This document shows, one piece after another, positions 1 to 64,000 of a stretch of DNA of 64,000 nt. This stretch comes from a virus (lineage: Duplodnaviria > Heunggongvirae > Uroviricota > Caudoviricetes): positions 103,707-167,706 of IMG/VR virus record IMGVR_UViG_3300033146_002139, one strand, 5' to 3'. The notes beneath the pieces were generated by a model that ran no database searches, had not been told where the DNA came from, and saw nothing but the letters and a program-made list of their open reading frames with translations. Positions within the stretch are counted from its first letter, which is position 1. The number at the start of each line of letters is the position of its first letter. Both the position numbers and the translations under genes were made by a program.

Positions 1-484
1 AAACACAACTTTCTTTTGAATACAACTGCCCATCCCCATTGATGTCCTTATCTAGTTCGTATTTTTCAACTTTTTCTGCTATATTTTGAAAGCCTTTTAG
101 CTTAGCAACATCTTTTAGAAAATTTTGAAATATCAACCATTCTGTGGATACTTTAACATTCTTAGCTCCGTAAAATCTGTAGGCCTTGTTTTGTTGATTG
201 TAACACCTTGCTATAATGTTTATCCAAATGTTGTAAATTTTTTCGTTCCCTTTTTTATTAGCGTTCCCAATACTTGCAACACCATATATCTTTGGATAGT
301 AAATGTCTTTAACTTCCCCGTTTACGATTTCTCTTATAGAAGCTTTTGTTTTATGTTTCGTTAACAAAAATTCTATTAAAAACTGCCTTTTTTTGTTTTT
401 GCTATCTAGCTCTGTAATTATCTTAAACTTGCCATAGTTATTTGAATTAAATACAGAGCCGTTAGGGATACTTCTTTTTCTCAT
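1..484 (-). CDS. hypothetical protein, partial (N-terminus at 484; continues past window start)
   Basis: The reverse complement from ATG (482-484) reads MRKRSIPNGSVFNSNNYGKFKIITELDSKNKK... and stays open to position 1. This start overlaps the stop of the upstream minus-strand gene (TAATG). The plus-strand ORF 125-364 in the track is probably its shadow. Confidence 0.4.
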   Translation of the reverse strand, partial: MRKRSIPNGSVFNSNNYGKFKIITELDSKNKKRQFLIEFLLTKHKTKASIREIVNGEVKDIYYPKIYGVASIGNANKKGNEKIYNIWINIIARCYNQQNKAYRFYGAKNVKVSTEWLIFQNFLKDVAKLKGFQNIAEKVEKYELDKDINGDGQLYSKESCV

Positions 485-1389
485 TACAACACCATCTCAG
501 TTGATTTTACAATATTTATATTGTATTTCTTTTTAAGGACTTCGTAATCATCGTTGGTTTTTGCCTTATCTATTATAGTAGATGTGCAATCTTCTAAAAT
601 ATAGATTTTAGATGTTATATCAGGTCTTGTTTCGTAGTGCTCTAATATTTGTTTTATAGATTCTATAACACAAAAATCCTTAGCTTCTCCACCAATAATT
701 ATCTTATCGTACTTCTCTAGTTTGTTTAAAAAATCAATATTAACTTGGTTTTTAGGGGAGTATTCCGGCTTTAAAATCCCATACATTTCACTCATTGGGT
801 CTTGTCCTTTTACTAGATATTGTATTGCAGATTTCTTGGCAACACTGTAAAAGTATATCATATTTGTTAATTGGTTTTCTATTGCTGCGCCTTGAGTTCC
901 TTGTAGGCAGTGATATGGCCATATAACTAAAACTTTCTTTCCTAATTTCTCTAGGTTTTCTACATAATCCCTAGAGCCTATAGGATTTATAACAGGCTTC
1001 CACTTCCCATCGTTCAAATCGTCAAGCGTTATTGCTGTCAGAGGTGCAGGATTATCTCCATTCTCATCAACCCACCAGCAAGGATGGAATATTTGAAAAG
1101 GATTGTGAGTGTCAATAGACACCGCTACTCTTGAAATTTTATCCATATTATTATAGATAAATCTAGTAAAATTTTCTACATCTTTATGCGCTCCTGGAAC
1201 ACCAAGGCTACCATTTTCCATAAAATCATTTTGAAAATCTATTCCAATGACAAGTATGTTTTCAGGGTTTTTTGCTGACGGAGACAGATTCTCCTTGTTC
1301 GCTAAAGATAACAAATCACCTTGCACTAAAGGGTTTGTAGTATCTCCAATGCTTGATACATTTACAATTTCTTCATAATTAGTTTTCAT
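484..1389 (-). CDS. isochorismatase-family hydrolase, probable nicotinamidase (PncA-like) with about 50-aa N-terminal extension
   Basis: ILVIGIDFQNDF (Asp), SIDTHNP...FHPCWW (DWHP-like metal site) and GGEAKDFCVIES (catalytic Cys in the G-x-A-x-D-x-CV context) match the Asp-Lys-Cys cysteine-hydrolase pattern. Confidence 0.55.
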   Translation of the reverse strand: MKTNYEEIVNVSSIGDTTNPLVQGDLLSLANKENLSPSAKNPENILVIGIDFQNDFMENGSLGVPGAHKDVENFTRFIYNNMDKISRVAVSIDTHNPFQIFHPCWWVDENGDNPAPLTAITLDDLNDGKWKPVINPIGSRDYVENLEKLGKKVLVIWPYHCLQGTQGAAIENQLTNMIYFYSVAKKSAIQYLVKGQDPMSEMYGILKPEYSPKNQVNIDFLNKLEKYDKIIIGGEAKDFCVIESIKQILEHYETRPDITSKIYILEDCTSTIIDKAKTNDDYEVLKKKYNINIVKSTEMVL

Positions 1390-1669
1390 CTTTCTTCTCC
1401 GTTTTTGTTTTTGAGTCTTCGTTGCTACTTATGTACTTTATGTACTTCACGGGAATACCGTGTATCGTTTCTTCTTTGGTCATGTGGTTATCAACTTCGC
1501 CCATCACAAATCCTACTAACATGCCTACCCCAGCTATGTATCTGTAATTTTCGATAATTCCGGACGACACTAACACCCCTATAATTTGAAACCCTGAGAA
1601 TATTATAAAAAATCTTACAATACCTGCTTTGTATTTTTTTAAAAACTTCTTTATTTTATTCCATTTCAT
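1379..1669 (-). CDS. small membrane protein (2 predicted TM helices)
   Basis: Hydrophobic stretches FFIIFSGFQIIGVLVSSGII and AGVGMLVGFVMG; ATGA overlap with the downstream gene. Confidence 0.4.
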   Translation of the reverse strand: MKWNKIKKFLKKYKAGIVRFFIIFSGFQIIGVLVSSGIIENYRYIAGVGMLVGFVMGEVDNHMTKEETIHGIPVKYIKYISSNEDSKTKTEKKDEN

Positions 1670-1672
1670 GTA

Positions 1673-2182
1673 TTATTCTCCAAGAAATATGGTTTTAGCT
1701 ATTATTGTTTTTGGGTCTACAAATGACATACTCTCAACTTCCTTTTTACTTTTCCATTCAGCTTTTGTAACTTCATCGCCCTCTATCATAGTATCTGTGG
1801 ATTTTGATGTAACAAGTATTTTATATATGGTCATTGTGCTATCGCTATTTCCTACATTTATAAAGTACTTAGCGACCTCCCTAATATCCTTTATGTCAAA
1901 TTCCGGAATATTGCACTCTTCTTTCAACTCTTCAATCATGATTTTGTCATCAGGAAGTTGTTTGTCTATGATTCCGGCGGGTATTTCGTATGTTAAGCCC
2001 TCAATACAAGGGCGGTACTGCATAACTAGCAACATTTTTCCATCTTCGTTTACAACCAAAGCACTAACTGCAGAATTAAGGTCAACTTTTTCATAAGTTT
2101 TTTTATTATAACGGTAGGTTTTTACCTTAACAAATCCATCATACACAATCTTTTCACTACTCATCGCCATTAAAACCCTCAC
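1673..2182 (-). CDS. Nudix hydrolase (ADP-ribose pyrophosphatase-like)
   Basis: Nudix-box-like PAGIIDKQLPDDKIMIEELKEECNI (GX5EX7REUXEEXGU pattern). The size (169 aa) and layout resemble NudF/ADPRase. Confidence 0.6.
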   Translation of the reverse strand: MRVLMAMSSEKIVYDGFVKVKTYRYNKKTYEKVDLNSAVSALVVNEDGKMLLVMQYRPCIEGLTYEIPAGIIDKQLPDDKIMIEELKEECNIPEFDIKDIREVAKYFINVGNSDSTMTIYKILVTSKSTDTMIEGDEVTKAEWKSKKEVESMSFVDPKTIIAKTIFLGE

Positions 2183-2441
2183 TGTCTATATTGTAAGCAT
2201 CTTTAATATCCGTCTTCTGTAAGAAATTACTGTCATTATCACAGTTTTCACACATTAATGACGATGGATAATACTCACATTTATGACACTTTGAATACGT
2301 TGCTTTTCTAAATTTATACACTCCATATGCAAGATATGTTAGTATAAGAATGCTTATTATTGCTACAAACCAAATCAAATTAAACATGTTGACTCCATTT
2401 TTTGGATTGTTGTAAAATAACCTTAAAGTCAATTCCAGCAT
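2157..2441 (-). CDS. small membrane protein with CxxC...CxxC cluster
   Basis: TM helix LIWFVAIISILILTYLAYGVY followed by CHKCEY...CENC; overlaps its neighbours. Confidence 0.35.
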   Translation of the reverse strand: MLELTLRLFYNNPKNGVNMFNLIWFVAIISILILTYLAYGVYKFRKATYSKCHKCEYYPSSLMCENCDNDSNFLQKTDIKDAYNIDSEGFNGDE

Positions 2442-3396
2442 CTCCTATAAGACGAGAGCTGTATTTTGAATAAAAATGTTTTAAAATGTTTTCCGGGTTT
2501 CTTTTTCTATTCATTTTAAATTTAATTTTAGTAACTTCTTTTTGTATTCTGCTGTTTTTAAGAAAGCAATTGCTCAATCTTTCTGGAGCTATAACCCCAT
2601 CTTTTACAAATACTATTTTCTTGTTTACTCTTCTTGCTTTAAACCCTTTTATCATTTTATCCGGAATGGTGTCTACATAAGCTAAGTCTCTATTGTTTAA
2701 GTCTTTAGCTTTAGCTTTAAATCCTTTCCACGATTCAACTATTTTAGAGGCATTCCATTCTACATCCCATGAGCTTGGAGTTTTCCTGTCTCTATCTAGC
2801 GAAATTCTTGATGGCGGGAAGTTATATGCGTATGTTAACTTCGGAATATTCGTAACAAAAAGACCTCCAACATAAATATCTCCAGCATTCTTATCTATTA
2901 TTTGCCCATAGTATTCATTTTCATGGATTATGTCATTTCTTTTTGCTAGCTTAGCATCATATTCCCTAAAACTATCCTTGTCGATGTCAAACTCAATAGA
3001 GAAAGGCATTCTGTTTGCGGTTTCGTGTATCTCTATTCCAAAACATTCTCCAAGATGAATATCGTCATAAAACACTGGGACTAATCTCTTTCCTGGAATA
3101 TCTATTGCAACATCAAGTTCTTCTCTAAGAAGTATGAGTAATGCCATCTTAAGACCTTCTCCATGTTGTCCTATTTTAGAATTATCACCCCTCTTTCCTG
3201 AGATTCCTATCTTTAAAAATTCTAGGCTAGTAGGATTAAAATTGTTCGACATTTTAACAGAGAATGTGTCTTCATCGTTCTCTTCGGTATCGAACACTCC
3301 AAAATCTTCAAAATTTTGAAAAATTTCTCTGAGAGCTTCGTCAATTCCCCAGTTAGGTAAGTACTCTCTGCTTATTCCGTATTTAATTAAGTCCAT
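2380..3396 (-). CDS. hypothetical protein, possible GHKL (Bergerat-fold) ATPase-like N-terminus
   Basis: 338-aa ORF. EIFQNFEDFG (N-box-like E..N..D) and GISGKRGDNSKIGQHGEGLK (G1/G2-like glycine motifs) give a weak GHKL signature. Confidence 0.5.
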   Translation of the reverse strand: MDLIKYGISREYLPNWGIDEALREIFQNFEDFGVFDTEENDEDTFSVKMSNNFNPTSLEFLKIGISGKRGDNSKIGQHGEGLKMALLILLREELDVAIDIPGKRLVPVFYDDIHLGECFGIEIHETANRMPFSIEFDIDKDSFREYDAKLAKRNDIIHENEYYGQIIDKNAGDIYVGGLFVTNIPKLTYAYNFPPSRISLDRDRKTPSSWDVEWNASKIVESWKGFKAKAKDLNNRDLAYVDTIPDKMIKGFKARRVNKKIVFVKDGVIAPERLSNCFLKNSRIQKEVTKIKFKMNRKRNPENILKHFYSKYSSRLIGDAGIDFKVILQQSKKWSQHV

Positions 3397-3514
3397 GTTT
3401 CTTTCCTTTATAAGTAAGCGACCGCCCCTTGAAATTATCGTGGTTAACTATATCTTCTTTACCTTCCTAGTTAGGTGTATAGAGACTAGAAGTCGCTTTT
3501 GTTTAGCAATTACC

Positions 3515-4603
3515 TTACTCTTTTACATCACCTGTTTCAGTAACAACACTTTCTTTTTTAGCTACTTTAGGCTTTCTTTTAGCCTTTGGTTTTACAATCT
3601 TGATTCTACTATCAACAGGAATGCTTATCTCTACAATACCTGCATCAATATTGTATTCCAGTCTTTCAACTTCAAATTTTTCCGGTATAAGAAATGCGTT
3701 CTCTGTTTCAAGGTCAACACTCTCTCCAATAAAAGAGGTTACTTTTGAGTAGTCTACTTTTAAGTAAACAGAATTACTTTTGGTGTCAATCGTTACTTTT
3801 GTGTTTGACTCCGTAGAACCTGGTACTAATACTGCTAGCTTGTAACTTTCAAGTGTTTCTCTAATTGCTTTAATCATTTTGTTCTCCTTTTGTTTTCCAA
3901 TACAACTGACAAAATTATTTTTTAATCTCTGCCAACTTTCAGGCATTGGCTCTTGCATTGGTAATATTTTTATATCATCTTTATTTTTTAATTTAGGATA
4001 GTAAGGTCTACATGTAGGAAATAACACCTCTGCACTTACTTCTTTTCCGTACTCTTCTAGGTACTCTACTAAAGCATCTGTTATATCGTTTTCATGTTCA
4101 TATAGTCTAACAAAATACTTATAGAGGTTTACTAATTTCTCATAATCATTAACAAATTTACTTGTCTGTCCTCCGTCTATACTAACCATCTCTTTTGCAT
4201 TTGGAGAGGTAGGTATTTTCATTGGAAACAAAGGGAATCTTGTCAGTTTAAAATCATATTCACTTTCAAACTCTCCTATAAAGTCGTCCTCACCTCTTTC
4301 ACATCTAGAACCCTCGCATCCGGTGTGCATCGAGCCACCGCCAGCATGTCCTTCAAAATGAACATCGTTGCATCTCTCGCAAAGAGCATCCCTATTCTCT
4401 TCTATTAATAATTCTTGAAGTTTTTCTGCGGTTTGGAGAATAGTATTTTCTTTTTTTGTTTCGGTGTATTCCCCGCTTTCCCACTCACCAAGAACCTCTC
4501 TTCTGTAGCGGGCTGCATCCTTATCTACTAAATCTTTCATTTCTCTAGCCTTACTTTCGCACCAGTCGATGTCGTATAAAATTCCTTTTTCTTTTACAAT
4601 CAT
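3515..4603 (-). CDS. hypothetical protein (Cys/His-rich central region)
   Basis: 362-aa ORF containing CERCNDVHFEGHAGGGSMHTGCEGSRCERGED; no family recognised. Confidence 0.55.
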   Translation of the reverse strand: MIVKEKGILYDIDWCESKAREMKDLVDKDAARYRREVLGEWESGEYTETKKENTILQTAEKLQELLIEENRDALCERCNDVHFEGHAGGGSMHTGCEGSRCERGEDDFIGEFESEYDFKLTRFPLFPMKIPTSPNAKEMVSIDGGQTSKFVNDYEKLVNLYKYFVRLYEHENDITDALVEYLEEYGKEVSAEVLFPTCRPYYPKLKNKDDIKILPMQEPMPESWQRLKNNFVSCIGKQKENKMIKAIRETLESYKLAVLVPGSTESNTKVTIDTKSNSVYLKVDYSKVTSFIGESVDLETENAFLIPEKFEVERLEYNIDAGIVEISIPVDSRIKIVKPKAKRKPKVAKKESVVTETGDVKE

Positions 4604-4682
4604 TTTAAATCCTTATTTAATCTTACGAATGCTAACTCCAACAGGAAACCTAGGTTTGTCAGTATTATCGGTAAGCTCAAAC

Positions 4683-5348
4683 CTAATCAGTCTCATGTTC
4701 TACAAGTTTCTTGGCAAATTCTAAAACTATATCATCTTCCCATGTATGTTTTGCGTAATTGTAAATCATGCAGACAAGCTGAATATTATCTTTTGTATAT
4801 CCTTTTCCTGGAATTATTTGGTCTATAGACGGCCCGTAAGGGGACTTTCCTTTTTTTTTAAGTTCAAACGAGACACCGGTTTTTGCACATTTCCAATTTT
4901 GCTTTTCTGCTAATGAAACGACATAATCACTGGTGATGTCGTAAAACCCAAACTTTTTTGCCCTGCCTATTATAACTCTAGCTATTTCCCTTATATTGCT
5001 CTCTAAGGACATGGTTCTAATTAGCCTGCCTCTTTGCCTTCTGTATTCATCTCTACATTCGCTACTACATCTCTTTCTATTTTTAATACCTACATAATTA
5101 AACTTCCTATTACATACAGTACAAGTAGATGTTTTAGTTGTCGTTAGTCGCTTTTGCATGAATTCTTTAGCTAGGCATCCACAACTCTTAGTTCCTTCTT
5201 TTCTTACAAGGGATGATGCTCTTACTGTTTTTTCTCCACCGCAGCTACACTTGCATAGCCAAGCAGGTTTCCCATCTTTATTACTTGCTCTTGCTTTGAC
5301 AGTTAATCTTCCAAATTCTCTATTAGTTAAATCAGTAGGAGTAGACAT
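4683..5348 (-). CDS. zinc-ribbon protein with C-terminal HNH/His-Me-finger-like region
   Basis: CKCSCGGEKTV...SCGCLAKE and CTVCNRKF...CSSEC near the N-terminus; C-terminal IDQIIPGKGYTKDNIQLVCMIYNYAKHTW resembles an HNH-type nuclease core. Confidence 0.5.
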   Translation of the reverse strand: MSTPTDLTNREFGRLTVKARASNKDGKPAWLCKCSCGGEKTVRASSLVRKEGTKSCGCLAKEFMQKRLTTTKTSTCTVCNRKFNYVGIKNRKRCSSECRDEYRRQRGRLIRTMSLESNIREIARVIIGRAKKFGFYDITSDYVVSLAEKQNWKCAKTGVSFELKKKGKSPYGPSIDQIIPGKGYTKDNIQLVCMIYNYAKHTWEDDIVLEFAKKLVEHETD

Positions 5349-5399
5349 AAAAATCCTTTTTTAAGGCAATATACTATTTGTAAGGGCAAGTGTCAATAG

Positions 5400-6704
5400 T
5401 TATTTAATTTTTCTTATTGATACTCCAACAGGAAACCTTGGAATACCGTTATCATCTCCGGTTTCAAAATACCTTATAGTGAGCATCTCACCTATAAAAG
5501 ATGCTGCCCTTTCAAAAAGGTCTTTTCTGTAGTTTCTAGCACCTTTTGGTTTGCAGTCAAATTCATATCCTTGCTTCGTGATACATCTCCAAACGACCGT
5601 ACCTATGTCGTTTCCATCTGCCTCTTTATATCCTATTATCTCAAACTCGTCATCTTCAAAATCTTTCTTTTTTAGTAAGTTTTCAGACCTTTTGTCGATT
5701 TCGTAAATGCCTTCCATATTTCTTATTATAGAACCTTCGTACCCTTCAAGGATAAGCTTTTTATGTATCTCGTCAACCTCTTCCCAATTCTGTGCAATAT
5801 AATTAGGAACTATTTCAAGGTATTCGCATTGGTCAACTATCTTTTTTGCTTCATTGTATCTTGTCATAAAAACTTCTGCAGAGACCTCAAATTTATCTAT
5901 TTTACCTTTAGGACATTTGCCTAGATAATCAATCCAAAATGAATCGTACACCATTAATTTTATTTTTAATTGGTCAGCAATTTTATCTGCTGTCATATTC
6001 TTTTCTCTGGCAACAATACTTGTTATCTCTTGGAAAGTAAGCTCGTGAGAATAAAGCTCTCCATCAAGCACTCTGTTTCTTGGTGCAAAATCCTCAACTT
6101 CTCTTTTAATATGGTCAAAAAGCTCAAATACTGTATTCTCTCTTGATTGCATTCTAGCTTTTATTTTTCTTTGTCCATTATTGTCAGGTATTCTTGTAAA
6201 GCTGTTTTTTACAGTACATCTTATCCCGTCTAATTTAGGTTGGACTACAACAGGGAATGTAATTTTTTCTTTTACAGGTTTTTTAGGTGATGTTGACTTG
6301 CCGATTTTTTTAGCAGTCTTTCTTATATCACTTTCTTTCTTTGCCAGCATAGGCAGTATAACTAATCTGTGTTCTGCTTCATAAGCGCTTATAAAATAAC
6401 CTACTTTCTTTTTCTTTTTCCACATTGATAAAGCCTGAGAAATAGCCTGTTCTTCTACTGTAGTCTCATTAGCTTTTCCAATATTTTTGCCGGATTTAAT
6501 AATCTTCCCTTTATCGATTGTTAATTTACCATCTACATAACCTCTATATGTCTTTATGACTATATTATAATTGTCGTTAAATGGATTCGGGTCGTTTATA
6601 TCTGCACCATCTTTAAGTATAGACTCAACTTTGATAGTGTTTTTCTGTATCTTGCCTGTACTAGCTTTTTTATAAAGGGATGGCATTTCTTTTATAATGC
6701 TCAT
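5400..6704 (-). CDS. ATP-dependent DNA ligase (with about 140-aa N-terminal extension)
   Basis: Motif I VVVQPKLDGIRCTV (KxDGxR), EGYEGSIIRNMEGIYE (motif IV) and LLKKKDFEDDEFEIIGY (motif V/KxK), consistent with a nucleotidyltransferase-superfamily ligase. Confidence 0.7.
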   Translation of the reverse strand: MSIIKEMPSLYKKASTGKIQKNTIKVESILKDGADINDPNPFNDNYNIVIKTYRGYVDGKLTIDKGKIIKSGKNIGKANETTVEEQAISQALSMWKKKKKVGYFISAYEAEHRLVILPMLAKKESDIRKTAKKIGKSTSPKKPVKEKITFPVVVQPKLDGIRCTVKNSFTRIPDNNGQRKIKARMQSRENTVFELFDHIKREVEDFAPRNRVLDGELYSHELTFQEITSIVAREKNMTADKIADQLKIKLMVYDSFWIDYLGKCPKGKIDKFEVSAEVFMTRYNEAKKIVDQCEYLEIVPNYIAQNWEEVDEIHKKLILEGYEGSIIRNMEGIYEIDKRSENLLKKKDFEDDEFEIIGYKEADGNDIGTVVWRCITKQGYEFDCKPKGARNYRKDLFERAASFIGEMLTIRYFETGDDNGIPRFPVGVSIRKIK

Positions 6705-6713
6705 ATTAATCTC

Positions 6714-8117
6714 CTAAAGTTTTTTTAATAGTAATTCACCTAGCAATTCTTTATCTGTACTCTTATATCTTTTTTCAAAAGACTCAGCAGGTTTTGTTGA
6801 GTAGGAAGATTCATTTATTGTTTTTGTAACTGCATCAATATATTTGCTAAACCTACCTTCAGTAGTATGGTAAAAGACTTTAGAGATGCTATTCTTTTTC
6901 AAAAGCTTTTCATATTTAAGTGCTAACGATGTGTCTATTGCAAATGAGATGTATTCAGTTTTATTTATAAACTCTACCCAATCTACGGTATATATTTTTT
7001 CTTTTATCTCGGAAGCTCTACCTGTATTTTTAAATCCCAATAGAAGCATTTTAGTACCGTATAGCTTTTTTTCCTCTATAAAGTTAATGACCTTTTTAAA
7101 TTCCGAAAGAGACTCTAATCCCATGACATAATGCAACGTGATATTATATAGATTCGGTCTGTGTTTTAAAATCTTCTCTATATCTGACACGGTGTTAATT
7201 GATATTCCAATACTTCCTGTTATATTAAACAGTCTATCTGCAAATGATGGGTATTTTAGCCAATCTGTTTCTCTTGTTGTAAAATTAGGTGTAATACCTT
7301 TTTCTCTTGTGTATTCTAAAATCTCTAATAGTCTAGGATGGTTAGTTGTTTCTCCGCCGCCAAAAGCTATTTCAAAAACACCTTTTTCTGCTAGTACATC
7401 AATAATATCATTTACATATAAAGTTTCTTTCCCATCAGGAGTTGAATTGTTATAGCAAAAAGAACAATTGTGTTCACATTTGTGCGATATTCTTAAGTCT
7501 ATTAAGTCAGGAGTTATGTTGTTGTTATTTTCTATGCTATCCATCTCTTCGAGTTTGTTAGAGTATCTGATTTTATTCCCGTAGTTTACATCAAACAGTG
7601 TCCATCCAAAAGATTCTTTCCTTATTTTGTAATAAGAACTTTCTCTCATTATAGGTTCGTATACGACTCCAATTTGGGGCCTAAATTTGTCATCGCAGTT
7701 ATCGTTTCCACCTTCAATGACAAGGTTTTCATTGTTTGCTATTGAATATGCAAATTCTTTAAAAAAATCTATAGCATATTCGCCATCTGCATATTTTGGC
7801 ACTTCAAATAAAGACTGATGGTCAACATAATCTCCGCTATCAAATTCAACATCAGGAAATGCTTTAGCAACTATGCGTTTTTTCTTTGACTTATCTTTTT
7901 CGTTATCTTCCCATCTACCTCCGATATTTGTCCATAATGTTGCAGCGAAGTATCTAAGTTTAGACTCTTTGCTTAAACAAAGGAAAGTATTCCATCCAAA
8001 TTCCCCGTCGCTATCATCATCATATAAGTCTTTTTTATTTTTCGCACTCACTTTTATTATAGAGTGACTGCTACTACTGTTTGTGGCAAATCCTCTTCTT
8101 ATATTTATAGCTTTCAT
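6714..8117 (-). CDS. radical SAM domain protein with about 200-aa N-terminal domain of unknown function
   Basis: CEHNCSFCYN (Cx3Cx2C) followed by FGGGETTNHP (glycine-rich SAM-binding region); 467 aa. Confidence 0.6.
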   Translation of the reverse strand: MKAINIRRGFATNSSSSHSIIKVSAKNKKDLYDDDSDGEFGWNTFLCLSKESKLRYFAATLWTNIGGRWEDNEKDKSKKKRIVAKAFPDVEFDSGDYVDHQSLFEVPKYADGEYAIDFFKEFAYSIANNENLVIEGGNDNCDDKFRPQIGVVYEPIMRESSYYKIRKESFGWTLFDVNYGNKIRYSNKLEEMDSIENNNNITPDLIDLRISHKCEHNCSFCYNNSTPDGKETLYVNDIIDVLAEKGVFEIAFGGGETTNHPRLLEILEYTREKGITPNFTTRETDWLKYPSFADRLFNITGSIGISINTVSDIEKILKHRPNLYNITLHYVMGLESLSEFKKVINFIEEKKLYGTKMLLLGFKNTGRASEIKEKIYTVDWVEFINKTEYISFAIDTSLALKYEKLLKKNSISKVFYHTTEGRFSKYIDAVTKTINESSYSTKPAESFEKRYKSTDKELLGELLLKKL

Positions 8118-8698
8118 TTTATATCCAATTTTTTAAGTTTAACTTCTATAGAGTGATTTTTATAGTCAGATTCGTTGAGCTTTCTTTTTTCTACAGTACC
8201 TATAACTAAAGATTTCGAATCGTTGCTTATTTCTAAGTAGTCTTTGATATGTAGATTATCAGTGTCTATAAGAAATATTTGCTTATTTTTAGTATCGTTA
8301 CCACGTATAGCTTTTCTTATTTTAGACATAGCATGTGTTTGAGGATAAAAAACTATGCTATTTTTTTTCTTAAGGAGTTCTATTTCCATTTCTGCATCAT
8401 TTACTTTTTTGTTTGTTCCTGTTTTTATCCCTTTTGAGCATTCGTTTTTTGATACCTCTTTATTCGTTGCCGAGTGCAAGAACAGTGGGTGTAATGCTGT
8501 ATCTGTATTATTAAAAAAAACAATGTCCACATTTTCATTATTCCTCAATATACTAATAGCAAAATCCATTAGTATTGTAGTTTTTCCTGAATTTGCATAT
8601 CCTGTTAAAGCATAGGCAGTATTTTCTAATGCATTTAGTTGCTTTTTGCTGTCAAGACTGATGTCTCCATTGTACATTTCATTTCCAATTTTAATCAT
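8114..8698 (-). CDS. small RecA-like P-loop ATPase (Sak4/DnaB-C-terminal-like?)
   Basis: Walker A LTGYANSGKTTILMDFA and Walker B-like KQIFLIDTDNL in 194 aa; ATGA-coupled to the radical SAM gene; sits near ssb. Confidence 0.5.
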   Translation of the reverse strand: MIKIGNEMYNGDISLDSKKQLNALENTAYALTGYANSGKTTILMDFAISILRNNENVDIVFFNNTDTALHPLFLHSATNKEVSKNECSKGIKTGTNKKVNDAEMEIELLKKKNSIVFYPQTHAMSKIRKAIRGNDTKNKQIFLIDTDNLHIKDYLEISNDSKSLVIGTVEKRKLNESDYKNHSIEVKLKKLDIK

Positions 8699-8764
8699 AA
8701 TCCTTCTCCGAATAAAAAAGCAGTACGATTAAATACTGCTTTAGATTGATATTGTAACTTGCGG

Positions 8765-9262
8765 TTATTTCGTTAGAGTTGATAATAAAGAGGTGTGGCT
8801 ATCTTTTGAGTCAAGCAATACCCCCTTTAGATTCCTATACATCTTTCTCTCTTGGTCGTAGACCATAAATCTGTGAAGTAAGCTATGCTCTTCGTTTGTT
8901 AAGTGTATAATATCTTTAAAATGCTTATCATTGTAACTCCAATGATGCCTATGTTCTTTTTCTTTGGGCATTCTTTGTGATGCTATTTTGGCGTAGTATT
9001 TTTCAGGGTATTTTTCTTTGTGTCTTCTGATTGTTTCTGCTTTTTTTTCAGAGCTTGGTTTTTTGCATCCAAGTCTATGATATTTTTCACGACCTCTTTC
9101 TTTTTCTTTTTCGACCCAATCTGGGTTTGTTTCTCTCAACTTCTTTTCTCTTGCAGAAGTTCTTTTTCTAACACACTCTTTACAGGTTCTAGCCGTAGAA
9201 TAAAAATCTGTAATATTTTTTTCTGTGTTACACCCAGGGCAATTCTTTTTTAATTCACTCAT
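8765..9262 (-). CDS. hypothetical basic zinc-finger protein
   Basis: CPGCNTEKN...CKECVRKR at the N-terminus, Lys/Arg/Glu-rich middle, HRHHW...H C-terminal region. Confidence 0.5.
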   Translation of the reverse strand: MSELKKNCPGCNTEKNITDFYSTARTCKECVRKRTSAREKKLRETNPDWVEKEKERGREKYHRLGCKKPSSEKKAETIRRHKEKYPEKYYAKIASQRMPKEKEHRHHWSYNDKHFKDIIHLTNEEHSLLHRFMVYDQERKMYRNLKGVLLDSKDSHTSLLSTLTK

Positions 9263-9338
9263 TTAAGCTCCTTTTTTAAGTTACCTGCAATATAACACAG
9301 AAAGGTAGATATGTCAAGATAATTTTACCGTTCCTATA

Positions 9339-9767
9339 TTAAAATGGCAAATCATCTGACTCGTCTTGTTTCGTTGCAGGCGGAGTACTTGGTGCAGTTG
9401 CCTTTGAATCTCCATCTTGCTTAGGAGCTGACTTCTTATTTAGTGCCACAAGCTGATTGATATTGATATCTTTCTTTTCTTTTGGAGTTCCATCTTCTGC
9501 TGTCCACTTATTTGTCTTAATCTTTCCGACAACATATACAGAATCTCCTTTACCAAGATTTTGTCTGTCAATAAACTCAGCACTTTTACCCCATGCTATA
9601 ATATTATGCCATTCAACTTCGTCTTTGTAAGTCCCATCTTTTTGCTTGTACCCCTCACTTGTCGCAAGTGAAAACTTTACCATTGCCGTTCCATTTCCTA
9701 ATACTTTTGATTCTACATCACTTCCTATTCTTCCTAGAAGAGTTACTGCATTCACGCTGTTTGCCAT
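9339..9767 (-). CDS. ssb: single-stranded DNA-binding protein
   Basis: OB-fold signature VTLLGRIG..., WHNIIAWGKSAEF, and an acidic tail ending DESDDLPF. Confidence 0.85.
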   Translation of the reverse strand: MANSVNAVTLLGRIGSDVESKVLGNGTAMVKFSLATSEGYKQKDGTYKDEVEWHNIIAWGKSAEFIDRQNLGKGDSVYVVGKIKTNKWTAEDGTPKEKKDININQLVALNKKSAPKQDGDSKATAPSTPPATKQDESDDLPF

Positions 9768-9816
9768 AATTTTTACATCCTTTTTTTTGTTAGTTATTTA
9801 ATTGTGCTGACAAAGA

Positions 9817-9854
9817 CCAATATACAAAATTTTTTCTCATTTGTCAACATTTAT
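9817..9854 (-). promoter_or_regulatory. sigma70-like promoter (TTGACA-17-TATATT) driving ssb; 38-bp copy of the 27790-27827 element
   Basis: The reverse complement of 9817-9854 is ATAAATGTTGACAAATGAGAAAAAATTTTGTATATTGG, identical to 27790-27827. Confidence 0.55.
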
Positions 9855-9932
9855 TTTTCCTTTTTGTAAAATAATTGTAAACAAAAATTATTTTATTTGT
9901 ATTTAGCTACATTTATTTGTGTATACCTTTAT

Positions 9933-10256
9933 TTACTTGTTTTTAAGCCCTTTATTGAGTTTTAACAAACCCATAACATTATCTAGTCTACAAACAGGAC
10001 ATCTCTCTTGTTTAGTCTCTATTGAGTGATAAAATCCACTACTACAAGATTTACAATTATGTAGTTTTAAGGCTGACAAATTTTGATTACTTAATGTAAG
10101 CAAAGAAGCTTGTATCTTTATATCCTCTTCGCATTCTTTCATTCTTTCCTGTAGCACTTTTTCTCCGCAAGTTTTACAGATAAAATTACCAGGCATTGAT
10201 ACTACACTTTCATTTGATTTTCTGTAGCTTCCTCTACATATAATACAATTATTCAT
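9933..10256 (-). CDS. hypothetical Cys-rich protein
   Basis: 107 aa with CIICRG...CKTCG and CKSC...CPVC pairs. Confidence 0.5.
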   Translation of the reverse strand: MNNCIICRGSYRKSNESVVSMPGNFICKTCGEKVLQERMKECEEDIKIQASLLTLSNQNLSALKLHNCKSCSSGFYHSIETKQERCPVCRLDNVMGLLKLNKGLKNK

Positions 10257-10295
10257 GACACATCCTTTACGTAAGTTATTGTAATAGTAATTTTA

Positions 10296-11477
10296 TTAAA
10301 TCATTGAAATTTTAACCGGGTTAGCCACGAACCCTATATCGGATACAAAATTATCTCCGATTACTTTTCTTAAAATATTTGTTGCTCCGTTCCAGTCTGC
10401 ATTCACTAATTTATTGATACTTGACTGAAATAATCCTCGCTTAATTCTTTTACCTTTATACTTCTTGTGCTTACCTATCTTTTCAAGAGCTAAAGCATCA
10501 CATTTACTGGTATAGCTTTCTTCATTTCTTATCACTTTAATTCCAATTTCTTCTGATTTATACTCTAATTGCTGAATAAATCGCAAATAAGGGATGTTTA
10601 CAAAGTTTTGATTATTAACCTTACCAATGTTAGCATTTTGTTTCCAGCCTTGATTATAGCCAACTACAATATTTTTAATATCATTCTCCAAACAGTAGTT
10701 AATTATATATCTTGAGCTTTTATGCAGGTAATCATTAATCTTGTTGTTCCTTTTTAAAGTTAATCTGTTAATTCTATTAGATAATTGCTTATCGCCTACA
10801 AAACTCTGTAATTTAGCTTTCTTTTTATTGTAGTATTGATTTATGGATTTTAATGGTTTGCCATTACCAATTATAGGTTTTAAACCTGCATTGGTTGAAG
10901 TTGCAAATAAATTATTAACTCCTAAATCAAGACTGATGTATAAATCTTCGTTTAGATTTTCATAGGCTTTTACCTCCTTTTTGTAAACTATTTCAATAAT
11001 ATTATATCCAACTCTAGGAAGTATCCTAACTTGATTTACATTATTTACTTTAGTCTTTAATGGATTTATATTAGATTTTTTAGGAAACAATATAAATCCA
11101 TTTTTAAGTTTAACTTGCTGATTAGTAAAGATAATAATATTTTTACCGTTTTTATCTTTATACTTTGGTATTCTAGGTTTAGCTTTAAACTTCTTTGGAT
11201 TCTTAAAAAAAGCTTTTTCTGCTTTAATAAAAGACTTCCAGTTTTTAAATAAAACTTTAATTATTTGCTGAGATGTTTGAGCAAGTAAAGCTCTGTAATC
11301 GGACTGGTTCTCTTTAGCTAATTGAGTTGTTAAGGTATATTCTGACAATAAGTTACCATTACCTATAAACTCTTGACGAATTAAGTAATTACAGTAGTTG
11401 TATAAATTCTTGGATAAGAAATGTAAGCTATCCATATTTGAATTTTGTTTTACAATATGTCTCTCAACTCTTTGCAT
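10296..11477 (-). CDS. tnpB: TnpB-like protein (IS200/IS605 OrfB family), apparently lacking the RuvC-II Glu and the zinc finger
   Basis: N-terminal OrfB_IS605 region (QRVERHIV...LYNYCNYLIRQ), RuvC-I ISLDLGVNNLFAT and RuvC-III NADWNGATNIL are present. At the RuvC-II position it has NIVVGYNQGW where the paralogues have IIIETLDLK / LYFETLDIK / ISIEDLKIK. The C-terminus has a single Cys instead of CxxC..CxxC. Confidence 0.75.
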   Translation of the reverse strand: MQRVERHIVKQNSNMDSLHFLSKNLYNYCNYLIRQEFIGNGNLLSEYTLTTQLAKENQSDYRALLAQTSQQIIKVLFKNWKSFIKAEKAFFKNPKKFKAKPRIPKYKDKNGKNIIIFTNQQVKLKNGFILFPKKSNINPLKTKVNNVNQVRILPRVGYNIIEIVYKKEVKAYENLNEDLYISLDLGVNNLFATSTNAGLKPIIGNGKPLKSINQYYNKKKAKLQSFVGDKQLSNRINRLTLKRNNKINDYLHKSSRYIINYCLENDIKNIVVGYNQGWKQNANIGKVNNQNFVNIPYLRFIQQLEYKSEEIGIKVIRNEESYTSKCDALALEKIGKHKKYKGKRIKRGLFQSSINKLVNADWNGATNILRKVIGDNFVSDIGFVANPVKISMI

Positions 11478-11611
11478 TATTCAGAAAGTCCTTTTAATCT
11501 TAAGTAAGCAGATTTTGTTAATCCAAGTTTTTCAGCTTTTTTAGTTATTATAGTATCCTCTTCTTTTGACACTCTAATCCTAAGTATTTTTTCTCTCTTA
11601 TTTTTTTTCAT
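11477..11611 (-). CDS. ribbon-helix-helix (MobC/CopG-like) mini-protein coupled to tnpB
   Basis: My own reverse-complement translation gives MKKNKREKILRIRVSKEEDTIITKKAEKLGLTKSAYLRLKGLSE (44 aa). The stop overlaps the tnpB ATG (TAATG). Confidence 0.55.
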   Translation of the reverse strand: MKKNKREKILRIRVSKEEDTIITKKAEKLGLTKSAYLRLKGLSE

Positions 11612-11689
11612 CTATACCCCTTGTGTACCACAAAGATACCACAAATATTACAGTTGTCAAGCTTTTTATTAAAAATTATAATGTCGCAG

Positions 11690-12004
11690 TTATTCATAAT
11701 ACCTCCGTTTTAATATTTTGTCGTCGTAAACCCAAATTCCATCTTCTCTTATTATTCTATCTATCTTACTCTTAGTATGAGCCTCTATGTTAAAGACATC
11801 GTTAACTTTATTGTTTAAATATAGATAACCATTTCCGTCCTCAACAATGCCAACACTGTCTTTTGTACAATCTAGTGTTCTTCCGTTTTTCCATATTATT
11901 AACAATACTTGGTTTTTTACTTTTCTTAAGGGATATTTTAATGTCCTAGGGTCTTTAATTTGCTCTTCTATCTCTAACTTGCGTTCCTTTCCTTTTGTTC
12001 GCAA
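11690..12004 (-). CDS. hypothetical protein
   Basis: 104-aa ORF from the track; no family recognised. Confidence 0.45.
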   Translation of the reverse strand: MRTKGKERKLEIEEQIKDPRTLKYPLRKVKNQVLLIIWKNGRTLDCTKDSVGIVEDGNGYLYLNNKVNDVFNIEAHTKSKIDRIIREDGIWVYDDKILKRRYYE

Positions 12005-12070
12005 TCTTCACAAATCTCTCTGTCACCACATTCCTCGTAAAACTCTTCACAATGCCAGCATTTGTAGTAT

Positions 12071-12529
12071 TTATTCATATTTCCTCCCTTCTTTAACAGA
12101 ATTGATTAAAACTTCTATATACTCTCTATCTTCATCTGAAATGTATGATTTTTCGTATTCTCCATACGACCCTTTTTTGCAGACTATCATCCATATTTTA
12201 TCTATCGCTATTTCGTAGTCGTCTGTATTTATATCTTGCTTTTCTGTTTGAGCTGTTGAGATATACTTTTCATCTTTATGGTCGTTGTCAAAATCGTTTT
12301 CAGCATTATGCTTATTTGAATATTTTCTGTACCACTTAGCATAGTCGCTATCTTTTTCAGCGGTTTCGTACTGCCTAAGTGCCTGACCTTTATTACTCAT
12401 TATAAACTCTTTTGCAGCTGCTTCATCAGTATGTATTTGGAAAGTTAAACACGCAGGTATAGCAACAGCGGCTAAAATAGCTACGATAACAGCAATAACC
12501 ATTACTTCGATTAGTGTAAATCCTTTCAT
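12071..12529 (-). CDS. type IV pilin-like protein (prepilin-type N-terminal cleavage/methylation motif)
   Basis: MKGFTLIEVMVIAVIVAILAAVAIPA has a canonical class III signal (G|FTLIE) plus a hydrophobic helix; 152 aa. Confidence 0.55.
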   Translation of the reverse strand: MKGFTLIEVMVIAVIVAILAAVAIPACLTFQIHTDEAAAKEFIMSNKGQALRQYETAEKDSDYAKWYRKYSNKHNAENDFDNDHKDEKYISTAQTEKQDINTDDYEIAIDKIWMIVCKKGSYGEYEKSYISDEDREYIEVLINSVKEGRKYE

Positions 12530-12957
12530 TTCTTTTCTCCTTTCAACTTTCTATATAAAACTTGCTGATACGACAGTCCGTTGTTTTTTTTCTTAAACTC
12601 TTCTTTAAGTTTTTTTCTTATTTTCTTGTCATTATCTGCTTTCGCTTTGTTAATAGTCTTTCTTTCTAATTTTCTTTTTTTTCTTCCTTCTTTTGTTACT
12701 TTAGCATCTTCCATGTTGGTTATATATGCTTCTTTAAGGCTTTTAAGAGTTGCATTATTTCTGTGAGCACTAACTGGAAGTGCGGTATGATGGTCCCGAC
12801 AGAGATAGACTAAATTAGACGGACTGTCGCTTCCGCCAGAACCTTTAGTCATTAAGTGATGAATTTCAAGGTTGAAAGTACGGTCGCAACCCTTATAGCC
12901 GCACTTTCCATTTGTTTTTGCGAATATAATTTCTAACTCTTCTTGGGTTAGCTTCAT
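12526..12957 (-). CDS. HNH endonuclease
   Basis: CGYKGCDRTFNLEIHHLMTKGSGGSDSPSNLVYLCRDHHT (HNH with Zn Cys pairs) and a basic C-terminal tail; ATGA overlap. Confidence 0.7.
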   Translation of the reverse strand: MKLTQEELEIIFAKTNGKCGYKGCDRTFNLEIHHLMTKGSGGSDSPSNLVYLCRDHHTALPVSAHRNNATLKSLKEAYITNMEDAKVTKEGRKKRKLERKTINKAKADNDKKIRKKLKEEFKKKNNGLSYQQVLYRKLKGEKK

Positions 12958-12960
12958 TAA

Positions 12961-13473
12961 CTAATCCTCTATCTTAGTTTGTGCTTTATCTTCTGGTTCT
13001 GTGTTGGCCTCGTATGCATCGGTTTTGAAAAATTCAAAATCAATGTGTGCTTTCATGTACTTGAATAATTGTCCATAGCTACCATTGTCATAAGGAATAT
13101 CTATTGTAAAGTTATATACAGGAACATTATCGCTAATCTTTATTTCAAATCCTGATATCAAAACATTACTAAAATCATATTCCTCTATAGTCGGCATGCT
13201 TGGTAATTCATTCTCCAAATGCATTTTAAACTTAAACCCCATTCCAAACCTAGATTGGTCTCCAAAATTTACAGACTTAAATGGTATTGGCTGAATATTA
13301 AGTAATGTAGCGCTTATAACTGGGTCAAACTCTGCTATTGAATCGTAATCTATATTAGCACTCTCCAATTTAATTCTTACATATCCATCTTTTGTAGTTT
13401 CGTCTGGATTAGACTTTGTATCTACCTTTCCTGTTGCACTTGCAATCATTCCTATAAAACTTTTATCAAACAT
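12961..13473 (-). CDS. hypothetical protein
   Basis: 170-aa ORF directly downstream of dcm. Confidence 0.5.
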   Translation of the reverse strand: MFDKSFIGMIASATGKVDTKSNPDETTKDGYVRIKLESANIDYDSIAEFDPVISATLLNIQPIPFKSVNFGDQSRFGMGFKFKMHLENELPSMPTIEEYDFSNVLISGFEIKISDNVPVYNFTIDIPYDNGSYGQLFKYMKAHIDFEFFKTDAYEANTEPEDKAQTKIED

Positions 13474-14466
13474 TTATTTCTCCTTTATAATTAAATTTGG
13501 TATAATTTTTTCAAATAATTTAACCAATACATTTTTGCTCATTGCATTCCCTGCTTGTTTGTGTAGTTGTGTGTTACTTACCTTACTTGGGAACTTGAAT
13601 TTTTCATCAAACCCTTGTAAGTTAAAACATTCTCTAGGTGTGGTTCTCCTAAAAATAGAGTTTTCCCTGTCGTAAACATAGTGGCTATTATTGTTGGCTC
13701 TAATAGTCGGAACTGTTTTTAATCCAATTTTATTATCCTGCCAACCGCTAGTGGCTTTTGAGACATAAAAATCCTTTTCGCTTACAAGAATACTATCCAT
13801 ATCTCTAGCGAAATTTTTTGCTACCGAAGGCTTAATAGTAGTGCTTATCGCAATAGGCAAATTCTCATCGTTAGGAGTTAAATACTTTTTGTCTACATCC
13901 TTCTCAAGCATAGCTCCGATAGAATTTGACAATTCTTCTTTTTGTGGGAATGTAAAAGAAGCTTTATTTAGAAATCCTACAATATACAGCCTCTCTCTAT
14001 TTTGAGGAATGTTATAATCCTTAGTATTTAACACTGATGAAAAAACATTATAACCTAGACTAACAAAAACTTCTTTAAAATTTTTAAAGGTACTGCCTTT
14101 GTCTATACTGGTAAATCCTTTGACATTTTCAAAAATAAATACTTTTGGCAAGGTCTGTTTTACTATCCTGAAATATTCGTAGATTAGTGCTCCTCTACTG
14201 TCTGCTAGTCCTTTTCTTTTTCCTGCTGATGAAAAAGACTGGCAACTTGAGCCACCTATCAAAATGTCTATATCCTTGTAATCATTTCCGTTGATATCGT
14301 ATACATTTTCATAAAACCGTATTGGGGTTGTATTGTTTTCAAGATATGTCTCTCTTGCATACTTGTCTATTTCGCAAGCAAATACCGTTTGGTGGTCAAT
14401 TTTTAATTCGTCTAATGCTAGTTCTGGTGTTCCTACTCCTGAGAATAGTGATGCTATTTTTATCAT
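13474..14466 (-). CDS. DNA (cytosine-5)-methyltransferase
   Basis: Motif I IASLFSGVGTPELAL, motif IV GGSSCQSFSSAGKRKG (a Ser-Cys-Gln variant of PCQ), motif VI ENVKG and a QxRxR-like NRERLYIVGF. Confidence 0.8.
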   Translation of the reverse strand: MIKIASLFSGVGTPELALDELKIDHQTVFACEIDKYARETYLENNTTPIRFYENVYDINGNDYKDIDILIGGSSCQSFSSAGKRKGLADSRGALIYEYFRIVKQTLPKVFIFENVKGFTSIDKGSTFKNFKEVFVSLGYNVFSSVLNTKDYNIPQNRERLYIVGFLNKASFTFPQKEELSNSIGAMLEKDVDKKYLTPNDENLPIAISTTIKPSVAKNFARDMDSILVSEKDFYVSKATSGWQDNKIGLKTVPTIRANNNSHYVYDRENSIFRRTTPRECFNLQGFDEKFKFPSKVSNTQLHKQAGNAMSKNVLVKLFEKIIPNLIIKEK

Positions 14467-14479
14467 TTACTACCTCTTG

Positions 14480-14965
14480 TTAGCTAAATTCAACCCCAAT
14501 ATGTTTCGTTATTTTTATTGGACAATTATTTCTTATCATTTCATCAAACTCTTTTCCTGTAAACTTCCTCCCATATTCATCTTTAATGACCTTTTTATTC
14601 CATACTCTTTTTAAATATTTTGACAGCTCTGCCTGAGACCTTGCATAGTTAAACGAACTGCAAGATTGAACACCTGTTCTTTTTTTACTATTATCGTTAT
14701 TAGGCTCTTCAAATCCTAATTCGATAAGAGCTGCGTTTGTATCATTTGTTCTTTTTTCGCCACATACAGGACAAGACTTGTGCCATCCTTTGTTAATATC
14801 AGAGTCGGTAAATCCAAATCCGTTCTTGGCAAAATGTCTGCTAGATTGGTGTACTAAGTCTTCTCCGCCTTCTCTTAATGTCATATTGCAGGACCAACAG
14901 TAACTCCCAGCCGCACTTCTTTTTCCTATGTGTTTTCCGTTTCCTTTGTAAAAGTTCGTTCCCAT
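14480..14965 (-). CDS. hypothetical zinc-finger protein
   Basis: CWSCN...CPVCG; 161 aa. Confidence 0.5.
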   Translation of the reverse strand: MGTNFYKGNGKHIGKRSAAGSYCWSCNMTLREGGEDLVHQSSRHFAKNGFGFTDSDINKGWHKSCPVCGEKRTNDTNAALIELGFEEPNNDNSKKRTGVQSCSSFNYARSQAELSKYLKRVWNKKVIKDEYGRKFTGKEFDEMIRNNCPIKITKHIGVEFS

Positions 14966-14974
14966 TCTTTCCTC

Positions 14975-15535
14975 CTACATCTCACTTGTTATATTTTTTG
15001 AATACGTATAAGCATAGTCACTTATACCAAAGTACCTACGGAGAGCTATTTCGGTACTTCCGTATTTATCTATGTAGTAATCAATAACAAAGCATCCGGC
15101 ATCTATTCCGTTATAAAGAATGTGTAGGTCTGACTCTTTTTTACAGATACTGTTCTCTATTAGCTTATCTCTCCATACCGCCCACATTACCTGCATTGCT
15201 CCTTTTGCTCCGAACTTAGACTCAGCCTTGGCATTAAAACTTGATTCATGCTTTATTATGGACAATACAAGCTTAGGATTTAAGTTGTACTTCTTGCTAA
15301 GCTTATAAATTATATATGTCCAAGTAGTATGGTAGCTTTCTTTGTACCTGTAACCTAGAAAATCTTTTATATAAAGGGATGTTGAATTGATACTTTCAAT
15401 TTCGATAGAACTTACTGTCTCGTATTGCTTTTTTAAGTTATCTTCATTGTTAGTTCTGTAAGTATCATAATCGGCTTCAAAAGAATTGACGATTACAAGG
15501 TAAGTAAATACAATTGGTATATAAAATTTTAACAT
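14975..15535 (-). CDS. lytic transglycosylase (SLT domain) with N-terminal signal/anchor
   Basis: LVLSIIKHESSFNAKAESKFGAKGAMQVM matches the SLT catalytic E-S...GLMQ motif; N-terminus MLKFYIPIVFTYLVIVNSF. Confidence 0.7.
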   Translation of the reverse strand: MLKFYIPIVFTYLVIVNSFEADYDTYRTNNEDNLKKQYETVSSIEIESINSTSLYIKDFLGYRYKESYHTTWTYIIYKLSKKYNLNPKLVLSIIKHESSFNAKAESKFGAKGAMQVMWAVWRDKLIENSICKKESDLHILYNGIDAGCFVIDYYIDKYGSTEIALRRYFGISDYAYTYSKNITSEM

Positions 15536-15536
15536 A

Positions 15537-16325
15537 CTACTCCACTATTAAATTAGTACCTTTAAGAGCAAAACCCTTAAATTCATCTGTTTGTGCTTTC
15601 TCAATCCATTCATTATCAACATTATCTCCGTAATGGATAAGTAACATTTTACTCTTAATTTTACTAGCCAATTTTTTTAGTCCGTTGTAGTGTGCATGAA
15701 CACCACTTTCAAATGGAGATGTTTCACAATCTTGAATTATTAAGTCAACATCATCATAAAGACCCATAAGCTGATTTGGAGCATGTTGAGAATCGGTAGT
15801 CATCAATACCTTACTATTCCCTGTGTCTACTACTAAACCATAAGAGTCCATATAATTAAAACCGTTTACAATATGAATCATTTGAGCCGGTGTGAATTTT
15901 ACACCATCTATCGTAAAACTATTGTTATCTTTTATAGAATTAGGTTCAAAGTAGGTATGTAGTGTAGCCTCTTTTTCTCCATTTTTCATTTGGTGGCTAG
16001 CTAAACTTCCGAGCCCACCTGATAAAGAATTGCTCCATAATGTTTTCATTACATTGTGATTTGCAAAAAGTTTTATTTTTTCTTTTGTTGGGTCAAAGTA
16101 TGTCATAAAAGCCATATATTCTAACCCTCCAATATGGTCTGCATGAGCGTGGCTAATATAAATCCAATCTATGTCTGATGGTGAAAGTCTATAATCAGCT
16201 AGACTAATTTTAGTATCAAATCCACAATCTATAAGACCTTTAGTCTTATCTGTTTCAACAAGTATTAATGTGTTGTTGAATATTAAAGAGCTCATGTTCC
16301 CTGAGCCTAAAAATGTTAATTTCAT
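15537..16325 (-). CDS. MBL-fold metallo-hydrolase
   Basis: ISHAHADHIGG (HxHxDH motif) plus downstream D and H residues; 262 aa. Confidence 0.7.
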   Translation of the reverse strand: MKLTFLGSGNMSSLIFNNTLILVETDKTKGLIDCGFDTKISLADYRLSPSDIDWIYISHAHADHIGGLEYMAFMTYFDPTKEKIKLFANHNVMKTLWSNSLSGGLGSLASHQMKNGEKEATLHTYFEPNSIKDNNSFTIDGVKFTPAQMIHIVNGFNYMDSYGLVVDTGNSKVLMTTDSQHAPNQLMGLYDDVDLIIQDCETSPFESGVHAHYNGLKKLASKIKSKMLLIHYGDNVDNEWIEKAQTDEFKGFALKGTNLIVE

Positions 16326-16337
16326 TTTTTCTCCTTG

Positions 16338-16664
16338 TTATAGTTTTACAAATTCATGTCTTATTATTTTTACAGTAAAAGATTTAGTGTTTTTCTTTCG
16401 CTCGTCAATATAAATATCGAAACACCTCTCAACTTCCTCTTTATTAGAAAATCTCTCCGCAGTCGTGTCATAGTATGATATAGCACCGCTTCCACCTGAG
16501 CTTTTACGAAGACCTCCCCACTGCGGGGAAACTATATTAAGAAACGAAAATAGTCCGTCCCAAATGTTGTGTTTAATGAAACATTTGTAGTATACATTAA
16601 TATTTCCTTCGTAATCAATTTCCTCTGTGTGTGTTATTTTATACTCAATCGTTATATCACTCAT
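16338..16664 (-). CDS. hypothetical protein
   Basis: 108-aa ORF, ATGA-coupled to the next gene. Confidence 0.45.
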   Translation of the reverse strand: MSDITIEYKITHTEEIDYEGNINVYYKCFIKHNIWDGLFSFLNIVSPQWGGLRKSSGGSGAISYYDTTAERFSNKEEVERCFDIYIDERKKNTKSFTVKIIRHEFVKL

Positions 16665-17071
16665 AATTCTCCCTTATACTTTTCTAGCTTACCGCCTAAT
16701 TTATCATTGACTAATTTATATATATATTCCCAATCAACTTCATCTTCGTTCATTGGAAGCTTGATTAAGCTTTTGTCATCTATGTAAATATCAGCACCTA
16801 TTTTCCTTGAATCATTTCCAAAAGCAGTTATCCAAGACGGATTATTTTCATTGAATTTATCATATTTAATATCATCTGCTTTTAATGCGAATTTCGCCGT
16901 TTCTACATCAATTCCTAGTGTTCTGCAAGAATTAATTACTATATAGTAACCGTCTCTATGTAGAAGATTTATATATTCTCTTGCTGTTTTAAAAACCACT
17001 CCCACTTCGGGAAATTCACTGTTGTAAATTGTTTTGTCGAAATCTATTGCAACTACCGGTTGTAAGTTCAT
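16661..17071 (-). CDS. hypothetical protein (possible HAD-like phosphatase: VAIDFDKTI)
   Basis: A DxDxT-like motif IDFDKTI near the N-terminus; 136 aa. Confidence 0.45.
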   Translation of the reverse strand: MNLQPVVAIDFDKTIYNSEFPEVGVVFKTAREYINLLHRDGYYIVINSCRTLGIDVETAKFALKADDIKYDKFNENNPSWITAFGNDSRKIGADIYIDDKSLIKLPMNEDEVDWEYIYKLVNDKLGGKLEKYKGEL

Positions 17072-17829
17072 TTTAACTCCTCTTTATATTTGAATAATTT
17101 TTCTACTGATGTTTTGCTTTTTCCTGCAATTCCATTAGCCGATAAAGAGCTTTTAGCTTCTTTTTCCCATATACACTCAAAATCATCAGGAGCTTCATAT
17201 TCGCTAATAAAAACATCAAACCCTAATAAGCTTTTTTCTCTAGCCCAATCCCAAAATTCGCTGTGGTTAAATCCTTTGCTTGTAGAGTATTGTGTTGTTC
17301 CTTTATATGGAATATCGCAGTAAACAATACTGTCCTTGGGTAAGAAAACATCTTTATAATCTTTGCAGGTAAAAGTAATATCTTCCATATTTGGGATTTG
17401 TTTTTTTATGTTTCTAACACTTTCTGCAATATAATCTCTAGTAGTCCCTATTTTAGTAACAGATTTTCCGCTGTATCCTCCCTCAAAAAATCTACCATTA
17501 GCACTTCCAATAAATCCAATCCATCCGACTATATCATCTGTCATATTCATAGTATGCTCGTATCTTTTTTCTTTACCATTGAAAACATCTCTTGCTAAAC
17601 TATACAAATCTTTTGGTATCTCTTCTGGATATACAACTCCTGACAATATTCCTTTCCACATAGCTATTAAATATTTGTTGTTGTCATTCGCAAACCTTAC
17701 TCCGTCAACCTTATCTATAACATTCATTCCTCCGGCAAAAGGTTCTATATAACTTCTGTCGTTTTTGTTCTCAAGTATAATTGGTAATATTTCTTTTGCA
17801 AATCTAGCTTTACTTCCTACATATTTCAA
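17068..17829 (-). CDS. DNA adenine methyltransferase (Dam/D12 class N6-MTase)
   Basis: KYVGSKARFAKEILPII, EPFAGGMNV (SAM motif) and IVYCDIPYKGTTQY (DPPY-type catalytic motif). Confidence 0.8.
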   Translation of the reverse strand: MKYVGSKARFAKEILPIILENKNDRSYIEPFAGGMNVIDKVDGVRFANDNNKYLIAMWKGILSGVVYPEEIPKDLYSLARDVFNGKEKRYEHTMNMTDDIVGWIGFIGSANGRFFEGGYSGKSVTKIGTTRDYIAESVRNIKKQIPNMEDITFTCKDYKDVFLPKDSIVYCDIPYKGTTQYSTSKGFNHSEFWDWAREKSLLGFDVFISEYEAPDDFECIWEKEAKSSLSANGIAGKSKTSVEKLFKYKEELK

Positions 17830-17830
17830 A

Positions 17831-18616
17831 TTATTTCTCCAATATTTTTTTAATTTCCTTTGTCAAATCGACACAATTATGAACTTGATATTTAGTTTTG
17901 GTGCTACTAAAATAAGATAATTTCATTCCGCCATTAATTTTAAGTTTTGTATTCTTCTCGATAATATACTTATAAAGGCTAAGTTGTAGTGAATAATGGT
18001 AAAAGTTAGCATCAGGAAACTTTTTAAATGGAGCAAGCATTGTTGACCATTTATTTTCAAACTTAAGCTCTTTGTTGGTCTTGTGGTCAAATATATACAG
18101 TTTTCCATCATTCCCAAGGCTTAAATTGTCTAACATACCTGCTATATCCGACTTTTTATCTGCAACCATAAGTTCATTGACTATGCTTGTATATCCCTTT
18201 TTATAATCAGTATAAAAAGAATCTCCCATTTGCTTCAAGTGTTCGTTGTCATACTCCATAACCTTACCATCTAGTAAGAATTCCATATAAAGATGATGCA
18301 GTGTTCCTTTGGCATTTGCTATGTCTGATATCTCTTTCCATCTGTCAAGCATCTCTTGTTGAGTGATGCCCTCTTCTTCTGCTTTTTTCTTTGACCAAAA
18401 ATTGGCATCGAATGGCTTCACAAATTTATGCACCCACCCTGTACCACTTATAGAGAATTCTTTTTTAACTGGAAATACATTTGGGTTTTTACCTTCCCCA
18501 TAATCTAAATAAGAATACCTATGTGTTGGTTCGTCAAAATCTATGTACTTAAAAACTTCAAGCTCTTTTTTTATTTCTACTATTTTTTTTATTATTTCAC
18601 TTCTTGTCAATTTCAA
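17831..18616 (-). CDS. PD-(D/E)XK-family nuclease-like protein
   Basis: DIAGMLDNL...LYIFDHKTNKELK...YSLQLSLYKY resembles the RecB/Cas4-type D...D/ExK and QxxxY motifs; no Cys cluster. Confidence 0.5.
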   Translation of the reverse strand: MKLTRSEIIKKIVEIKKELEVFKYIDFDEPTHRYSYLDYGEGKNPNVFPVKKEFSISGTGWVHKFVKPFDANFWSKKKAEEEGITQQEMLDRWKEISDIANAKGTLHHLYMEFLLDGKVMEYDNEHLKQMGDSFYTDYKKGYTSIVNELMVADKKSDIAGMLDNLSLGNDGKLYIFDHKTNKELKFENKWSTMLAPFKKFPDANFYHYSLQLSLYKYIIEKNTKLKINGGMKLSYFSSTKTKYQVHNCVDLTKEIKKILEK

Positions 18617-18748
18617 AATATTCCTCGAATGTTTTAGTTGTTTTTATAAGCTTGTTTTTAATATAATAATCAAACTTATTTCTAAGTGATGGTAAAAACC
18701 AGTCAGACGACTGTGTTCTCGGTGTATTTTTAATATAATCTCTAACCT

Positions 18749-18949
18749 TTAGCAAGTCTTTTTCATTTCTTCTACCGTAGTATTGAGACTTAGCCAATCG
18801 GCTGAAGTTTCAAATAGCCGTTTAGCCGTTTCACTGGCCAATCCATATTCAAATCCGCATTTACAACAGGTGAATTTTTTTTCACTCTCATTGCCTAGAT
18901 TTTGTTTTGAAAAAGAGCATTTGCATTTCGGGCAACCTTTGTTTGTCAT
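18749..18949 (-). CDS. small zinc-ribbon protein
   Basis: CPKCKCSF...CCKCGFEY; it overlaps the weaker ORF 18597-18797, whose true start is uncertain. Confidence 0.4.
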   Translation of the reverse strand: MTNKGCPKCKCSFSKQNLGNESEKKFTCCKCGFEYGLASETAKRLFETSADWLSLNTTVEEMKKTC

Positions 18950-19144
18950 TTAATTCTCCTTTGCGAATTTATTCAACTCTTTCTTGTATTTAATTATTTC
19001 TTCATTTGTAGCGTGGTATATAGTGGTCATTTTACAATCCCAATCGTCTTGTGTGTAAGTAGAAAAGATACAGTCCTTACAGTTTCCGTCAGGATGAGAA
19101 TGACAATAATCCCTCATTAGTGTTATGTAATCTTTACTTTTCAC
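18950..19144 (-). CDS. small hypothetical protein (His/Cys-containing)
   Basis: 64-aa ORF with CHSHPDGNCKDC. Confidence 0.4.
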   Translation of the reverse strand: MKSKDYITLMRDYCHSHPDGNCKDCIFSTYTQDDWDCKMTTIYHATNEEIIKYKKELNKFAKEN

Positions 19145-19385
19145 CTATTCTCCTATGTTTTAGACCTAGTAGATTTATTTCATCATTTGTCAACATATCT
19201 ATTCCCCAAAATCCACAACCTTTAAATAATGCGTAGTCTATATCTTTTGTTAATAGATATATTTTACTTGCCCTTCTAACATCTTTTGCATCGGCCATAA
19301 ATCCATTTGCCAAAAGAAAACTATATATTTTTCTTGCTGTAAAAGTAATTCTTAACGCTCCTATTGTTTTGCAAAATATATTCAC
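19134..19385 (-). CDS. small hypothetical protein
   Basis: 83-aa ORF overlapping both neighbours by a few nt. Confidence 0.4.
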   Translation of the reverse strand: MNIFCKTIGALRITFTARKIYSFLLANGFMADAKDVRRASKIYLLTKDIDYALFKGCGFWGIDMLTNDEINLLGLKHRRIGEK

Positions 19386-20642
19386 TTAATTCTCCAATTC
19401 TATAAGATATTTTATTGTTGTCTGATTTCCTCTGTAGACAATCATTTCATTATTCTTTAAATCTATTCCTCCATGCGCGAAAACAGAATCATAGTCTCCT
19501 TTATTTTTTAATGTGTTAGCTGAAAGATTATAACAGCTTGAATCGTGTTTATGTATATCCATTTGCTTTCCAGTGTGAACTTTAAATACCGCCATAAATC
19601 CCGTATTATCACTACCACCTGACCAATAAGAACCTCTTAAAGATGTATATCCAAGAGATTTTCTTGCTTTATCTGCAAAGTATATCCCATCACCAAACAT
19701 AGAACCTGTGTAAACTGCAGAAGATGGTCTTATTAAAAGTCCTGTCTTCATTATATTTATAAAGTTCTCATTCCTGGAGCCGTGGAATAACAATGCTGTC
19801 GTTTTATCTTTGGAATCGGCAATGTTTTTATTAAAAACTTTTAATGTAGCTTTATTTGTAACTTCGTATGCCGTTTTAAACTTGTTAGATATTCCGCCAA
19901 GATGTTTTTTAATTTCAACTTCCTGTTTTGGATTGATTGTACTAACAGAAATACCAAGGACATCCAACATTGTTTTGTTGTCTAAAGTTTCTCCGGTTTC
20001 TTCTTCAGCCTCTAGTATCCCTACTTTTGTTGCCATAGAATCAAGATTGTCCTGTTCTTGTATAAGCATTTTTTTTATTTCAGCTACATTTTTTCTTAAA
20101 ATACCTGCCGTTTCTTCTATGAGATGGTCTGATACTCTCCCCATTCTTCGAGGTATTACCTGAAATAGGTCTGTAAGTGTTTCGTTGAAAAAGGTTACTT
20201 CTCTGCCTGTTTTAGCGTTAGAAAATAAGATATTTAGTAGTCTTTGTGCTTCGTCAACTTGCGACTGAGTAACAGACTCGGCAGATACAGTATAATTCGC
20301 TGCCACAGACTTGTTGGTATAATTCATTAATTGGATTATCAATTTTTCTATAACGGCGTTAGGAATTGGAGTATATCCAGATGATTTCGAGACAACCTTA
20401 ATCGAACGTCTTTCTGTTTCATCTTTATATCCTTTTGCTATTTTAGACTTATATACTTTATCCCATTTGTACATAGGGTAAATCTTCTCAGCCATACTAG
20501 CCCCATATCTTCCATACTCGGCTCTAAATCTGTCTCCGGTGATTTCTGTCATTCTATAAATCTTGTTGTTGTTTCTTCCCCCTGTTCCGTTTACCATTAT
20601 TAGCTCTACTGCTTGTCCATTCTCCACGTTTCCTGCTAACAA
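19386..20642 (-). CDS. PARP-like ADP-ribosyltransferase (WGR domain + helical region + H-Y-E catalytic domain)
   Basis: WGR-like N-terminus (KIYRMTEITGDRFRAEYGRYGAS...KWDKVYKSKIAKGYKDET). Catalytic LLFHGSRNENFINIMKTGLL (His-Gly-Ser), GSMFGDGIYFADKARKS (Tyr) and NNEMIVYRGNQ (Glu) match the PARP1-type H-Y-E signature. Confidence 0.75.
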   Translation of the reverse strand: MLAGNVENGQAVELIMVNGTGGRNNNKIYRMTEITGDRFRAEYGRYGASMAEKIYPMYKWDKVYKSKIAKGYKDETERRSIKVVSKSSGYTPIPNAVIEKLIIQLMNYTNKSVAANYTVSAESVTQSQVDEAQRLLNILFSNAKTGREVTFFNETLTDLFQVIPRRMGRVSDHLIEETAGILRKNVAEIKKMLIQEQDNLDSMATKVGILEAEEETGETLDNKTMLDVLGISVSTINPKQEVEIKKHLGGISNKFKTAYEVTNKATLKVFNKNIADSKDKTTALLFHGSRNENFINIMKTGLLIRPSSAVYTGSMFGDGIYFADKARKSLGYTSLRGSYWSGGSDNTGFMAVFKVHTGKQMDIHKHDSSCYNLSANTLKNKGDYDSVFAHGGIDLKNNEMIVYRGNQTTIKYLIELEN

Positions 20643-20753
20643 AAATTTACATAAATATAAACTTTTGAGTTTTACTGCTTCATCGTACTCGATTTCAATA
20701 TGATTCTCTCTACTCTCGTTGATTTTAATACTCCGCAGTCGTTAATTTCCTTA

Positions 20754-21896
20754 TTAGCCTAAGGTATTATATTTTACACAATTCTTAATATTGATACTTG
20801 CATTCAAATCTCTGTCCATTGAAAAACCACATTTGCAATTATATGTTCTATCTGTGAGCTTTAAGTCTCTTTTTATACTTCCACATTTAGAACAAGTTTT
20901 ACTACTTGGAAACCATTTGTCTATTATTCTTAGCTCAATATTATATTTTTTGCATTGTTGAGTAAGAAACTCTCTAAAATAATAAAACATTTGGTCTTTA
21001 ATTGCTTTTGATAAATGCTTATTTTTCAACATACTTTTAATTTTCAAATCTTCAATACTAATAAATTTTGGGTTTAGACTAACCAGTGAATTTACTACAA
21101 ATCTTACACATTCGACTCTAATATTGCTTAAGCGATAATGTAATCTTTGAACTCTTAATTTGTTTTTATATATGTTTCTGCTAGACTCTCCTTTTGTCTT
21201 AGTTTTAAATTTACGACTTAATTGTCGCTGTGATTTTTTTAATTTCTTTTCTAATCTTTTTATTTTCTTAGTTTTGTTTATATTTTTAAAGAATTCACCC
21301 TCACTTGTAACCGCAAATTCTTTAATTCCTAAATCGATTCCGATAGCTTTAGTTTTCTTTTTTGGATTCATCTTTTTGGATTCTTCCTCAACTAAAACAC
21401 TTACAAAGTATCTATCAGCTATTCGAGATACAGTTCCGGACTTAACTTTAGAATTTAAGGGAATATATCCAAATTCTTTTAATCTTACAAATCCTAATGT
21501 GGGGATTTTAATTCTATGTCTTTCTAAAGTCCAATCATTTTTATTGTTCTTAGGTAGGTACATCTTGACTTTGCTATCTTTCTTTTTAAATCTTGGAAAT
21601 TTAGACTGTTTTTTAAAAAACTTCTTAAATGCCTTTTCTCCATTGAAAATAGACTGCTTTACAGATTTACTACTAACTTCTTTTATCCAGGAAAATTCCT
21701 TGTTAAATAATAGAAAATTATTATTAAGCCACTTGCTGAAGCTCATTGCAGATACAAATCTTTGTTCTTTTTCGTAAATCTCTTTATTGTATTTCAAGTA
21801 AAAATTATAAATAAATCTACAAGTCCCAAGAGTTTTATGCACTTTTTCTTTCTGCTTATCGTTTAGCTTTATTTCTATTTTATAGGATTTTAGCAT
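20754..21896 (-). CDS. tnpB: TnpB (OrfB, RuvC-like RNA-guided nuclease family)
   Basis: OrfB N-terminal domain, RuvC-I IGIDLGIKEFAVT, RuvC-II ISIEDLKIKSM, CSKCGS...CKCGF zinc finger, and RuvC-III DRDLNASINI. Confidence 0.8.
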   Translation of the reverse strand: MLKSYKIEIKLNDKQKEKVHKTLGTCRFIYNFYLKYNKEIYEKEQRFVSAMSFSKWLNNNFLLFNKEFSWIKEVSSKSVKQSIFNGEKAFKKFFKKQSKFPRFKKKDSKVKMYLPKNNKNDWTLERHRIKIPTLGFVRLKEFGYIPLNSKVKSGTVSRIADRYFVSVLVEEESKKMNPKKKTKAIGIDLGIKEFAVTSEGEFFKNINKTKKIKRLEKKLKKSQRQLSRKFKTKTKGESSRNIYKNKLRVQRLHYRLSNIRVECVRFVVNSLVSLNPKFISIEDLKIKSMLKNKHLSKAIKDQMFYYFREFLTQQCKKYNIELRIIDKWFPSSKTCSKCGSIKRDLKLTDRTYNCKCGFSMDRDLNASINIKNCVKYNTLG

Positions 21897-22307
21897 CTAA
21901 AACTCTTTTGAAATTAAGTCAAGACTTTTAGTAATTTTAAATGCTGTATTATTCTCTGCGTTTTCGGCTTTTACTTTATACTTTGAGATAAAAGCTCCTT
22001 TCTCTAGTATGCCTATTTTTAGATAACCATCTTTATATTCTCCAAAAGCAGTACAATTATCATCTCCTACATTGATACTAAAGCCTGAAAATGTAAAAAC
22101 ATCTTCAGAAATTCTTGTTACAAGGTTCTTGTGTAGCATTGCATAGCCATGTACTCCTCCCATGTAGTCAAAATACTGAGACTCTGAATAATATCTAGTA
22201 CCACCGTCTGTTATTTTGACTGGAATTAAAGAACGGTTTTTATGCCAAGTCCTTAAAGTCTTGGATGTGACACCTATTTTTTTTGCAAATTTACCTGATG
22301 AAAACAT
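21897..22307 (-). CDS. MerR-type HTH protein resembling the N-terminal DNA-binding domain of IS607 TnpA but without a serine-recombinase catalytic domain
   Basis: KFAKKIGVTSKTLRTWHKNRSLIPVKITDGGTRYY (MerR-like HTH). The rest (136 aa in total) has no S-recombinase motif. It abuts tnpB (stop to start 21897/21896). Confidence 0.5.
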   Translation of the reverse strand: MFSSGKFAKKIGVTSKTLRTWHKNRSLIPVKITDGGTRYYSESQYFDYMGGVHGYAMLHKNLVTRISEDVFTFSGFSINVGDDNCTAFGEYKDGYLKIGILEKGAFISKYKVKAENAENNTAFKITKSLDLISKEF

Positions 22308-22392
22308 TTGTTCCTCCTATTTTATTTAAAGATACAACAAAAGGATATAAAAGTCAAGGTTTTTTTAAATAAGTATAGATTTGTTTCCTCCT

Positions 22393-24669
22393 TTATCTTT
22401 TGACGACTTCTCCTGGCTGATTTTTTAAGAAGTTGGAATTTTCATCGTTCTTCTTAACGGCAATGCCGGATTGGTCCTCGTACATTTCACGGGTTAATCG
22501 TTGGTCTTTCCCTTCCGTAATTATCCCTCTGTCTCTTATAAACTCTGTATACATAGCTCCTTTATAGCCTGATAATTTGTTTTTTGCATATTTTGTTTTT
22601 ACTGCAACCTTTTCTGCATCAATACCTATATCACTATTGAAGCATAATAGCCATACTAGATTTGCATTATAAGCAAATTTTCCTGTTTCCATAATATCAT
22701 CTAATGTAGGTTCTTTATACCTTCCATCGTGACTACTTTTCTTTCTTAATTCTACCGTAACAAATAATGGGATATTATAGGTATCTACTAAGTTTTTAAC
22801 TAGATTTGCTCTAAGTATATTTTGAAGTCTCAAATCCATATGTCCTACATCAAGATTAAAAACTCCATCTATAAGAACCATAACATCTTTACTTTTATAA
22901 CTTTCAATAGTCTTTTCTAGGTGGTATCTTAAAATGTCGTAGCTCACGATAGTTTCTATGTCAAATATCAACAATCTATCATTTAGCCATTCTTGTAATT
23001 TATTTGTCGCATATGTGTATATACCTCGAAGAGACATCATTTCTATTCTTGTTTCTGCATTAACACCATCATCAGCTTTTATTTCAAACTCTATATTAGC
23101 AACATCAGACAAATGTCTAGGTTTTTGTATTTGGTTTATAGTCAAATTTCCTTGACTTAAAATTGCTACAATTCTGTTTATCATTATGTCGAAATTATCA
23201 TCAAGTGAATATATTATTTGGTAGAGCTTTTTGTTTGATATCATTGCATCTACGAACACATTTAAAGAAATCTGTGTGTTGTGGGTAAGTATAAAATCTT
23301 TAGTAGCATAAAGATGGTCTTTTGAATCAACAGATATGCAAGTAGCATAATCATCAAAAGCATATTCTATTGATTTAATATAATTATATTCTCCCTTTTT
23401 TGCAGGTTTTACTTTTTCAGCTTTTCTTTTTAACTTAAAAGGATTTATGTCAGAGCTGAATTTTACATACACTCTGTAATTTATCCTAGTTTCCTTGTAA
23501 GAGCCATCTGCTAATTTATATCCTCCCATTCTTTGAGAGAAAGATGCTCTAGCCCCTAACGACCTAGCAATCTGAATTACATTGTCTTTTAGTTTTTCGG
23601 AAGTAGTAGAATACTCCGTAACTCTGCTACTCTCCACATAAGAACCGTCTGTATCAAACAACCCTCTTAGCATTTCTAGTCTATCATCTATTGTTGACAT
23701 TAGGTAATCCGACGGTATGAATTTTTCAAAACTTTTTTTATTTTTTAATCCATAGCTATCCAATACTCTTCTGAAGTCCTGTATTCCAGAGACGAAGTAA
23801 TCGCAATTATCTCCCTTTCTCTTTTTTAAAACCCCTTTGTGTTTTTTAAGTAGCATATTAAAGTCGTCAACCATCTCCTTGTCTAAAGATGCAAATCCAA
23901 AAAAATTCCCTGAATAACAACCATCTCCAAGAAACATCCCTAGTAAATAAGGGTGCATTTTTAATTCTTTTTTTGCATACTGAACAGGAGCTATTCTTTT
24001 TATTGCGTGTCTTTTTGCCCCGTTATTGCGGTGTAATGTTGCAACGATTTCTTTAGTAGTTTTTATAGAACCAGTCTTTTCTCCTTTTCTATTTTTATTG
24101 GTATAGGTGTACCATCTATGTTCTAAATCAGCAAAAGTAATAGACCCATCAGACATAGTAACTTTGTAAAGAGGTCTCTTATTTTGAGGGAAAACATCTA
24201 AAACTTTGGTAGGTTTTCCGTCTGACCCTATAACAAAATCTCCGACTTTTAAGTCCCCATTTTTTACATATCCATCTGGAGTTGGAATGAGTTCATTGTC
24301 CCAAAGCGCCTTTCCGATATTACTAGCCCCTCCTATAATGTATAGCCCATTCTGAACCCCATCCAATAAACCTTCTGTCTGACTAAATGTTCTCAGTTTA
24401 TGCCCTATTAAATCTTCTCTTGCATAATCCCTTGTTATCTTATCTGATAATCTTTTTTTCAAATCAGGGACTTCGTATTCGGTATAAGTACCTGCTACTG
24501 AATTTGAAAACAGGTTTGATACAAATTCTACATCGTTATCGCTAAACTCACTTACCTTTGTTCCGGTTTTCTTTTCTATAAAATCAACAAACTCTGATAC
24601 GAAAAACATCCTGTTTGTTTCTGGGATATCCTGCTTAGGAGTGTTGTTGAATATTTCAGCATGATTCAT
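22393..24669 (-). CDS. DnaB-like replicative helicase interrupted by an intein
   Basis: The Walker A GGASNIGK | TQISL is split by a 344-aa insert. The C-extein has Walker B VMVLIDGVFNLD and a RecA-fold C-terminal domain. ATGA-coupled to the primase. Confidence 0.8.
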   Translation of the reverse strand: MNHAEIFNNTPKQDIPETNRMFFVSEFVDFIEKKTGTKVSEFSDNDVEFVSNLFSNSVAGTYTEYEVPDLKKRLSDKITRDYAREDLIGHKLRTFSQTEGLLDGVQNGLYIIGGASNIGKALWDNELIPTPDGYVKNGDLKVGDFVIGSDGKPTKVLDVFPQNKRPLYKVTMSDGSITFADLEHRWYTYTNKNRKGEKTGSIKTTKEIVATLHRNNGAKRHAIKRIAPVQYAKKELKMHPYLLGMFLGDGCYSGNFFGFASLDKEMVDDFNMLLKKHKGVLKKRKGDNCDYFVSGIQDFRRVLDSYGLKNKKSFEKFIPSDYLMSTIDDRLEMLRGLFDTDGSYVESSRVTEYSTTSEKLKDNVIQIARSLGARASFSQRMGGYKLADGSYKETRINYRVYVKFSSDINPFKLKRKAEKVKPAKKGEYNYIKSIEYAFDDYATCISVDSKDHLYATKDFILTHNTQISLNVFVDAMISNKKLYQIIYSLDDNFDIMINRIVAILSQGNLTINQIQKPRHLSDVANIEFEIKADDGVNAETRIEMMSLRGIYTYATNKLQEWLNDRLLIFDIETIVSYDILRYHLEKTIESYKSKDVMVLIDGVFNLDVGHMDLRLQNILRANLVKNLVDTYNIPLFVTVELRKKSSHDGRYKEPTLDDIMETGKFAYNANLVWLLCFNSDIGIDAEKVAVKTKYAKNKLSGYKGAMYTEFIRDRGIITEGKDQRLTREMYEDQSGIAVKKNDENSNFLKNQPGEVVKR
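23278..24309 (-). mobile_element. class 3 intein with LAGLIDADG homing endonuclease (within the helicase gene)
   Basis: Ala1 start (ALWDNELIPTPDG), block B GSITFADLEHRW (T..H..W), LAGLIDADG motifs LLGMFLGDG and LRGLFDTDGS, block F DDYATCISV (Cys), block G FILTHN followed by Thr+1. Together these give the WCT triplet. Confidence 0.65.
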
Positions 24670-25856
24670 ATTTTATTTTCTTCCCATAGTTTTAGTAATA
24701 AAGAATTAGCGTCTTTAATGTATCCTCCAACACCATACTGTTTTGCTATATCTTTGACCGTTCTTCTTTCTACATTAAAGCAACTATCTTGCATATAATT
24801 CATCAACACCTCCTTAGCACGTTCTCCTGGAATGTCATTATCCAATAGTAATACAATTTTATACCCTTTTAAAACATCTAGTTGCTGAAGTTTTTCACTA
24901 TCCCTCCTAGCGCTTGCATCCATAAGTGCTACAGAGTTAACCCCTAGAGTTTGAAGGCTTAGAGCATCTACGACACCTTCCGTTATAAATATAGGAGTTT
25001 TGAATTTATTAAAGCTCTTTGGAATATATAATAGAGGCTTTTCTCTTCCTCCCATATAAGAATACTTCTTGTAATTTCTTTGTGCATCTCCAACCGAGAT
25101 ACCTTGAAAATAACTTATAAACCTTTCTTTATTCCCTTGCCCTACCGGAACATCTGCATTAAAATCATCGTTGATATTATAAAAAGGTATAAGGTACGAA
25201 GAATACTTAAAAGCTACCAATCCACTAGATTCAATAGCTTCTCTTATTTTTTCATTTGGAAGTGTTTTGTTTTCCATTAAAAGGTAGCCTAATAGGGATT
25301 GCCATTCTCCATATTTAGATATCTTCTTGCCTTTTAATAACTTTTTTAGAACGTCCGCATCTTTATTTACGATGTTGTTTTCTCGAACAACTTCTTTGCT
25401 TATTTTTCTTTCTGTAACCAAATAATGGCTATCAATATCTTCGGTTAATAAAATCACCAAGCTATTGTATAAATTCTCATAATCATTAGTCGTTATCTCA
25501 TATTCCTTTTCTACTTCTGACTCGATTTTTACTTTTTTAATTTCAGCTATATAGTTTTTCTTTTTATACTTCCATAGCTTGTCTCCAGGTTTTACATCAA
25601 AATGCTCATTAAACCATTCCATTGTGTCTACAAAGTCAAGGCCTAATACTTCTTGTACTAAATCAATACTATCTGTTCCAATTCCACATCCAAAACACTT
25701 AAAGGTATTTCGCCTGATATCGAAACTTAAACTTGCAGTATTAGAGTCATGTCCCTTTATACAAGGAATATTTCTATTACCCTTGTGGTTGATATCTAAC
25801 TCTTTTGCAACGTCAAGAATTGGCACCGATTTAGCAACTTCTTCAACTCCTGCCAT
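24666..25856 (-). CDS. DnaG-type DNA primase
   Basis: CHC2 zinc finger (IPCIKGHDSNTASLSFD...FKCFGCGIGTDSIDLV) and a Toprim domain (IFITEGVVDALSL...LLLDNDIPGERA). Confidence 0.8.
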   Translation of the reverse strand: MAGVEEVAKSVPILDVAKELDINHKGNRNIPCIKGHDSNTASLSFDIRRNTFKCFGCGIGTDSIDLVQEVLGLDFVDTMEWFNEHFDVKPGDKLWKYKKKNYIAEIKKVKIESEVEKEYEITTNDYENLYNSLVILLTEDIDSHYLVTERKISKEVVRENNIVNKDADVLKKLLKGKKISKYGEWQSLLGYLLMENKTLPNEKIREAIESSGLVAFKYSSYLIPFYNINDDFNADVPVGQGNKERFISYFQGISVGDAQRNYKKYSYMGGREKPLLYIPKSFNKFKTPIFITEGVVDALSLQTLGVNSVALMDASARRDSEKLQQLDVLKGYKIVLLLDNDIPGERAKEVLMNYMQDSCFNVERRTVKDIAKQYGVGGYIKDANSLLLKLWEENKI

Positions 25857-25858
25857 CT

Positions 25859-27136
25859 TTACCCCTTATTATTTCGCCAACCTTCTTTTTTATTTATATC
25901 TCCAAGGAAGTTTAACAATCCTTTGTAAACATGAGATACTCTTAGGTTTGGAGATGATGTGTATTTTGTAAAGAAACTTTCGTATCTTTCTAAAATTTGG
26001 TTACTAGATAACATACACTCTCCGAATATATGTTGGTCTAAATGTAAAAATTGTTTTATTATGATAATTAGTTCATCTTTAGGAAAGTTTTCTAACCACC
26101 ATCTTAAAACCTTAGAATAGTCGAAATCGGATTCATCAATCGGAAGAATCATTTCTCTGTCCCATATAAAAGTATTGCTATCTATTTTACTGCAAGCATC
26201 AGATAGATAAATAGAGCGAAACTTATTTCTAGTTCTGTTGTCATTCAATTTTCTATCGAATTGATTTTTAAGTGTTTCCCATAATAAAGAATATCTTCTA
26301 CTGTATGTAGGCATCCAAGCCTTCATATCATTAGATATTCTGTCAAATTGAACACCTTTGTACTTTTGTTGCAACTGCTCTCTTTCCTTTATAGGAACAT
26401 TATCTAAGAACCAATTTATTACCTTTTCGTAACTTCCTTTTGTTCCACCGACTTTATTTAGCTTAACTCCAGTATGCCACTCTAAACCTTCTCCCTCTAT
26501 ACAAAGAGCTGCTTTGTCTACATTCATAGGTTTTCTTGAATATTGAGGGTTTATATCATCTCCGTTGTTTATAGACTCATCGAATAAGCTTCCCTTGTTA
26601 TCAGATTTGTTAGCCTTGTCTAATATTGTAGACGACTTTTCTCCCCTAGAACCCCTCTTAGAACTATAAGGTTTAATTAATCTATAATATTTATTATTAA
26701 TCTCTAATTTATTATTAATCTTTAAATCATTATTAATCTCTAATATATTATTATTAATCTCTAAGTTAATCTTTAATAAATCATAATACTTTATATTAAT
26801 TAAATTAATACTATGCGTCGCATGTACACATGAAGGATGTCTAAAATTACTTGAAAAAACTTTGATAACATCGTCATCAAAAAGCTTAATTAAATTTAAT
26901 TTTTTAAGTCTCCTTTTGTATGTCTCGATTTTCTTATCACTCCACCCATAAAGCCTGTGCAAGCTTATATTAGGGCATTTAATAACCTCATCTTCTGCTG
27001 ATGCACTTTTAGCTAGATAGTAAGTATACATAGCTAGTAAGTTAGCAGGGTCGCTCGCAGTTAGGATTATTTTAAGAGCATATTTCGGGGTTGGTAGTAT
27101 CTCAAACATCTCACTTGTTTCTATTTCTGAACTCAT
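25859..27136 (-). CDS. hypothetical protein, candidate replication initiator (carries internal iterons)
   Basis: 425 aa. Its internal repeat region encodes INNNILEINNDLKINNKLEINNKYY. It sits directly upstream of the primase and helicase genes. Confidence 0.5.
   Translation of the reverse strand: MSSEIETSEMFEILPTPKYALKIILTASDPANLLAMYTYYLAKSASAEDEVIKCPNISLHRLYGWSDKKIETYKRRLKKLNLIKLFDDDVIKVFSSNFRHPSCVHATHSINLINIKYYDLLKINLEINNNILEINNDLKINNKLEINNKYYRLIKPYSSKRGSRGEKSSTILDKANKSDNKGSLFDESINNGDDINPQYSRKPMNVDKAALCIEGEGLEWHTGVKLNKVGGTKGSYEKVINWFLDNVPIKEREQLQQKYKGVQFDRISNDMKAWMPTYSRRYSLLWETLKNQFDRKLNDNRTRNKFRSIYLSDACSKIDSNTFIWDREMILPIDESDFDYSKVLRWWLENFPKDELIIIIKQFLHLDQHIFGECMLSSNQILERYESFFTKYTSSPNLRVSHVYKGLLNFLGDINKKEGWRNNKG
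26685..26800. repeat. iteron-like direct repeats (about 4-5 copies of ATTATTAATCT(C/T)TAA at roughly 20-bp spacing)
   Basis: The sequence ...tattattaatctctaatttattattaatctttaaatcattattaatctctaatatattattattaatctctaagttaatctttaat... lies inside the CDS. Confidence 0.5.
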
Positions 27137-27161
27137 GTTTTCTTCCTTTCTTTTATAACGG

Positions 27162-27572
27162 CTATTTTTTTACTAAAGCCCAAACCTTACTTCTCAATGT
27201 GTCTGATATCATCTCTGTGTTTCTTAGGATATTGGTAACAGTTCTCCCAGTAACACTTAGTTTTTTTGCTATGCAATCGTTTTTCAATCCGTTGTGTAGT
27301 TTATACACATATAGCGATTCGCTGACAGTTAGTTCTGTTGAATGTGTCACATTCCAATCTTTTATACTCATATTCATAACTTCTGATATTTTTACTTTCC
27401 CTGAACGCTTTGGTTGCTTATCGCTGTGAACCCACATTGATAAAGAAGCTCTTGATAATCCTACCAAATCGGACAGTTCTTCAGTCGTTTTGTTTACTCG
27501 AAGCAGTTCTATTGCGAACTTTTCATTTGGCTTCAAAACAAACGTTCGAAGAGCCTGTTTTTTGTTTTTCAT
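27162..27572 (-). CDS. putative HTH transcriptional regulator
   Basis: 136 aa; the C-terminal CIAKKLSVTGRTVTNILRNTE looks like an HTH. It is the first gene of the leftward block at the divergent promoter region. Confidence 0.45.
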   Translation of the reverse strand: MKNKKQALRTFVLKPNEKFAIELLRVNKTTEELSDLVGLSRASLSMWVHSDKQPKRSGKVKISEVMNMSIKDWNVTHSTELTVSESLYVYKLHNGLKNDCIAKKLSVTGRTVTNILRNTEMISDTLRSKVWALVKK

Positions 27573-27796
27573 TTTTTGCCTTGTTAGTTAAATTATAGTT
27601 AATTACGGACAAAACCAAGATACAAAATAAATCAAATAAAGTCAAGACATTTTTTCTCTTTTTTCAATTAAGGATGATATTAATATTGCGAAAAAAAAGA
27701 GATAGTATTTTTATTAAATATATAAGATTTACTATATACCTTATATATAGGCTGTTTTTTAGTGTAAATTTATTTTACAAAAAGGAAAAATAAATG

Positions 27797-27825
27797 TTGA
27801 CAAATGAGAAAAAATTTTGTATATT
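27797..27825 (+). promoter_or_regulatory. sigma70-like promoter TTGACA-17-TATATT for the rightward block
   Basis: ttgacaaatgagaaaaaattttgtatatt lies 55 bp upstream of the TTG start at 27880 (RBS aagaggat). Confidence 0.55.
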
Positions 27826-27879
27826 GGTATCGTTGCCTAAAGAGCAATTTTTTATTTTAAAAACAATAAAGAGGATATT

Positions 27880-28476
27880 TTGAAAGGTTTCTACAAAAAG
27901 ATAAAAATCAACGGATTCGATACTAGAACAGGAGAGTTGTTAGATGGGAAGGAGGTTTTAATTCCTACCGATTGGCAAACAGAAGAACACTTAACAAAGA
28001 AGTGGGAGTTCGATAAAACATATGAAGTCGAACAAAAAAAAGCACGTAATTCTGAATTTCATAAAAAGTATATGGCTCTTGTTCGATTTGCACTAATAAA
28101 TTTACACGAGAGATATAGCAGGATTATTTCTGATTTTGATTCTTTACGAAACATTATAAAAATGGAGACAAGACATGTTGACTATGTGTGGACACTTCCA
28201 TCCAAGACTATAGTTTTTGACAGGGACTTATTTGTCTTAAATGTGAGTTCTAAAAGTGCACATACTTCAGAGGAGGTTATTAAGATTGCAGACGAATCTT
28301 ACAGTTCCAAGGAAGAAAGTAAAGTGTTAATGATACCTCGTTCCATAGCATTTAACAAAATGAAACAAGATGAATTCGAAGCTTTTTACAATAAGACTGT
28401 GGATATAGTCACACTTTTAATAAGAACAGACAAACAAACTTTACTTGATGAACTCGATGAGTTTAGAGGAGAATAA
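27880..28476 (+). CDS. hypothetical protein (TTG start)
   Basis: 198-aa ORF; first gene after the promoter; GAGG RBS. Confidence 0.5.
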   Translation: MKGFYKKIKINGFDTRTGELLDGKEVLIPTDWQTEEHLTKKWEFDKTYEVEQKKARNSEFHKKYMALVRFALINLHERYSRIISDFDSLRNIIKMETRHVDYVWTLPSKTIVFDRDLFVLNVSSKSAHTSEEVIKIADESYSSKEESKVLMIPRSIAFNKMKQDEFEAFYNKTVDIVTLLIRTDKQTLLDELDEFRGE

Positions 28477-28832
28477 TGAAGAGGTATACGGAAGTAACAA
28501 AAGAACAACTGATAAACAAATCAGACGAAGAAATAAAAGCTTTAGCTTACCTAGAGATGGCACATGAGGGAGTTAACTTAGACGATGAAGATACGCTTTC
28601 TAACATTATAAGAAAAATAAAAGCATCGCAGTCAGAAGCAAAAGCCCATAGTAACAGATATGTTGACATTGAGGATGTTTTTAAAAGATATCTTGTTATA
28701 GCCGAGGGAAATATTACTATTGCTAAAGATTTTTTTAGCAAAGCATATAAAAACCACAAAAACTACAAAGACTTAAAAGAACATATCTATAAAAACACAG
28801 AAAAAATCAAAAACTCTACAAAGGAGAAGTAA
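28476..28832 (+). CDS. hypothetical protein
   Basis: 118 aa; ATGA-coupled. Confidence 0.5.
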   Translation: MKRYTEVTKEQLINKSDEEIKALAYLEMAHEGVNLDDEDTLSNIIRKIKASQSEAKAHSNRYVDIEDVFKRYLVIAEGNITIAKDFFSKAYKNHKNYKDLKEHIYKNTEKIKNSTKEK

Positions 28833-29783
28833 ATGAGTGAAAAATGGTGGATTGAAACATCGCAAAAACTAAACGAGCCATTTCCTGAAAAGGATATCGA
28901 ATGGAGAGTTCAGCAGTCAGGTGAATACGGAGATTCAGTATGGGCTATGGTATTAGCTTATGTAACAAACAGGGCCATAATGGAAAGGCTTGATGATGTA
29001 TTCGGAATGGAGAATTGGCAAAATCACTTTTCGACAGGCCCTGGCGGTGGAATAGTGTGTGCTATCAGTGTCAGAAAGAATGACGAAAGCGAATGGATAA
29101 CAAAAGAAGATGGTGCTAGCAACACTGAGGTTGAAGCTGTAAAAGGTGGATTATCAGGAGCAATGAAAAGAGCAGGTGTGCAATTAGGAATAGGAAGATA
29201 CCTTTACAAGCTAGAATCTAATTTTGCAAAAACTTATGGAGGCAAGGACAAAAGTGCACCAAAAGGAGCTTTCAAGGCTAAGACTAAAAAAGGTACTCAA
29301 TTCAAATGGTCTGCACCTGAACTTCCAATTTGGGCATTACCCCCTATGACAGCAGGAGCTAAAACTCCAAAAGCAAAAGTAATACCAGCACCAGCAAAAA
29401 CACCTGTAGAAAAGTCAAAAGCTAAGCCAAATACAAAGGCAGAACCAAATACCGAAACAGAAAAGCCAAACAACGGAGAAAGACTTAAGAGTATCTTAGG
29501 AAAAGCAAACATCACCAACCAGGCTAAATTTCTAAAGGCTTTTAATGTGAATATTAAAAAAGCAAAAGAAATTGACGGATTGTTCACAGAAAAAATAACG
29601 GTAGGAGGAAAGGAAGCTGTTAAGATATTTCTATATGTAAAATATCATACAGTAGTAAGCGGAAAGGTTGATGATTTTGAGGATTATATGAGCAAGATGG
29701 ACCCAAATTCTGACCTTATGATTTCTCATATCGAAAAAGATGCGGAACTAGAAAAGTATTTAGCTTTTTATAAAAAATATTAA
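28833..29783 (+). CDS. Rad52/Sak-family single-strand annealing protein
   Basis: LSGAMKRAGVQLGIGRYLY (the Rad52-family GIGRYLY signature); Lys/Pro/Ala-rich low-complexity C-terminal region. Confidence 0.7.
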   Translation: MSEKWWIETSQKLNEPFPEKDIEWRVQQSGEYGDSVWAMVLAYVTNRAIMERLDDVFGMENWQNHFSTGPGGGIVCAISVRKNDESEWITKEDGASNTEVEAVKGGLSGAMKRAGVQLGIGRYLYKLESNFAKTYGGKDKSAPKGAFKAKTKKGTQFKWSAPELPIWALPPMTAGAKTPKAKVIPAPAKTPVEKSKAKPNTKAEPNTETEKPNNGERLKSILGKANITNQAKFLKAFNVNIKKAKEIDGLFTEKITVGGKEAVKIFLYVKYHTVVSGKVDDFEDYMSKMDPNSDLMISHIEKDAELEKYLAFYKKY

Positions 29784-29797
29784 ATAGGAGAATTAAA

Positions 29798-30133
29798 ATG
29801 AGACACACAACAAGAGATGGGCAAGTTATGCTTATAGCGGAAATGACCGATAAGCACCTTAAAAACACCATAAGTCTTTATATAGACAGCCTTGGACATG
29901 CAAAGAATGTTATCAACGGAAAGACTGATACCTTTCAAAATAAGCTTGTAGGAAATAGAGATTCTAAAGTTGATGCCGAAAGATTTGTAGACGGCTATAA
30001 CAACTTATTCCCAAGCTATATATTTGAGGCGGTACTAAGAGGAGTTGATATTGAGAAGTATATGAAAAAAGTAAGAAAACTTCACGATAGAGATTCTCAA
30101 TTAGCCGCAATGATAGAGCTTCCAGCTCCGTAA
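29798..30133 (+). CDS. hypothetical protein
   Basis: 111-aa ORF with an AGGAG RBS. Confidence 0.5.
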   Translation: MRHTTRDGQVMLIAEMTDKHLKNTISLYIDSLGHAKNVINGKTDTFQNKLVGNRDSKVDAERFVDGYNNLFPSYIFEAVLRGVDIEKYMKKVRKLHDRDSQLAAMIELPAP

Positions 30134-30145
30134 CAATTAAACAGT

Positions 30146-30254
30146 AATCGTATAGCATCAAGTGGTAGAGCAAGTTGCTTATTAAATGATTTGAAAAATC
30201 GTCCAATTGCGGATTATCAGCTAAGGGTTGCAGGTTCGAGTCCTGTTGCGATTA
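30146..30254 (+). tRNA. tRNA-like element of atypical length (about 109 nt): acceptor pairing, D-arm-like GCAT-CAAGTGGTA-GAGC, GAA anticodon-loop-like hairpin, canonical T-arm GCAGG-TTCGAGT-CCTGT
   Basis: AATCGTA (30146-52) pairs with TGCGATT (30247-53). The T-loop GGTTCGAGTCC is present. The hairpin ATGAT-TTGAAAA-ATCGT (30186-30202) mimics a Phe anticodon loop. The spacing does not fit a standard cloverleaf. Confidence 0.35.
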
Positions 30255-30271
30255 CTTTATAAGGGAAAAAT

Positions 30272-31210
30272 ATGACAGAAAAAAAACTACCCAAAGGTTT
30301 GACTTTTGACGCAGATACTCACACATATCTTGAGAACGATATACCCGTAACTTCAGTAACTCAATTTTTGGGGGATTTGGGGTTCGGGCCTCAAGGTGGG
30401 TTTACTAGCGAAGCTATGCAAAAAGGAGCCAATACAGGGAATATAGTTCATAAAGATTATGAAAATTGGGGAATTGCAAATAGCAGAGTAACCACAGAAG
30501 GATATGAGGGTTACGGAGATGCTTTTGAAAGATTCTTGGCAGACCACGATGTTAAGTTTGTGCATACAGAAAGAGTTATGGTCGGAGATTTATTCGGAGT
30601 GAGAATAGCCGGAACAGTAGACTTAATAGCTACAGTAGATGGAGAGCTTTGTATTATAGACTATAAGACATCAAAAACTATACAAAAGTATTATGCTTTA
30701 CAGTTGGTTATGTATGCTATGTTATTCGGAAATCCAAACATGCCGAAGTATGTACTAAAAGTGATGGCAAACGGACAGTATGCATTTGTTAATGCGGAAA
30801 CGATAATGCCTAACTGCGGAAATATAACTGGAGATGCTTTTAAAGCTTTTTTGGCAAATGAAGAGTTTAAGATTTACAAAAAATTTGAAAAAGAAAAACT
30901 ATCAAAAAAATGGTTTGACTTGAAAATGAAAGAGGAAAAACTTAAAAAACAAATATCTTCAGCAGAAACATACCTCAAAAAAGCAATAGACTATCCGTCA
31001 GGAGGAGATAAGTATTTCACGTACTCATACAAACGTCCTTCTATAACGGAAAAATTTGAGCTCCCTAAATTTATTGCCGATATAAATAGTGGAGAACTAT
31101 ATACTGGGAGTGAAATTTTTAAAATGATTGGAGAGCACTCTACAGTATCAATTGGAAAATCTTCTTCATTTTCGTTTAAAAAGGTAAAACAAGAGGAACC
31201 TGATGAATGA
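30272..31210 (+). CDS. PD-(D/E)XK exonuclease (RecB/Cas4-like fold, no Fe-S cluster)
   Basis: GTVDLIATVDGELCIIDYKTSK (D...ExK) and YALQLVMYA (QxxxY). Confidence 0.65.
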   Translation: MTEKKLPKGLTFDADTHTYLENDIPVTSVTQFLGDLGFGPQGGFTSEAMQKGANTGNIVHKDYENWGIANSRVTTEGYEGYGDAFERFLADHDVKFVHTERVMVGDLFGVRIAGTVDLIATVDGELCIIDYKTSKTIQKYYALQLVMYAMLFGNPNMPKYVLKVMANGQYAFVNAETIMPNCGNITGDAFKAFLANEEFKIYKKFEKEKLSKKWFDLKMKEEKLKKQISSAETYLKKAIDYPSGGDKYFTYSYKRPSITEKFELPKFIADINSGELYTGSEIFKMIGEHSTVSIGKSSSFSFKKVKQEEPDE

Positions 31211-31586
31211 CCGAAACATTTTTCAAATAAACTTAGAGATTGATAATCGTGGTTACACAAACGAGCACTTTGAAAAAAATTTTAAAATTAACAGTGCGAA
31301 ACGCAGAATCGTAGCAGAGTTTAATCAAATCCTCTTAGATAAGCTTGAAAACGGAGGTCTCAGCATTACTAAAACGGACAGTTATCGAGGCGAGACTACT
31401 CTAATTTCAGCAAAACTATTCATAGCAACAGAAAGAGAAATGCGAGACTCAGGGCGATATGTAGAGATAAATACCACAATCAAAAGCTTTGACGAGGCTG
31501 ATTACGAAAGGCTAAAAGATGTAGAGGCTAAGAACGAAGATAATTACAATATCGACGAATATTTAAGAAAAAAAGCAAAGGGATAA
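31203..31586 (+). CDS. hypothetical protein
   Basis: 127-aa ORF. Confidence 0.5.
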   Translation: MNDRNIFQINLEIDNRGYTNEHFEKNFKINSAKRRIVAEFNQILLDKLENGGLSITKTDSYRGETTLISAKLFIATEREMRDSGRYVEINTTIKSFDEADYERLKDVEAKNEDNYNIDEYLRKKAKG

Positions 31587-31588
31587 TT

Positions 31589-31921
31589 ATGAGCAATAAT
31601 TGTGAGAACTGTTTAAAATTACATCCCAATAAAAAAGGATGCGGAAAGTACAACAAATTCCCTAAAAAATTCGATATTACAAAAGAGTTGTGTGATGACT
31701 TTAAGATTAAAAATGCTAATACTATCTTGTCGCCATTCAAGGCAATTGTCTATGTAATAATGTTTTTCATACTTTACGGAATAATGATACCGTTAAGTAT
31801 TGGTGGGCGAAATTTCGCTGCAATGCTCTTTACTGGATTATTAGGAGTTGCAGGTGGAGTTTTTATAGTTAAAAAACTATTTAAAATAATGGAAAGAAAC
31901 GAAAACAAAAAGGAGAACTAA
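31589..31921 (+). CDS. small membrane protein with N-terminal Cys cluster
   Basis: CENCLKLHPNKKGCGKY followed by two TM helices. Confidence 0.5.
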   Translation: MSNNCENCLKLHPNKKGCGKYNKFPKKFDITKELCDDFKIKNANTILSPFKAIVYVIMFFILYGIMIPLSIGGRNFAAMLFTGLLGVAGGVFIVKKLFKIMERNENKKEN

Positions 31922-31923
31922 AG

Positions 31924-33147
31924 ATGAAAGGAATGAGTAATTTAAAGATTCAAGTTAGTGCTATTGTAGGAGTAGTTTTATTCGCAATAGTAGGTTTTAT
32001 GTCAAGCGAGATAGTTGAAACAAACTACAATGGATACTACCAAATAAAGCAAGCCGCAGTTACAGGAAGTATGTCTGTAATTAATGAACCCGGCCTTTAT
32101 ATGCAAAATTTTGGAGATATACATACATATCAAATATCTGATATGGTATACTTCTCTAAACGTTCAGAGGAAGGTGGAGATGGCATTACAGCAGAGCCTA
32201 TACAAGTAAGATATAATGATGGAGCTCAAGCTATTATCTCAGGAAGTGTAAAATTTAAACTATCTCAAAAAGAAGAGAATGAACTGGAATTGCACAAAGA
32301 TTTTAAGAGTTACGAGTCAGTGCGAAGTGATTTAGTTAGACAGGTTATGGTAGAAGCTTTAATGCAAACAGCAACTCTAATGAAAGCTGAAGAGTGCTAC
32401 AGTACTAGAAGAGCAGAATTTACAGCACTGTCGGAAGCTCAAATTAAAAACGGTATATATGAAACAATTTCGATAGAAAAAGAATTTACAGACGCTCAAG
32501 GGCAAAAGTTTATAAAAAGAGAAGTTATAGTAAAGTTAGACAAGGATGGACATCCAATAGTAAGAAAGATATCTCCATTCGCAAGATACGGAATAACAAT
32601 CCTTCAATTTGTCGTAAAGGAAATTGACTACGAAAAAACAATTGATGAGCTCATATCTAAGAAAAAGAAAGCAGAACAGCAAAAAGTAGTCGCTAAGGCA
32701 AACGCAGAAAAAGCAAAACAAGATGCAATTACAGCACTAGAACAGGGAAAAGCAGACATAGCTAAGGCTAAGGCAACAGAAGAAGTTGAGAAGATAAAAG
32801 CAGTTACTCAAGCAAATAAAGAAAAAGAAGTTGCAGAACTTAAAGCTGAAAAAGAATTTAACATAGCAAAGTTTGAAGCAAAACAAGCAAAAGAAGTTGC
32901 AAAGAAAATCAGAGAAGAGGGTAAGGCTCAGGCAGATGCAGATAGATTTAAAGTAATTGCGGGATTAAGCCCGCAAGAGGCAGCGGAATGGAAGTATAAG
33001 ACAGCCGTTGGAGTTGCAGAGAAATTAGCAGGAGTTAATGTTCCATCTATAGTAATAGGTGGCGGTAAAGGAGGTGCAGGTGCTAACCCACTAGAAATGA
33101 TTGGGGTTAATATGCTGCTTGATATTAAAAAGAAACTAGAGAACTAA
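31924..33147 (+). CDS. SPFH/band-7 (prohibitin/flotillin-like) membrane protein with long coiled-coil tail
   Basis: N-terminal TM, then an SPFH-like core (AEPIQVRYNDGAQAIISGSVKFKL...), then a KAEKAKQ-rich coiled coil. Confidence 0.65.
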   Translation: MKGMSNLKIQVSAIVGVVLFAIVGFMSSEIVETNYNGYYQIKQAAVTGSMSVINEPGLYMQNFGDIHTYQISDMVYFSKRSEEGGDGITAEPIQVRYNDGAQAIISGSVKFKLSQKEENELELHKDFKSYESVRSDLVRQVMVEALMQTATLMKAEECYSTRRAEFTALSEAQIKNGIYETISIEKEFTDAQGQKFIKREVIVKLDKDGHPIVRKISPFARYGITILQFVVKEIDYEKTIDELISKKKKAEQQKVVAKANAEKAKQDAITALEQGKADIAKAKATEEVEKIKAVTQANKEKEVAELKAEKEFNIAKFEAKQAKEVAKKIREEGKAQADADRFKVIAGLSPQEAAEWKYKTAVGVAEKLAGVNVPSIVIGGGKGGAGANPLEMIGVNMLLDIKKKLEN

Positions 33148-33215
33148 GACAGTTTAACTGTCTTAGTGTCCGAGTAAAGTGTCTTATTATGCGAATTTCG
33201 TGTAACTAAGACACT
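33144..33215. terminator. tandem hairpins built from four alternating copies of TAAGACA; possible terminator/operator
   Basis: CTAAGACAG-tttaa-CTGTCTTAG (33144-33166) and AGTGTCTTA-18 nt-TAAGACACT (33179-33215) lie immediately after the stop of the SPFH gene. Confidence 0.4.
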
Positions 33216-33236
33216 TGCCAGGACATTAGGAGGATT

Positions 33237-33698
33237 ATGGAAATAATTATTACAGTATTATTAGCATACATAAGTTATTTATATTATAAACTAGCGACAG
33301 GGCTGAAGCAAAACAACACATACAAAATGCTGTTTGACGAAATAACAAAATCCAAAGTAGATAAAGATGGTAATATAGAAATGTCCAACCAAGTACTAGA
33401 AGTGCTGATGTCTAATTACTTTTGGGATTTATTCGAAAAAGCCAAAGCTACAGATTTGGTATCTATCAAGTTAAGCGCTTCTAATCAATTAAAACCGGTA
33501 TTAGTAGTAAATGTTCACAAAGAAACAGGAAAAGCTCCAGTAGAGATATTAAAAAAATATTCAGAGATATTTGGAAGGATTGAGCAAATAAAAGTAAGAG
33601 AGGTATTATCAGGAATTAAACTTAGAGACCTAAAAATCCAAGAGCAAGTTTCTTTTGACGACGACAAAGAGTATATATTTTCTATAACGGAGAGATAA
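33237..33698 (+). CDS. hypothetical membrane-anchored protein
   Basis: N-terminal TM IIITVLLAYISYLYY; AGGAGG RBS. Confidence 0.5.
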   Translation: MEIIITVLLAYISYLYYKLATGLKQNNTYKMLFDEITKSKVDKDGNIEMSNQVLEVLMSNYFWDLFEKAKATDLVSIKLSASNQLKPVLVVNVHKETGKAPVEILKKYSEIFGRIEQIKVREVLSGIKLRDLKIQEQVSFDDDKEYIFSITER

Positions 33699-34213
33699 TG
33701 AAAAAAACTATAGTTTGCATTATAGGCGAGAGCGGCTCAGGGAAGACTACTTTTGCGGAATATACTAAAAACAAACATAACGTCAATATGATAGAAAGTT
33801 ATACTGATAGAGAAAAGAGAACCCCGGACGAAATAGGACATACATTTCTTTCTAAAAAAGAATTCGATAATTTACACCACGAGGATATGATAGCTTTTAC
33901 GGAATTTGGAGGCAAAAGATACTGTTGTTTGCATTCTCAAGTTGAGGATTTATGCACCTATGTTATAGATGAATTTGGACTGGGGATGCTTCAGCGACTA
34001 TACAGCCTAAAGTATAACCTTGTTTCCGTAAGACTTATTCGTCCTGTTTTTACAAGAAAGGAGCATGTGGGGCAAGACAGGATTGACAGAGACGTGGGGA
34101 AATTTGGGACACCTTTGGAAAAATTTGATTATATAGTAGAATCTCTGGCTCTTGATGATTTACATAAAGATGCTGACAGAATAATCCTTGACATAAAACG
34201 AAACAATGAATGA
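33698..34213 (+). CDS. guanylate-kinase-like nucleoside monophosphate kinase
   Basis: P-loop IIGESGSGKTT; ESYTDREKRTPDEIGHTFLSKKEF parallels the guanylate-kinase TTRPPRxGExDGxDYxFVSxEEF motif. Confidence 0.55.
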   Translation: MKKTIVCIIGESGSGKTTFAEYTKNKHNVNMIESYTDREKRTPDEIGHTFLSKKEFDNLHHEDMIAFTEFGGKRYCCLHSQVEDLCTYVIDEFGLGMLQRLYSLKYNLVSVRLIRPVFTRKEHVGQDRIDRDVGKFGTPLEKFDYIVESLALDDLHKDADRIILDIKRNNE

Positions 34214-34280
34214 TAAAGACTACAATACTAAGCAAAACAGCGATAATGTATAGCATATCATACATTAAGGAGTTTATAGG

Positions 34281-34520
34281 ATGAGAAAAACAAAAGCCGA
34301 AAATATTAAGCAAATGAAGAAAATAGATTGCAAAAAGTTCGGAGATAGGGACGATGAACATACAATAACAGTAAAAGATAGACACACATCGTTTCAAAGG
34401 TGGAATATGGAGAAGCTACACTTATCTAAGTCAAGTGAAGTTTATAGGCTATTAAAAAAAGCTACTAAAGCAGAATTTGATAATATGCGTGCAACAAATA
34501 GAGGTATTTATGAACAATGA
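34281..34520 (+). CDS. hypothetical protein
   Basis: 79-aa ORF with a GGAG RBS. Confidence 0.45.
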   Translation: MRKTKAENIKQMKKIDCKKFGDRDDEHTITVKDRHTSFQRWNMEKLHLSKSSEVYRLLKKATKAEFDNMRATNRGIYEQ

Positions 34521-34785
34521 AAAAATGAGAGACGAACTTCTTACGGAAATGTTTAAGATGGTTGACCTTACGTACAATGCGAAAGAAAACAGAAATAGAA
34601 ATGAGAATTGGTTTGCAGAGCATTCATGGACCGAAGCTCAACAAAAATTATTTACCGATTTTGGCGTTGCATTGCTGAGGAAAAAGAAGCGACTTACAAA
34701 AAGAGCCGCTGAAAAAGGAATGTCTTGGTTTATACTTGGCTACGGATGGAAGGTTGAATATAAGGAGCAAGAATGTATAAAATAA
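34510..34785 (+). CDS. hypothetical protein
   Basis: ATG at 34510 (MNNEKMRDELL...), chosen as the likelier start than the track's 34477. Confidence 0.4.
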   Translation: MNNEKMRDELLTEMFKMVDLTYNAKENRNRNENWFAEHSWTEAQQKLFTDFGVALLRKKKRLTKRAAEKGMSWFILGYGWKVEYKEQECIK

Positions 34786-35345
34786 TTATTTGGATTTCAG
34801 GTATTTTGCTTTGCTCATTTATGGCAGTAAATATACTTATTCCTATAGATAGGACTGAAAAAAAAGACAGCCAAAAGAAAGGCTCAATAGATTACACTAA
34901 GTATTCAGAGGAAGAATCACTAACAAAAGAGACACTGTTTCTTGGAGACACGATACCGATAGACACTTCTATTATGGACACTGTGTATGTAATAGACAGT
35001 AATCAACTAAAAACACACATGACATATGGAACACTATCTGTAACAGATATAGAGAAAAAGGATGGCTTTATATATCTTACAGCAGACAAGGTAGATTATA
35101 AGATTCCATTGGACAAATATAACAACATTCCAGATTACAGGAAAACCATAAAAGTTTTTGAAAGGAATGGGATATACAAAGTAATTAATATGCGAGATTC
35201 TAGCGATGTATTCGCTAAAAGGCGGAGCACAAGCAAGCAAGAAGCAATAAGAGATGCTCAGTATGCTATGGAATACTACTTGCTAGAAAGAATAAAAGAG
35301 TATGAATATGAAGCCACCATAGATGATTGGAGGATTATAGAATGA
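34773..35345 (+). CDS. hypothetical membrane-anchored protein
   Basis: N-terminal TM IIIWISGILLCSFMAVNILI. Confidence 0.5.
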   Translation: MYKIIIWISGILLCSFMAVNILIPIDRTEKKDSQKKGSIDYTKYSEEESLTKETLFLGDTIPIDTSIMDTVYVIDSNQLKTHMTYGTLSVTDIEKKDGFIYLTADKVDYKIPLDKYNNIPDYRKTIKVFERNGIYKVINMRDSSDVFAKRRSTSKQEAIRDAQYAMEYYLLERIKEYEYEATIDDWRIIE

Positions 35346-35539
35346 ATCAATATGATGTTTATTTTACGATATTTGGTAAGAAGTTAAAAGTACAAATTGA
35401 TGCTAATAGCGAGCAAAATGCTATACAAACTATTAAAGATAAAATTGTTTTTAATAAGATAAAAAAAATAAAAACCAACCCTTTTGAAGAAGGCAAGGAA
35501 ATATTTGAAAAAATGTTTGGGTCTAAACCGGAGATATAA
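35327..35539 (+). CDS. hypothetical protein
   Basis: 70 aa. Confidence 0.45.
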   Translation: MEDYRMNQYDVYFTIFGKKLKVQIDANSEQNAIQTIKDKIVFNKIKKIKTNPFEEGKEIFEKMFGSKPEI

Positions 35540-35935
35540 ATGATTGAATTTAAAGATAAGTACGGTTCTGTAATAACAACTAATCAAGGAAATATAACTA
35601 TTAAAGACTATAAGAGAGATTCTATAGTAGAGATAATTGGAACAAAATCCATGTTTAAGGTATCGCAAGAAACTATTGAGGATATCTTACTTCAAATAAA
35701 AAAAGAAGAGGATAAAGATGGGGATTTCCTTTTATCTACAATGCCAGGTGTTTTAGTACAAGTGCTCCAGGAAGTCAAAAAAGGACAAAATATTGACAAA
35801 AAAGTTCAGCACATCGAAAGAAGAGACTACTTAACTTATTTAGATAAAAAAAGCGGCTTGTCAGAATCCGAAGCAAAAGAATTCGACTATCTAAATTGGT
35901 GGGTTCCAAATAAAAGATGGGAACATTACGAATAG
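35540..35935 (+). CDS. hypothetical protein
   Basis: 131 aa; ATGA-type coupling. Confidence 0.5.
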   Translation: MIEFKDKYGSVITTNQGNITIKDYKRDSIVEIIGTKSMFKVSQETIEDILLQIKKEEDKDGDFLLSTMPGVLVQVLQEVKKGQNIDKKVQHIERRDYLTYLDKKSGLSESEAKEFDYLNWWVPNKRWEHYE

Positions 35936-36504
35936 GAGCTACGATGAATATAATAATGATAGAAGATACTGTCTCCGGATACAAACACAGAACAATGGAA
36001 AATGCAAGTGCAGACGTTACTATAGCTATAGCAGCTGATTTCAATACCGCAGGAGAAAAGCTAACAAAAAAATCTGTTAAAGAACAGGGAAAGCTCTTTA
36101 TTCCATTAAAATTTGAACCTCTAAGAGCGGAGGAACAGGCTAACTATGTTATAAGCAAGATAAAGAACTATGAAGAAACTCTAAAAGATAGGGTTAAAAG
36201 TTTAAATATTGCTGGAAATGGAATATACACAATCGCAAAGCACAACCATGTTACTCAATTTCATATTGATGCTTATTTGTACGACCTGCTTAAAATAATA
36301 CTTCCCAAAACAAAGGTAGTACTAGTTCGTTCAGGAGGACAATCCGGAGTTGACGAAGCAGGAGTTAAAGCATCGTCACTACTTGGGGTAAGTTCATTAG
36401 TATTGGCACCAAAAGGGTGGAAATTTAGAGACTTGCTTAACAGAGATTTTAGTGACAAATTGGCTTTTAAGCATAGGTTTATGCTTTATGTAGGAGAACA
36501 GTAG
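35917..36504 (+). CDS. hypothetical protein, possible SLOG/DprA-like Rossmann domain
   Basis: VVLVRSGGQSGVDEAGVKAS resembles the DprA/Smf-type G-x-x-G-x-D-x-A Rossmann-like motif. Confidence 0.45.
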   Translation: MGTLRIGATMNIIMIEDTVSGYKHRTMENASADVTIAIAADFNTAGEKLTKKSVKEQGKLFIPLKFEPLRAEEQANYVISKIKNYEETLKDRVKSLNIAGNGIYTIAKHNHVTQFHIDAYLYDLLKIILPKTKVVLVRSGGQSGVDEAGVKASSLLGVSSLVLAPKGWKFRDLLNRDFSDKLAFKHRFMLYVGEQ

Positions 36505-36870
36505 ATGAAAAATAGAGCAATGAGAATTGGTACAATGTATTTGGAAGTGGGAAGCCTAAACAGTCTTGATATTAAGGTTCTAGGAGAAAGTCGAGGGTTT
36601 ATTGGAACTGTTAGTTTTGATGGAGAATGTCATATTCTATGCACAAGTATTTTCGTGTCAAATTATGAGTATTGGATTGAGCAAGGCAGAAAGACGGACG
36701 ATACTACAACTATACACTGGAAAGGAAAAGACTATGCCATTATAGATAGTGTTTTGAGATGCTTAACAGACAGCACAAATGTATACGACTTTGGAACCTC
36801 TTCTGCAAATGATGCGTGCACCGATAACAACATAATGAGGATGAAATCTGGAAAGCCAATTTTATTTTAG
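36505..36870 (+). CDS. hypothetical protein
   Basis: 121 aa. Confidence 0.5.
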   Translation: MKNRAMRIGTMYLEVGSLNSLDIKVLGESRGFIGTVSFDGECHILCTSIFVSNYEYWIEQGRKTDDTTTIHWKGKDYAIIDSVLRCLTDSTNVYDFGTSSANDACTDNNIMRMKSGKPILF

Positions 36871-37024
36871 CGAGGTAGCGATGAGCAACAAAGCACTAGT
36901 AACAATTGTAAGGATAGTTTCAGTTAGCCTACTTAGTTTTATAATGTACAATGCAGATGTAATGTGGGGGCTTTAGTCGCAATATATTTATTGGCGGATA
37001 ATGTAGATTAAATAAGGGTTTAAA

Positions 37025-37798
37025 ATGAAAGAAAAGTTTAGAGCATTAAAAGGGTCTGAATTACTATCACTTAAAGATAAGTGGTTAATGAGAAAAGGTA
37101 TGCCACATATACACTATAATGTGACGGATATAAATACAGATACCGATTGTGTTATCGTAGGCAATGATTGGCGTTCAGCCACTCAGTTATTAAATGATTG
37201 GATTTACACAAACGATAAACCTGTAGGAATAGAGATAGAGTTAAGTTCAGATGGCTATACACTTGAAGAGTTTTTAGTTAGAGCCAATGATGACTGTAGT
37301 AATGTAGAGTTTAATGATGACGTGGAATGGCACATTACAAAAGCAAAGAACAGAGAAGAGTTGTCTAATTCTATTGTAGACGGATTAGATAATTATCGTA
37401 TCAAGCCTACACCTAAATACATTCGTCCTAAAGTAGGCTTTCGTGGTAGAATTAAAGGGGAGTTTTACAATCCTTTATTTTCAAGATGGGAGGAAGCTTC
37501 TTGCGTATCGATTATAAATGAAACAAGGTGTGAAGACCCTGGTGGAAATGGAATAGGGTATCTTTTATTATCAAAAGACAACACTTCTTTCTTTGCTAAT
37601 GAGTTTAGACTACTACCATTCTCAGCAGAGAATCCACCACCAGTGGGGACGAGGTTTAGAAAAGAAGGATGGGATAGTGATTATTGGGAAAGATACTACT
37701 CAGACGATAAAGACGGAGGTGTCTTTAGTGAAAACGGAAAATCCTACAAATGGAGCGAAGTAGAATTTATTGATTTTGAAAAATGCAAGGAGACTTAG
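37025..37798 (+). CDS. hypothetical protein
   Basis: 257 aa. Confidence 0.55.
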   Translation: MKEKFRALKGSELLSLKDKWLMRKGMPHIHYNVTDINTDTDCVIVGNDWRSATQLLNDWIYTNDKPVGIEIELSSDGYTLEEFLVRANDDCSNVEFNDDVEWHITKAKNREELSNSIVDGLDNYRIKPTPKYIRPKVGFRGRIKGEFYNPLFSRWEEASCVSIINETRCEDPGGNGIGYLLLSKDNTSFFANEFRLLPFSAENPPPVGTRFRKEGWDSDYWERYYSDDKDGGVFSENGKSYKWSEVEFIDFEKCKET

Positions 37799-38008
37799 AT
37801 GCAGAAAAGTTGCGGGAGTTGCAGATATTTTACGAAAATGTTAAATACAAAGCCAGGAACGATAAACGGTCTTTGCGAGATAGACGACTGCGGAGTTAGT
37901 ACAGACACCATATGTACAAAATGGAAAAGCATTAAAAACAAAAGAAACAAATATAAAACAAGAGAAAACATAAAAAATTATTTTTTAACGGAGACAGAAG
38001 ATGAGTAG
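37799..38008 (+). CDS. small Cys-rich protein
   Basis: CGSCRYF...CEIDDCG...CTKW. Confidence 0.45.
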   Translation: MQKSCGSCRYFTKMLNTKPGTINGLCEIDDCGVSTDTICTKWKSIKNKRNKYKTRENIKNYFLTETEDE

Positions 38009-38195
38009 CTCAAATAATAGTTCAGGCGGAGTAGGATTTTTAGGATTGTTAACAATAGTATTTATAGTATTGAAATTAACAGAAGTTATAAGTTGGAGTT
38101 GGATTTGGGTATTATCGCCTATTTTTATTCCAGCTGCAATTCTTGTCATTGTGGCAATAGGAACATTGATATTTTTAGGCTTGAGGGATATGTAA
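38001..38195 (+). CDS. small membrane protein (2 TM)
   Basis: GFLGLLTIVFIVL and IFIPAAILVIVAIGTLIFLGL. Confidence 0.45.
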   Translation: MSSSNNSSGGVGFLGLLTIVFIVLKLTEVISWSWIWVLSPIFIPAAILVIVAIGTLIFLGLRDM

Positions 38196-38389
38196 TGACA
38201 TACCTACATATATTAAACGAAACTAAAAAAGAAACAACAGTAAAAGAACTAAAAGACCATTGCGAAGAATATATGACAAACGATGAGAATATGGGTTGCG
38301 GAGAATGCAAATATAGAAGATTTTGCGAGGAATTTATCAAAAATAACAAATACCTGAGGGACACACCTCTTGAACTATTACTAAAATAA
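38195..38389 (+). CDS. small Cys-containing protein
   Basis: MTYLHILNETKK...CGECKYRRFCEEF; ATGA-type overlap with the preceding gene. Confidence 0.4.
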   Translation: MTYLHILNETKKETTVKELKDHCEEYMTNDENMGCGECKYRRFCEEFIKNNKYLRDTPLELLLK

Positions 38390-38429
38390 TCGAAAAATAA
38401 CTTGACAAAAAAGAAATAAAAGGTTACAT

Positions 38430-38786
38430 TTGATTACTACTTTTAAGGGCTATGAGATGAAAAAATTATACAGATACTCGTATCAAATCGACCACTCTAA
38501 CTTTTTCACTTTAGCTGTTGATGTGAAATTTATAAAAGAAGAATATTTTGTTTTAAAAGAAACAGAAAAATCATACATTATAAACTATGGATTCAGACAG
38601 AAGGTTGTAAGAAAAAAAGGAATAAATCTATTTGCTTTTGATACAGAAGAAAAAGCATTTTACAATTTTACCAATAGAAAAAAAAGTCAGCAAGAACATT
38701 TAAAAGCTAAACTTGCAGTAATAAATACTGTTGTTGAAAAGATAGATAAAGAGGGTTTTGATGGACAAAACAAATTTAGGAAATAG
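38430..38786 (+). CDS. hypothetical protein
   Basis: Preceded by TTGACA-17-TACATT at 38402-38430; an alternative start at ATG 38456 (MKKLYRY). Confidence 0.45.
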   Translation: MITTFKGYEMKKLYRYSYQIDHSNFFTLAVDVKFIKEEYFVLKETEKSYIINYGFRQKVVRKKGINLFAFDTEEKAFYNFTNRKKSQQEHLKAKLAVINTVVEKIDKEGFDGQNKFRK

Positions 38787-39576
38787 AATAAAAGACTATG
38801 AGGCGATAGAAAAAAAGAAGCTTTTTTCGCAAATTCCAATAGTAATTAGATTGGATGGTAAAAATTTTTCAAGATTTACAAAAGGAATGGAAAGACCATT
38901 TGACTTAAAGTTTAAAGAGATGATGCAAAAAACAACTAAATTCTTAGTTGACTATACAAATGCGAAAATAGGATACACACAGTCAGATGAAATATCGTTA
39001 GTGTTGTATTCTGATAACCACAAAAGACAAGTTTTTTTAGACGGAAAGAAGGATAAAATAAATTCTTTAATTGCTTCAAAATGCTCTGTGTTTTTCAATT
39101 CTTTACTTGAGGATTATTTTCCAGAAAGAAAAAGCTTGTTACCTATATTTGATTGTAGAAGTTTTAATGTTCCAACACTAGAAGAAGGGGTAAATGCAAT
39201 TCTATGGAGAGAATTAGATGCTACAAAAAACAGCATATCTATGTTAGCTCGACATCACTTTTCTCATAAACATCTACATGGGGTGCATACAGGAGATATG
39301 CTTGATATGCTTTACAGTATTGGAATCAATTGGAATGAACTAGAGACAAGCCTTAAAAGAGGGACTTATTACCAAAGAGTAAAAAGGCTAACCAAATTCA
39401 CTACATCTGAAATAGAAAAACTTCCCCCTAACCACGATGCTCTAACAAATCCAAACTTAATGATAGAAAGAAGTCTTGTCGAGAAGCTTGAGATGCCGAT
39501 AATAACAAAAGTTACAAACCAAACTAATGTGTTTTTTTACGGAGCTTTACCCAAAATAGAACTAAAGGATGTATAG
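38758..39576 (+). CDS. Thg1-like protein (tRNA-His guanylyltransferase family 3'-5' nucleotidyltransferase)
   Basis: IPIVIRLDGKNFSRF and KIGYTQSDEISLVL (the conserved SDE), plus a C-terminal NSISMLARHHFS region. Confidence 0.75.
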   Translation: MMDKTNLGNRIKDYEAIEKKKLFSQIPIVIRLDGKNFSRFTKGMERPFDLKFKEMMQKTTKFLVDYTNAKIGYTQSDEISLVLYSDNHKRQVFLDGKKDKINSLIASKCSVFFNSLLEDYFPERKSLLPIFDCRSFNVPTLEEGVNAILWRELDATKNSISMLARHHFSHKHLHGVHTGDMLDMLYSIGINWNELETSLKRGTYYQRVKRLTKFTTSEIEKLPPNHDALTNPNLMIERSLVEKLEMPIITKVTNQTNVFFYGALPKIELKDV

Positions 39577-39789
39577 ATGACACTAAAAGAGGCGACAGAA
39601 AAAGCTAATAAACTAAAATCAAATTATCGAGAGATGAATAAGTTAGAAGACGAAAATTTTGATTTATATGACGAACTAGAAGTTTTTATAAAAAATTCGA
39701 TAGATACTGAAAATGAAGCGATACTAGAAGAAAGTGGATTAACACTTACATTTTTAAGAAAATACAAATTCGAAAGCACGGAGTTTTAA
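39577..39789 (+). CDS. hypothetical protein
   Basis: 70 aa. Confidence 0.45.
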   Translation: MTLKEATEKANKLKSNYREMNKLEDENFDLYDELEVFIKNSIDTENEAILEESGLTLTFLRKYKFESTEF

Positions 39790-40532
39790 TGTTTAAAGGA
39801 AAAGCAATATATAAACCAGCGGGAAAAGCTAAAGAATATGCAGAATGGGCTTGTAATTTTTATGTAGGATGCTCAAGCGAATGTACTTACTGTTACCTAA
39901 AACAAGGTAGGGGAGCTAAAATTCTTGGAGGTAACATTCCAACTTTAAAAAAATGTTTTAAAGATGAAGAAGATGCAATCGAAATTTTCGAGAAAGAGCT
40001 ACTAAAAAACCTTGACGAAATTAGGGAAGACGGAATATTTTTCAGTTTTTCTACAGACCCCGCTATTAAAGAAACTTTCGGAATGACTGTAAGAGCTATC
40101 AATACCTGTATGGAATACTATGTTCCTGTGACGATTTTAACTAAGAGTAAGTTAACAGCTTTTACCATGTTTAATTGGGTTAACAAGATATATCACAACA
40201 ACTACAAAAATCTAGTAACTGTCGGAATCACACTAACAAGACATGACGAACTAGAACCTAATGCAGACACTAATCAGGAAAGAATAACAGGATTGTCGAG
40301 TTGCTATAATGCAGGGTTTAAGACTTTCGTGTCTATAGAACCTATAATTGACTTTCCTAGCTCAAAAAAAATGATAGAAGAAACTGTAGATGTCTGTAAT
40401 ATGTATAAAATCGGAATCAATAAAGGACAATCTTACGATAAATACGAAGCGGTAAAGTTTGCAACGTGGGTCAAAAATAATGTTTCTAATTACATGTTTA
40501 AGGATAGCTTTAAAAAGCTAATTGGAGAATAG
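39789..40532 (+). CDS. radical SAM protein (SplB/COG1533-like?)
   Basis: WACNFYVGCSSECTYCYL (Cx3Cx2C); 247 aa. Confidence 0.6.
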   Translation: MFKGKAIYKPAGKAKEYAEWACNFYVGCSSECTYCYLKQGRGAKILGGNIPTLKKCFKDEEDAIEIFEKELLKNLDEIREDGIFFSFSTDPAIKETFGMTVRAINTCMEYYVPVTILTKSKLTAFTMFNWVNKIYHNNYKNLVTVGITLTRHDELEPNADTNQERITGLSSCYNAGFKTFVSIEPIIDFPSSKKMIEETVDVCNMYKIGINKGQSYDKYEAVKFATWVKNNVSNYMFKDSFKKLIGE

Positions 40533-40725
40533 TATGAAGTTTATAGGCAAGGAAGAAACAGGAATGAGCACAGCAAGTAAAATAACTACTAATACTGTAT
40601 GGTATATATTTTTTATTCCAGTCAAATGGAAGAAAGAAATTAGAGACAGAAATGGAAAAGTGCTAAATAACGAAATCTTTTCACTGTTCAACTTCGGGAA
40701 TAATATACAGCAGAACGGAGGCTAG
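40522..40725 (+). CDS. hypothetical protein
   Basis: 67 aa. Confidence 0.35.
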   Translation: MENSMKFIGKEETGMSTASKITTNTVWYIFFIPVKWKKEIRDRNGKVLNNEIFSLFNFGNNIQQNGG

Positions 40726-40726
40726 G

Positions 40727-40960
40727 ATGAGCACAACATTTGCAATAAAACGAAAAGGATTTGAAAAGATAGACCTAAACAACGAAAATTCCTTTATAGA
40801 GGTAGCTTTCCAAGTATCTTCTATTGGATGGAAAAATGAACTTGGACCGTATCTACCACACTCCTTAAAAGTATATCCTATAGACAATGATAATGACGAA
40901 ATCTTCACCATTGGAGATATCGTAAGAAAAATAGAACATCCCGATACACAGGAGCAATAA
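40727..40960 (+). CDS. hypothetical protein
   Basis: 77 aa. Confidence 0.45.
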   Translation: MSTTFAIKRKGFEKIDLNNENSFIEVAFQVSSIGWKNELGPYLPHSLKVYPIDNDNDEIFTIGDIVRKIEHPDTQEQ

Positions 40961-41392
40961 ATGAAGAATGAAAAAAGAATAGTACTTAATAGAATAAAAA
41001 CACCTGACGGAACTATATTAACCAGCCATTCAAGACATGACTATGTAGTTTATACTGATAGTAATGGCTTTAGGTATTCTGTTGATGGTGGAAATGACTA
41101 TTTAAAAAGAAGTTTCCAAGATGGAGCTCCGCATTGTAAAGAGCTTTCTGTGTATTCCGATTCGCCGTTTGAGGAAATAAGAAAATCCTATCATAGAGGT
41201 GGTACTATAACGGGTGTATTAAAATGGGTTCCTTTAAATGAGATGAGCAACAAGTGGCTAGCAAATTGCATCGACTATAACATAGACAAAGGATTTGAAA
41301 AAGATTGCTTTCCTAATCAGATGTATCAAAGAGAATTAGACTACAGAAAAAAGAAAGACATATTTATTCCGGACGATAGAAATGACAAGTGA
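40961..41392 (+). CDS. hypothetical protein
   Basis: 143 aa. Confidence 0.5.
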   Translation: MKNEKRIVLNRIKTPDGTILTSHSRHDYVVYTDSNGFRYSVDGGNDYLKRSFQDGAPHCKELSVYSDSPFEEIRKSYHRGGTITGVLKWVPLNEMSNKWLANCIDYNIDKGFEKDCFPNQMYQRELDYRKKKDIFIPDDRNDK

Positions 41393-41912
41393 AATATGGA
41401 AAGGCGTGAAAGGACATGCGTCAACTCACCAAGCCTCAAATCGAGGGAGAGTAAGGAGTATAAAGAAAACAGAAACAGGATGGGCTGTAGGAAGAATGCT
41501 TACTCCAAGAGTAGATTCTGGAGGATATCATATCGTTGACCTAGTAAAAAGAGGAAACAAGAAGACTGTTTATGTTCACAGATTAGTAGCTATCGCACAC
41601 ATACCAAACCCAAAAAATTTGCCAGAAGTAAATCATATAGATGGAAACAAAAGCCATAACAATGTGGAAAATTTAGAATGGATGTCTAAAAGCGATAACA
41701 TCAAACATGCTTTTGCAACCGGACTTATCAAGAGAAACAAAGGAATTAAGCACGGAAGGTCAAAACTCAGCAATCATGATGTCCTTGAAATAAGAGACTT
41801 ATATAAAAATGACAAGAAAAAATGGACACACAGAAGATTGGCATCAAAATTTAAAGTAAGTTCTAATGCAATATTCAACATAGTAAACAATAAAACTTGG
41901 ACACATATATAA
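41382..41912 (+). CDS. HNH homing endonuclease (HNH_3/NUMOD type)
   Basis: YVHRLVAIAHIPNPKNLPEVNHIDGNKSHNNVENLEWMSKSDNIKHA. Confidence 0.7.
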   Translation: MTSEIWKGVKGHASTHQASNRGRVRSIKKTETGWAVGRMLTPRVDSGGYHIVDLVKRGNKKTVYVHRLVAIAHIPNPKNLPEVNHIDGNKSHNNVENLEWMSKSDNIKHAFATGLIKRNKGIKHGRSKLSNHDVLEIRDLYKNDKKKWTHRRLASKFKVSSNAIFNIVNNKTWTHI

Positions 41913-42151
41913 TGAATATAAAAAAAATATACTTAATAGCAGAGATAAAAGAAACTGGGAGTTTCCATAAAATCCCACTATCAAAAGAACAATCAGATAT
42001 GATAATGAACAATATTTTTGACCTATCAAAAGGAGTTCATATAGAAAAAGCTCCTATAGATATAAAACTAAATAAGGACGAGGTAAATGACACTGATAGA
42101 ATCAGCAATAGAACAGATAAGAGAAGATTTGGAAAGAGACAATCTAATTGA
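41897..42151 (+). CDS. hypothetical protein
   Basis: 84 aa; the start may be ATG 41912. Confidence 0.4.
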   Translation: MDTYIMNIKKIYLIAEIKETGSFHKIPLSKEQSDMIMNNIFDLSKGVHIEKAPIDIKLNKDEVNDTDRISNRTDKRRFGKRQSN

Positions 42152-42275
42152 CCTAATGGGTTTCCTGGAGACAGTACCAGAATGGAAACTACAAGATTAC
42201 TTAAGACCCGAAAATAACCAAGAAGATGGTTTTAGTGAATTTGACGAACAATTTAGAGAGTACGGAGATTACTAA
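42087..42275 (+). CDS. small highly acidic protein
   Basis: 62 aa, Glu/Asp-rich (EDLERDNLIDLMGFLETVPEW...EDGFSEFDEQFREYGDY). Confidence 0.4.
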   Translation: MTLIESAIEQIREDLERDNLIDLMGFLETVPEWKLQDYLRPENNQEDGFSEFDEQFREYGDY

Positions 42276-42748
42276 TGGGACAATATGATTTTAAAGCTGA
42301 TATAAAAATAGCCGAAACAACAGAAAAAGAAATATCTCAATTTTTAGTAAAGTATTACGGGTTTGAACATAAGAGATTTAATAGCGACTATAAATTTGAC
42401 TTAGTAATGGTAACTAACAGAAAAAAAGGAATCTTCATAGAAGTAAAAGAAGATTTCATGACAAAGGCGACCGGAAATGTAGCTTTAGAATACGAGTGCA
42501 GAGGAAAACCTTCAGGGATAAATACCTCCAAGGCTGATGTGTTTATTTATAAAGTACATACTAAAGAAAAAATAGATTACATAATGATTCCGACCTCACT
42601 GCTAAGAAAAGAAATACAAAATAAAACATATTTTAAAACACATACTACAGGAGGAGACTCTGGAAGTAATACACATAATTACTTATTCAAATACGAAACA
42701 TTTTTAAGTTTCGGAGTAGTATTAGATTTTGAGGGTTTAGATGATTAA
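42275..42748 (+). CDS. hypothetical protein (possible PD-(D/E)XK-like core)
   Basis: FDLVMV...IFIEVKED weakly resembles D...ExK. Confidence 0.5.
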   Translation: MGQYDFKADIKIAETTEKEISQFLVKYYGFEHKRFNSDYKFDLVMVTNRKKGIFIEVKEDFMTKATGNVALEYECRGKPSGINTSKADVFIYKVHTKEKIDYIMIPTSLLRKEIQNKTYFKTHTTGGDSGSNTHNYLFKYETFLSFGVVLDFEGLDD

Positions 42749-43016
42749 AATTTTAAAATTCACATCTCCAACGTGTAGACCGTGTAAAGTTATAATGCCT
42801 GTGCTAGAAAAGATATCGGAAAAATATGGCATAAAATTAGTAGAAATAGATAGAGACTCTAACAAAGAACTTGTAGAAAAGTACAATGTGAGAGGATTGC
42901 CAACTACGATACTTAAAGATGGTGCTTTTGTATACAGCTTTGAGGGTTACTACAATACGATAAGAAAAGAGATAGAAGATAAAATAGAGGAACATTGTGG
43001 CAAAAAGAGCATATAG
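42741..43016 (+). CDS. thioredoxin/glutaredoxin-like protein
   Basis: FTSPTCRPCKVIMPVL (CxxC active site); 91 aa. Confidence 0.55.
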   Translation: MIKILKFTSPTCRPCKVIMPVLEKISEKYGIKLVEIDRDSNKELVEKYNVRGLPTTILKDGAFVYSFEGYYNTIRKEIEDKIEEHCGKKSI

Positions 43017-43341
43017 CTCACTGTCTTTTAGTGAGACTAAAACTTGGGAGAGAATATTTATTCCTGATAATGAGTATTGGGAATTTGTAGGAAAGTGGAC
43101 ACAAATACTAACGGACATCTTAAGGATAAGCCCATTAAGCATAGCTCCTGAAGGGTGGCTAAAGCTTCAAGAAGAAAAATGGGACAATCTTTACAAGCCA
43201 AAAACAGAAGAAGAGATACAAGCATACAAAGACAGAATAAAAAACCTACCAGGCATTCAAAAGGAAGAAAAACAAAAAAAGAAAACAAAAAAGGAAATAG
43301 CAATGCTCGATGCAAATGCAACAGAGTTAAGCTTATTTTAA
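42997..43341 (+). CDS. hypothetical protein
   Basis: 114 aa with a Lys-rich tail. Confidence 0.45.
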   Translation: MAKRAYSSLSFSETKTWERIFIPDNEYWEFVGKWTQILTDILRISPLSIAPEGWLKLQEEKWDNLYKPKTEEEIQAYKDRIKNLPGIQKEEKQKKKTKKEIAMLDANATELSLF

Positions 43342-43351
43342 GGAGAAGAAA

Positions 43352-43927
43352 ATGATTAACAGAAAAAACACAAAAGTCGGAGATGTACTATCTGAAATAC
43401 AACATTATAGAGTTACTGATTTAACTAAAACAGAGATAGAAGTCGTAAACGAAAGAAATGAAAAATTTTGGATTGAAAACACTATAGCTGAAAACGGATG
43501 TAATTCTGCCACAGAATTTAACGAAGAAATAAAAGTAACTCGAACAGAGATAATAGATATTTTTTTAAAATCCTCAAGAATAGCCATGACTGTTGTTTTT
43601 AATAAACAAAAAAAAGAATCAGAGGCGAAAAAAGAGCTATATGCCTTATACGCCAAGGACAGTGGTAAAATCATATCTAAAGATGAATACAAAAAAAATG
43701 TAAACACAGTTATGAAAACTATTTTCAAAGGAGAAGAAAGGGTTATGACTGGGAGACATTACGGAAATTTAGACGAAAGAGGACGTATGTTTTTTATTGA
43801 TATGAAACAGCCAAACGAAACTGTTACGGCAAAAGACGGGACAGAATACGATAAAAGACAACGATTAGTAGACGGAAGGACTATAACATCTCTTATAGTT
43901 GATAATATCCGATACATAGTAAAGTAA
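43352..43927 (+). CDS. hypothetical protein
   Basis: 191 aa. Confidence 0.5.
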   Translation: MINRKNTKVGDVLSEIQHYRVTDLTKTEIEVVNERNEKFWIENTIAENGCNSATEFNEEIKVTRTEIIDIFLKSSRIAMTVVFNKQKKESEAKKELYALYAKDSGKIISKDEYKKNVNTVMKTIFKGEERVMTGRHYGNLDERGRMFFIDMKQPNETVTAKDGTEYDKRQRLVDGRTITSLIVDNIRYIVK

Positions 43928-43939
43928 AACGGAGAATAA

Positions 43940-44512
43940 ATGAATATATTTTTTACATCAGACCTACATCTTTTTCATAAAAAGATAATAGAATTTGAAA
44001 ATAGACCCTTTGCCTCTATAGAAGATATGACCGAAAAGTTAATCGAAAATTGGAATAAAGTAGTAAACAAGGGAGATGAGGTATTTATCTTAGGAGACTT
44101 TTCATTTGGAAAGCCAGAGGAAACTATGGATGCTTTAAAAAGGCTCAACGGTCAAAAATTTTTGGTTGAAGGAAATCACGATAGGGTAACGCCGGAGATT
44201 AAAAAACAGTTTGTATGGGTCAAGCCATATGTTAAAATCAAAAGAAAAAACAAAACTATGGTATTATGCCACTATCCAATACATGTATGGGAAAACCAAC
44301 ATTGGGGAACATTGCATTTTTATGGACATGTGCATAACGATAAAGCTAGAAAAACAATAAAGTGCGATATGGTTAATTCTTATAATGTTGGTGTAGATGT
44401 AAACAACTTTACTCCAGTGTTGATGGAAGATGCAATAATACTTGCTAGGCAAACAGAAAACAGAGTACAACCCTATATTATAAAGTCCTCAAGCAGTAGC
44501 AATAAATCGTAA
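43940..44512 (+). CDS. calcineurin-like metallophosphoesterase
   Basis: FFTSDLHLFH, ILGDFSF and VEGNHD (the MPP motifs D-x-H, GD, GNH[D/E]). Confidence 0.65.
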   Translation: MNIFFTSDLHLFHKKIIEFENRPFASIEDMTEKLIENWNKVVNKGDEVFILGDFSFGKPEETMDALKRLNGQKFLVEGNHDRVTPEIKKQFVWVKPYVKIKRKNKTMVLCHYPIHVWENQHWGTLHFYGHVHNDKARKTIKCDMVNSYNVGVDVNNFTPVLMEDAIILARQTENRVQPYIIKSSSSSNKS

Positions 44513-44723
44513 ATGATATATTTATTTACAGGGACTTTGAGACTAAGCTGGTTGTTAAGCGATTTACTGTTATCGTGAGTTTGCCCAGCTACCTATCTAC
44601 ATTAAACACCTACGGATTAGTCTAGTTCGTAGCAACTGTGAGGCAAGGAGAATGTTCGAATTGTCGTTAAGAGATGTAGCGTAGTTTGTCGAAGACAATT
44701 AAAACCTAATGGAGATGACTTAA
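44513..44723 (+). ncRNA. candidate IscB omega-RNA (structured 210-bp non-coding leader upstream of iscB)
   Basis: A non-coding interval, locally GC-enriched, with many short complementary segments (gggactttgagactaagctgg...cccagctacc, gcgtagtttgtcgaagacaatt), lying immediately 5' of iscB. Confidence 0.5.
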
Positions 44724-45923
44724 ATGTCAAAAATTTTTGTAACAGATAATAAAGACAAACCTTTGCTTCCAACAAGTGAAGCTAGAGCTAGATTGTTATT
44801 GAAAAATAATAAAGCTACTGTTGTGTCTATATTCCCTTTTACAATAAAACTTAAAAAAGAAATACTAAAACCAGCAGGAGAGTTTAAATGTGGAATAGAT
44901 GACGGAGCGAAATGGATAGGGATTGCAATTGCGAATAACAAAAAAGTTGTATTTGCAGGTAACATAAAACTGAGGCAAGATGTTAGCAGAAAAATACTTT
45001 CACGAAGTCAATATAGGCGAGCTAGGAGGACTAGAAATTTAAGACACCGTAAGGCTAGATTTTTAAACAGAGGCTCTAAAGGTTGGATTCCGCCAACAAT
45101 AAAACAAAAGAAAGATTCAGTTTTAAGAGTTATTGACTTTATGAAAAAACGATTAAACATAACCGAATGTGTTGTCGAACAGGGACAGTTCGATATTTCC
45201 TCGATGAGTGCAGGTTACAAGCTAACTGGGAAAGAATACCAATTAAGTCAATATAAAGGTAGTAACTTTAGAGAAAAAGTCCTTTGGAGAGATAAATTTG
45301 AATGTCAAAAATGCAAGTCAAAAGAGAGGCTTCAGGTACATCATATTACCTTCAAATCTAACGGTGGAACTAATATTGTTTCCAATGGAACAACTCTTTG
45401 TGAAAAGTGCCATAAATCCCTACACAATAAAGAGTGGGCATTAAAAAAGAAAGTAAAACACTTTAAATACCCAACTCATCTTCAGCAAGGAAAGAATTAT
45501 TTATTCTCTGAATTAAGTAAAAGGATTAGTAGTACAAGAATTTGTTTTGGCTGGATGACAAGTAAAAACAGAAAAGAATTGGGCTTAGAAAAAGACCATT
45601 ATTTGGACGCAAGTGCAATGATTAAAACAAACAAGTTCAATTGTACTCCTTATCAGATTAAGCCTAGAAGAAGCAAATTAAATATTAAAAGTGCAACTAA
45701 AAAATGTACAGAAAAAAACGGCTTTAGACATTTTGATATTGTTAAAAGCCATAATAGAAATCATGGAATTATTGTAGGCTCAATACGAAGCTTGAAGAAA
45801 TCGGCAATAACCTTAAGAACCTCTTTTGATGATAATTTCGCAGTAAGTTATAATAAAAGTAAAATACTAGAGCGACCTAAAGGTTTGATATTTATAAATC
45901 TACAGGTTATACAAAAACTATAA
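44724..45923 (+). CDS. iscB: IscB (OMEGA RuvC-HNH RNA-guided nuclease, Cas9-ancestor family)
   Basis: PLMP domain (NKDKPLLPTSEARARLL), RuvC-I CGIDDGAKWIGIAI, Arg-rich bridge helix RSQYRRARRTRNLRHRKARF, HNH CQKCKS...LQVHHITFKSNGGTNIVSNGTTLCEKCHKSLHN, RuvC-III KDHYLDA. Confidence 0.8.
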   Translation: MSKIFVTDNKDKPLLPTSEARARLLLKNNKATVVSIFPFTIKLKKEILKPAGEFKCGIDDGAKWIGIAIANNKKVVFAGNIKLRQDVSRKILSRSQYRRARRTRNLRHRKARFLNRGSKGWIPPTIKQKKDSVLRVIDFMKKRLNITECVVEQGQFDISSMSAGYKLTGKEYQLSQYKGSNFREKVLWRDKFECQKCKSKERLQVHHITFKSNGGTNIVSNGTTLCEKCHKSLHNKEWALKKKVKHFKYPTHLQQGKNYLFSELSKRISSTRICFGWMTSKNRKELGLEKDHYLDASAMIKTNKFNCTPYQIKPRRSKLNIKSATKKCTEKNGFRHFDIVKSHNRNHGIIVGSIRSLKKSAITLRTSFDDNFAVSYNKSKILERPKGLIFINLQVIQKL

Positions 45924-45936
45924 AGGAAGAGGAAGA

Positions 45937-46356
45937 ATGAGATTTACTAAAGAAAATATAATAGATTTAAAAGAGAGTGAGGTGTTTGTTTTTGGTGCGA
46001 ATGAAAAAGGTATTCATGGGGCTGGAGCTGCTAGATTAGCATTACAATGGGGTGCTGTTTATGGAGAAGGCTATGGAATGAAAGGAATGACATTTGCAAT
46101 TCCAACTAAAGATAAAAATATTCAAACACTACCATTGCCTGATATAAAAATATACATTGATGCTTTTATACTTTTCGCTGCAACTCGTCCAGAATATACA
46201 TTTTTAGTAACAAAAATTGGAACAGGACTAGCGGGTCTTTTCATTAAAGACATAGCTCCATTATTCAAAGATGCAACACTATACAACAACATAATCCTAC
46301 CTGAAGAATTTTGGGATATATTATCCGAACAAATGGAGACAACCGATGAAACTTAG
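45937..46356 (+). CDS. hypothetical protein, possible Rossmann-like nucleotide-processing (SLOG/LOG/macro-like) domain
   Basis: VFVFGANEKGIHGAGAARLALQWG glycine-rich motif; 139 aa. Confidence 0.5.
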   Translation: MRFTKENIIDLKESEVFVFGANEKGIHGAGAARLALQWGAVYGEGYGMKGMTFAIPTKDKNIQTLPLPDIKIYIDAFILFAATRPEYTFLVTKIGTGLAGLFIKDIAPLFKDATLYNNIILPEEFWDILSEQMETTDET

Positions 46357-46633
46357 CGTTAAAGACAAGTCAGCAATAGCATCTTTAATGATTGCTCAGA
46401 CAGGAATGGTAAATTTTATAGACATCATAGAAGAATCCGTTAAATTTAAAAATGATGATGGAACAAAAAATGCTTTTATAGAGTTTCTAAAACAAGGAGA
46501 CGAGCTATTAAAGAAAATGGACGAAGTCGGAGATAAGTTAATAGAAGGAATGTCGAATCCTGAAATCAAAAAAATAATCAATAAATCAGTTCAGTATATG
46601 AAATTATTGGACACGGAAAAAGGAAGAGAATAA
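46346..46633 (+). CDS. hypothetical protein
   Basis: 95 aa. Confidence 0.45.
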   Translation: MKLSVKDKSAIASLMIAQTGMVNFIDIIEESVKFKNDDGTKNAFIEFLKQGDELLKKMDEVGDKLIEGMSNPEIKKIINKSVQYMKLLDTEKGRE

Positions 46634-46956
46634 TGAAATTATTCAAATGTAAAGATGAAAATTTAGGCGCTACTCTATACATATCTGCAGGAGAAAAAGG
46701 AATGCTAAGTATTATCGCAAGCCTTAAAGATATAGAAGAAGTTGTGGATGGTAGTAAAGAAAATATCGACAGCTATTTAAAGTCTGTTGACAAAGACTGC
46801 ATTATGTGTGGAAAGAAAAGCTCAAAGATAGAAGTTAAGAATTATGTCGGAGGATATGTTTGCAGTAAAAAATGCGAGAAAAAATTCAACATAAACTCAA
46901 AAAAAGAAGAATGGAAAAAGGATAAAGAAAGCGAAGCGGAAATTGTAGATGAGTAA
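46633..46956 (+). CDS. hypothetical Cys-containing protein
   Basis: CIMCGKK...CSKKCEKK. Confidence 0.45.
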   Translation: MKLFKCKDENLGATLYISAGEKGMLSIIASLKDIEEVVDGSKENIDSYLKSVDKDCIMCGKKSSKIEVKNYVGGYVCSKKCEKKFNINSKKEEWKKDKESEAEIVDE

Positions 46957-47100
46957 GAATAGAAAAATATTCACCAAAGAAGAATGGGCAATTATATTAC
47001 CGATAAAACAGCAGATACGCCAAGAGTTAAAAAGAGAAGGTGTAAGCCGTAGAATGGTAAGATATAGATTTGAAAGAATGTTTGTAAAAAAGGAGAGAAG

Positions 47101-47790
47101 ATGATAAAGATAGAACACCTTGAGACGCTAGGATGGGAACATGCGATAAGAGGGCTTCGCAATCCATTAAAAAGTTGGAAAAATTCAGATAGTGGATGGC
47201 ATAGAAAAGTAACGAAAATAGAACAATCTCCAGAAAGTTTTGCAGAGATAGTATATCAATTAGGAGAAAATGATTTAAAACTGGCTCTTAAACTAGTTAA
47301 AGCAGGTGCTAGCCATAGAAAGTTTTTAAGACATATAAGTATCTATTGTGATATTAGAGCAAACTTAAAATTTTACGACGAATTTGACACTTATCTTCAT
47401 GTTGTAAAAAATTCTACCAGCCAAATGCACGGATTAGGGACAAAAAAGTTTAAATTCACTGTAAATGACTTCAGCAATGTCTTAACAACTACTATAGCTA
47501 AAGACAATATGCTAAGAACATTAACTGACTTAAACATACTACACAATATGTATGTTGCTGAAACGAATGTTGATATGAGAAAGAAAATTTGGAGAGATAT
47601 GATTGAAATAAATAAACAATCATTCCTCTATACTAGAACTTGTATGTTTAATTATGAGGTTTTTATATCTATGTATTTTCTAAGAAAAGACCATAAGATG
47701 ATAGAGTGGAGAAGATTAATGAAAATCCTAAGAAGAGAACTTCCTTATATGAATGAAATTATAACAGCTTTAGAAGAGAAGAAAATATGA
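47101..47790 (+). CDS. hypothetical protein
   Basis: 229 aa; it resembles no family with confidence (ThyX considered and not supported). Confidence 0.5.
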   Translation: MIKIEHLETLGWEHAIRGLRNPLKSWKNSDSGWHRKVTKIEQSPESFAEIVYQLGENDLKLALKLVKAGASHRKFLRHISIYCDIRANLKFYDEFDTYLHVVKNSTSQMHGLGTKKFKFTVNDFSNVLTTTIAKDNMLRTLTDLNILHNMYVAETNVDMRKKIWRDMIEINKQSFLYTRTCMFNYEVFISMYFLRKDHKMIEWRRLMKILRRELPYMNEIITALEEKKI

Positions 47791-48000
47791 AAGCTAAAAC
47801 ACTGTGACGGAGAAACTAAAATGAATATTAAAATCGTTGACACGAATGAAGAGTGCCGTTGCAACTGTAAAGGACATGGAGAAGATTGCAAAAATGGAGC
47901 TTGGATTTATTACGACCTTAGAATAGAGAATGAAGAAAAATTTAATGGCTTAGGATGCTTTGTTATACGCTGGTGGGTAATTTAAAATTAAGGAGAAAAC

Positions 48001-48222
48001 ATGTTTGGATTTATAAAAAGAAAAATAACCTCTGTATTTTGTATTCACTACTATATGCCAACTTATGAGAATTATAGTTTTATGGGGGTATTGATTATCG
48101 AAATAAAATGCCCTAAATGTAGGAAGAAAAAAAATGTAGAGCTTACTTCTTTTAGGCAAGGTGTTGTACTATTAGAAGATATAAAGGAATATGGAGAGGT
48201 ACTACTGGCTAATCACGATTAG
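48001..48222 (+). CDS. small zinc-ribbon protein
   Basis: CPKCRKKKN. Confidence 0.4.
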   Translation: MFGFIKRKITSVFCIHYYMPTYENYSFMGVLIIEIKCPKCRKKKNVELTSFRQGVVLLEDIKEYGEVLLANHD

Positions 48223-48301
48223 CTTGCGTATAACGGTTAGAATACCAAGCCAGTTTTAATGAATAGGAATGCGATGTTATAGTTCGTTAAACGGGGAAAA
48301 C

Positions 48302-48553
48302 ATGAAAGTAAACAATATGAAACTGACACCTAAATTAAAAAAACTGCTTACTATTGTAAATGAGAATGAAGATTTAGAGTGTGGCGGTATATCGCAAATA
48401 TACTTTAAAGACAGGGATTATAGTGGTACAAAAATAAATAAAAGAAATTCAACTATTGCGAGCTGGATAAGTAAATTAGCAACAAGAGGGCTAATACACT
48501 TAACGCACAATAAATTAACCAAGTACGGACAGTTTTTTTTAAAAGGGGAATAA
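48302..48553 (+). CDS. hypothetical protein (possible winged-helix)
   Basis: ATG 48302 (MKVNNMKL...) with a GGGGAA RBS, preferred over the track's start at 48269. Confidence 0.45.
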   Translation: MKVNNMKLTPKLKKLLTIVNENEDLECGGISQIYFKDRDYSGTKINKRNSTIASWISKLATRGLIHLTHNKLTKYGQFFLKGE

Positions 48554-48639
48554 TGCACTATAATGGGTAGAACAATAAGTCGTTTCAATGACTGATAGTG
48601 CAGTGTTATCAGTATGTACACAATTAAAAGGGGAATAGA

Positions 48640-48912
48640 ATGGCAAATAAATTTATAATCGTAAATGACATGGTTATTTTAGGAAAAGTTGAGCTACACG
48701 AGGATTTATTACAAGAAGGTGAAGTTTGTAATTTTGGCGGGGGAACTTGGGTATATGACTCTTATAATTATACTATTGTGTTTTCTGGAAAATCTTATGG
48801 TTTTGGTGAATTTGACAAATACCAATTACAAGATATTATAGATAAGAAAGATAAAATATTCAGATATCCAGCTAGAGATATATCAGAAAAATATTATTTT
48901 AGGATAGAATAG
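48640..48912 (+). CDS. hypothetical protein
   Basis: 90 aa. Confidence 0.45.
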   Translation: MANKFIIVNDMVILGKVELHEDLLQEGEVCNFGGGTWVYDSYNYTIVFSGKSYGFGEFDKYQLQDIIDKKDKIFRYPARDISEKYYFRIE

Positions 48913-49029
48913 TATTACTGCTAACGGTTAGATGCAATATGACTATGAATGCGATGTTAGTTGTTGGATTTAGTCTTTTAAAATTACAAACAAAAAAATA
49001 AATATAAAGCAAAAAGCGAGTAGAAAAAT

Positions 49030-49455
49030 ATGAGGATAATATCTAAAACATACGACTATTACGATGGCGGAGCTACATACGGAATAGACAAGTCAATACT
49101 ATATCTTAGAAAAAGAGAAGAGATAGAAATGAAGAATAGGATTATCCTCGGAGACTTCAAGCTAATAGGATTTTGCGGAGAGATATACCTTTTTTCTATA
49201 AAGGGAGAGGGTAAAAAGAAAGTTGTTCTTTTTGGTAAAGACGCTGTCAGTAACGAGATAGAAGAATATACAGGTTACAACAACGAAACATTATACAGGA
49301 CTGTAGAAAGAAATAAAGGCTATTATCATCATATACACTCCAAGAGATATGATGAATTAAAAAATGATTCCTTTATAAAAAGTTTATTCCTAACCTACAA
49401 AACTCCTGTTTTTTTAATAGACCTTAAAAGAAATCCCTTGCTTTTTTTGGGGTGA
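49030..49455 (+). CDS. hypothetical protein
   Basis: 141 aa. Confidence 0.5.
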   Translation: MRIISKTYDYYDGGATYGIDKSILYLRKREEIEMKNRIILGDFKLIGFCGEIYLFSIKGEGKKKVVLFGKDAVSNEIEEYTGYNNETLYRTVERNKGYYHHIHSKRYDELKNDSFIKSLFLTYKTPVFLIDLKRNPLLFLG

Positions 49456-49468
49456 TAGAAAATAATAC

Positions 49469-49497
49469 TTGACATTTGTTTATACTTACCTTATATT
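49469..49497 (+). promoter_or_regulatory. TTGACA-17-TATATT promoter of the RHH-tnpB unit
   Basis: ttgacatttgtttatacttaccttatatt lies 27 bp upstream of the RHH ATG. Confidence 0.5.
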
Positions 49498-49523
49498 ACA
49501 GATATACAAAATAAGGAGCTATA

Positions 49524-49652
49524 ATGTCAAGAACTGAAACAATAATAATTAGACTAACAAAAGAAGAGAAGTCTAATATTGAAAGAAAAGCTAAAGAGCA
49601 AGGATTGTCGGTCTCATCTTACCTAAGAAGCTTAGGGATGAGAGATAAATAA
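49524..49652 (+). CDS. ribbon-helix-helix (MobC/CopG-like) mini-protein coupled to tnpB
   Basis: Translated by hand: MSRTETIIIRLTKEEKSNIERKAKEQGLSVSSYLRSLGMRDK; AAGGAG RBS; the stop TAA overlaps the tnpB ATG. Confidence 0.6.
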   Translation: MSRTETIIIRLTKEEKSNIERKAKEQGLSVSSYLRSLGMRDK

Positions 49653-50746
49653 TGATTAAAAAGCTTAACAAAGCATATAAATTTAGATTATATCCAAATG
49701 CGACACAGCAAGAGTATTTTGCAAAGACATTTGGAAGTGCTAGGTTTATCTACAATAAAATGTTAAGCGATAAAATTGATTATTATAAGCTAGAGAAGAA
49801 AACCTTAAACAATACTCCTGCTCAATATAAAAAAGAGTTTGAGTGGTTGAAAGAAGTGGATTCATTAGCTTTAGCAAATAGTCAAATGCAATTAAAAACT
49901 GCATTTATGAATTTTTTCAAAAGAAAAGGTGTTGGATTTCCTAATTTCAAAAGTAGAAGAAATAAAAAGTCATATAAAACTAATAATCTTAATGGTACAA
50001 TTAAAGTTGAATTAAATAATGTAAAACTGCCAAAGATAGGTTTTGTTAAAGCAGTAACACATCGTAGAGTTGAAGGTAAAATAAAAAGTGCAACAATATC
50101 TCAAACTCCAACTGGCAAATATTTTGTATCAATTTTAGTTGAATATGAAAAAGAGATAAAGGAAGTAAAAAGTAATAAAGTAATAGGATTAGATTTTTCA
50201 ATGAAAGATTTATATGTAAGTAGTGATAATGAGAAAGCCAATCAGCATCATTATTTTAGAAAATCTTTAGATAAAATCAAATTTGCTCAACGAAGTTTAT
50301 CAAGAAAAGTAAAAGGAAGTAGTAATCGTAACAAACAAAGACTTAGATTAGCTAAAGTTCACGAGAAAGTTAGCAACCAAAGAAACGACTTTTTGCATAA
50401 AACATCTACTTATTTATCAAAGAAATACGATGCTATAATAATTGAAACTCTTGATTTGAAAGAGATGAGCAAACACTTGAAGCTTGGAAAATCAGTACAC
50501 GATAATTCTTGGGCTACATTTGCAGCATTATTAAAATACAAATCAGAGCAATCAGGAAAGCAGTTAGTTCAAATTGATAAGTGGTTTCCAAGTAGCAAAA
50601 AATGTTCTAATTGTGGAAATGTAAAAGAGAAGTTAGAGTTGTCAGAACGAACATACAATTGTGGAAGCTGTAATCTTAGTATTGATAGGGATTACAATGC
50701 TTCATTAAATATTAAAATGGCTGGGACAGTCAAGTTAGCTTGGTAA
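49652..50746 (+). CDS. tnpB: TnpB (OrfB, RuvC-like RNA-guided nuclease family)
   Basis: RuvC-I IGLDFSMKDLYVSS, RuvC-II AIIIETLDLKEM, zinc finger CSNCGN...CGSCN, RuvC-III DRDYNASLNI. Confidence 0.8.
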   Translation: MIKKLNKAYKFRLYPNATQQEYFAKTFGSARFIYNKMLSDKIDYYKLEKKTLNNTPAQYKKEFEWLKEVDSLALANSQMQLKTAFMNFFKRKGVGFPNFKSRRNKKSYKTNNLNGTIKVELNNVKLPKIGFVKAVTHRRVEGKIKSATISQTPTGKYFVSILVEYEKEIKEVKSNKVIGLDFSMKDLYVSSDNEKANQHHYFRKSLDKIKFAQRSLSRKVKGSSNRNKQRLRLAKVHEKVSNQRNDFLHKTSTYLSKKYDAIIIETLDLKEMSKHLKLGKSVHDNSWATFAALLKYKSEQSGKQLVQIDKWFPSSKKCSNCGNVKEKLELSERTYNCGSCNLSIDRDYNASLNIKMAGTVKLAW

Positions 50747-51185
50747 GTATCTTTCGTTAGAAAGACCGACCCAAGAAGCCCCTTCCTTCAGGTGGGTGAG
50801 TTCACTAGAAGATGTTATGTATAAACTAAGTTAATACTAAATCCAGTACTTAAGGATTATAGTTTTTTCAAGCTATTTGAGACAACTCAAGCTTTCCAAG
50901 AAATAGAAATGTACTTGTCAAATGTACTAGTATCTGACGTAATGAAAGAACCAAAGTTTACAAGTGAAGACATCGGAACTAGCAAAGGATTTAATAAATA
51001 TTCATTTAGAAATACAAAGAAAGAACCTAAAAAATTTTAGGAGGAATTATGACTTTTTACAATCCAGACGAAGTCGTGAAAAAAGAAAGCCCAATGCTTT
51101 AGCTTTGTGGATGATTTTTTGAAAAAGGTCTTGACTTTTGTATTTTAATGTATTATCTTTATGTTATACCAATATAGGAGTTGTA

Positions 51186-51314
51186 ATGAAACGAACTGAA
51201 ACAATAATAATTAGGTTAACAAAAGAAGAAAAAGCTAATATTGAAAGAAAAGCTAAAGAGCAAGGTTTGTCTTTATCGTCTTATTTAAGAAGTTTAGGGA
51301 TGAAAGATAAATAG
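51186..51314 (+). CDS. ribbon-helix-helix mini-protein coupled to tnpB (paralogue of the 49524 copy)
   Basis: MKRTETIIIRLTKEEKANIERKAKEQGLSLSSYLRSLGMKDK. A TTGACT promoter-like element lies at 51131. The stop TAG overlaps the GTG start of tnpB. Confidence 0.6.
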   Translation: MKRTETIIIRLTKEEKANIERKAKEQGLSLSSYLRSLGMKDK

Positions 51315-52432
51315 TGAAAACCTATAAATATAAAATATACAATAGTAAAAAGAATAAGAAATTATGCCAAAAGATTAATATTGCTGGTGTGGTTTTTAAT
51401 TATTGTATTGCTCTTCAAAGAGGTTATTATAGGTTTTATGGTAAACAATTAAATATTTATCAACTACAAAAACACTTAACTAAAAAGAAAAAATTAAATA
51501 AGTATTTCTTTTGGAAAGAACTAAGCTCTCAAACTATTCAAGATATAACCGAGCGAATAGATAAATCGTATAAACAGTTTTACCGTAATTTAAAAAAGGG
51601 AGTTAAAACAAGCCCTCCTAAATTCAAAAAAGTTAAGAAATACAAATCTATAACTTTCAAGAATACTGGATATAAATTCGATGGTAATAAAATTGCAATA
51701 CAAAAAGATTTATTTAAGTTTTCAAATAGTAGAAAGTTTCAGGGGAATATTAAACGAGTAATAGTAAAGCGAAACAATCTAGGAATGATGTTTTTATATG
51801 TAATAACAGATTTTGTCGATATTCGAGCAATCAAGTCAGTTAAAAGTGCTGGTTGCGATTTTGGATTAAAACAATTTTTGTCGTTTTCAGATAAAAGCAC
51901 GATTGATTCACCTTTATTTTTCAAAAAGAATTTAAAGAAAGTAAAAAGATTATCTAAAAAATTTTCCAAGAAAAAGAAAGGTAGTAACAACAGGAAACGA
52001 GCAAAATATAATCTTGGCAAGTTAAACTATAAAATAATGAATAAAAGAACAGATTTTCATTATAAACTAGCAAAAGATTTAGCGATAGACTATGGTATTT
52101 TATACTTTGAAACACTGGATATTAAATCAATGCAGAGACGATGGGGAAGGAAAATAAATGACTTAGGATTTTATAATTTTCTTCAAATACTAAAACAACA
52201 AGGATTAAAATACGGTTGCGAAGTAGTCCAAATTGATAAGTGGTTTCCAAGTAGTAAAACTTGCTCAGGTTGTGGTTATATAAAGAAAGACTTAACTCTA
52301 AAAGATAGAGCGTATAACTGTCCTGAATGTAAATTATCAATCGACCGAGATTTGAATGCATCAATAAATATAAAACGAGAAGGGGTATCTTCTCTTAAAA
52401 CCAAGACAGTAAAACTTTCGAGTATGTCTTAA
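51314..52432 (+). CDS. tnpB: TnpB (OrfB family), GTG start
   Basis: RuvC-I AGCDFGLKQFLSFS, RuvC-II ILYFETLDIKSM, zinc finger CSGCGY...CPECK, RuvC-III DRDLNASINI. Confidence 0.8.
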   Translation: MKTYKYKIYNSKKNKKLCQKINIAGVVFNYCIALQRGYYRFYGKQLNIYQLQKHLTKKKKLNKYFFWKELSSQTIQDITERIDKSYKQFYRNLKKGVKTSPPKFKKVKKYKSITFKNTGYKFDGNKIAIQKDLFKFSNSRKFQGNIKRVIVKRNNLGMMFLYVITDFVDIRAIKSVKSAGCDFGLKQFLSFSDKSTIDSPLFFKKNLKKVKRLSKKFSKKKKGSNNRKRAKYNLGKLNYKIMNKRTDFHYKLAKDLAIDYGILYFETLDIKSMQRRWGRKINDLGFYNFLQILKQQGLKYGCEVVQIDKWFPSSKTCSGCGYIKKDLTLKDRAYNCPECKLSIDRDLNASINIKREGVSSLKTKTVKLSSMS

Positions 52433-52447
52433 TGGTTTTAGAATCCC

Positions 52448-52711
52448 TTGGCTTCAGCCTTGGGAGTATGTCAAAATCCAGACCTTAGCGATTGCAATCT
52501 TTACGATAGCGACGAGGTTACAGAATTAAAAAATAAAATAGCAGTGCAAAAAAACACTATTGAAAATCTTGAAAGTCTTATCAGACTATTAAAAGGTGAT
52601 ATGTCAAGAGTTGAGGGAGGAGAAGCAGTAATGTCAAAAAAACATAGCAACTATAAAGAATTGCCTGCGGTAAATCCAGATAGAATAAAAAAACTAAAGT
52701 GGGGATTTTAA
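52448..52711 (+). CDS. questionable ORF overlapping the predicted tnpB omega-RNA region
   Basis: 87-aa ORF; its 5' part lies in the GC-rich segment right after the tnpB stop. Confidence 0.3.
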   Translation: MASALGVCQNPDLSDCNLYDSDEVTELKNKIAVQKNTIENLESLIRLLKGDMSRVEGGEAVMSKKHSNYKELPAVNPDRIKKLKWGF

Positions 52712-53025
52712 TGATTAGAAATGGAAAGAATTATATAATAACAACTGACGGATGGTTTGTTGCAAGTGATGGAGAACAATACAAGTCGGTTTACGGAAAA
52801 TGCGAGATAAAAACAACTGAAGATGTTTTTGATTTTAAACCAAGCAGACCATCAACAAATTGGTTTGTTCTTGTCACAGGGACAGATTCGTCTTTAGAAG
52901 ATTCCGTATCAGAGATGATTGTAGCAGGATGCCAAATCCACTACGCTCTACAAGTAGAAGAACGACCGCTTAGAAAACCTAATTTTACTAAAGGTGAACC
53001 TGATAATAGAATTTTCTTTGTATAA
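52699..53025 (+). CDS. hypothetical protein
   Basis: 108 aa. Confidence 0.45.
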   Translation: MGILMIRNGKNYIITTDGWFVASDGEQYKSVYGKCEIKTTEDVFDFKPSRPSTNWFVLVTGTDSSLEDSVSEMIVAGCQIHYALQVEERPLRKPNFTKGEPDNRIFFV

Positions 53026-53053
53026 TTACAATATAAGATAAGTAGAGGATAAA

Positions 53054-53506
53054 ATGAGAGAAATAAATAAGATAGTAATTCATTGCAGTGATAGCGATTT
53101 TGGAAATGTTGATATTATTAAAGATTGGCATGTAAACGGAAATGGTTGGTCCGATATTGGATATCATTATGTAATCACTAATAGCCATCCAGTAAGTACA
53201 GCACACACTAAAAAAGATTCGGATGGTGTTAAAAATATAGGGAGGCCAATTGAAATAGCAGGGGCTCATGTAAGGGGGCATAACAGCGATAGTATTGGTA
53301 TTTGTGTTATAGGGACGGATTGGGACAGTTTTACTAACAAACAGCTAGACACATTGCTAAAGCTAATAAATCAGCTTATGACTGCTTATGACATAAGTAT
53401 AGACCATGTTTATGGTCACTATGAGCTGGATTCTAAAAAAGAGTGCCCCTGCATGGATATGGATTTTATTAGAGCCGGAATTGAAAATGCGAAGGATGTT
53501 CACTGA
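53054..53506 (+). CDS. N-acetylmuramoyl-L-alanine amidase (amidase_2/PGRP, T7-lysozyme-like endolysin)
   Basis: IVIHCSDSDFG, DIGYHYVI, GAHVRGHNSDSIGICVIG and a C-terminal HYELDSKKECPC (zinc ligands). Confidence 0.75.
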   Translation: MREINKIVIHCSDSDFGNVDIIKDWHVNGNGWSDIGYHYVITNSHPVSTAHTKKDSDGVKNIGRPIEIAGAHVRGHNSDSIGICVIGTDWDSFTNKQLDTLLKLINQLMTAYDISIDHVYGHYELDSKKECPCMDMDFIRAGIENAKDVH

Positions 53507-53651
53507 CAAGTAAAGGATATGTACTGAAGTTCGAAGATGCATTCCCAGAAGAATCTGCCACGTCAAAAACTTGCGATGAATGCAGATATTATTGGGAAAG
53601 GAAATGTGATTTATTCGATGTAAAAATCACCAACAAGCTTAGAGACGAAAA

Positions 53652-53915
53652 GTGCTTAAACTTCTCTCTAATATAGGAGAAAAAATGATAAATTTTAGAG
53701 GAGAACAATATCAGCCTATAGAGTTCAGACTCTCTAAAGTTAAATTAAGCTCTCCTATTATAAGAACAACTATAACCAAGGCTACAATAGAAACTCTAGT
53801 TGATGTTATTTGCGTGGATAAGCAGGAATACATTTTCTATGTATATTTAGGAGACGACAAGATAAAGGTGAATCCCTTGGAATATTGGGATATAATAGAG
53901 CAATCTAATAATTAA
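53652..53915 (+). CDS. hypothetical protein
   Basis: 87 aa. Confidence 0.45.
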   Translation: MLKLLSNIGEKMINFRGEQYQPIEFRLSKVKLSSPIIRTTITKATIETLVDVICVDKQEYIFYVYLGDDKIKVNPLEYWDIIEQSNN

Positions 53916-53938
53916 GCAAAGGAAATAAGGAGGATTAG

Positions 53939-54208
53939 ATGATAGAAATAAATAGCAGTGCAGGAAAGACTGTAATAAAAGACGGTTCTAAAATAAAAGG
54001 AATATCGCTAAGCGATTACAGAAGTACATTTTTTATAAAAAAATGGGTAATACAATGCACCACGACACAAGATGGAAGTAGTACTAATTTTACAATAAGA
54101 ATGCTAAAAGAAAAAGAAGCCCATATTATTTACGAAGGATTAAAAAATGCATCTGAAGGAACTAATATAAAAAGCAACAGTCATATAGTAGACACAAACC
54201 AAGAATAA
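53939..54208 (+). CDS. hypothetical protein
   Basis: 89 aa with an AGGAGG RBS. Confidence 0.45.
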   Translation: MIEINSSAGKTVIKDGSKIKGISLSDYRSTFFIKKWVIQCTTTQDGSSTNFTIRMLKEKEAHIIYEGLKNASEGTNIKSNSHIVDTNQE

Positions 54209-54216
54209 CTAATTAC

Positions 54217-54245
54217 TTGACAAACGCCTTTTTTTGTAGTATATT
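54217..54245 (+). promoter_or_regulatory. TTGACA-17-TATATT promoter upstream of the solo RHH copy
   Basis: ttgacaaacgcctttttttgtagtatatt. Confidence 0.5.
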
Positions 54246-54268
54246 TGTAGGAAGTAAACAGGAGGATT

Positions 54269-54425
54269 GATGAGTAAAGTCAATACAACAAAAAATAAAA
54301 CGAAAGAAATACGTGTTAGAGTCTCAGACGAAGAATACGAAATTATACTAAAAAAGGCAAACGAACTAGGTTTGACAAAATCTGGATATCTAAGGTTGAA
54401 AGGGTTGGGAGGTAAAGAGTGGTAA
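54269..54425 (+). pseudogene. frameshifted copy of the RHH mini-gene (no tnpB downstream)
   Basis: The N-terminal part MSKVNTTKNKTKEIRVRVSDEEYEIILKKA is in one frame. The RHH-like C-terminus NELGLTKSGYLRLKGLGGKEW is in the +1 frame after an A-run (ggcaaaacgaac has one extra A relative to the frame needed). Confidence 0.45.
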
Positions 54426-54724
54426 CACTGGCAATAGAAACAAGTATAAACAAATTTATAGAGCTATTCCTGAAAAAAGAAGGAGTAGATAGGTGTGATT
54501 GGGAATACGACTGGGTGGCAGATAGAGTTGCCGGCATTGTAAATATTGGAGATAATTTTTTCGCATTAGAAGATGTTATTCTTGACATGAAAACAAAACA
54601 ACCAAGCGGAAACATCTTCAATTGGCAAGATTCTATAACAGACATGTCCATAAAGGATAGTAACTTTAAGTATCAGAGTTATAATACTTGGATTACAAAT
54701 GGAAATAAACTACTGGAGATATAA
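54419..54724 (+). CDS. hypothetical protein (GTG start overlapping the RHH remnant)
   Basis: 101-aa ORF. Confidence 0.45.
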   Translation: MVTLAIETSINKFIELFLKKEGVDRCDWEYDWVADRVAGIVNIGDNFFALEDVILDMKTKQPSGNIFNWQDSITDMSIKDSNFKYQSYNTWITNGNKLLEI

Positions 54725-55569
54725 TGAAATTTATAGAAAAGAAAAAAATAAAATCTACTTTTGATATTGATTTTGTAAGTGAGATTAAAAAGCAAAAAGC
54801 AGAAGATAGGATGTATTGCGTTACAAAAAAAGCTGAAGGGCATCAAATATCATCGTATTACAATGGTGATGAGTTTAAATTCGCAGATAAAGACGGTTTT
54901 TCAAAAATGAATAGTATTCCAAAAACTACTTTATCAGAAATAATCGCATTCCATAAGTGGTTATGGGGGTTTTTTCGTGGCAGTGTTGAGGAGTTGGTAT
55001 TACACTCTACAATAAAAGATTCGTCTGTAAATGTGTTTGATATGTCAGTTGACGGCAAATATATTTCTATGCATGGATTTACAAAGGCGATAAGAAGATT
55101 AAACAGTACCAAAGAACATAAGAACATATCCTATACAAAAATTTTTTTGATAGGGATTATTGATGACTGCATAAAATATACAAAACAAGAACCCGGAACA
55201 GATTTTATTGTAAAGCTATATGAAACAGACATTGCTTTAAATAATGGAGAAAGAGTTATACTACAAAGTAAGCAAAACAAGAAAGAGACGGTCAAGAATT
55301 TAACTCCGATGCAAGACTTAACAGCATATAAGATATTTTTATCTATAACGGAAGATAATTTAAAAGCAGTTGTTTCAGGGATAAAAAAAATAAAAACAAA
55401 AAAAGTAACCGCAATATCAAAAGCTTTTGCAAAAAAAGTCATAACAGAATGGAAAGAAAATAACGATATGGGAGAGGATTTTAATATCGTATCTAAAGCA
55501 GTTTCTGAAAAATGCAAGGATTTGGTTAAAAAAAATTATGATGATATTATAGAGGGTATTTTCATATGA
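54724..55569 (+). CDS. hypothetical protein
   Basis: 281 aa. Confidence 0.5.
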   Translation: MKFIEKKKIKSTFDIDFVSEIKKQKAEDRMYCVTKKAEGHQISSYYNGDEFKFADKDGFSKMNSIPKTTLSEIIAFHKWLWGFFRGSVEELVLHSTIKDSSVNVFDMSVDGKYISMHGFTKAIRRLNSTKEHKNISYTKIFLIGIIDDCIKYTKQEPGTDFIVKLYETDIALNNGERVILQSKQNKKETVKNLTPMQDLTAYKIFLSITEDNLKAVVSGIKKIKTKKVTAISKAFAKKVITEWKENNDMGEDFNIVSKAVSEKCKDLVKKNYDDIIEGIFI

Positions 55570-55772
55570 GCCTAGAAAGATTTAAAAAGAAAGTAGACTA
55601 TATATACGACAATAATAAAAGATGGAGGAAAGGGCAAGCTTTATTCAATATCCTTTATATTGAGTATCCTGATTTTGCAGATGAGATAAGGGGTACTATT
55701 TTCGACCCTTTTTATGACAACAATGCTATAGACAAGTGCTATATGAAGATGGAAAAAGATAAAATAATATAA
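55566..55772 (+). CDS. hypothetical protein
   Basis: 68 aa. Confidence 0.45.
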   Translation: MSLERFKKKVDYIYDNNKRWRKGQALFNILYIEYPDFADEIRGTIFDPFYDNNAIDKCYMKMEKDKII

Positions 55773-55781
55773 TAATCATTT

Positions 55782-55860
55782 GGGGATGGATTGGTTTCGA
55801 TTGGATGTAAAGCTTACAAGAGCAAATCTCAAGACAGCGGTTCGAATCCGCTCATCTCCA
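55782..55860 (+). tRNA. 79-nt tRNA-like / tmRNA tRNA-like-domain-like element (perfect acceptor + T-arm, non-canonical D/anticodon region)
   Basis: GGGGATG...AGCGG-TTCGAAT-CCGCT-CATCTCC-A gives a 7-bp acceptor stem and a canonical T-arm. The 5' end GGGGAUGGAUUGGUUUCGAUUGG resembles the tmRNA 5' end GGGGCUGAUUCUGGAUUCGACGGG. I could not find a 5-7-5 anticodon arm. Confidence 0.4.
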
Positions 55861-56097
55861 TCAATAGAGGCGAGAATGAAAGAAAGTGTGTTAATTAAGA
55901 GCAAGCCAAATTACTATGCAATAGAATACAGGAAAGGGACGGTGCTTTTGCAAAGAAAAGTGGTCGAGTGCGGGACAGACCCTGCAATATCAACTGAAGA
56001 AGAGGTTATTTTATATTTATGTAAAAAAATCGAAGAGTTAGAATGTAAAACAGGAGACAAAAAGTGAAGAATATATTTTGTTCAAAAAAGGAAATGT

Positions 56098-56589
56098 TTG
56101 ATGATAGAAATCATAGAAATCATAGATGAATTAGGCAAAAAAGAACAAGCAAGGATAACAATCGATGAAAGCGTAAAACAATACATGTCTCTTCCATATA
56201 CTACAATGACAATCCCAGAAGATGATGGGTCTATTTTTATCAAAATAAAAGAATTACCTGGATGTATGAGTGTTGGTAAAGACATTTCTGATGCATACGA
56301 GATGATTAAAGAAGCTATGGAAGGATGGCTTGAGGCCGCAATGATATCGGGATATGAAATTTTATTACCAGATGGAGTGAGTCCGGGAGACAAAAATAAA
56401 GATACATATGTGTACCAACTTGTATACACCGACTCTCCAAGAACAGGATGGGCAGTACTTAGCGTACACAGTACAATTTCAGGAGCATATAAGGCTTTAA
56501 ACGAAAGTAAGCTAGAAACTTACAATAGTCAAGGCATAATACATGAGGATGAAGATTGGATTGTAAAAAGAGTAAAACTTGAGGATTAG
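56098..56589 (+). CDS. hypothetical protein
   Basis: 163 aa. Confidence 0.5.
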   Translation: MMIEIIEIIDELGKKEQARITIDESVKQYMSLPYTTMTIPEDDGSIFIKIKELPGCMSVGKDISDAYEMIKEAMEGWLEAAMISGYEILLPDGVSPGDKNKDTYVYQLVYTDSPRTGWAVLSVHSTISGAYKALNESKLETYNSQGIIHEDEDWIVKRVKLED

Positions 56590-56591
56590 CA

Positions 56592-57146
56592 ATGAGACAT
56601 ACAACAGCGAAAACGAGGGTAATTAGAGAAGGAGAGTCTTGCGGATACAGCGGATGTTTGTTTCACGCGGCAGAACCCTGCAAGGGATGCGGAAGGATTG
56701 AAGGGAAAGGAAATATAAGACTGGCAGAAGAAACAGTAAGAGAAATAGAAAACTCTGTTAGCTACACAGCCTTTGACATGTTTATAGATTTTTTAAGAGC
56801 TTCTGAGGATAAAGGTATATACAGAGACAAGAATGGAGTTACAGTAAAAGACTATAATAATTCCGTTGCGACAAAACTATTGTTTTATTACTCTACCGAG
56901 AGCTATGTGGATATTCCATATATAGGAAAAGAGAAAAAACATGCTGCAGACTTTGCAAATTGGGTAGCTCTACAACAAAAAGTCGATATAATAACAAATT
57001 TAGAAGATAAATACTGCATCAATAGAGATACTATAAAAGGTTATACAACCTATGAGTTGTATGATGAATGGCAAAGACAACTAAAAGCGGGTTTATTGGA
57101 GGAAGATGGTAGTAGAGTGGACAAGAGCATTAGAAAAAAGCCCTGA
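56592..57146 (+). CDS. hypothetical protein (N-terminal Cys cluster)
   Basis: CGYSGCLFHAAEPCKGCG. Confidence 0.5.
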   Translation: MRHTTAKTRVIREGESCGYSGCLFHAAEPCKGCGRIEGKGNIRLAEETVREIENSVSYTAFDMFIDFLRASEDKGIYRDKNGVTVKDYNNSVATKLLFYYSTESYVDIPYIGKEKKHAADFANWVALQQKVDIITNLEDKYCINRDTIKGYTTYELYDEWQRQLKAGLLEEDGSRVDKSIRKKP

Positions 57147-57369
57147 ATATAATAAAGGCTTGTTGTATTGGTTTAAGTATACCGGATTTGGGATTGGACA
57201 TTGTAAACCAAGCGAAGTGATAGATGGATTAACTCTTGATTGCTTTGTCGGGGAGGGAGGTTTTCTTTGAGATGAGGATTTGTACTGGACGTACATTACA
57301 AAAGAAATAGAAGAGTACATGACTAAGACAAATAAATGGCCCGAAAAGCCAAAACCAGAGGAATAATAA

Positions 57370-57831
57370 ATGCTTAATATAAAGATGGAATATGTTGACC
57401 TACCAATCAGACACACAACAGCACAATCATCAGAAGCGGAGCTTAAAGTTGTTGTAAAAGGTAAGATAGAATATGTAAAAGACTTCGAAGACAAGCTTGA
57501 TGATTTTATAAAAAATTACAGTAAAAGTACACACGGAAAAGAGGATGCTCCTCAAAGAGAAGGACGAAGTGTACATTTACCAAAAGATACGGAAAAATAT
57601 ACAACAGAAGAACTAAAAGACTGGACAGAGGAATGGGAAGAAGGTTTGTACAATAGAGAATATGAATGTCTCCCAAGTGGTATGCAAGATATTTTATATG
57701 AATATTTTGATAATGGGGGAACTGCTTCTGAATATAATAAAACACTAGAGCTTGATATTCGTGAAGATAACCAAAACAGTGTCAAAAAATTAGTAGTAGC
57801 ACTTTATGAGGAATATTGCGAAGGCGAATAA
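57370..57831 (+). CDS. hypothetical protein
   Basis: 153 aa. Confidence 0.5.
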   Translation: MLNIKMEYVDLPIRHTTAQSSEAELKVVVKGKIEYVKDFEDKLDDFIKNYSKSTHGKEDAPQREGRSVHLPKDTEKYTTEELKDWTEEWEEGLYNREYECLPSGMQDILYEYFDNGGTASEYNKTLELDIREDNQNSVKKLVVALYEEYCEGE

Positions 57832-57846
57832 CAAAAAGGGGAAGGA

Positions 57847-58266
57847 ATGAATGAACTAATAAAGAAAGTAGAACAATGGGGAGCCGAAAAAGGATTTGTA
57901 AAGTTTGAGAATAGATTCCAACAATTAGCAAAAGTAATGGAAGAATTAGGAGAGTTGTCTTCAGCAATAATAAGAGAAGATGGAGAGTTGATTGACGATG
58001 GGATTGGAGATGTTTTTGTAACAGTAATATTATTAGCAAATATGCTCGGGAGAGACCCTAAAGAATGCTTACAAATAGCATATGATGAGATAAAAGATAG
58101 AAAGGGAGTTGTAAAGGAAGGATTGTTTATAAAAGAGTTCGATGGACCTACAGTCTTTGGACCTCCAAGTATGCTAACGGAAGAGCCTTGTTTGTTTGAT
58201 AATGTAGATGATGGAGTTGCAATGGGGTTGGTTTGTACTTGTTCTAAATGCAGTCCAAGATGTTAA
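57847..58266 (+). CDS. MazG-like nucleoside triphosphate pyrophosphohydrolase
   Basis: MEELGELSSAI...DGIGDVFVTVILLANMLG (the EExGE...E..D all-alpha NTP-PPase motifs). Confidence 0.7.
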   Translation: MNELIKKVEQWGAEKGFVKFENRFQQLAKVMEELGELSSAIIREDGELIDDGIGDVFVTVILLANMLGRDPKECLQIAYDEIKDRKGVVKEGLFIKEFDGPTVFGPPSMLTEEPCLFDNVDDGVAMGLVCTCSKCSPRC

Positions 58267-58380
58267 TATACGGTTAGAACGCCGGAGATAGGTAGCCCTT
58301 CTTTGCTTCAAAGACTGCCTATCTTTATAATTTATAAAGAAATGATAATGTTTATATAAATAAAGCATAAGGCAGACTCC

Positions 58381-58623
58381 ATGATTAGTAAGAAAAAATT
58401 AAGAGATAAATACGGAGATGGCAAATACTCAGGGAATAATTTTAATCCGAATTATGTTATTTGGCTAGAAAATTTATTATTAGAAAAGATAGCTGATTGC
58501 AAGGAAATAAGTATAGTCGCTAAAAAACTAAGAACGGCAGAATACGAGTCAGTCTTATCAGTAGATAAAGATATAGAAATTATTATCGAAAAATGTAAAA
58601 CAAGAGTTATCGACGAGGAATAA
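58381..58623 (+). CDS. hypothetical protein
   Basis: 80 aa. Confidence 0.45.
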   Translation: MISKKKLRDKYGDGKYSGNNFNPNYVIWLENLLLEKIADCKEISIVAKKLRTAEYESVLSVDKDIEIIIEKCKTRVIDEE

Positions 58624-58839
58624 ATGAGTATAAAAAAATTAAAAGAATATACAGAAAAAATGCTTTTAGATGCAGAGCTTTCTGACATAGACAAAGAATT
58701 ACTGCTACGCAGATGGATTGATAAAACTGAGGAGTCGGTGATGAGCACGGTAATGCACAGCTCAGAATTATTTGAAAGCACAAAGTATATTTCATATATG
58801 AGATTAGAATGTGACAAGCTAGCCAACAAAACAAATTGA
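58624..58839 (+). CDS. hypothetical protein
   Basis: 71 aa, ATGA-coupled. Confidence 0.45.
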   Translation: MSIKKLKEYTEKMLLDAELSDIDKELLLRRWIDKTEESVMSTVMHSSELFESTKYISYMRLECDKLANKTN

Positions 58840-58860
58840 ACAATACCGATAAGGATAATA

Positions 58861-59187
58861 ATGGACAAGACGACAACAAAAAGATTTAATTCAGATGTTA
58901 AGATATATGTTAATGACGAGCCGATTTATGCGAATATAAAAGATTTTGTAAAAGGAAATGATAAGACTATCATAATGAATAATACTGGGATGGAGGATGT
59001 AAACGGTACACCTATTTTTGATATGGATGGGTTAGACGCGAAGTCTAAATTTGGCGAGGAGAAGAAAAACGGAAAGTACATTGTCTATTATTCTTCTTAT
59101 AAAGGAATGTATAGAGTCAAAAACAATATTACAGATATGTCTCTATATTATTTGATGGGAGCGTTTGAGGTTTCTGTCGTAGTGTAG
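58861..59187 (+). CDS. hypothetical protein (last gene of the rightward block)
   Basis: 108 aa. Confidence 0.45.
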   Translation: MDKTTTKRFNSDVKIYVNDEPIYANIKDFVKGNDKTIIMNNTGMEDVNGTPIFDMDGLDAKSKFGEEKKNGKYIVYYSSYKGMYRVKNNITDMSLYYLMGAFEVSVVV

Positions 59188-59271
59188 TAAACAGCTTAAA
59201 CAAGGCACTTACTTAAAGTTAATACGATATTGTACTAACTTATGTTTAAATACCTTAAAATCGCTGTTTGT

Positions 59272-59490
59272 TTATCTTGCAATCTTTTTGCATATTGTTT
59301 TCAATAATATTTCAGCTTCGCACCATTGTACGGCTTTTTCTTTATTGTTAAAGCTTAATGGCTTATCTTCGGTAGAAACAAGATATGTTCCTATTTTCCC
59401 CTCATACAAATACTGCGGAGGTTTTAGGTAGAACCAACACTCGATAAACCATTTCTCATCTATTTTTATTGGAGTGTATTTATCTTTCAT
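59272..59490 (-). CDS. hypothetical protein
   Basis: 72 aa. Confidence 0.45.
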   Translation of the reverse strand: MKDKYTPIKIDEKWFIECWFYLKPPQYLYEGKIGTYLVSTEDKPLSFNNKEKAVQWCEAEILLKTICKKIAR

Positions 59491-59850
59491 TCATTCTCCT
59501 TGATTTTCTTTAATCATGTAAATCCCATAATTTCGCCCCCTTTTTCTAAAAGAAAATTTCCCTTTTATTTTGCCGCCTTTTTTTATACCTTTGTTTTTTA
59601 TTATATCAAACAAATCAATAATAAACATTTCGTAGTGAGTAGGAGTTTTAAGCATATCGGAACGGAAATTAGCCTTTACACTACTTCTTCCTCGTGATAA
59701 TCCAGTAAGGACAATTGTGTCGTCGAATATAAAATTATCTACAGAGTGTTCTCCAGCACCTAAAAATCCATCATAAATGACTTCGTCTATTTTTGTTGTT
59801 CTGTTTGTGAACTCATCTTTAGGTACTTTCATTTTTCTAAAATATTTCAT
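59491..59850 (-). CDS. hypothetical protein
   Basis: 119 aa. Confidence 0.45.
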   Translation of the reverse strand: MKYFRKMKVPKDEFTNRTTKIDEVIYDGFLGAGEHSVDNFIFDDTIVLTGLSRGRSSVKANFRSDMLKTPTHYEMFIIDLFDIIKNKGIKKGGKIKGKFSFRKRGRNYGIYMIKENQGE

Positions 59851-60143
59851 TATACCTCCAGTTTTACCGTGTTGACTGTTTCTTCTAATTTTTTAATAAT
59901 ACCGCACAATAAAGATGTTTCCTTGTTATGTTCTCCGGAATTAATACCGTATTTATCGTAAACCTCTTGACACTCTCCAACTGTTAATACTATTATATCA
60001 TTTCCAAATAAATCTTTATCTTTTATTTTACTTTCTTTGTTAAAAGAATCGTAAATCTTATCTATTTTTGACATTATAGCCCTAGGTTTTCCGTAGCTAT
60101 CTTTGTCACTCCGAAATAACTCTTTAGCTTCTTCTCTAGTCAT
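59850..60143 (-). CDS. hypothetical protein
   Basis: 97 aa. Confidence 0.45.
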   Translation of the reverse strand: MTREEAKELFRSDKDSYGKPRAIMSKIDKIYDSFNKESKIKDKDLFGNDIIVLTVGECQEVYDKYGINSGEHNKETSLLCGIIKKLEETVNTVKLEV

Positions 60144-60492
60144 TAATCACTCCTCTTGTTTTTATCTCATTTATCATCATGGAAATAACAGAAAGTAAGA
60201 ATACATATGCTATAACCAAACCGACGATTGTTAGAAGTTTCCACCCATCCTCATCACCACCTTCATAATAAGACCTATTAACGATATCTCCTGTATTACA
60301 TAATGGAGATACAGAAAAAACGTCTCCATCACTATTTACCCCATAAAATTTAGGAGTATGATTTCCATAGTCATCTTCTTTGAATGATTGTATTACCTTG
60401 ACTAATCTTTCTTGTTTAAAATACTCTCCCCTGCCGTCATCAAATGTAGAAAAAAGATAGTGAAGCCCTACTATGACCGTTATGTTAAGCAA
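60136..60492 (-). CDS. hypothetical membrane protein
   Basis: TM LLTIVGLVIAYVFLLSVISMMI. Confidence 0.45.
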   Translation of the reverse strand: MLNITVIVGLHYLFSTFDDGRGEYFKQERLVKVIQSFKEDDYGNHTPKFYGVNSDGDVFSVSPLCNTGDIVNRSYYEGGDEDGWKLLTIVGLVIAYVFLLSVISMMINEIKTRGVIND

Positions 60493-60523
60493 TAAAAAAA
60501 AATATAGCTGTTCTTATCATGTT

Positions 60524-60796
60524 TCACTCCTCTATTCCGGTTATATTATCAGGTGTAAGAAATTTCTCTGGATATCCACACTCAGTACAAGGGAAGCTGA
60601 CATAAATACAATCACTTTTTGAGAAATCGTTTATCATCTTATCTGTTATTTCTACCGAATGAGTCACTTGTTCGTCATCACAATTACTGCAATTATAATG
60701 AATTGTTACTCCATCTAAAATACCTTTTGCTATTAACTTAAAATATTTTTTAAATTCAAATAAAGCCTCTTCTTTAGAGTTTATTTTAATAAACAT
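60524..60796 (-). CDS. hypothetical Cys-containing protein
   Basis: CSNCDDE...CTECGYPE. Confidence 0.4.
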   Translation of the reverse strand: MFIKINSKEEALFEFKKYFKLIAKGILDGVTIHYNCSNCDDEQVTHSVEITDKMINDFSKSDCIYVSFPCTECGYPEKFLTPDNITGIEE

Positions 60797-60812
60797 ATTT
60801 ATTCTCCAATTT

Positions 60813-61019
60813 TTATGTCTCCTGTGGTTGTGAGTAAAAATAATAATCTTCAGGAGAAACTTTCATTCTTCCTGTGCCATTACAACTGCTACACTTAGGG
60901 CTTCCGTTATTATCATAATAACCGCTACCACTACAAGCAGTACAATTAACTTCTTTCCATCCTTTTACATATTTATCGTAATTGACTTTCCTTTCTTCTT
61001 TCCTGGACTTCCAACTCAT
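60813..61019 (-). CDS. small zinc-ribbon protein
   Basis: CTACSGSG...CSSCNGTG. Confidence 0.45.
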   Translation of the reverse strand: MSWKSRKEERKVNYDKYVKGWKEVNCTACSGSGYYDNNGSPKCSSCNGTGRMKVSPEDYYFYSQPQET

Positions 61020-61021
61020 AA

Positions 61022-61375
61022 TTATTCCTTTATTTGTATAATATTTGCATCTGTTATAACAACTTCTAATGATGTTGGGATGTCATATCCTTTATGCTTG
61101 AATACAAAAGCTTTATATTCTGGATGGTTAGTTATATATGTTTTCGCTTCCCAAAAATCCATAAGTTTACGATTAAGGAATTTTATATACTTTTTTGGTA
61201 TTTTAAAAGTATAAAGATTTTCTCCATTGCTACTATAATAATCAATCATTTTCTTATCATCTGAAAAAAAAGCATACACTCCTTCTCCATGTTGTCCTAC
61301 ACAAGAATTAAAATCCCATTTATCTGCAACTTTTTTATGCTGACACCTTTGTAGCCTAATGTATTCGTCATTCAT
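61022..61375 (-). CDS. hypothetical protein
   Basis: 117 aa. Confidence 0.45.
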   Translation of the reverse strand: MNDEYIRLQRCQHKKVADKWDFNSCVGQHGEGVYAFFSDDKKMIDYYSSNGENLYTFKIPKKYIKFLNRKLMDFWEAKTYITNHPEYKAFVFKHKGYDIPTSLEVVITDANIIQIKE

Positions 61376-61377
61376 AA

Positions 61378-62577
61378 TTATCCTTTTATAACCATTAATG
61401 GTGTTAGTTTATGCTCTATACTAACTAAGTCTTTTTGCTCTTCCATTACTATATCTATTGACTTGTAAGCTGAAGGAGCTTCGTCTAAATCATCTACAGT
61501 ATTTATAGAATGTATAATGCCTTGGGAATCAAGAATTTTTTTCTCGGAATCAATATCTAAATCTTCTTTAGCCTTGGTCCTGCTCATCTTTCTTCCAGCT
61601 CCATGACTTGCTGAGTTAAAAGAATCTTTATTTCCTAGACCCTTTACTATATAAGAAGACGTTCCCATTGACCCAGGAATTACACCGATTTCGCCTTTTC
61701 TTGCAGAGATAGCGCCTTTTCTATGCACCATAACATTTTTACCAAAGTGATTCTCAATTCTAGCATAGTTATGTTTTACGTCTATTAACCCAGAAAGGCT
61801 AAAATTGTATTTTTCGCTAAGGATGTTTTTAAAGCTTAGCATTATATTTTTCATCATTAGCAATCTATTTTCTCTTGCATATTCCACACAGTATTCCATT
61901 TCTCTTATATAGGACATTCCTACAGCAGAGTGTATAGGTAAAAATGCAAGGTCTAATTTTGGATTTACTACAGAATAATACTGTTCATTTACCTCTTTCG
62001 CCATTGCGTTGTAAGCCTTAGCAATTTGATAGCCTAAGTTTCGGCTTCCACTATGAATCATCACCCAAATAAAGTTATCTTTATCTTTTTGAATTTCGCA
62101 AAAATGATTCCCAGAGCCGAGGGTTCCTAGAGAATTTATTGCGTTATTATAGTGGTCTTCTAGTACGGGGCAATCTCCTTGAAGAGGAATTGATTCCATA
62201 ATATGTTTTCTTTCAGCATTTTCTAGTTGGTGCCTACTAAACCCTGTCGGTATTACTTTTTCTATCTCTGCCTTTATAAGTAAAAGTTTCTCCTTACTAA
62301 CTTCGTCGGTTTTCCATTTAGTCTTCAGTGCTGCGACTCCACACCCAATATCTACTCCGATTGCGTTTACAATTACTACATCTTCAGTAGCTAACACTCC
62401 TCCAATGGGCATCCCATATCCCTGGTGAACATCGGGCATTAATGCTATATGCTTGAAAGCAAAAGGTAAGTTTGCCAAATTAACTGCTTGGTCAATAGCT
62501 CCTTGTTCAGGATTGTCGCACCAAGACTTAATGTGCAGACGAATTGCATCTCCGCCAATATCATTTATATACAACAT
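61378..62577 (-). CDS. rtcB: RtcB-family RNA ligase (3'-phosphate/5'-OH RNA-splicing ligase)
   Basis: LMPDVHQGYGMPIGGV, GSGNHFCEIQ, HSGSRNLG, NYARIENHFG, PGSMGTSSYIV and SASHGAGRKMSR are all RtcB metal/GMP-site motifs. Confidence 0.8.
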   Translation of the reverse strand: MLYINDIGGDAIRLHIKSWCDNPEQGAIDQAVNLANLPFAFKHIALMPDVHQGYGMPIGGVLATEDVVIVNAIGVDIGCGVAALKTKWKTDEVSKEKLLLIKAEIEKVIPTGFSRHQLENAERKHIMESIPLQGDCPVLEDHYNNAINSLGTLGSGNHFCEIQKDKDNFIWVMIHSGSRNLGYQIAKAYNAMAKEVNEQYYSVVNPKLDLAFLPIHSAVGMSYIREMEYCVEYARENRLLMMKNIMLSFKNILSEKYNFSLSGLIDVKHNYARIENHFGKNVMVHRKGAISARKGEIGVIPGSMGTSSYIVKGLGNKDSFNSASHGAGRKMSRTKAKEDLDIDSEKKILDSQGIIHSINTVDDLDEAPSAYKSIDIVMEEQKDLVSIEHKLTPLMVIKG

Positions 62578-62586
62578 ATATTCTCC

Positions 62587-62853
62587 TTAAAAATCTTTTC
62601 CAGACTTAACACCGTCTAAATTATCGTTTATGTTTACCACAACTTCATCACCACTGGTTGTTATGTACAAAAAATTGCCAAGCTCTTTATTTGTAAGTAT
62701 GAAAACAGAGCTTTCACCGCTTTTCCAATCAACATAAGCTATACTGTAGCCTGGGTATTTTGCCAAGTATCTTTTTTTGTATTCTTCTTTTGTTGTACAA
62801 GATACTGTTATTGCTAAAAGTATTAGCATTAGAACAATTTTTATATGTCTCAT
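62587..62853 (-). CDS. putative lipoprotein
   Basis: Signal peptide MRHIKIVLMLILLAITVSC with a lipobox-like TVSC. Confidence 0.5.
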   Translation of the reverse strand: MRHIKIVLMLILLAITVSCTTKEEYKKRYLAKYPGYSIAYVDWKSGESSVFILTNKELGNFLYITTSGDEVVVNINDNLDGVKSGKDF

Positions 62854-62887
62854 TGTAATTCCTTTTTTATATTATTTTTAGGGCAGT

Positions 62888-63298
62888 CTATTTTAATCGG
62901 TTTATTATTGCAATTTTTGTTTCATCTGCATTTTCGATTACTTTTAGTCTTATAGATTTTGCTTTAAATTTCCTTTGTTGTAAGAAATGTAGGTCTTTAA
63001 AGTTAAGTCCGTTATACTCAGGGAGCTGTGTTAATCCTGTCAGTTCAAGTCTCCCATTTATAAAGTTACTTACCGATAAAAGGAAATCTCGACAAGACCA
63101 GTATAAGAATTTAGTTTTATAGTCTTTCTCTCTCCTAGAGACTATTACCTCTGGCAATGGAGCTCCTATTAAAATAGCTTCAATTTTCTGAGAAGATTGC
63201 CATTCACTAAATGCAGTATGCGTATTACTTAGGTCTTCGGCAAGTTCTTGTAGCGACATTTCTCTTGTATCGTATATGATACTACCATGCTTGTCCAT
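62888..63298 (-). CDS. hypothetical protein
   Basis: 136 aa. Confidence 0.45.
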   Translation of the reverse strand: MDKHGSIIYDTREMSLQELAEDLSNTHTAFSEWQSSQKIEAILIGAPLPEVIVSRREKDYKTKFLYWSCRDFLLSVSNFINGRLELTGLTQLPEYNGLNFKDLHFLQQRKFKAKSIRLKVIENADETKIAIINRLK

Positions 63299-63560
63299 AA
63301 GGCTCCCATTTTGTTCTGTGTTTAAGTCTTTTTGCTACAAAAATAAAAGCCTCACTGAAGCCTTGCCATAGGTCATCATATGTTTTTGCAATTTTCTTGT
63401 TCTTTACATGACCGGTTATCCATCCACCTTTATCTCTAACGGTGTGAAAGTAGTCTTCTCCATAAATAAACCCTTTATTCTTCATTCCGATATTAAAATC
63501 TTCTACAAGAAAGTTTAATCCATTATGAAGCAGTTTGCTGTATTTCATGTTGTTATTCAT
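63282..63560 (-). CDS. hypothetical protein
   Basis: 92 aa. Confidence 0.45.
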   Translation of the reverse strand: MNNNMKYSKLLHNGLNFLVEDFNIGMKNKGFIYGEDYFHTVRDKGGWITGHVKNKKIAKTYDDLWQGFSEAFIFVAKRLKHRTKWEPYGQAW

Positions 63561-63569
63561 TAAACCTCC

Positions 63570-63830
63570 TTAACTATTGGATTTTTTAAAAACTACACTG
63601 CATCTGTCTTTTCTTTCTAATGTTGCTCCATTTGAGAGTACAATCGACTGTTCCATACAACGATGGTTATGTATTGTTAGGTCAGTATATATATCATTGC
63701 ATTCATATCTCCAATCGCAGTGCTTACAATAATTTCCTAGTTGAGCATTATTAGTTGCTATATTCGTATAGTCTGATTTTAGTTTTGCATAAAATCCTTC
63801 AGGAGCTTCTTTTGGGTCGAGTATTTTCAT
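63570..63830 (-). CDS. hypothetical Cys/His-containing protein
   Basis: CKHCDWRYEC...HNHRC. Confidence 0.45.
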   Translation of the reverse strand: MKILDPKEAPEGFYAKLKSDYTNIATNNAQLGNYCKHCDWRYECNDIYTDLTIHNHRCMEQSIVLSNGATLERKDRCSVVFKKSNS

Positions 63831-63855
63831 ATTAGTCCTTTATAGGTAAATAACA

Positions 63856-64000
63856 CTATTGGTTGTCTTGTTTGTTATCCCAATTGATAAATTCTACTAC
63901 AGCTTTGTAGGTTGCAACGATAAGTTTATCATTATGAGCACTAATATATTTTCTATTTCTCCAATAACTACATTCTATCGTTACCCACGCTGTGCCTTGA
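63856..64000 (-). CDS. hypothetical protein, C-terminal fragment (gene starts beyond window end)
   Basis: My reverse-complement read is ...QGTAWVTIECSYWRNRKYISAHNDKLIVATYKAVVEFINWDNKQDNQ*, with stop TAG at 63856-63858. Confidence 0.35.
   Translation of the reverse strand, partial: QGTAWVTIECSYWRNRKYISAHNDKLIVATYKAVVEFINWDNKQDNQ

What the first reader, a model, noticed from the sequence alone, without database searches (positions are those of the whole stretch)
55782..55860. 79-nt tRNA-sized element with tmRNA-like 5' end, perfect acceptor stem and T-arm but no recognisable anticodon arm
GGGGATG pairs with CATCTCC (7 bp, one G-U) and is followed by discriminator A. A flawless T-arm AGCGG-TTCGAAT-CCGCT precedes it. 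The 5' portion GGGGAUGGAUUGGUUUCGAUUGG is strikingly similar to the start of bacterial tmRNA (GGGGCUGAUUCUGGAUUCGACGGG). The 47 nt between the acceptor and T-arm do not form a 5-7-5 anticodon hairpin that I can find. It may be a minimal tRNA-like domain, an unusual tRNA, or a degenerate tRNA. The ORF-track protein 55780-56067 overlaps it and is probably not real. The phage also encodes Thg1-like and RtcB tRNA-end-repair enzymes, so a non-canonical tRNA-like RNA here is worth a look.
Basis: seen in the sequence. Interest (0 to 1): 0.55.

Follow-up and report, generated by a model that had tools for sequence, protein, structure and literature searches.

The report
Phage tmRNA reduced to tRNA-like domain
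This phage carries an 80-base gene for the tRNA-like end of bacterial tmRNA with the protein-tagging message removed; one phage example was already known, but relatives turn out to be common in uncultured phages and probably interfere with how the host deals with stalled ribosomes.

Summary
Window 55782-55860 (+), plus a UCA trailer to 55863, matches Rfam tmRNA (RF00023) end to end. It scores 54.2 bits against a threshold of 47, with E = 1.6e-18. The 312 model positions for the message and pseudoknots are replaced by 21 nt. ARAGORN finds no tRNA or tmRNA here.

The RNA has these parts:
- a 7-bp acceptor stem with G3·U70 and discriminator A, which are the alanine identity elements;
- an unpaired D-loop analogue;
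- helix 2;
- a small inner hairpin;
- a canonical T-arm.

It has no anticodon arm, no tag reading frame and no encoded CCA.

It has the same architecture as the published "TLD only" tmRNA of Mycobacterium phage DS6A. My family model scores DS6A at 59.1 bits.

I collected 236 unique relatives, forming 151 clusters at 85% identity. Almost all come from viral or metagenomic contigs, and only 9 stretches come from 185,579 species genomes. Helix 2 covaries strongly. The alanine identity set stays near-invariant even where the search did not impose it.

The most likely function is an alanine-charged, SmpB-dependent competitor or substitute for host tmRNA that supplies no tag. Verdict: a new member of a known but barely catalogued kind.

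The parts
55782..55788 (+). Acceptor stem, 5' strand (GGGGAUG). G3 is the G of the G3·U70 pair.
   Evidence: Read from the sequence. Aligned to RF00023 positions 1-7. Family acceptor statistics.
55789..55800 (+). D-loop analogue with no stem (GAUUGGUUUCGA). It contains the conserved GG and UUCGA of tmRNA.
   Evidence: RF00023 alignment. This part of the family alignment A2 was largely fixed by my search pattern.
55801..55806 (+). Helix 2, 5' strand (UUGGAU).
   Evidence: RNAfold of the interior. Family covariation at alignment columns 20-26/59-65, which the search pattern did not specify.
55807..55811 (+). A-rich internal loop (GUAAA).
   Evidence: The 5' unpaired segment is about 4 nt and 61% A across the family.
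55812..55823 (+). Inner hairpin GCUU-ACAA-GAGC, which caps helix 2 in place of the whole mRNA-like domain and pseudoknots.
   Evidence: A comparable 3-4 bp hairpin with a 4-nt loop is predicted in 104 of 144 long-form family representatives.
55824..55825 (+). Unpaired AA between the inner hairpin and the 3' strand of helix 2.
55826..55832 (+). Helix 2, 3' strand (AUCUCAA), with U at 55829 bulged.
   Evidence: The closing pair U20-A51 is the covarying alternative to the usual C-G pair.
55833..55835 (+). GAC linker before the T-arm. Its A is invariant in all 77 aligned family members although the pattern did not impose it.
55836..55852 (+). T-arm: AGCGG / UUCGAAU / CCGCU (5 bp, 7-nt T-loop).
   Evidence: The three outer T-stem pairs covary across the family.
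55853..55859 (+). Acceptor stem, 3' strand (CAUCUCC). U at 55857 is U70.
55860..55860 (+). Discriminator A73.
   Evidence: The discriminator is A in 235 of 236 unique family sequences.
55861..55863 (+). 3' trailer UCA. CCA is not encoded, so it would have to be added after 3' processing.
   Evidence: CCA is encoded in only 35 of 77 family members.
55780..55875 (+). 5' extension of the mechanical ORF 55780-56067 that overlaps the RNA. It is probably not coding. A 63-aa ORF from ATG 55876, with AGAGG at 55866-55870, is the plausible gene.
   Evidence: The 63-aa ORF has no Pfam or PHROG match. The start assignment is an inference from the start codon and the ribosome-binding-site-like motif.

Best explanation

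Shown by computation:
- It has an acceptor stem with G3·U70 and A73.
- It has a stemless D-loop analogue, helix 2 closed by a small hairpin, and a T-arm.
- It has no message, no pseudoknots, no anticodon arm and no encoded CCA.

Inferred:
- It is transcribed with the surrounding plus-strand genes.
- RNase P cuts out its 5' end, and a host 3' processing enzyme followed by the CCA-adding enzyme finishes the 3' end.
- Host AlaRS charges it with alanine, and host SmpB and EF-Tu bind it.
- It enters the empty A site of ribosomes stalled at the end of broken mRNAs.
- Because it carries no resume codon or tag, it diverts SmpB and stalled ribosomes away from host tmRNA. The host's degradation tagging (trans-translation) is then inhibited or bypassed during infection.
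For: Identity:
- RF00023 matches end to end at 54.2 bits (threshold 47), with 312 model positions replaced by 21 nt.
- My family model R1 scores the window copy at 71.5 bits and the published DS6A TLD at 59.1 bits. The two share the layout, including the A-rich loop and the CCGC..GCGG-type inner hairpin.

A real, selected RNA:
- In 77 aligned relatives, 96.2% of pair cells are paired, against 67.5% in shuffles.
- The covariation score is 0.71 against 0.14, reached by 0 of 500 shuffles. Slid controls give 0.07-0.12.
- All 7 helix-2 pairs show double changes, although the search pattern left helix 2 unspecified.

Charging is under selection. In 80 unique sequences found without specifying the acceptor:
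- G1:C72 is kept in 79, G2:C71 in 79, G3·U70 in 78 and A73 in 79.
- Pairs 4-6 vary freely.
- G3·U70 plus A73 is the AlaRS identity set (PMC3968760).

tRNA-like processing: many relatives sit inside same-strand phage tRNA arrays.

Viral distribution: the first pattern found 104 stretches in IMG/VR against 9 in 596 Gb of species genomes, and all 9 are on MAG contigs.

Dependence on the host:
- No SmpB was found in the window or in the flanks of 104 loci.
- No tRNA or full tmRNA was found in the window.

Mechanism precedent: a DS6A-like TLD expressed in E. coli strongly inhibits tmRNA, perhaps by titrating SmpB (Mao et al. 2009, as reported in PMC4131195 and PMC11915505).
Against: - No expression, processing, charging or SmpB-binding data exist for this RNA or this phage.
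- The host is unknown, and the phage has no close cultured relative.
- In the reported E. coli experiment, inhibition did not need a chargeable molecule. The strict conservation of the alanine identity set therefore points to a function beyond simple SmpB titration and fits the rival of tag-free rescue at least as well.
- Helix 2 of the window copy is weaker than is typical for the family. It has 4 uninterrupted pairs, then a bulge and 2 more, against a typical 7-8.
- The single-sequence MFE does not form the T-arm.
- No promoter or terminator was detected next to the element.
- Only 64 kb of a contig of at least 168 kb was examined, so an smpB gene or a full tmRNA could lie elsewhere.
Confidence: 0.55

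Rival explanations
1. Tag-free ribosome rescue or alanine tailing. This is the same molecule with the same partners, but its role is productive. Ala-TLD·SmpB accepts the nascent chain on non-stop ribosomes, possibly for several rounds. The product is then released by ArfA/RF2, ArfB or drop-off followed by peptidyl-tRNA hydrolase. The phage gains cheap extra rescue capacity when host or phage nucleases create many broken mRNAs, and phage proteins are not marked with the full degradation tag.
For: - The AlaRS identity set is near-invariant where it was not imposed. This is expected if the alanine is actually donated.
- A TLD fragment with SmpB supports template-free polyalanine synthesis in vitro (Shimizu and Ueda 2006, as reported in PMC3929946).
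- Mitochondrial and some plastid tmRNAs also lack a tag frame yet are conserved together with SmpB (PMC11915505).
- The window encodes other RNA-damage countermeasures: RtcB, a Thg1-like protein and a HicB-like antitoxin.
Against: - The only reported in vivo test of a similar molecule showed inhibition of tmRNA function, not rescue.
- Without a stop codon, release needs another factor, and whether this host has one is unknown.
- About half of the family has a UAA, UAG or UGA at the start of the inner loop, but the rest have NAA. A built-in stop codon is therefore not the conserved feature.
Confidence: 0.3
2. tRNA-like processing or other non-ribosomal role. The fold serves mainly as an RNase P and 3'-processing site that cuts the polycistronic transcript. 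Alternatively, the alanyl-RNA or the RNA itself serves another enzyme, such as the phage RtcB or Thg1-like repair enzymes or an aminoacyl-tRNA-dependent transferase.
For: - It lies in a 103-nt gap between same-strand ORFs with no detectable promoter or terminator of its own.
- RtcB co-occurs with a TLD-only tmRNA in both DS6A and this phage.
- E. coli ssrA is the most frequent RtcB ligation target (PMC9650030).
Against: - A processing signal would not need G3·U70, A73, the tmRNA-specific D-loop analogue or helix 2, yet all are conserved.
- No RtcB lies in 915 kb of flanks around 104 relatives.
- No neighbouring protein family is shared by more than 9 of 78 groups.
Confidence: 0.07
3. Non-functional remnant. 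The element is a decayed tmRNA gene, or a piece of host ssrA picked up by imprecise excision or carried as an attachment site.
For: - Phages commonly integrate into ssrA and carry its 3' part.
- One unrelated viral contig (L357) carries only a tmRNA-like 3' end with the same CAUCUCCAUCA terminus.
- The window copy has a bulged helix 2 and no CCA.
Against: - Both halves are present in the standard order, and the whole interior is precisely absent.
- The element scores above Rfam's curated threshold.
- 236 unique relatives in 151 clusters keep the fold through compensatory changes.
- The nearest relative is only 77% identical yet has the same structure.
Confidence: 0.05
4. An unusual tRNA that decodes a codon.
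For: Its size is tRNA-like, and it has an acceptor stem and T-arm. ARAGORN mis-calls a few relatives as odd 80-90-nt tRNAs.
Against: - ARAGORN finds no tRNA in the window.
- There is no D-stem and no 5-7-5 anticodon hairpin.
- The best Rfam family is tmRNA rather than tRNA within the same clan.
Confidence: 0.02

Closest known systems
TLD-only tmRNA of Mycobacterium phage DS6A (tmRNA Website 'Phage__Mycobacterium.9'; Mao et al. 2009; PMC4131195; PMC11915505)
   Same: - It is phage-encoded, has the standard (non-permuted) order and is about 80 nt.
- It has an acceptor stem with G3·U70 and A73, a stemless D-loop analogue and a T-arm.
- Helix 2 is closed by an A-rich loop and a short hairpin.
- It has no tag frame and no pseudoknots.
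- One covariance model detects both copies.
- Both phages also encode an RtcB ligase.
   Different: - The window copy is far diverged from every relative I collected. The nearest is 77% identical, and BLAST with the DS6A copy finds only DS6A records among 50,697 phage records.
- The window phage is about 32% GC and has no cultured relatives. DS6A is a 60.6-kb temperate actinophage, and its copy is 70% GC.
- The window copy passes Rfam's tmRNA threshold, while the DS6A copy does not.
- Helix 2 is shorter and bulged in the window copy.
Standard bacterial tmRNA (SsrA, Rfam RF00023)
   Same: The whole tRNA-like domain is shared: acceptor stem, G3·U70, A73, the GG..UUCGA D-loop analogue, the start of helix 2, the GAC linker and the T-arm. 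The match to the model runs end to end (compare E. coli ssrA).
   Different: The element lacks the mRNA-like domain (resume codon, tag frame, stop codon), helix 5 and all four pseudoknots. That is 312 of 374 model positions. It therefore cannot perform the message half of trans-translation.
CDS-less organellar tmRNAs (jakobid and oomycete mitochondria, Rfam RF02544; about 65-bp Mallomonadaceae plastid forms)
   Same: They are reduced to little more than the tRNA-like domain with no tag reading frame, and they are presumed to work with SmpB (PMC11915505).
   Different: The mitochondrial genes are usually circularly permuted and are inherited vertically in organelles, with a nucleus-encoded SmpB. 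The present family is in the standard order, is viral, and has no linked smpB.
Synthetic TLD fragments used in structural and in vitro studies (for example PDB 2CZJ; Shimizu and Ueda 2006)
   Same: They comprise the acceptor stem, D-loop analogue, a short helix 2 capped by a loop, and the T-arm. They bind SmpB, are delivered by EF-Tu, accept peptide and support template-free polyalanine synthesis (PMC3929946). The 63-68-nt short forms in the family look like natural versions of these constructs.
   Different: They are engineered rather than natural. Most natural copies, including this one, also carry the A-rich loop and inner hairpin, whose role is unknown.

Membership tests
tmRNA (Rfam RF00023) | Score at or above the curated gathering threshold of the family covariance model | tested here: met
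   54.2 bits against a threshold of 47. E = 1.6e-18 over the window. Model positions 1-374 are matched end to end.
tmRNA (Rfam RF00023) | Acceptor stem formed by the 5' and 3' ends, with the G3·U70 wobble pair and discriminator A (AlaRS identity) | tested here: met
   GGGGAUG pairs with CAUCUCC over 7 bp, with G3·U70 and A73. The identity rule is stated in PMC3968760.
tmRNA (Rfam RF00023) | T stem-loop plus a reduced D-loop without a stem that can interact with it | tested here: met
   The T-arm has 5 bp and the loop UUCGAAU. The 12-nt unpaired GAUUGGUUUCGA aligns to the model's D-loop analogue. The tertiary D/T-loop contact itself cannot be tested here.
tmRNA (Rfam RF00023) | Helix 2 joining the segment after the D-loop analogue to the segment before the T-arm | tested here: met
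   The window copy has 6 bp with one bulge. All 7 family helix-2 pairs show compensatory changes.
tmRNA (Rfam RF00023) | mRNA-like domain: resume codon, tag reading frame and in-frame stop codon | tested here: not met
   Only 19 nt lie between the helix-2 strands, and 312 model positions are replaced by 21 nt. The first loop triplet across the family is not consistently a stop codon.
tmRNA (Rfam RF00023) | Pseudoknots PK1-PK4 | tested here: not met
   They are absent, because there is no sequence to form them.
tmRNA (Rfam RF00023) | Alanylation by AlaRS, and binding by SmpB and EF-Tu | not testable with these tools
tmRNA (Rfam RF00023) | A partner smpB gene in the same genome | tested here: not met
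   No SmpB appears among the Pfam matches of 72 window ORFs. E. coli SmpB finds nothing in the six-frame translation of the window or in the flanks of 104 loci. Only 64 kb of a contig of at least 168 kb was examined. A phage copy is expected to use the host's SmpB.
TLD-only phage tmRNA (DS6A type) | A complete tRNA-like domain in the standard order, about 63-100 nt in all, with helix 2 closed by a short loop or hairpin and no coding part | tested here: met
   The window copy is 79 nt up to the discriminator.
TLD-only phage tmRNA (DS6A type) | Detected by one structure-and-sequence model together with the published DS6A element | tested here: met
   Model R1 scores the window copy at 71.5 bits (this copy was in the training set) and DS6A 28478-28557 at 59.1 bits (not in the training set).
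TLD-only phage tmRNA (DS6A type) | Encoded by a phage | tested here: met
   The window carries phage replication and lysis genes and matches only phage proteins distantly. The family is almost confined to viral and metagenomic contigs.
TLD-only phage tmRNA (DS6A type) | Inhibits host tmRNA function when expressed | not testable with these tools
   This was reported for a similar molecule in E. coli (Mao et al. 2009, via PMC4131195 and PMC11915505). It has not been tested for this RNA.
tRNA | Cloverleaf with a D-arm and an anticodon arm | tested here: not met
   ARAGORN finds no gene in the window. Within the shared Rfam clan, tmRNA is the best-scoring family.
Permuted (two-piece) tmRNA (RF04321) | The acceptor 3' piece precedes the 5' piece in the gene | tested here: not met
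   The order is standard. RF04321 scores 16.9 bits against a threshold of 47, and only over the T-arm and 3' end.

The most novel reading that the evidence does not exclude
TLD-only tmRNAs are not a one-off oddity of phage DS6A. They would be a large, almost exclusively viral RNA class, with at least 151 sequence clusters found here. Phages would use them as an alanine-charged hijacker of SmpB and of stalled ribosomes.

The class would block degradation tagging, or replace it with template-free alanine addition. This would serve as a counter-measure to host defences and toxins that cut mRNA.

The conserved A-rich loop and inner hairpin, which synthetic TLDs lack, would be a functional addition, for example a second SmpB or ribosome contact.
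Probability: 0.35. Interest if true: 0.75.

Novelty: new member of a known kind. Interest (0 to 1): 0.55.

Why it matters
Trans-translation by tmRNA and SmpB is the main ribosome-rescue and quality-control pathway of bacteria. The curated tmRNA database lists only 9 standard-form sequences without a coding part among 97,179, and one of them is from a phage.

This window adds a second, unrelated phage carrying such a gene. Following it up shows that the form is common and diverse in uncultured phages and is kept under selection for alanine charging. ARAGORN misses it, and GenBank leaves even the DS6A copy unannotated.

If these RNAs inhibit or re-route trans-translation, phages have a widespread 80-nt tool against a core host pathway. 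That would bear on phage-host conflict over mRNA-cleaving defences. It would also offer natural minimal substrates for studying the early steps of trans-translation.

Tried and rejected
- **ARAGORN** on the window found nothing. It does not recognise this form, and it mis-calls a few relatives as odd tRNAs.
- **Megablast** of 3 kb around the element against 50,697 phage records found no match. Distant BLAST of the 82 nt found only T-arm and acceptor pieces of tmRNA and tRNA-Ala genes.
- **Close relatives of this phage** could not be found, so conservation at the syntenic site could not be checked. A search of IMG/VR with the neighbouring 281-aa ORF found no relatives. The 5.8-billion-protein search returned only the ORF itself, on a 167,706-bp JGI contig. 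Exact look-ups were not on record. A metagenome scan with a window-specific pattern gave 0 hits.
- **Rfam at gathering threshold on DS6A** found nothing. My own model was needed to locate the published element.
- **RtcB linkage** was rejected as a general rule. No RtcB lies in the flanks of 104 loci.
- **A conserved protein partner** was rejected. The largest neighbour cluster covers 9 of 78 groups and consists of ordinary replication genes.
- **Phage-encoded SmpB** was not found.
- **A built-in stop codon (UAA) in the loop** was rejected. Only 37 of 71 aligned long forms have a stop triplet there, and the rest have NAA.
- **Two acceptor mismatches in a "GGGGUGG" subgroup** were an artefact of my pattern's register. 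The true 5' end lies one G upstream and the stem is perfect.
- **The 63-aa downstream ORF as a HicA toxin** partnering the HicB-like gene has no Pfam support.
- **A TATAAT at 55768-55773**, 8 nt upstream of G1, has no -35 element. The promoter scan did not call it, and such hexamers are common in a sequence that is about 68% A+T.
- **L357** carries only a tmRNA-like 3' end and is not a family member.

Full report
**1. The observation**

Window 55782-55860 reads GGGGAUGGAUUGGUUUCGAUUGGAUGUAAAGCUUACAAGAGCAAAUCUCAAGACAGCGGUUCGAAUCCGCUCAUCUCCA and is followed by UCA.

- The single G-U pair falls at position 3:70.
- ARAGORN reports no tRNA or tmRNA anywhere in the 64-kb window.
- Rfam's tmRNA model RF00023 matches 55782-55863 at 54.2 bits against a gathering score of 47. 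E is 1.6e-18 for the whole window.
- The match runs from model position 1 to 374. The 312 consensus positions that hold the message and the pseudoknots are replaced by 21 nt.
- The permuted-tmRNA model scores only 16.9 bits.

**2. Anatomy**

With G1 at 55782, the parts are as follows:

| Part | RNA positions | Note |
|---|---|---|
| Acceptor stem, 5' strand | 1-7 | GGGGAUG |
| D-loop analogue | 8-19 | unpaired GAUUGGUUUCGA |
| Helix 2, 5' strand | 20-25 | pairs with 45-51; 6 bp, U48 bulged |
| Internal loop | 26-30 | GUAAA |
| Inner hairpin | 31-42 | GCUU-ACAA-GAGC |
| Unpaired | 43-44 | AA |
| Helix 2, 3' strand | 45-51 | AUCUCAA |
| Linker | 52-54 | GAC |
| T-arm | 55-71 | 5 bp, 7-nt loop |
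| Acceptor stem, 3' strand | 72-78 | CAUCUCC |
| Discriminator | 79 | A |

- This fold has -20.4 kcal/mol against -23.3 for the nearest-neighbour MFE. The MFE keeps the acceptor stem but replaces the T-arm with a long-range pairing.
- For a tRNA-like RNA held together by tertiary contacts this gap is not informative, so the structure has to be judged by comparison with relatives.
- The element fills a 103-nt gap between ORF 55566-55772 and a plausible 63-aa ORF that starts at ATG 55876 behind AGAGG. All are on the plus strand.
- The mechanical ORF 55780-56067 overlaps the RNA only through a TTG-initiated 5' extension.
- No promoter-like or terminator-like site was called next to the element.

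**3. Relatives**

A pattern for a tmRNA 5' end and 3' end lying within about 80 nt of each other found the following:

- 104 stretches in IMG/VR;
- only 9 in one genome each of 185,579 bacterial and archaeal species (596 Gb), all on MAG contigs.

Two further patterns left the acceptor stem unspecified. They were anchored only on the D-loop analogue, the GAC linker and the T-loop, and they found more than 120 and 58 stretches in IMG/VR.

After requiring an acceptor stem of at least 6 of 7 pairs, the union is 236 unique sequences in 151 clusters at 85% identity. The sequences are 65-100 nt long, and most are 75-81 nt. The nearest to the window copy is 77% identical.

**4. Covariation**

These figures come from 77 aligned sequences:

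| Measure | Observed | Control |
|---|---|---|
| Pair cells forming standard pairs | 96.2% | 67.5% in shuffles |
| Covariation score | 0.71 | 0.14 in shuffles; 0 of 500 reach the observed value |
| Same score with 3' partners slid 1-3 columns | - | 0.07-0.12 |

- My pattern left helix 2 entirely unspecified, yet all seven of its pairs show changes on both sides.
- The A of the GAC linker is invariant, although the pattern did not impose it.
- Helix 2 usually has 7-8 uninterrupted pairs.
- 144 of 152 representatives are "long forms", with an A-rich stretch of about 4 nt followed by a hairpin. A simple hairpin, typically 3-4 bp with a 4-nt loop, is predicted in 104 of the 144.
- The remaining 8 are "short forms" in which helix 2 is capped directly.
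- The window copy is a long form.

**5. The published precedent**

- The tmRNA literature lists one phage tmRNA that is "TLD only", that of Mycobacterium phage DS6A (PMC4131195).
- The 2025 tmRNA database counts 9 "standard, no CDS" sequences among 97,179 (PMC11915505).
- Rfam at its gathering threshold does not detect the DS6A copy.
- My family model does, at DS6A 28478-28557 with 59.1 bits. That copy has the same layout, down to a GAAAACCGCACGCGGUAC inner loop and hairpin.
- The locus is unannotated in both DS6A records, and it has no BLAST-level relatives among 50,697 phage records.

The window element is therefore a new, distant member of a known kind. That kind is much larger than the papers I could search record. 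Five literature searches turned up no description of it beyond DS6A. Subscription journals are largely not covered by that library.

**6. What it needs from the host, and whether it is charged**

- G3·U70 with A73 is the AlaRS identity set and is conserved in all tmRNAs (PMC3968760).
- My first pattern fixed these positions, so I examined the 80 unique sequences that do not match it.
- In those 80, G1:C72 is kept in 79, G2:C71 in 79, G3·U70 in 78 and A73 in 79.
- Pairs 4, 5 and 6 each take four to six different standard pair types.
- This is strong evidence that alanine charging, or at least AlaRS recognition, is selected.
- CCA is encoded in only 35 of 77 copies and is not encoded in the window copy, which has UCA. 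Many copies must therefore rely on CCA addition.
- 32 of the 104 loci carry tRNA genes, and in several of them the element lies inside a same-strand phage tRNA array, sometimes 6 nt from the next tRNA. This fits tRNA-type processing.
- No SmpB homologue is found in the window or in 915 kb of flanks.
- No neighbouring protein family is shared by more than 9 of 78 groups.
- The RNA thus travels alone and must use host factors.

**7. Mechanism**

Shown: the RNA has every sequence determinant of the tRNA half of tmRNA and none of the message half.

Inferred: after processing and CCA addition it is alanylated, bound by SmpB and EF-Tu, and delivered to ribosomes stalled on non-stop mRNAs. Two outcomes are possible.

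- *(a) Inhibition.* It competes with host tmRNA for SmpB and for stalled ribosomes, and so inhibits tagging. This has the only in vivo precedent. A similar molecule strongly inhibited tmRNA in E. coli, reportedly whether or not it could be charged.
- *(b) Tag-free rescue.* It acts as a rescue or alanine-tailing factor without a tag. This is supported by template-free polyalanine synthesis by TLD·SmpB in vitro (PMC3929946) and by the existence of CDS-less organellar tmRNAs.

The near-invariance of the alanine identity set argues that the natural molecules act in charged form on the ribosome, which both versions allow. I rank (a) first at 0.55 and (b) second at 0.30. A built-in stop codon in the loop is not supported.

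**8. Context in the window**

- The window is part of a phage contig of at least 168 kb with about 32% G+C. Its closest cultured relatives share at most 37% protein identity in a helicase.
- It encodes RtcB (61378-62577, -), which is 36% identical to DS6A gp76, and a Thg1-like protein (38758-39576, +).
- It also encodes an Apyc1-like protein, a PARP-like protein and four TnpB copies.
- A HicB-like antitoxin gene lies 238 nt downstream of the RNA.
- E. coli ssrA is the most frequent RtcB ligation substrate (PMC9650030), so the pairing of RtcB with a TLD in two unrelated phages is worth following.
- There is no local linkage across the family, however, so it remains only a lead.

**9. Verdict**

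- The element is not a new kind of RNA, because DS6A set the precedent in 2009.
- It is a distant new member of that kind. Chasing it revealed a large, diverse, almost purely viral family that standard annotation tools miss and that is under selection for alanine charging.
- Interest is moderate, at 0.55. It would be higher if the family proves to be a general phage device against trans-translation.

Noticed in passing
window 20672-20739 (-) and ORF 20754-21896 (-): A RAGATH-18 RNA (RF03064; 57.4 bits against a threshold of 44.9) lies 15 nt downstream of a TnpB-type ORF that has HTH_OrfB_IS605, OrfB_IS605 and Cas12f1-like TNB domains. The position suggests it is the guide-RNA scaffold of that TnpB. 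The other three TnpB copies in the window (10296-11477 -, 49652-50746 +, 51314-52432 +) have no such hit at the gathering threshold.
   Followed up: partly
window 56098-56589 (+): A HicB-like antitoxin-domain ORF (Pfam HicB_lk_antitox, phrog_497) lies 238 nt downstream of the mini-tmRNA. The 63-aa ORF just upstream of it (55876-56067) shows no HicA match. From my own knowledge, HicA toxins cut mRNAs and tmRNA, so the two neighbours might serve the same conflict. This was not tested.
   Followed up: no
window 61378-62577 (-), 38758-39576 (+); DS6A (L106) 301-1503: Both phages now known to carry a TLD-only tmRNA and available as long sequence (this one and DS6A) also encode an RtcB ligase, and the two proteins are 36% identical. 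No RtcB lies within the roughly 9-kb flanks of 104 other carriers, so whole-genome co-occurrence remains untested.
   Followed up: partly
window 15537-16325 (-) and other ORFs: The window carries an Apyc1-like (anti-Pycsar) metallo-beta-lactamase-fold ORF. A PARP catalytic-domain ORF, a radical-SAM ORF (6714-8117 -), an ATP-dependent DNA ligase (5400-6704 -), C5 and N6 DNA methyltransferases and a LAGLIDADG endonuclease are also present. This is an unusually rich set of counter-defence and repair genes.
   Followed up: no
L012 1329-10147; L029 6-5413; L072 185-4750; L046; L079: In several IMG/VR contigs the mini-tmRNA is the first or last gene of a same-strand array of 10-28 phage tRNA genes, sometimes only 6 nt from the next tRNA.
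   Followed up: partly
L009, L010, L020, L035, L043, L089 (63-66 nt): A short-form subgroup has helix 2 capped directly by a 3-4-nt loop, like the synthetic TLD constructs used for crystallography. ARAGORN mis-calls L020 as an odd 80-90-nt tRNA (also L027, which carries the same sequence, and the 68-nt L036).
   Followed up: partly
L357 1094-1192: A 142-kb viral contig carries a tmRNA-like 3' end (GAC, T-arm, CAUCUCCA then UCA) that is identical over its last 11 nt to the window element. It has no matching 5' acceptor strand nearby. The interior contains GCA GAA AAG UCA ACG ACG UAA, which reads like a short tag frame. It could be an attachment-site fragment or a different reduced tmRNA form.
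   Followed up: no
L105 (DS6A) 28478-28557: The published DS6A TLD-only tmRNA is not annotated in either the GenBank or the RefSeq record, and it falls below Rfam's tmRNA gathering threshold. Standard pipelines would therefore miss this class.
   Followed up: yes
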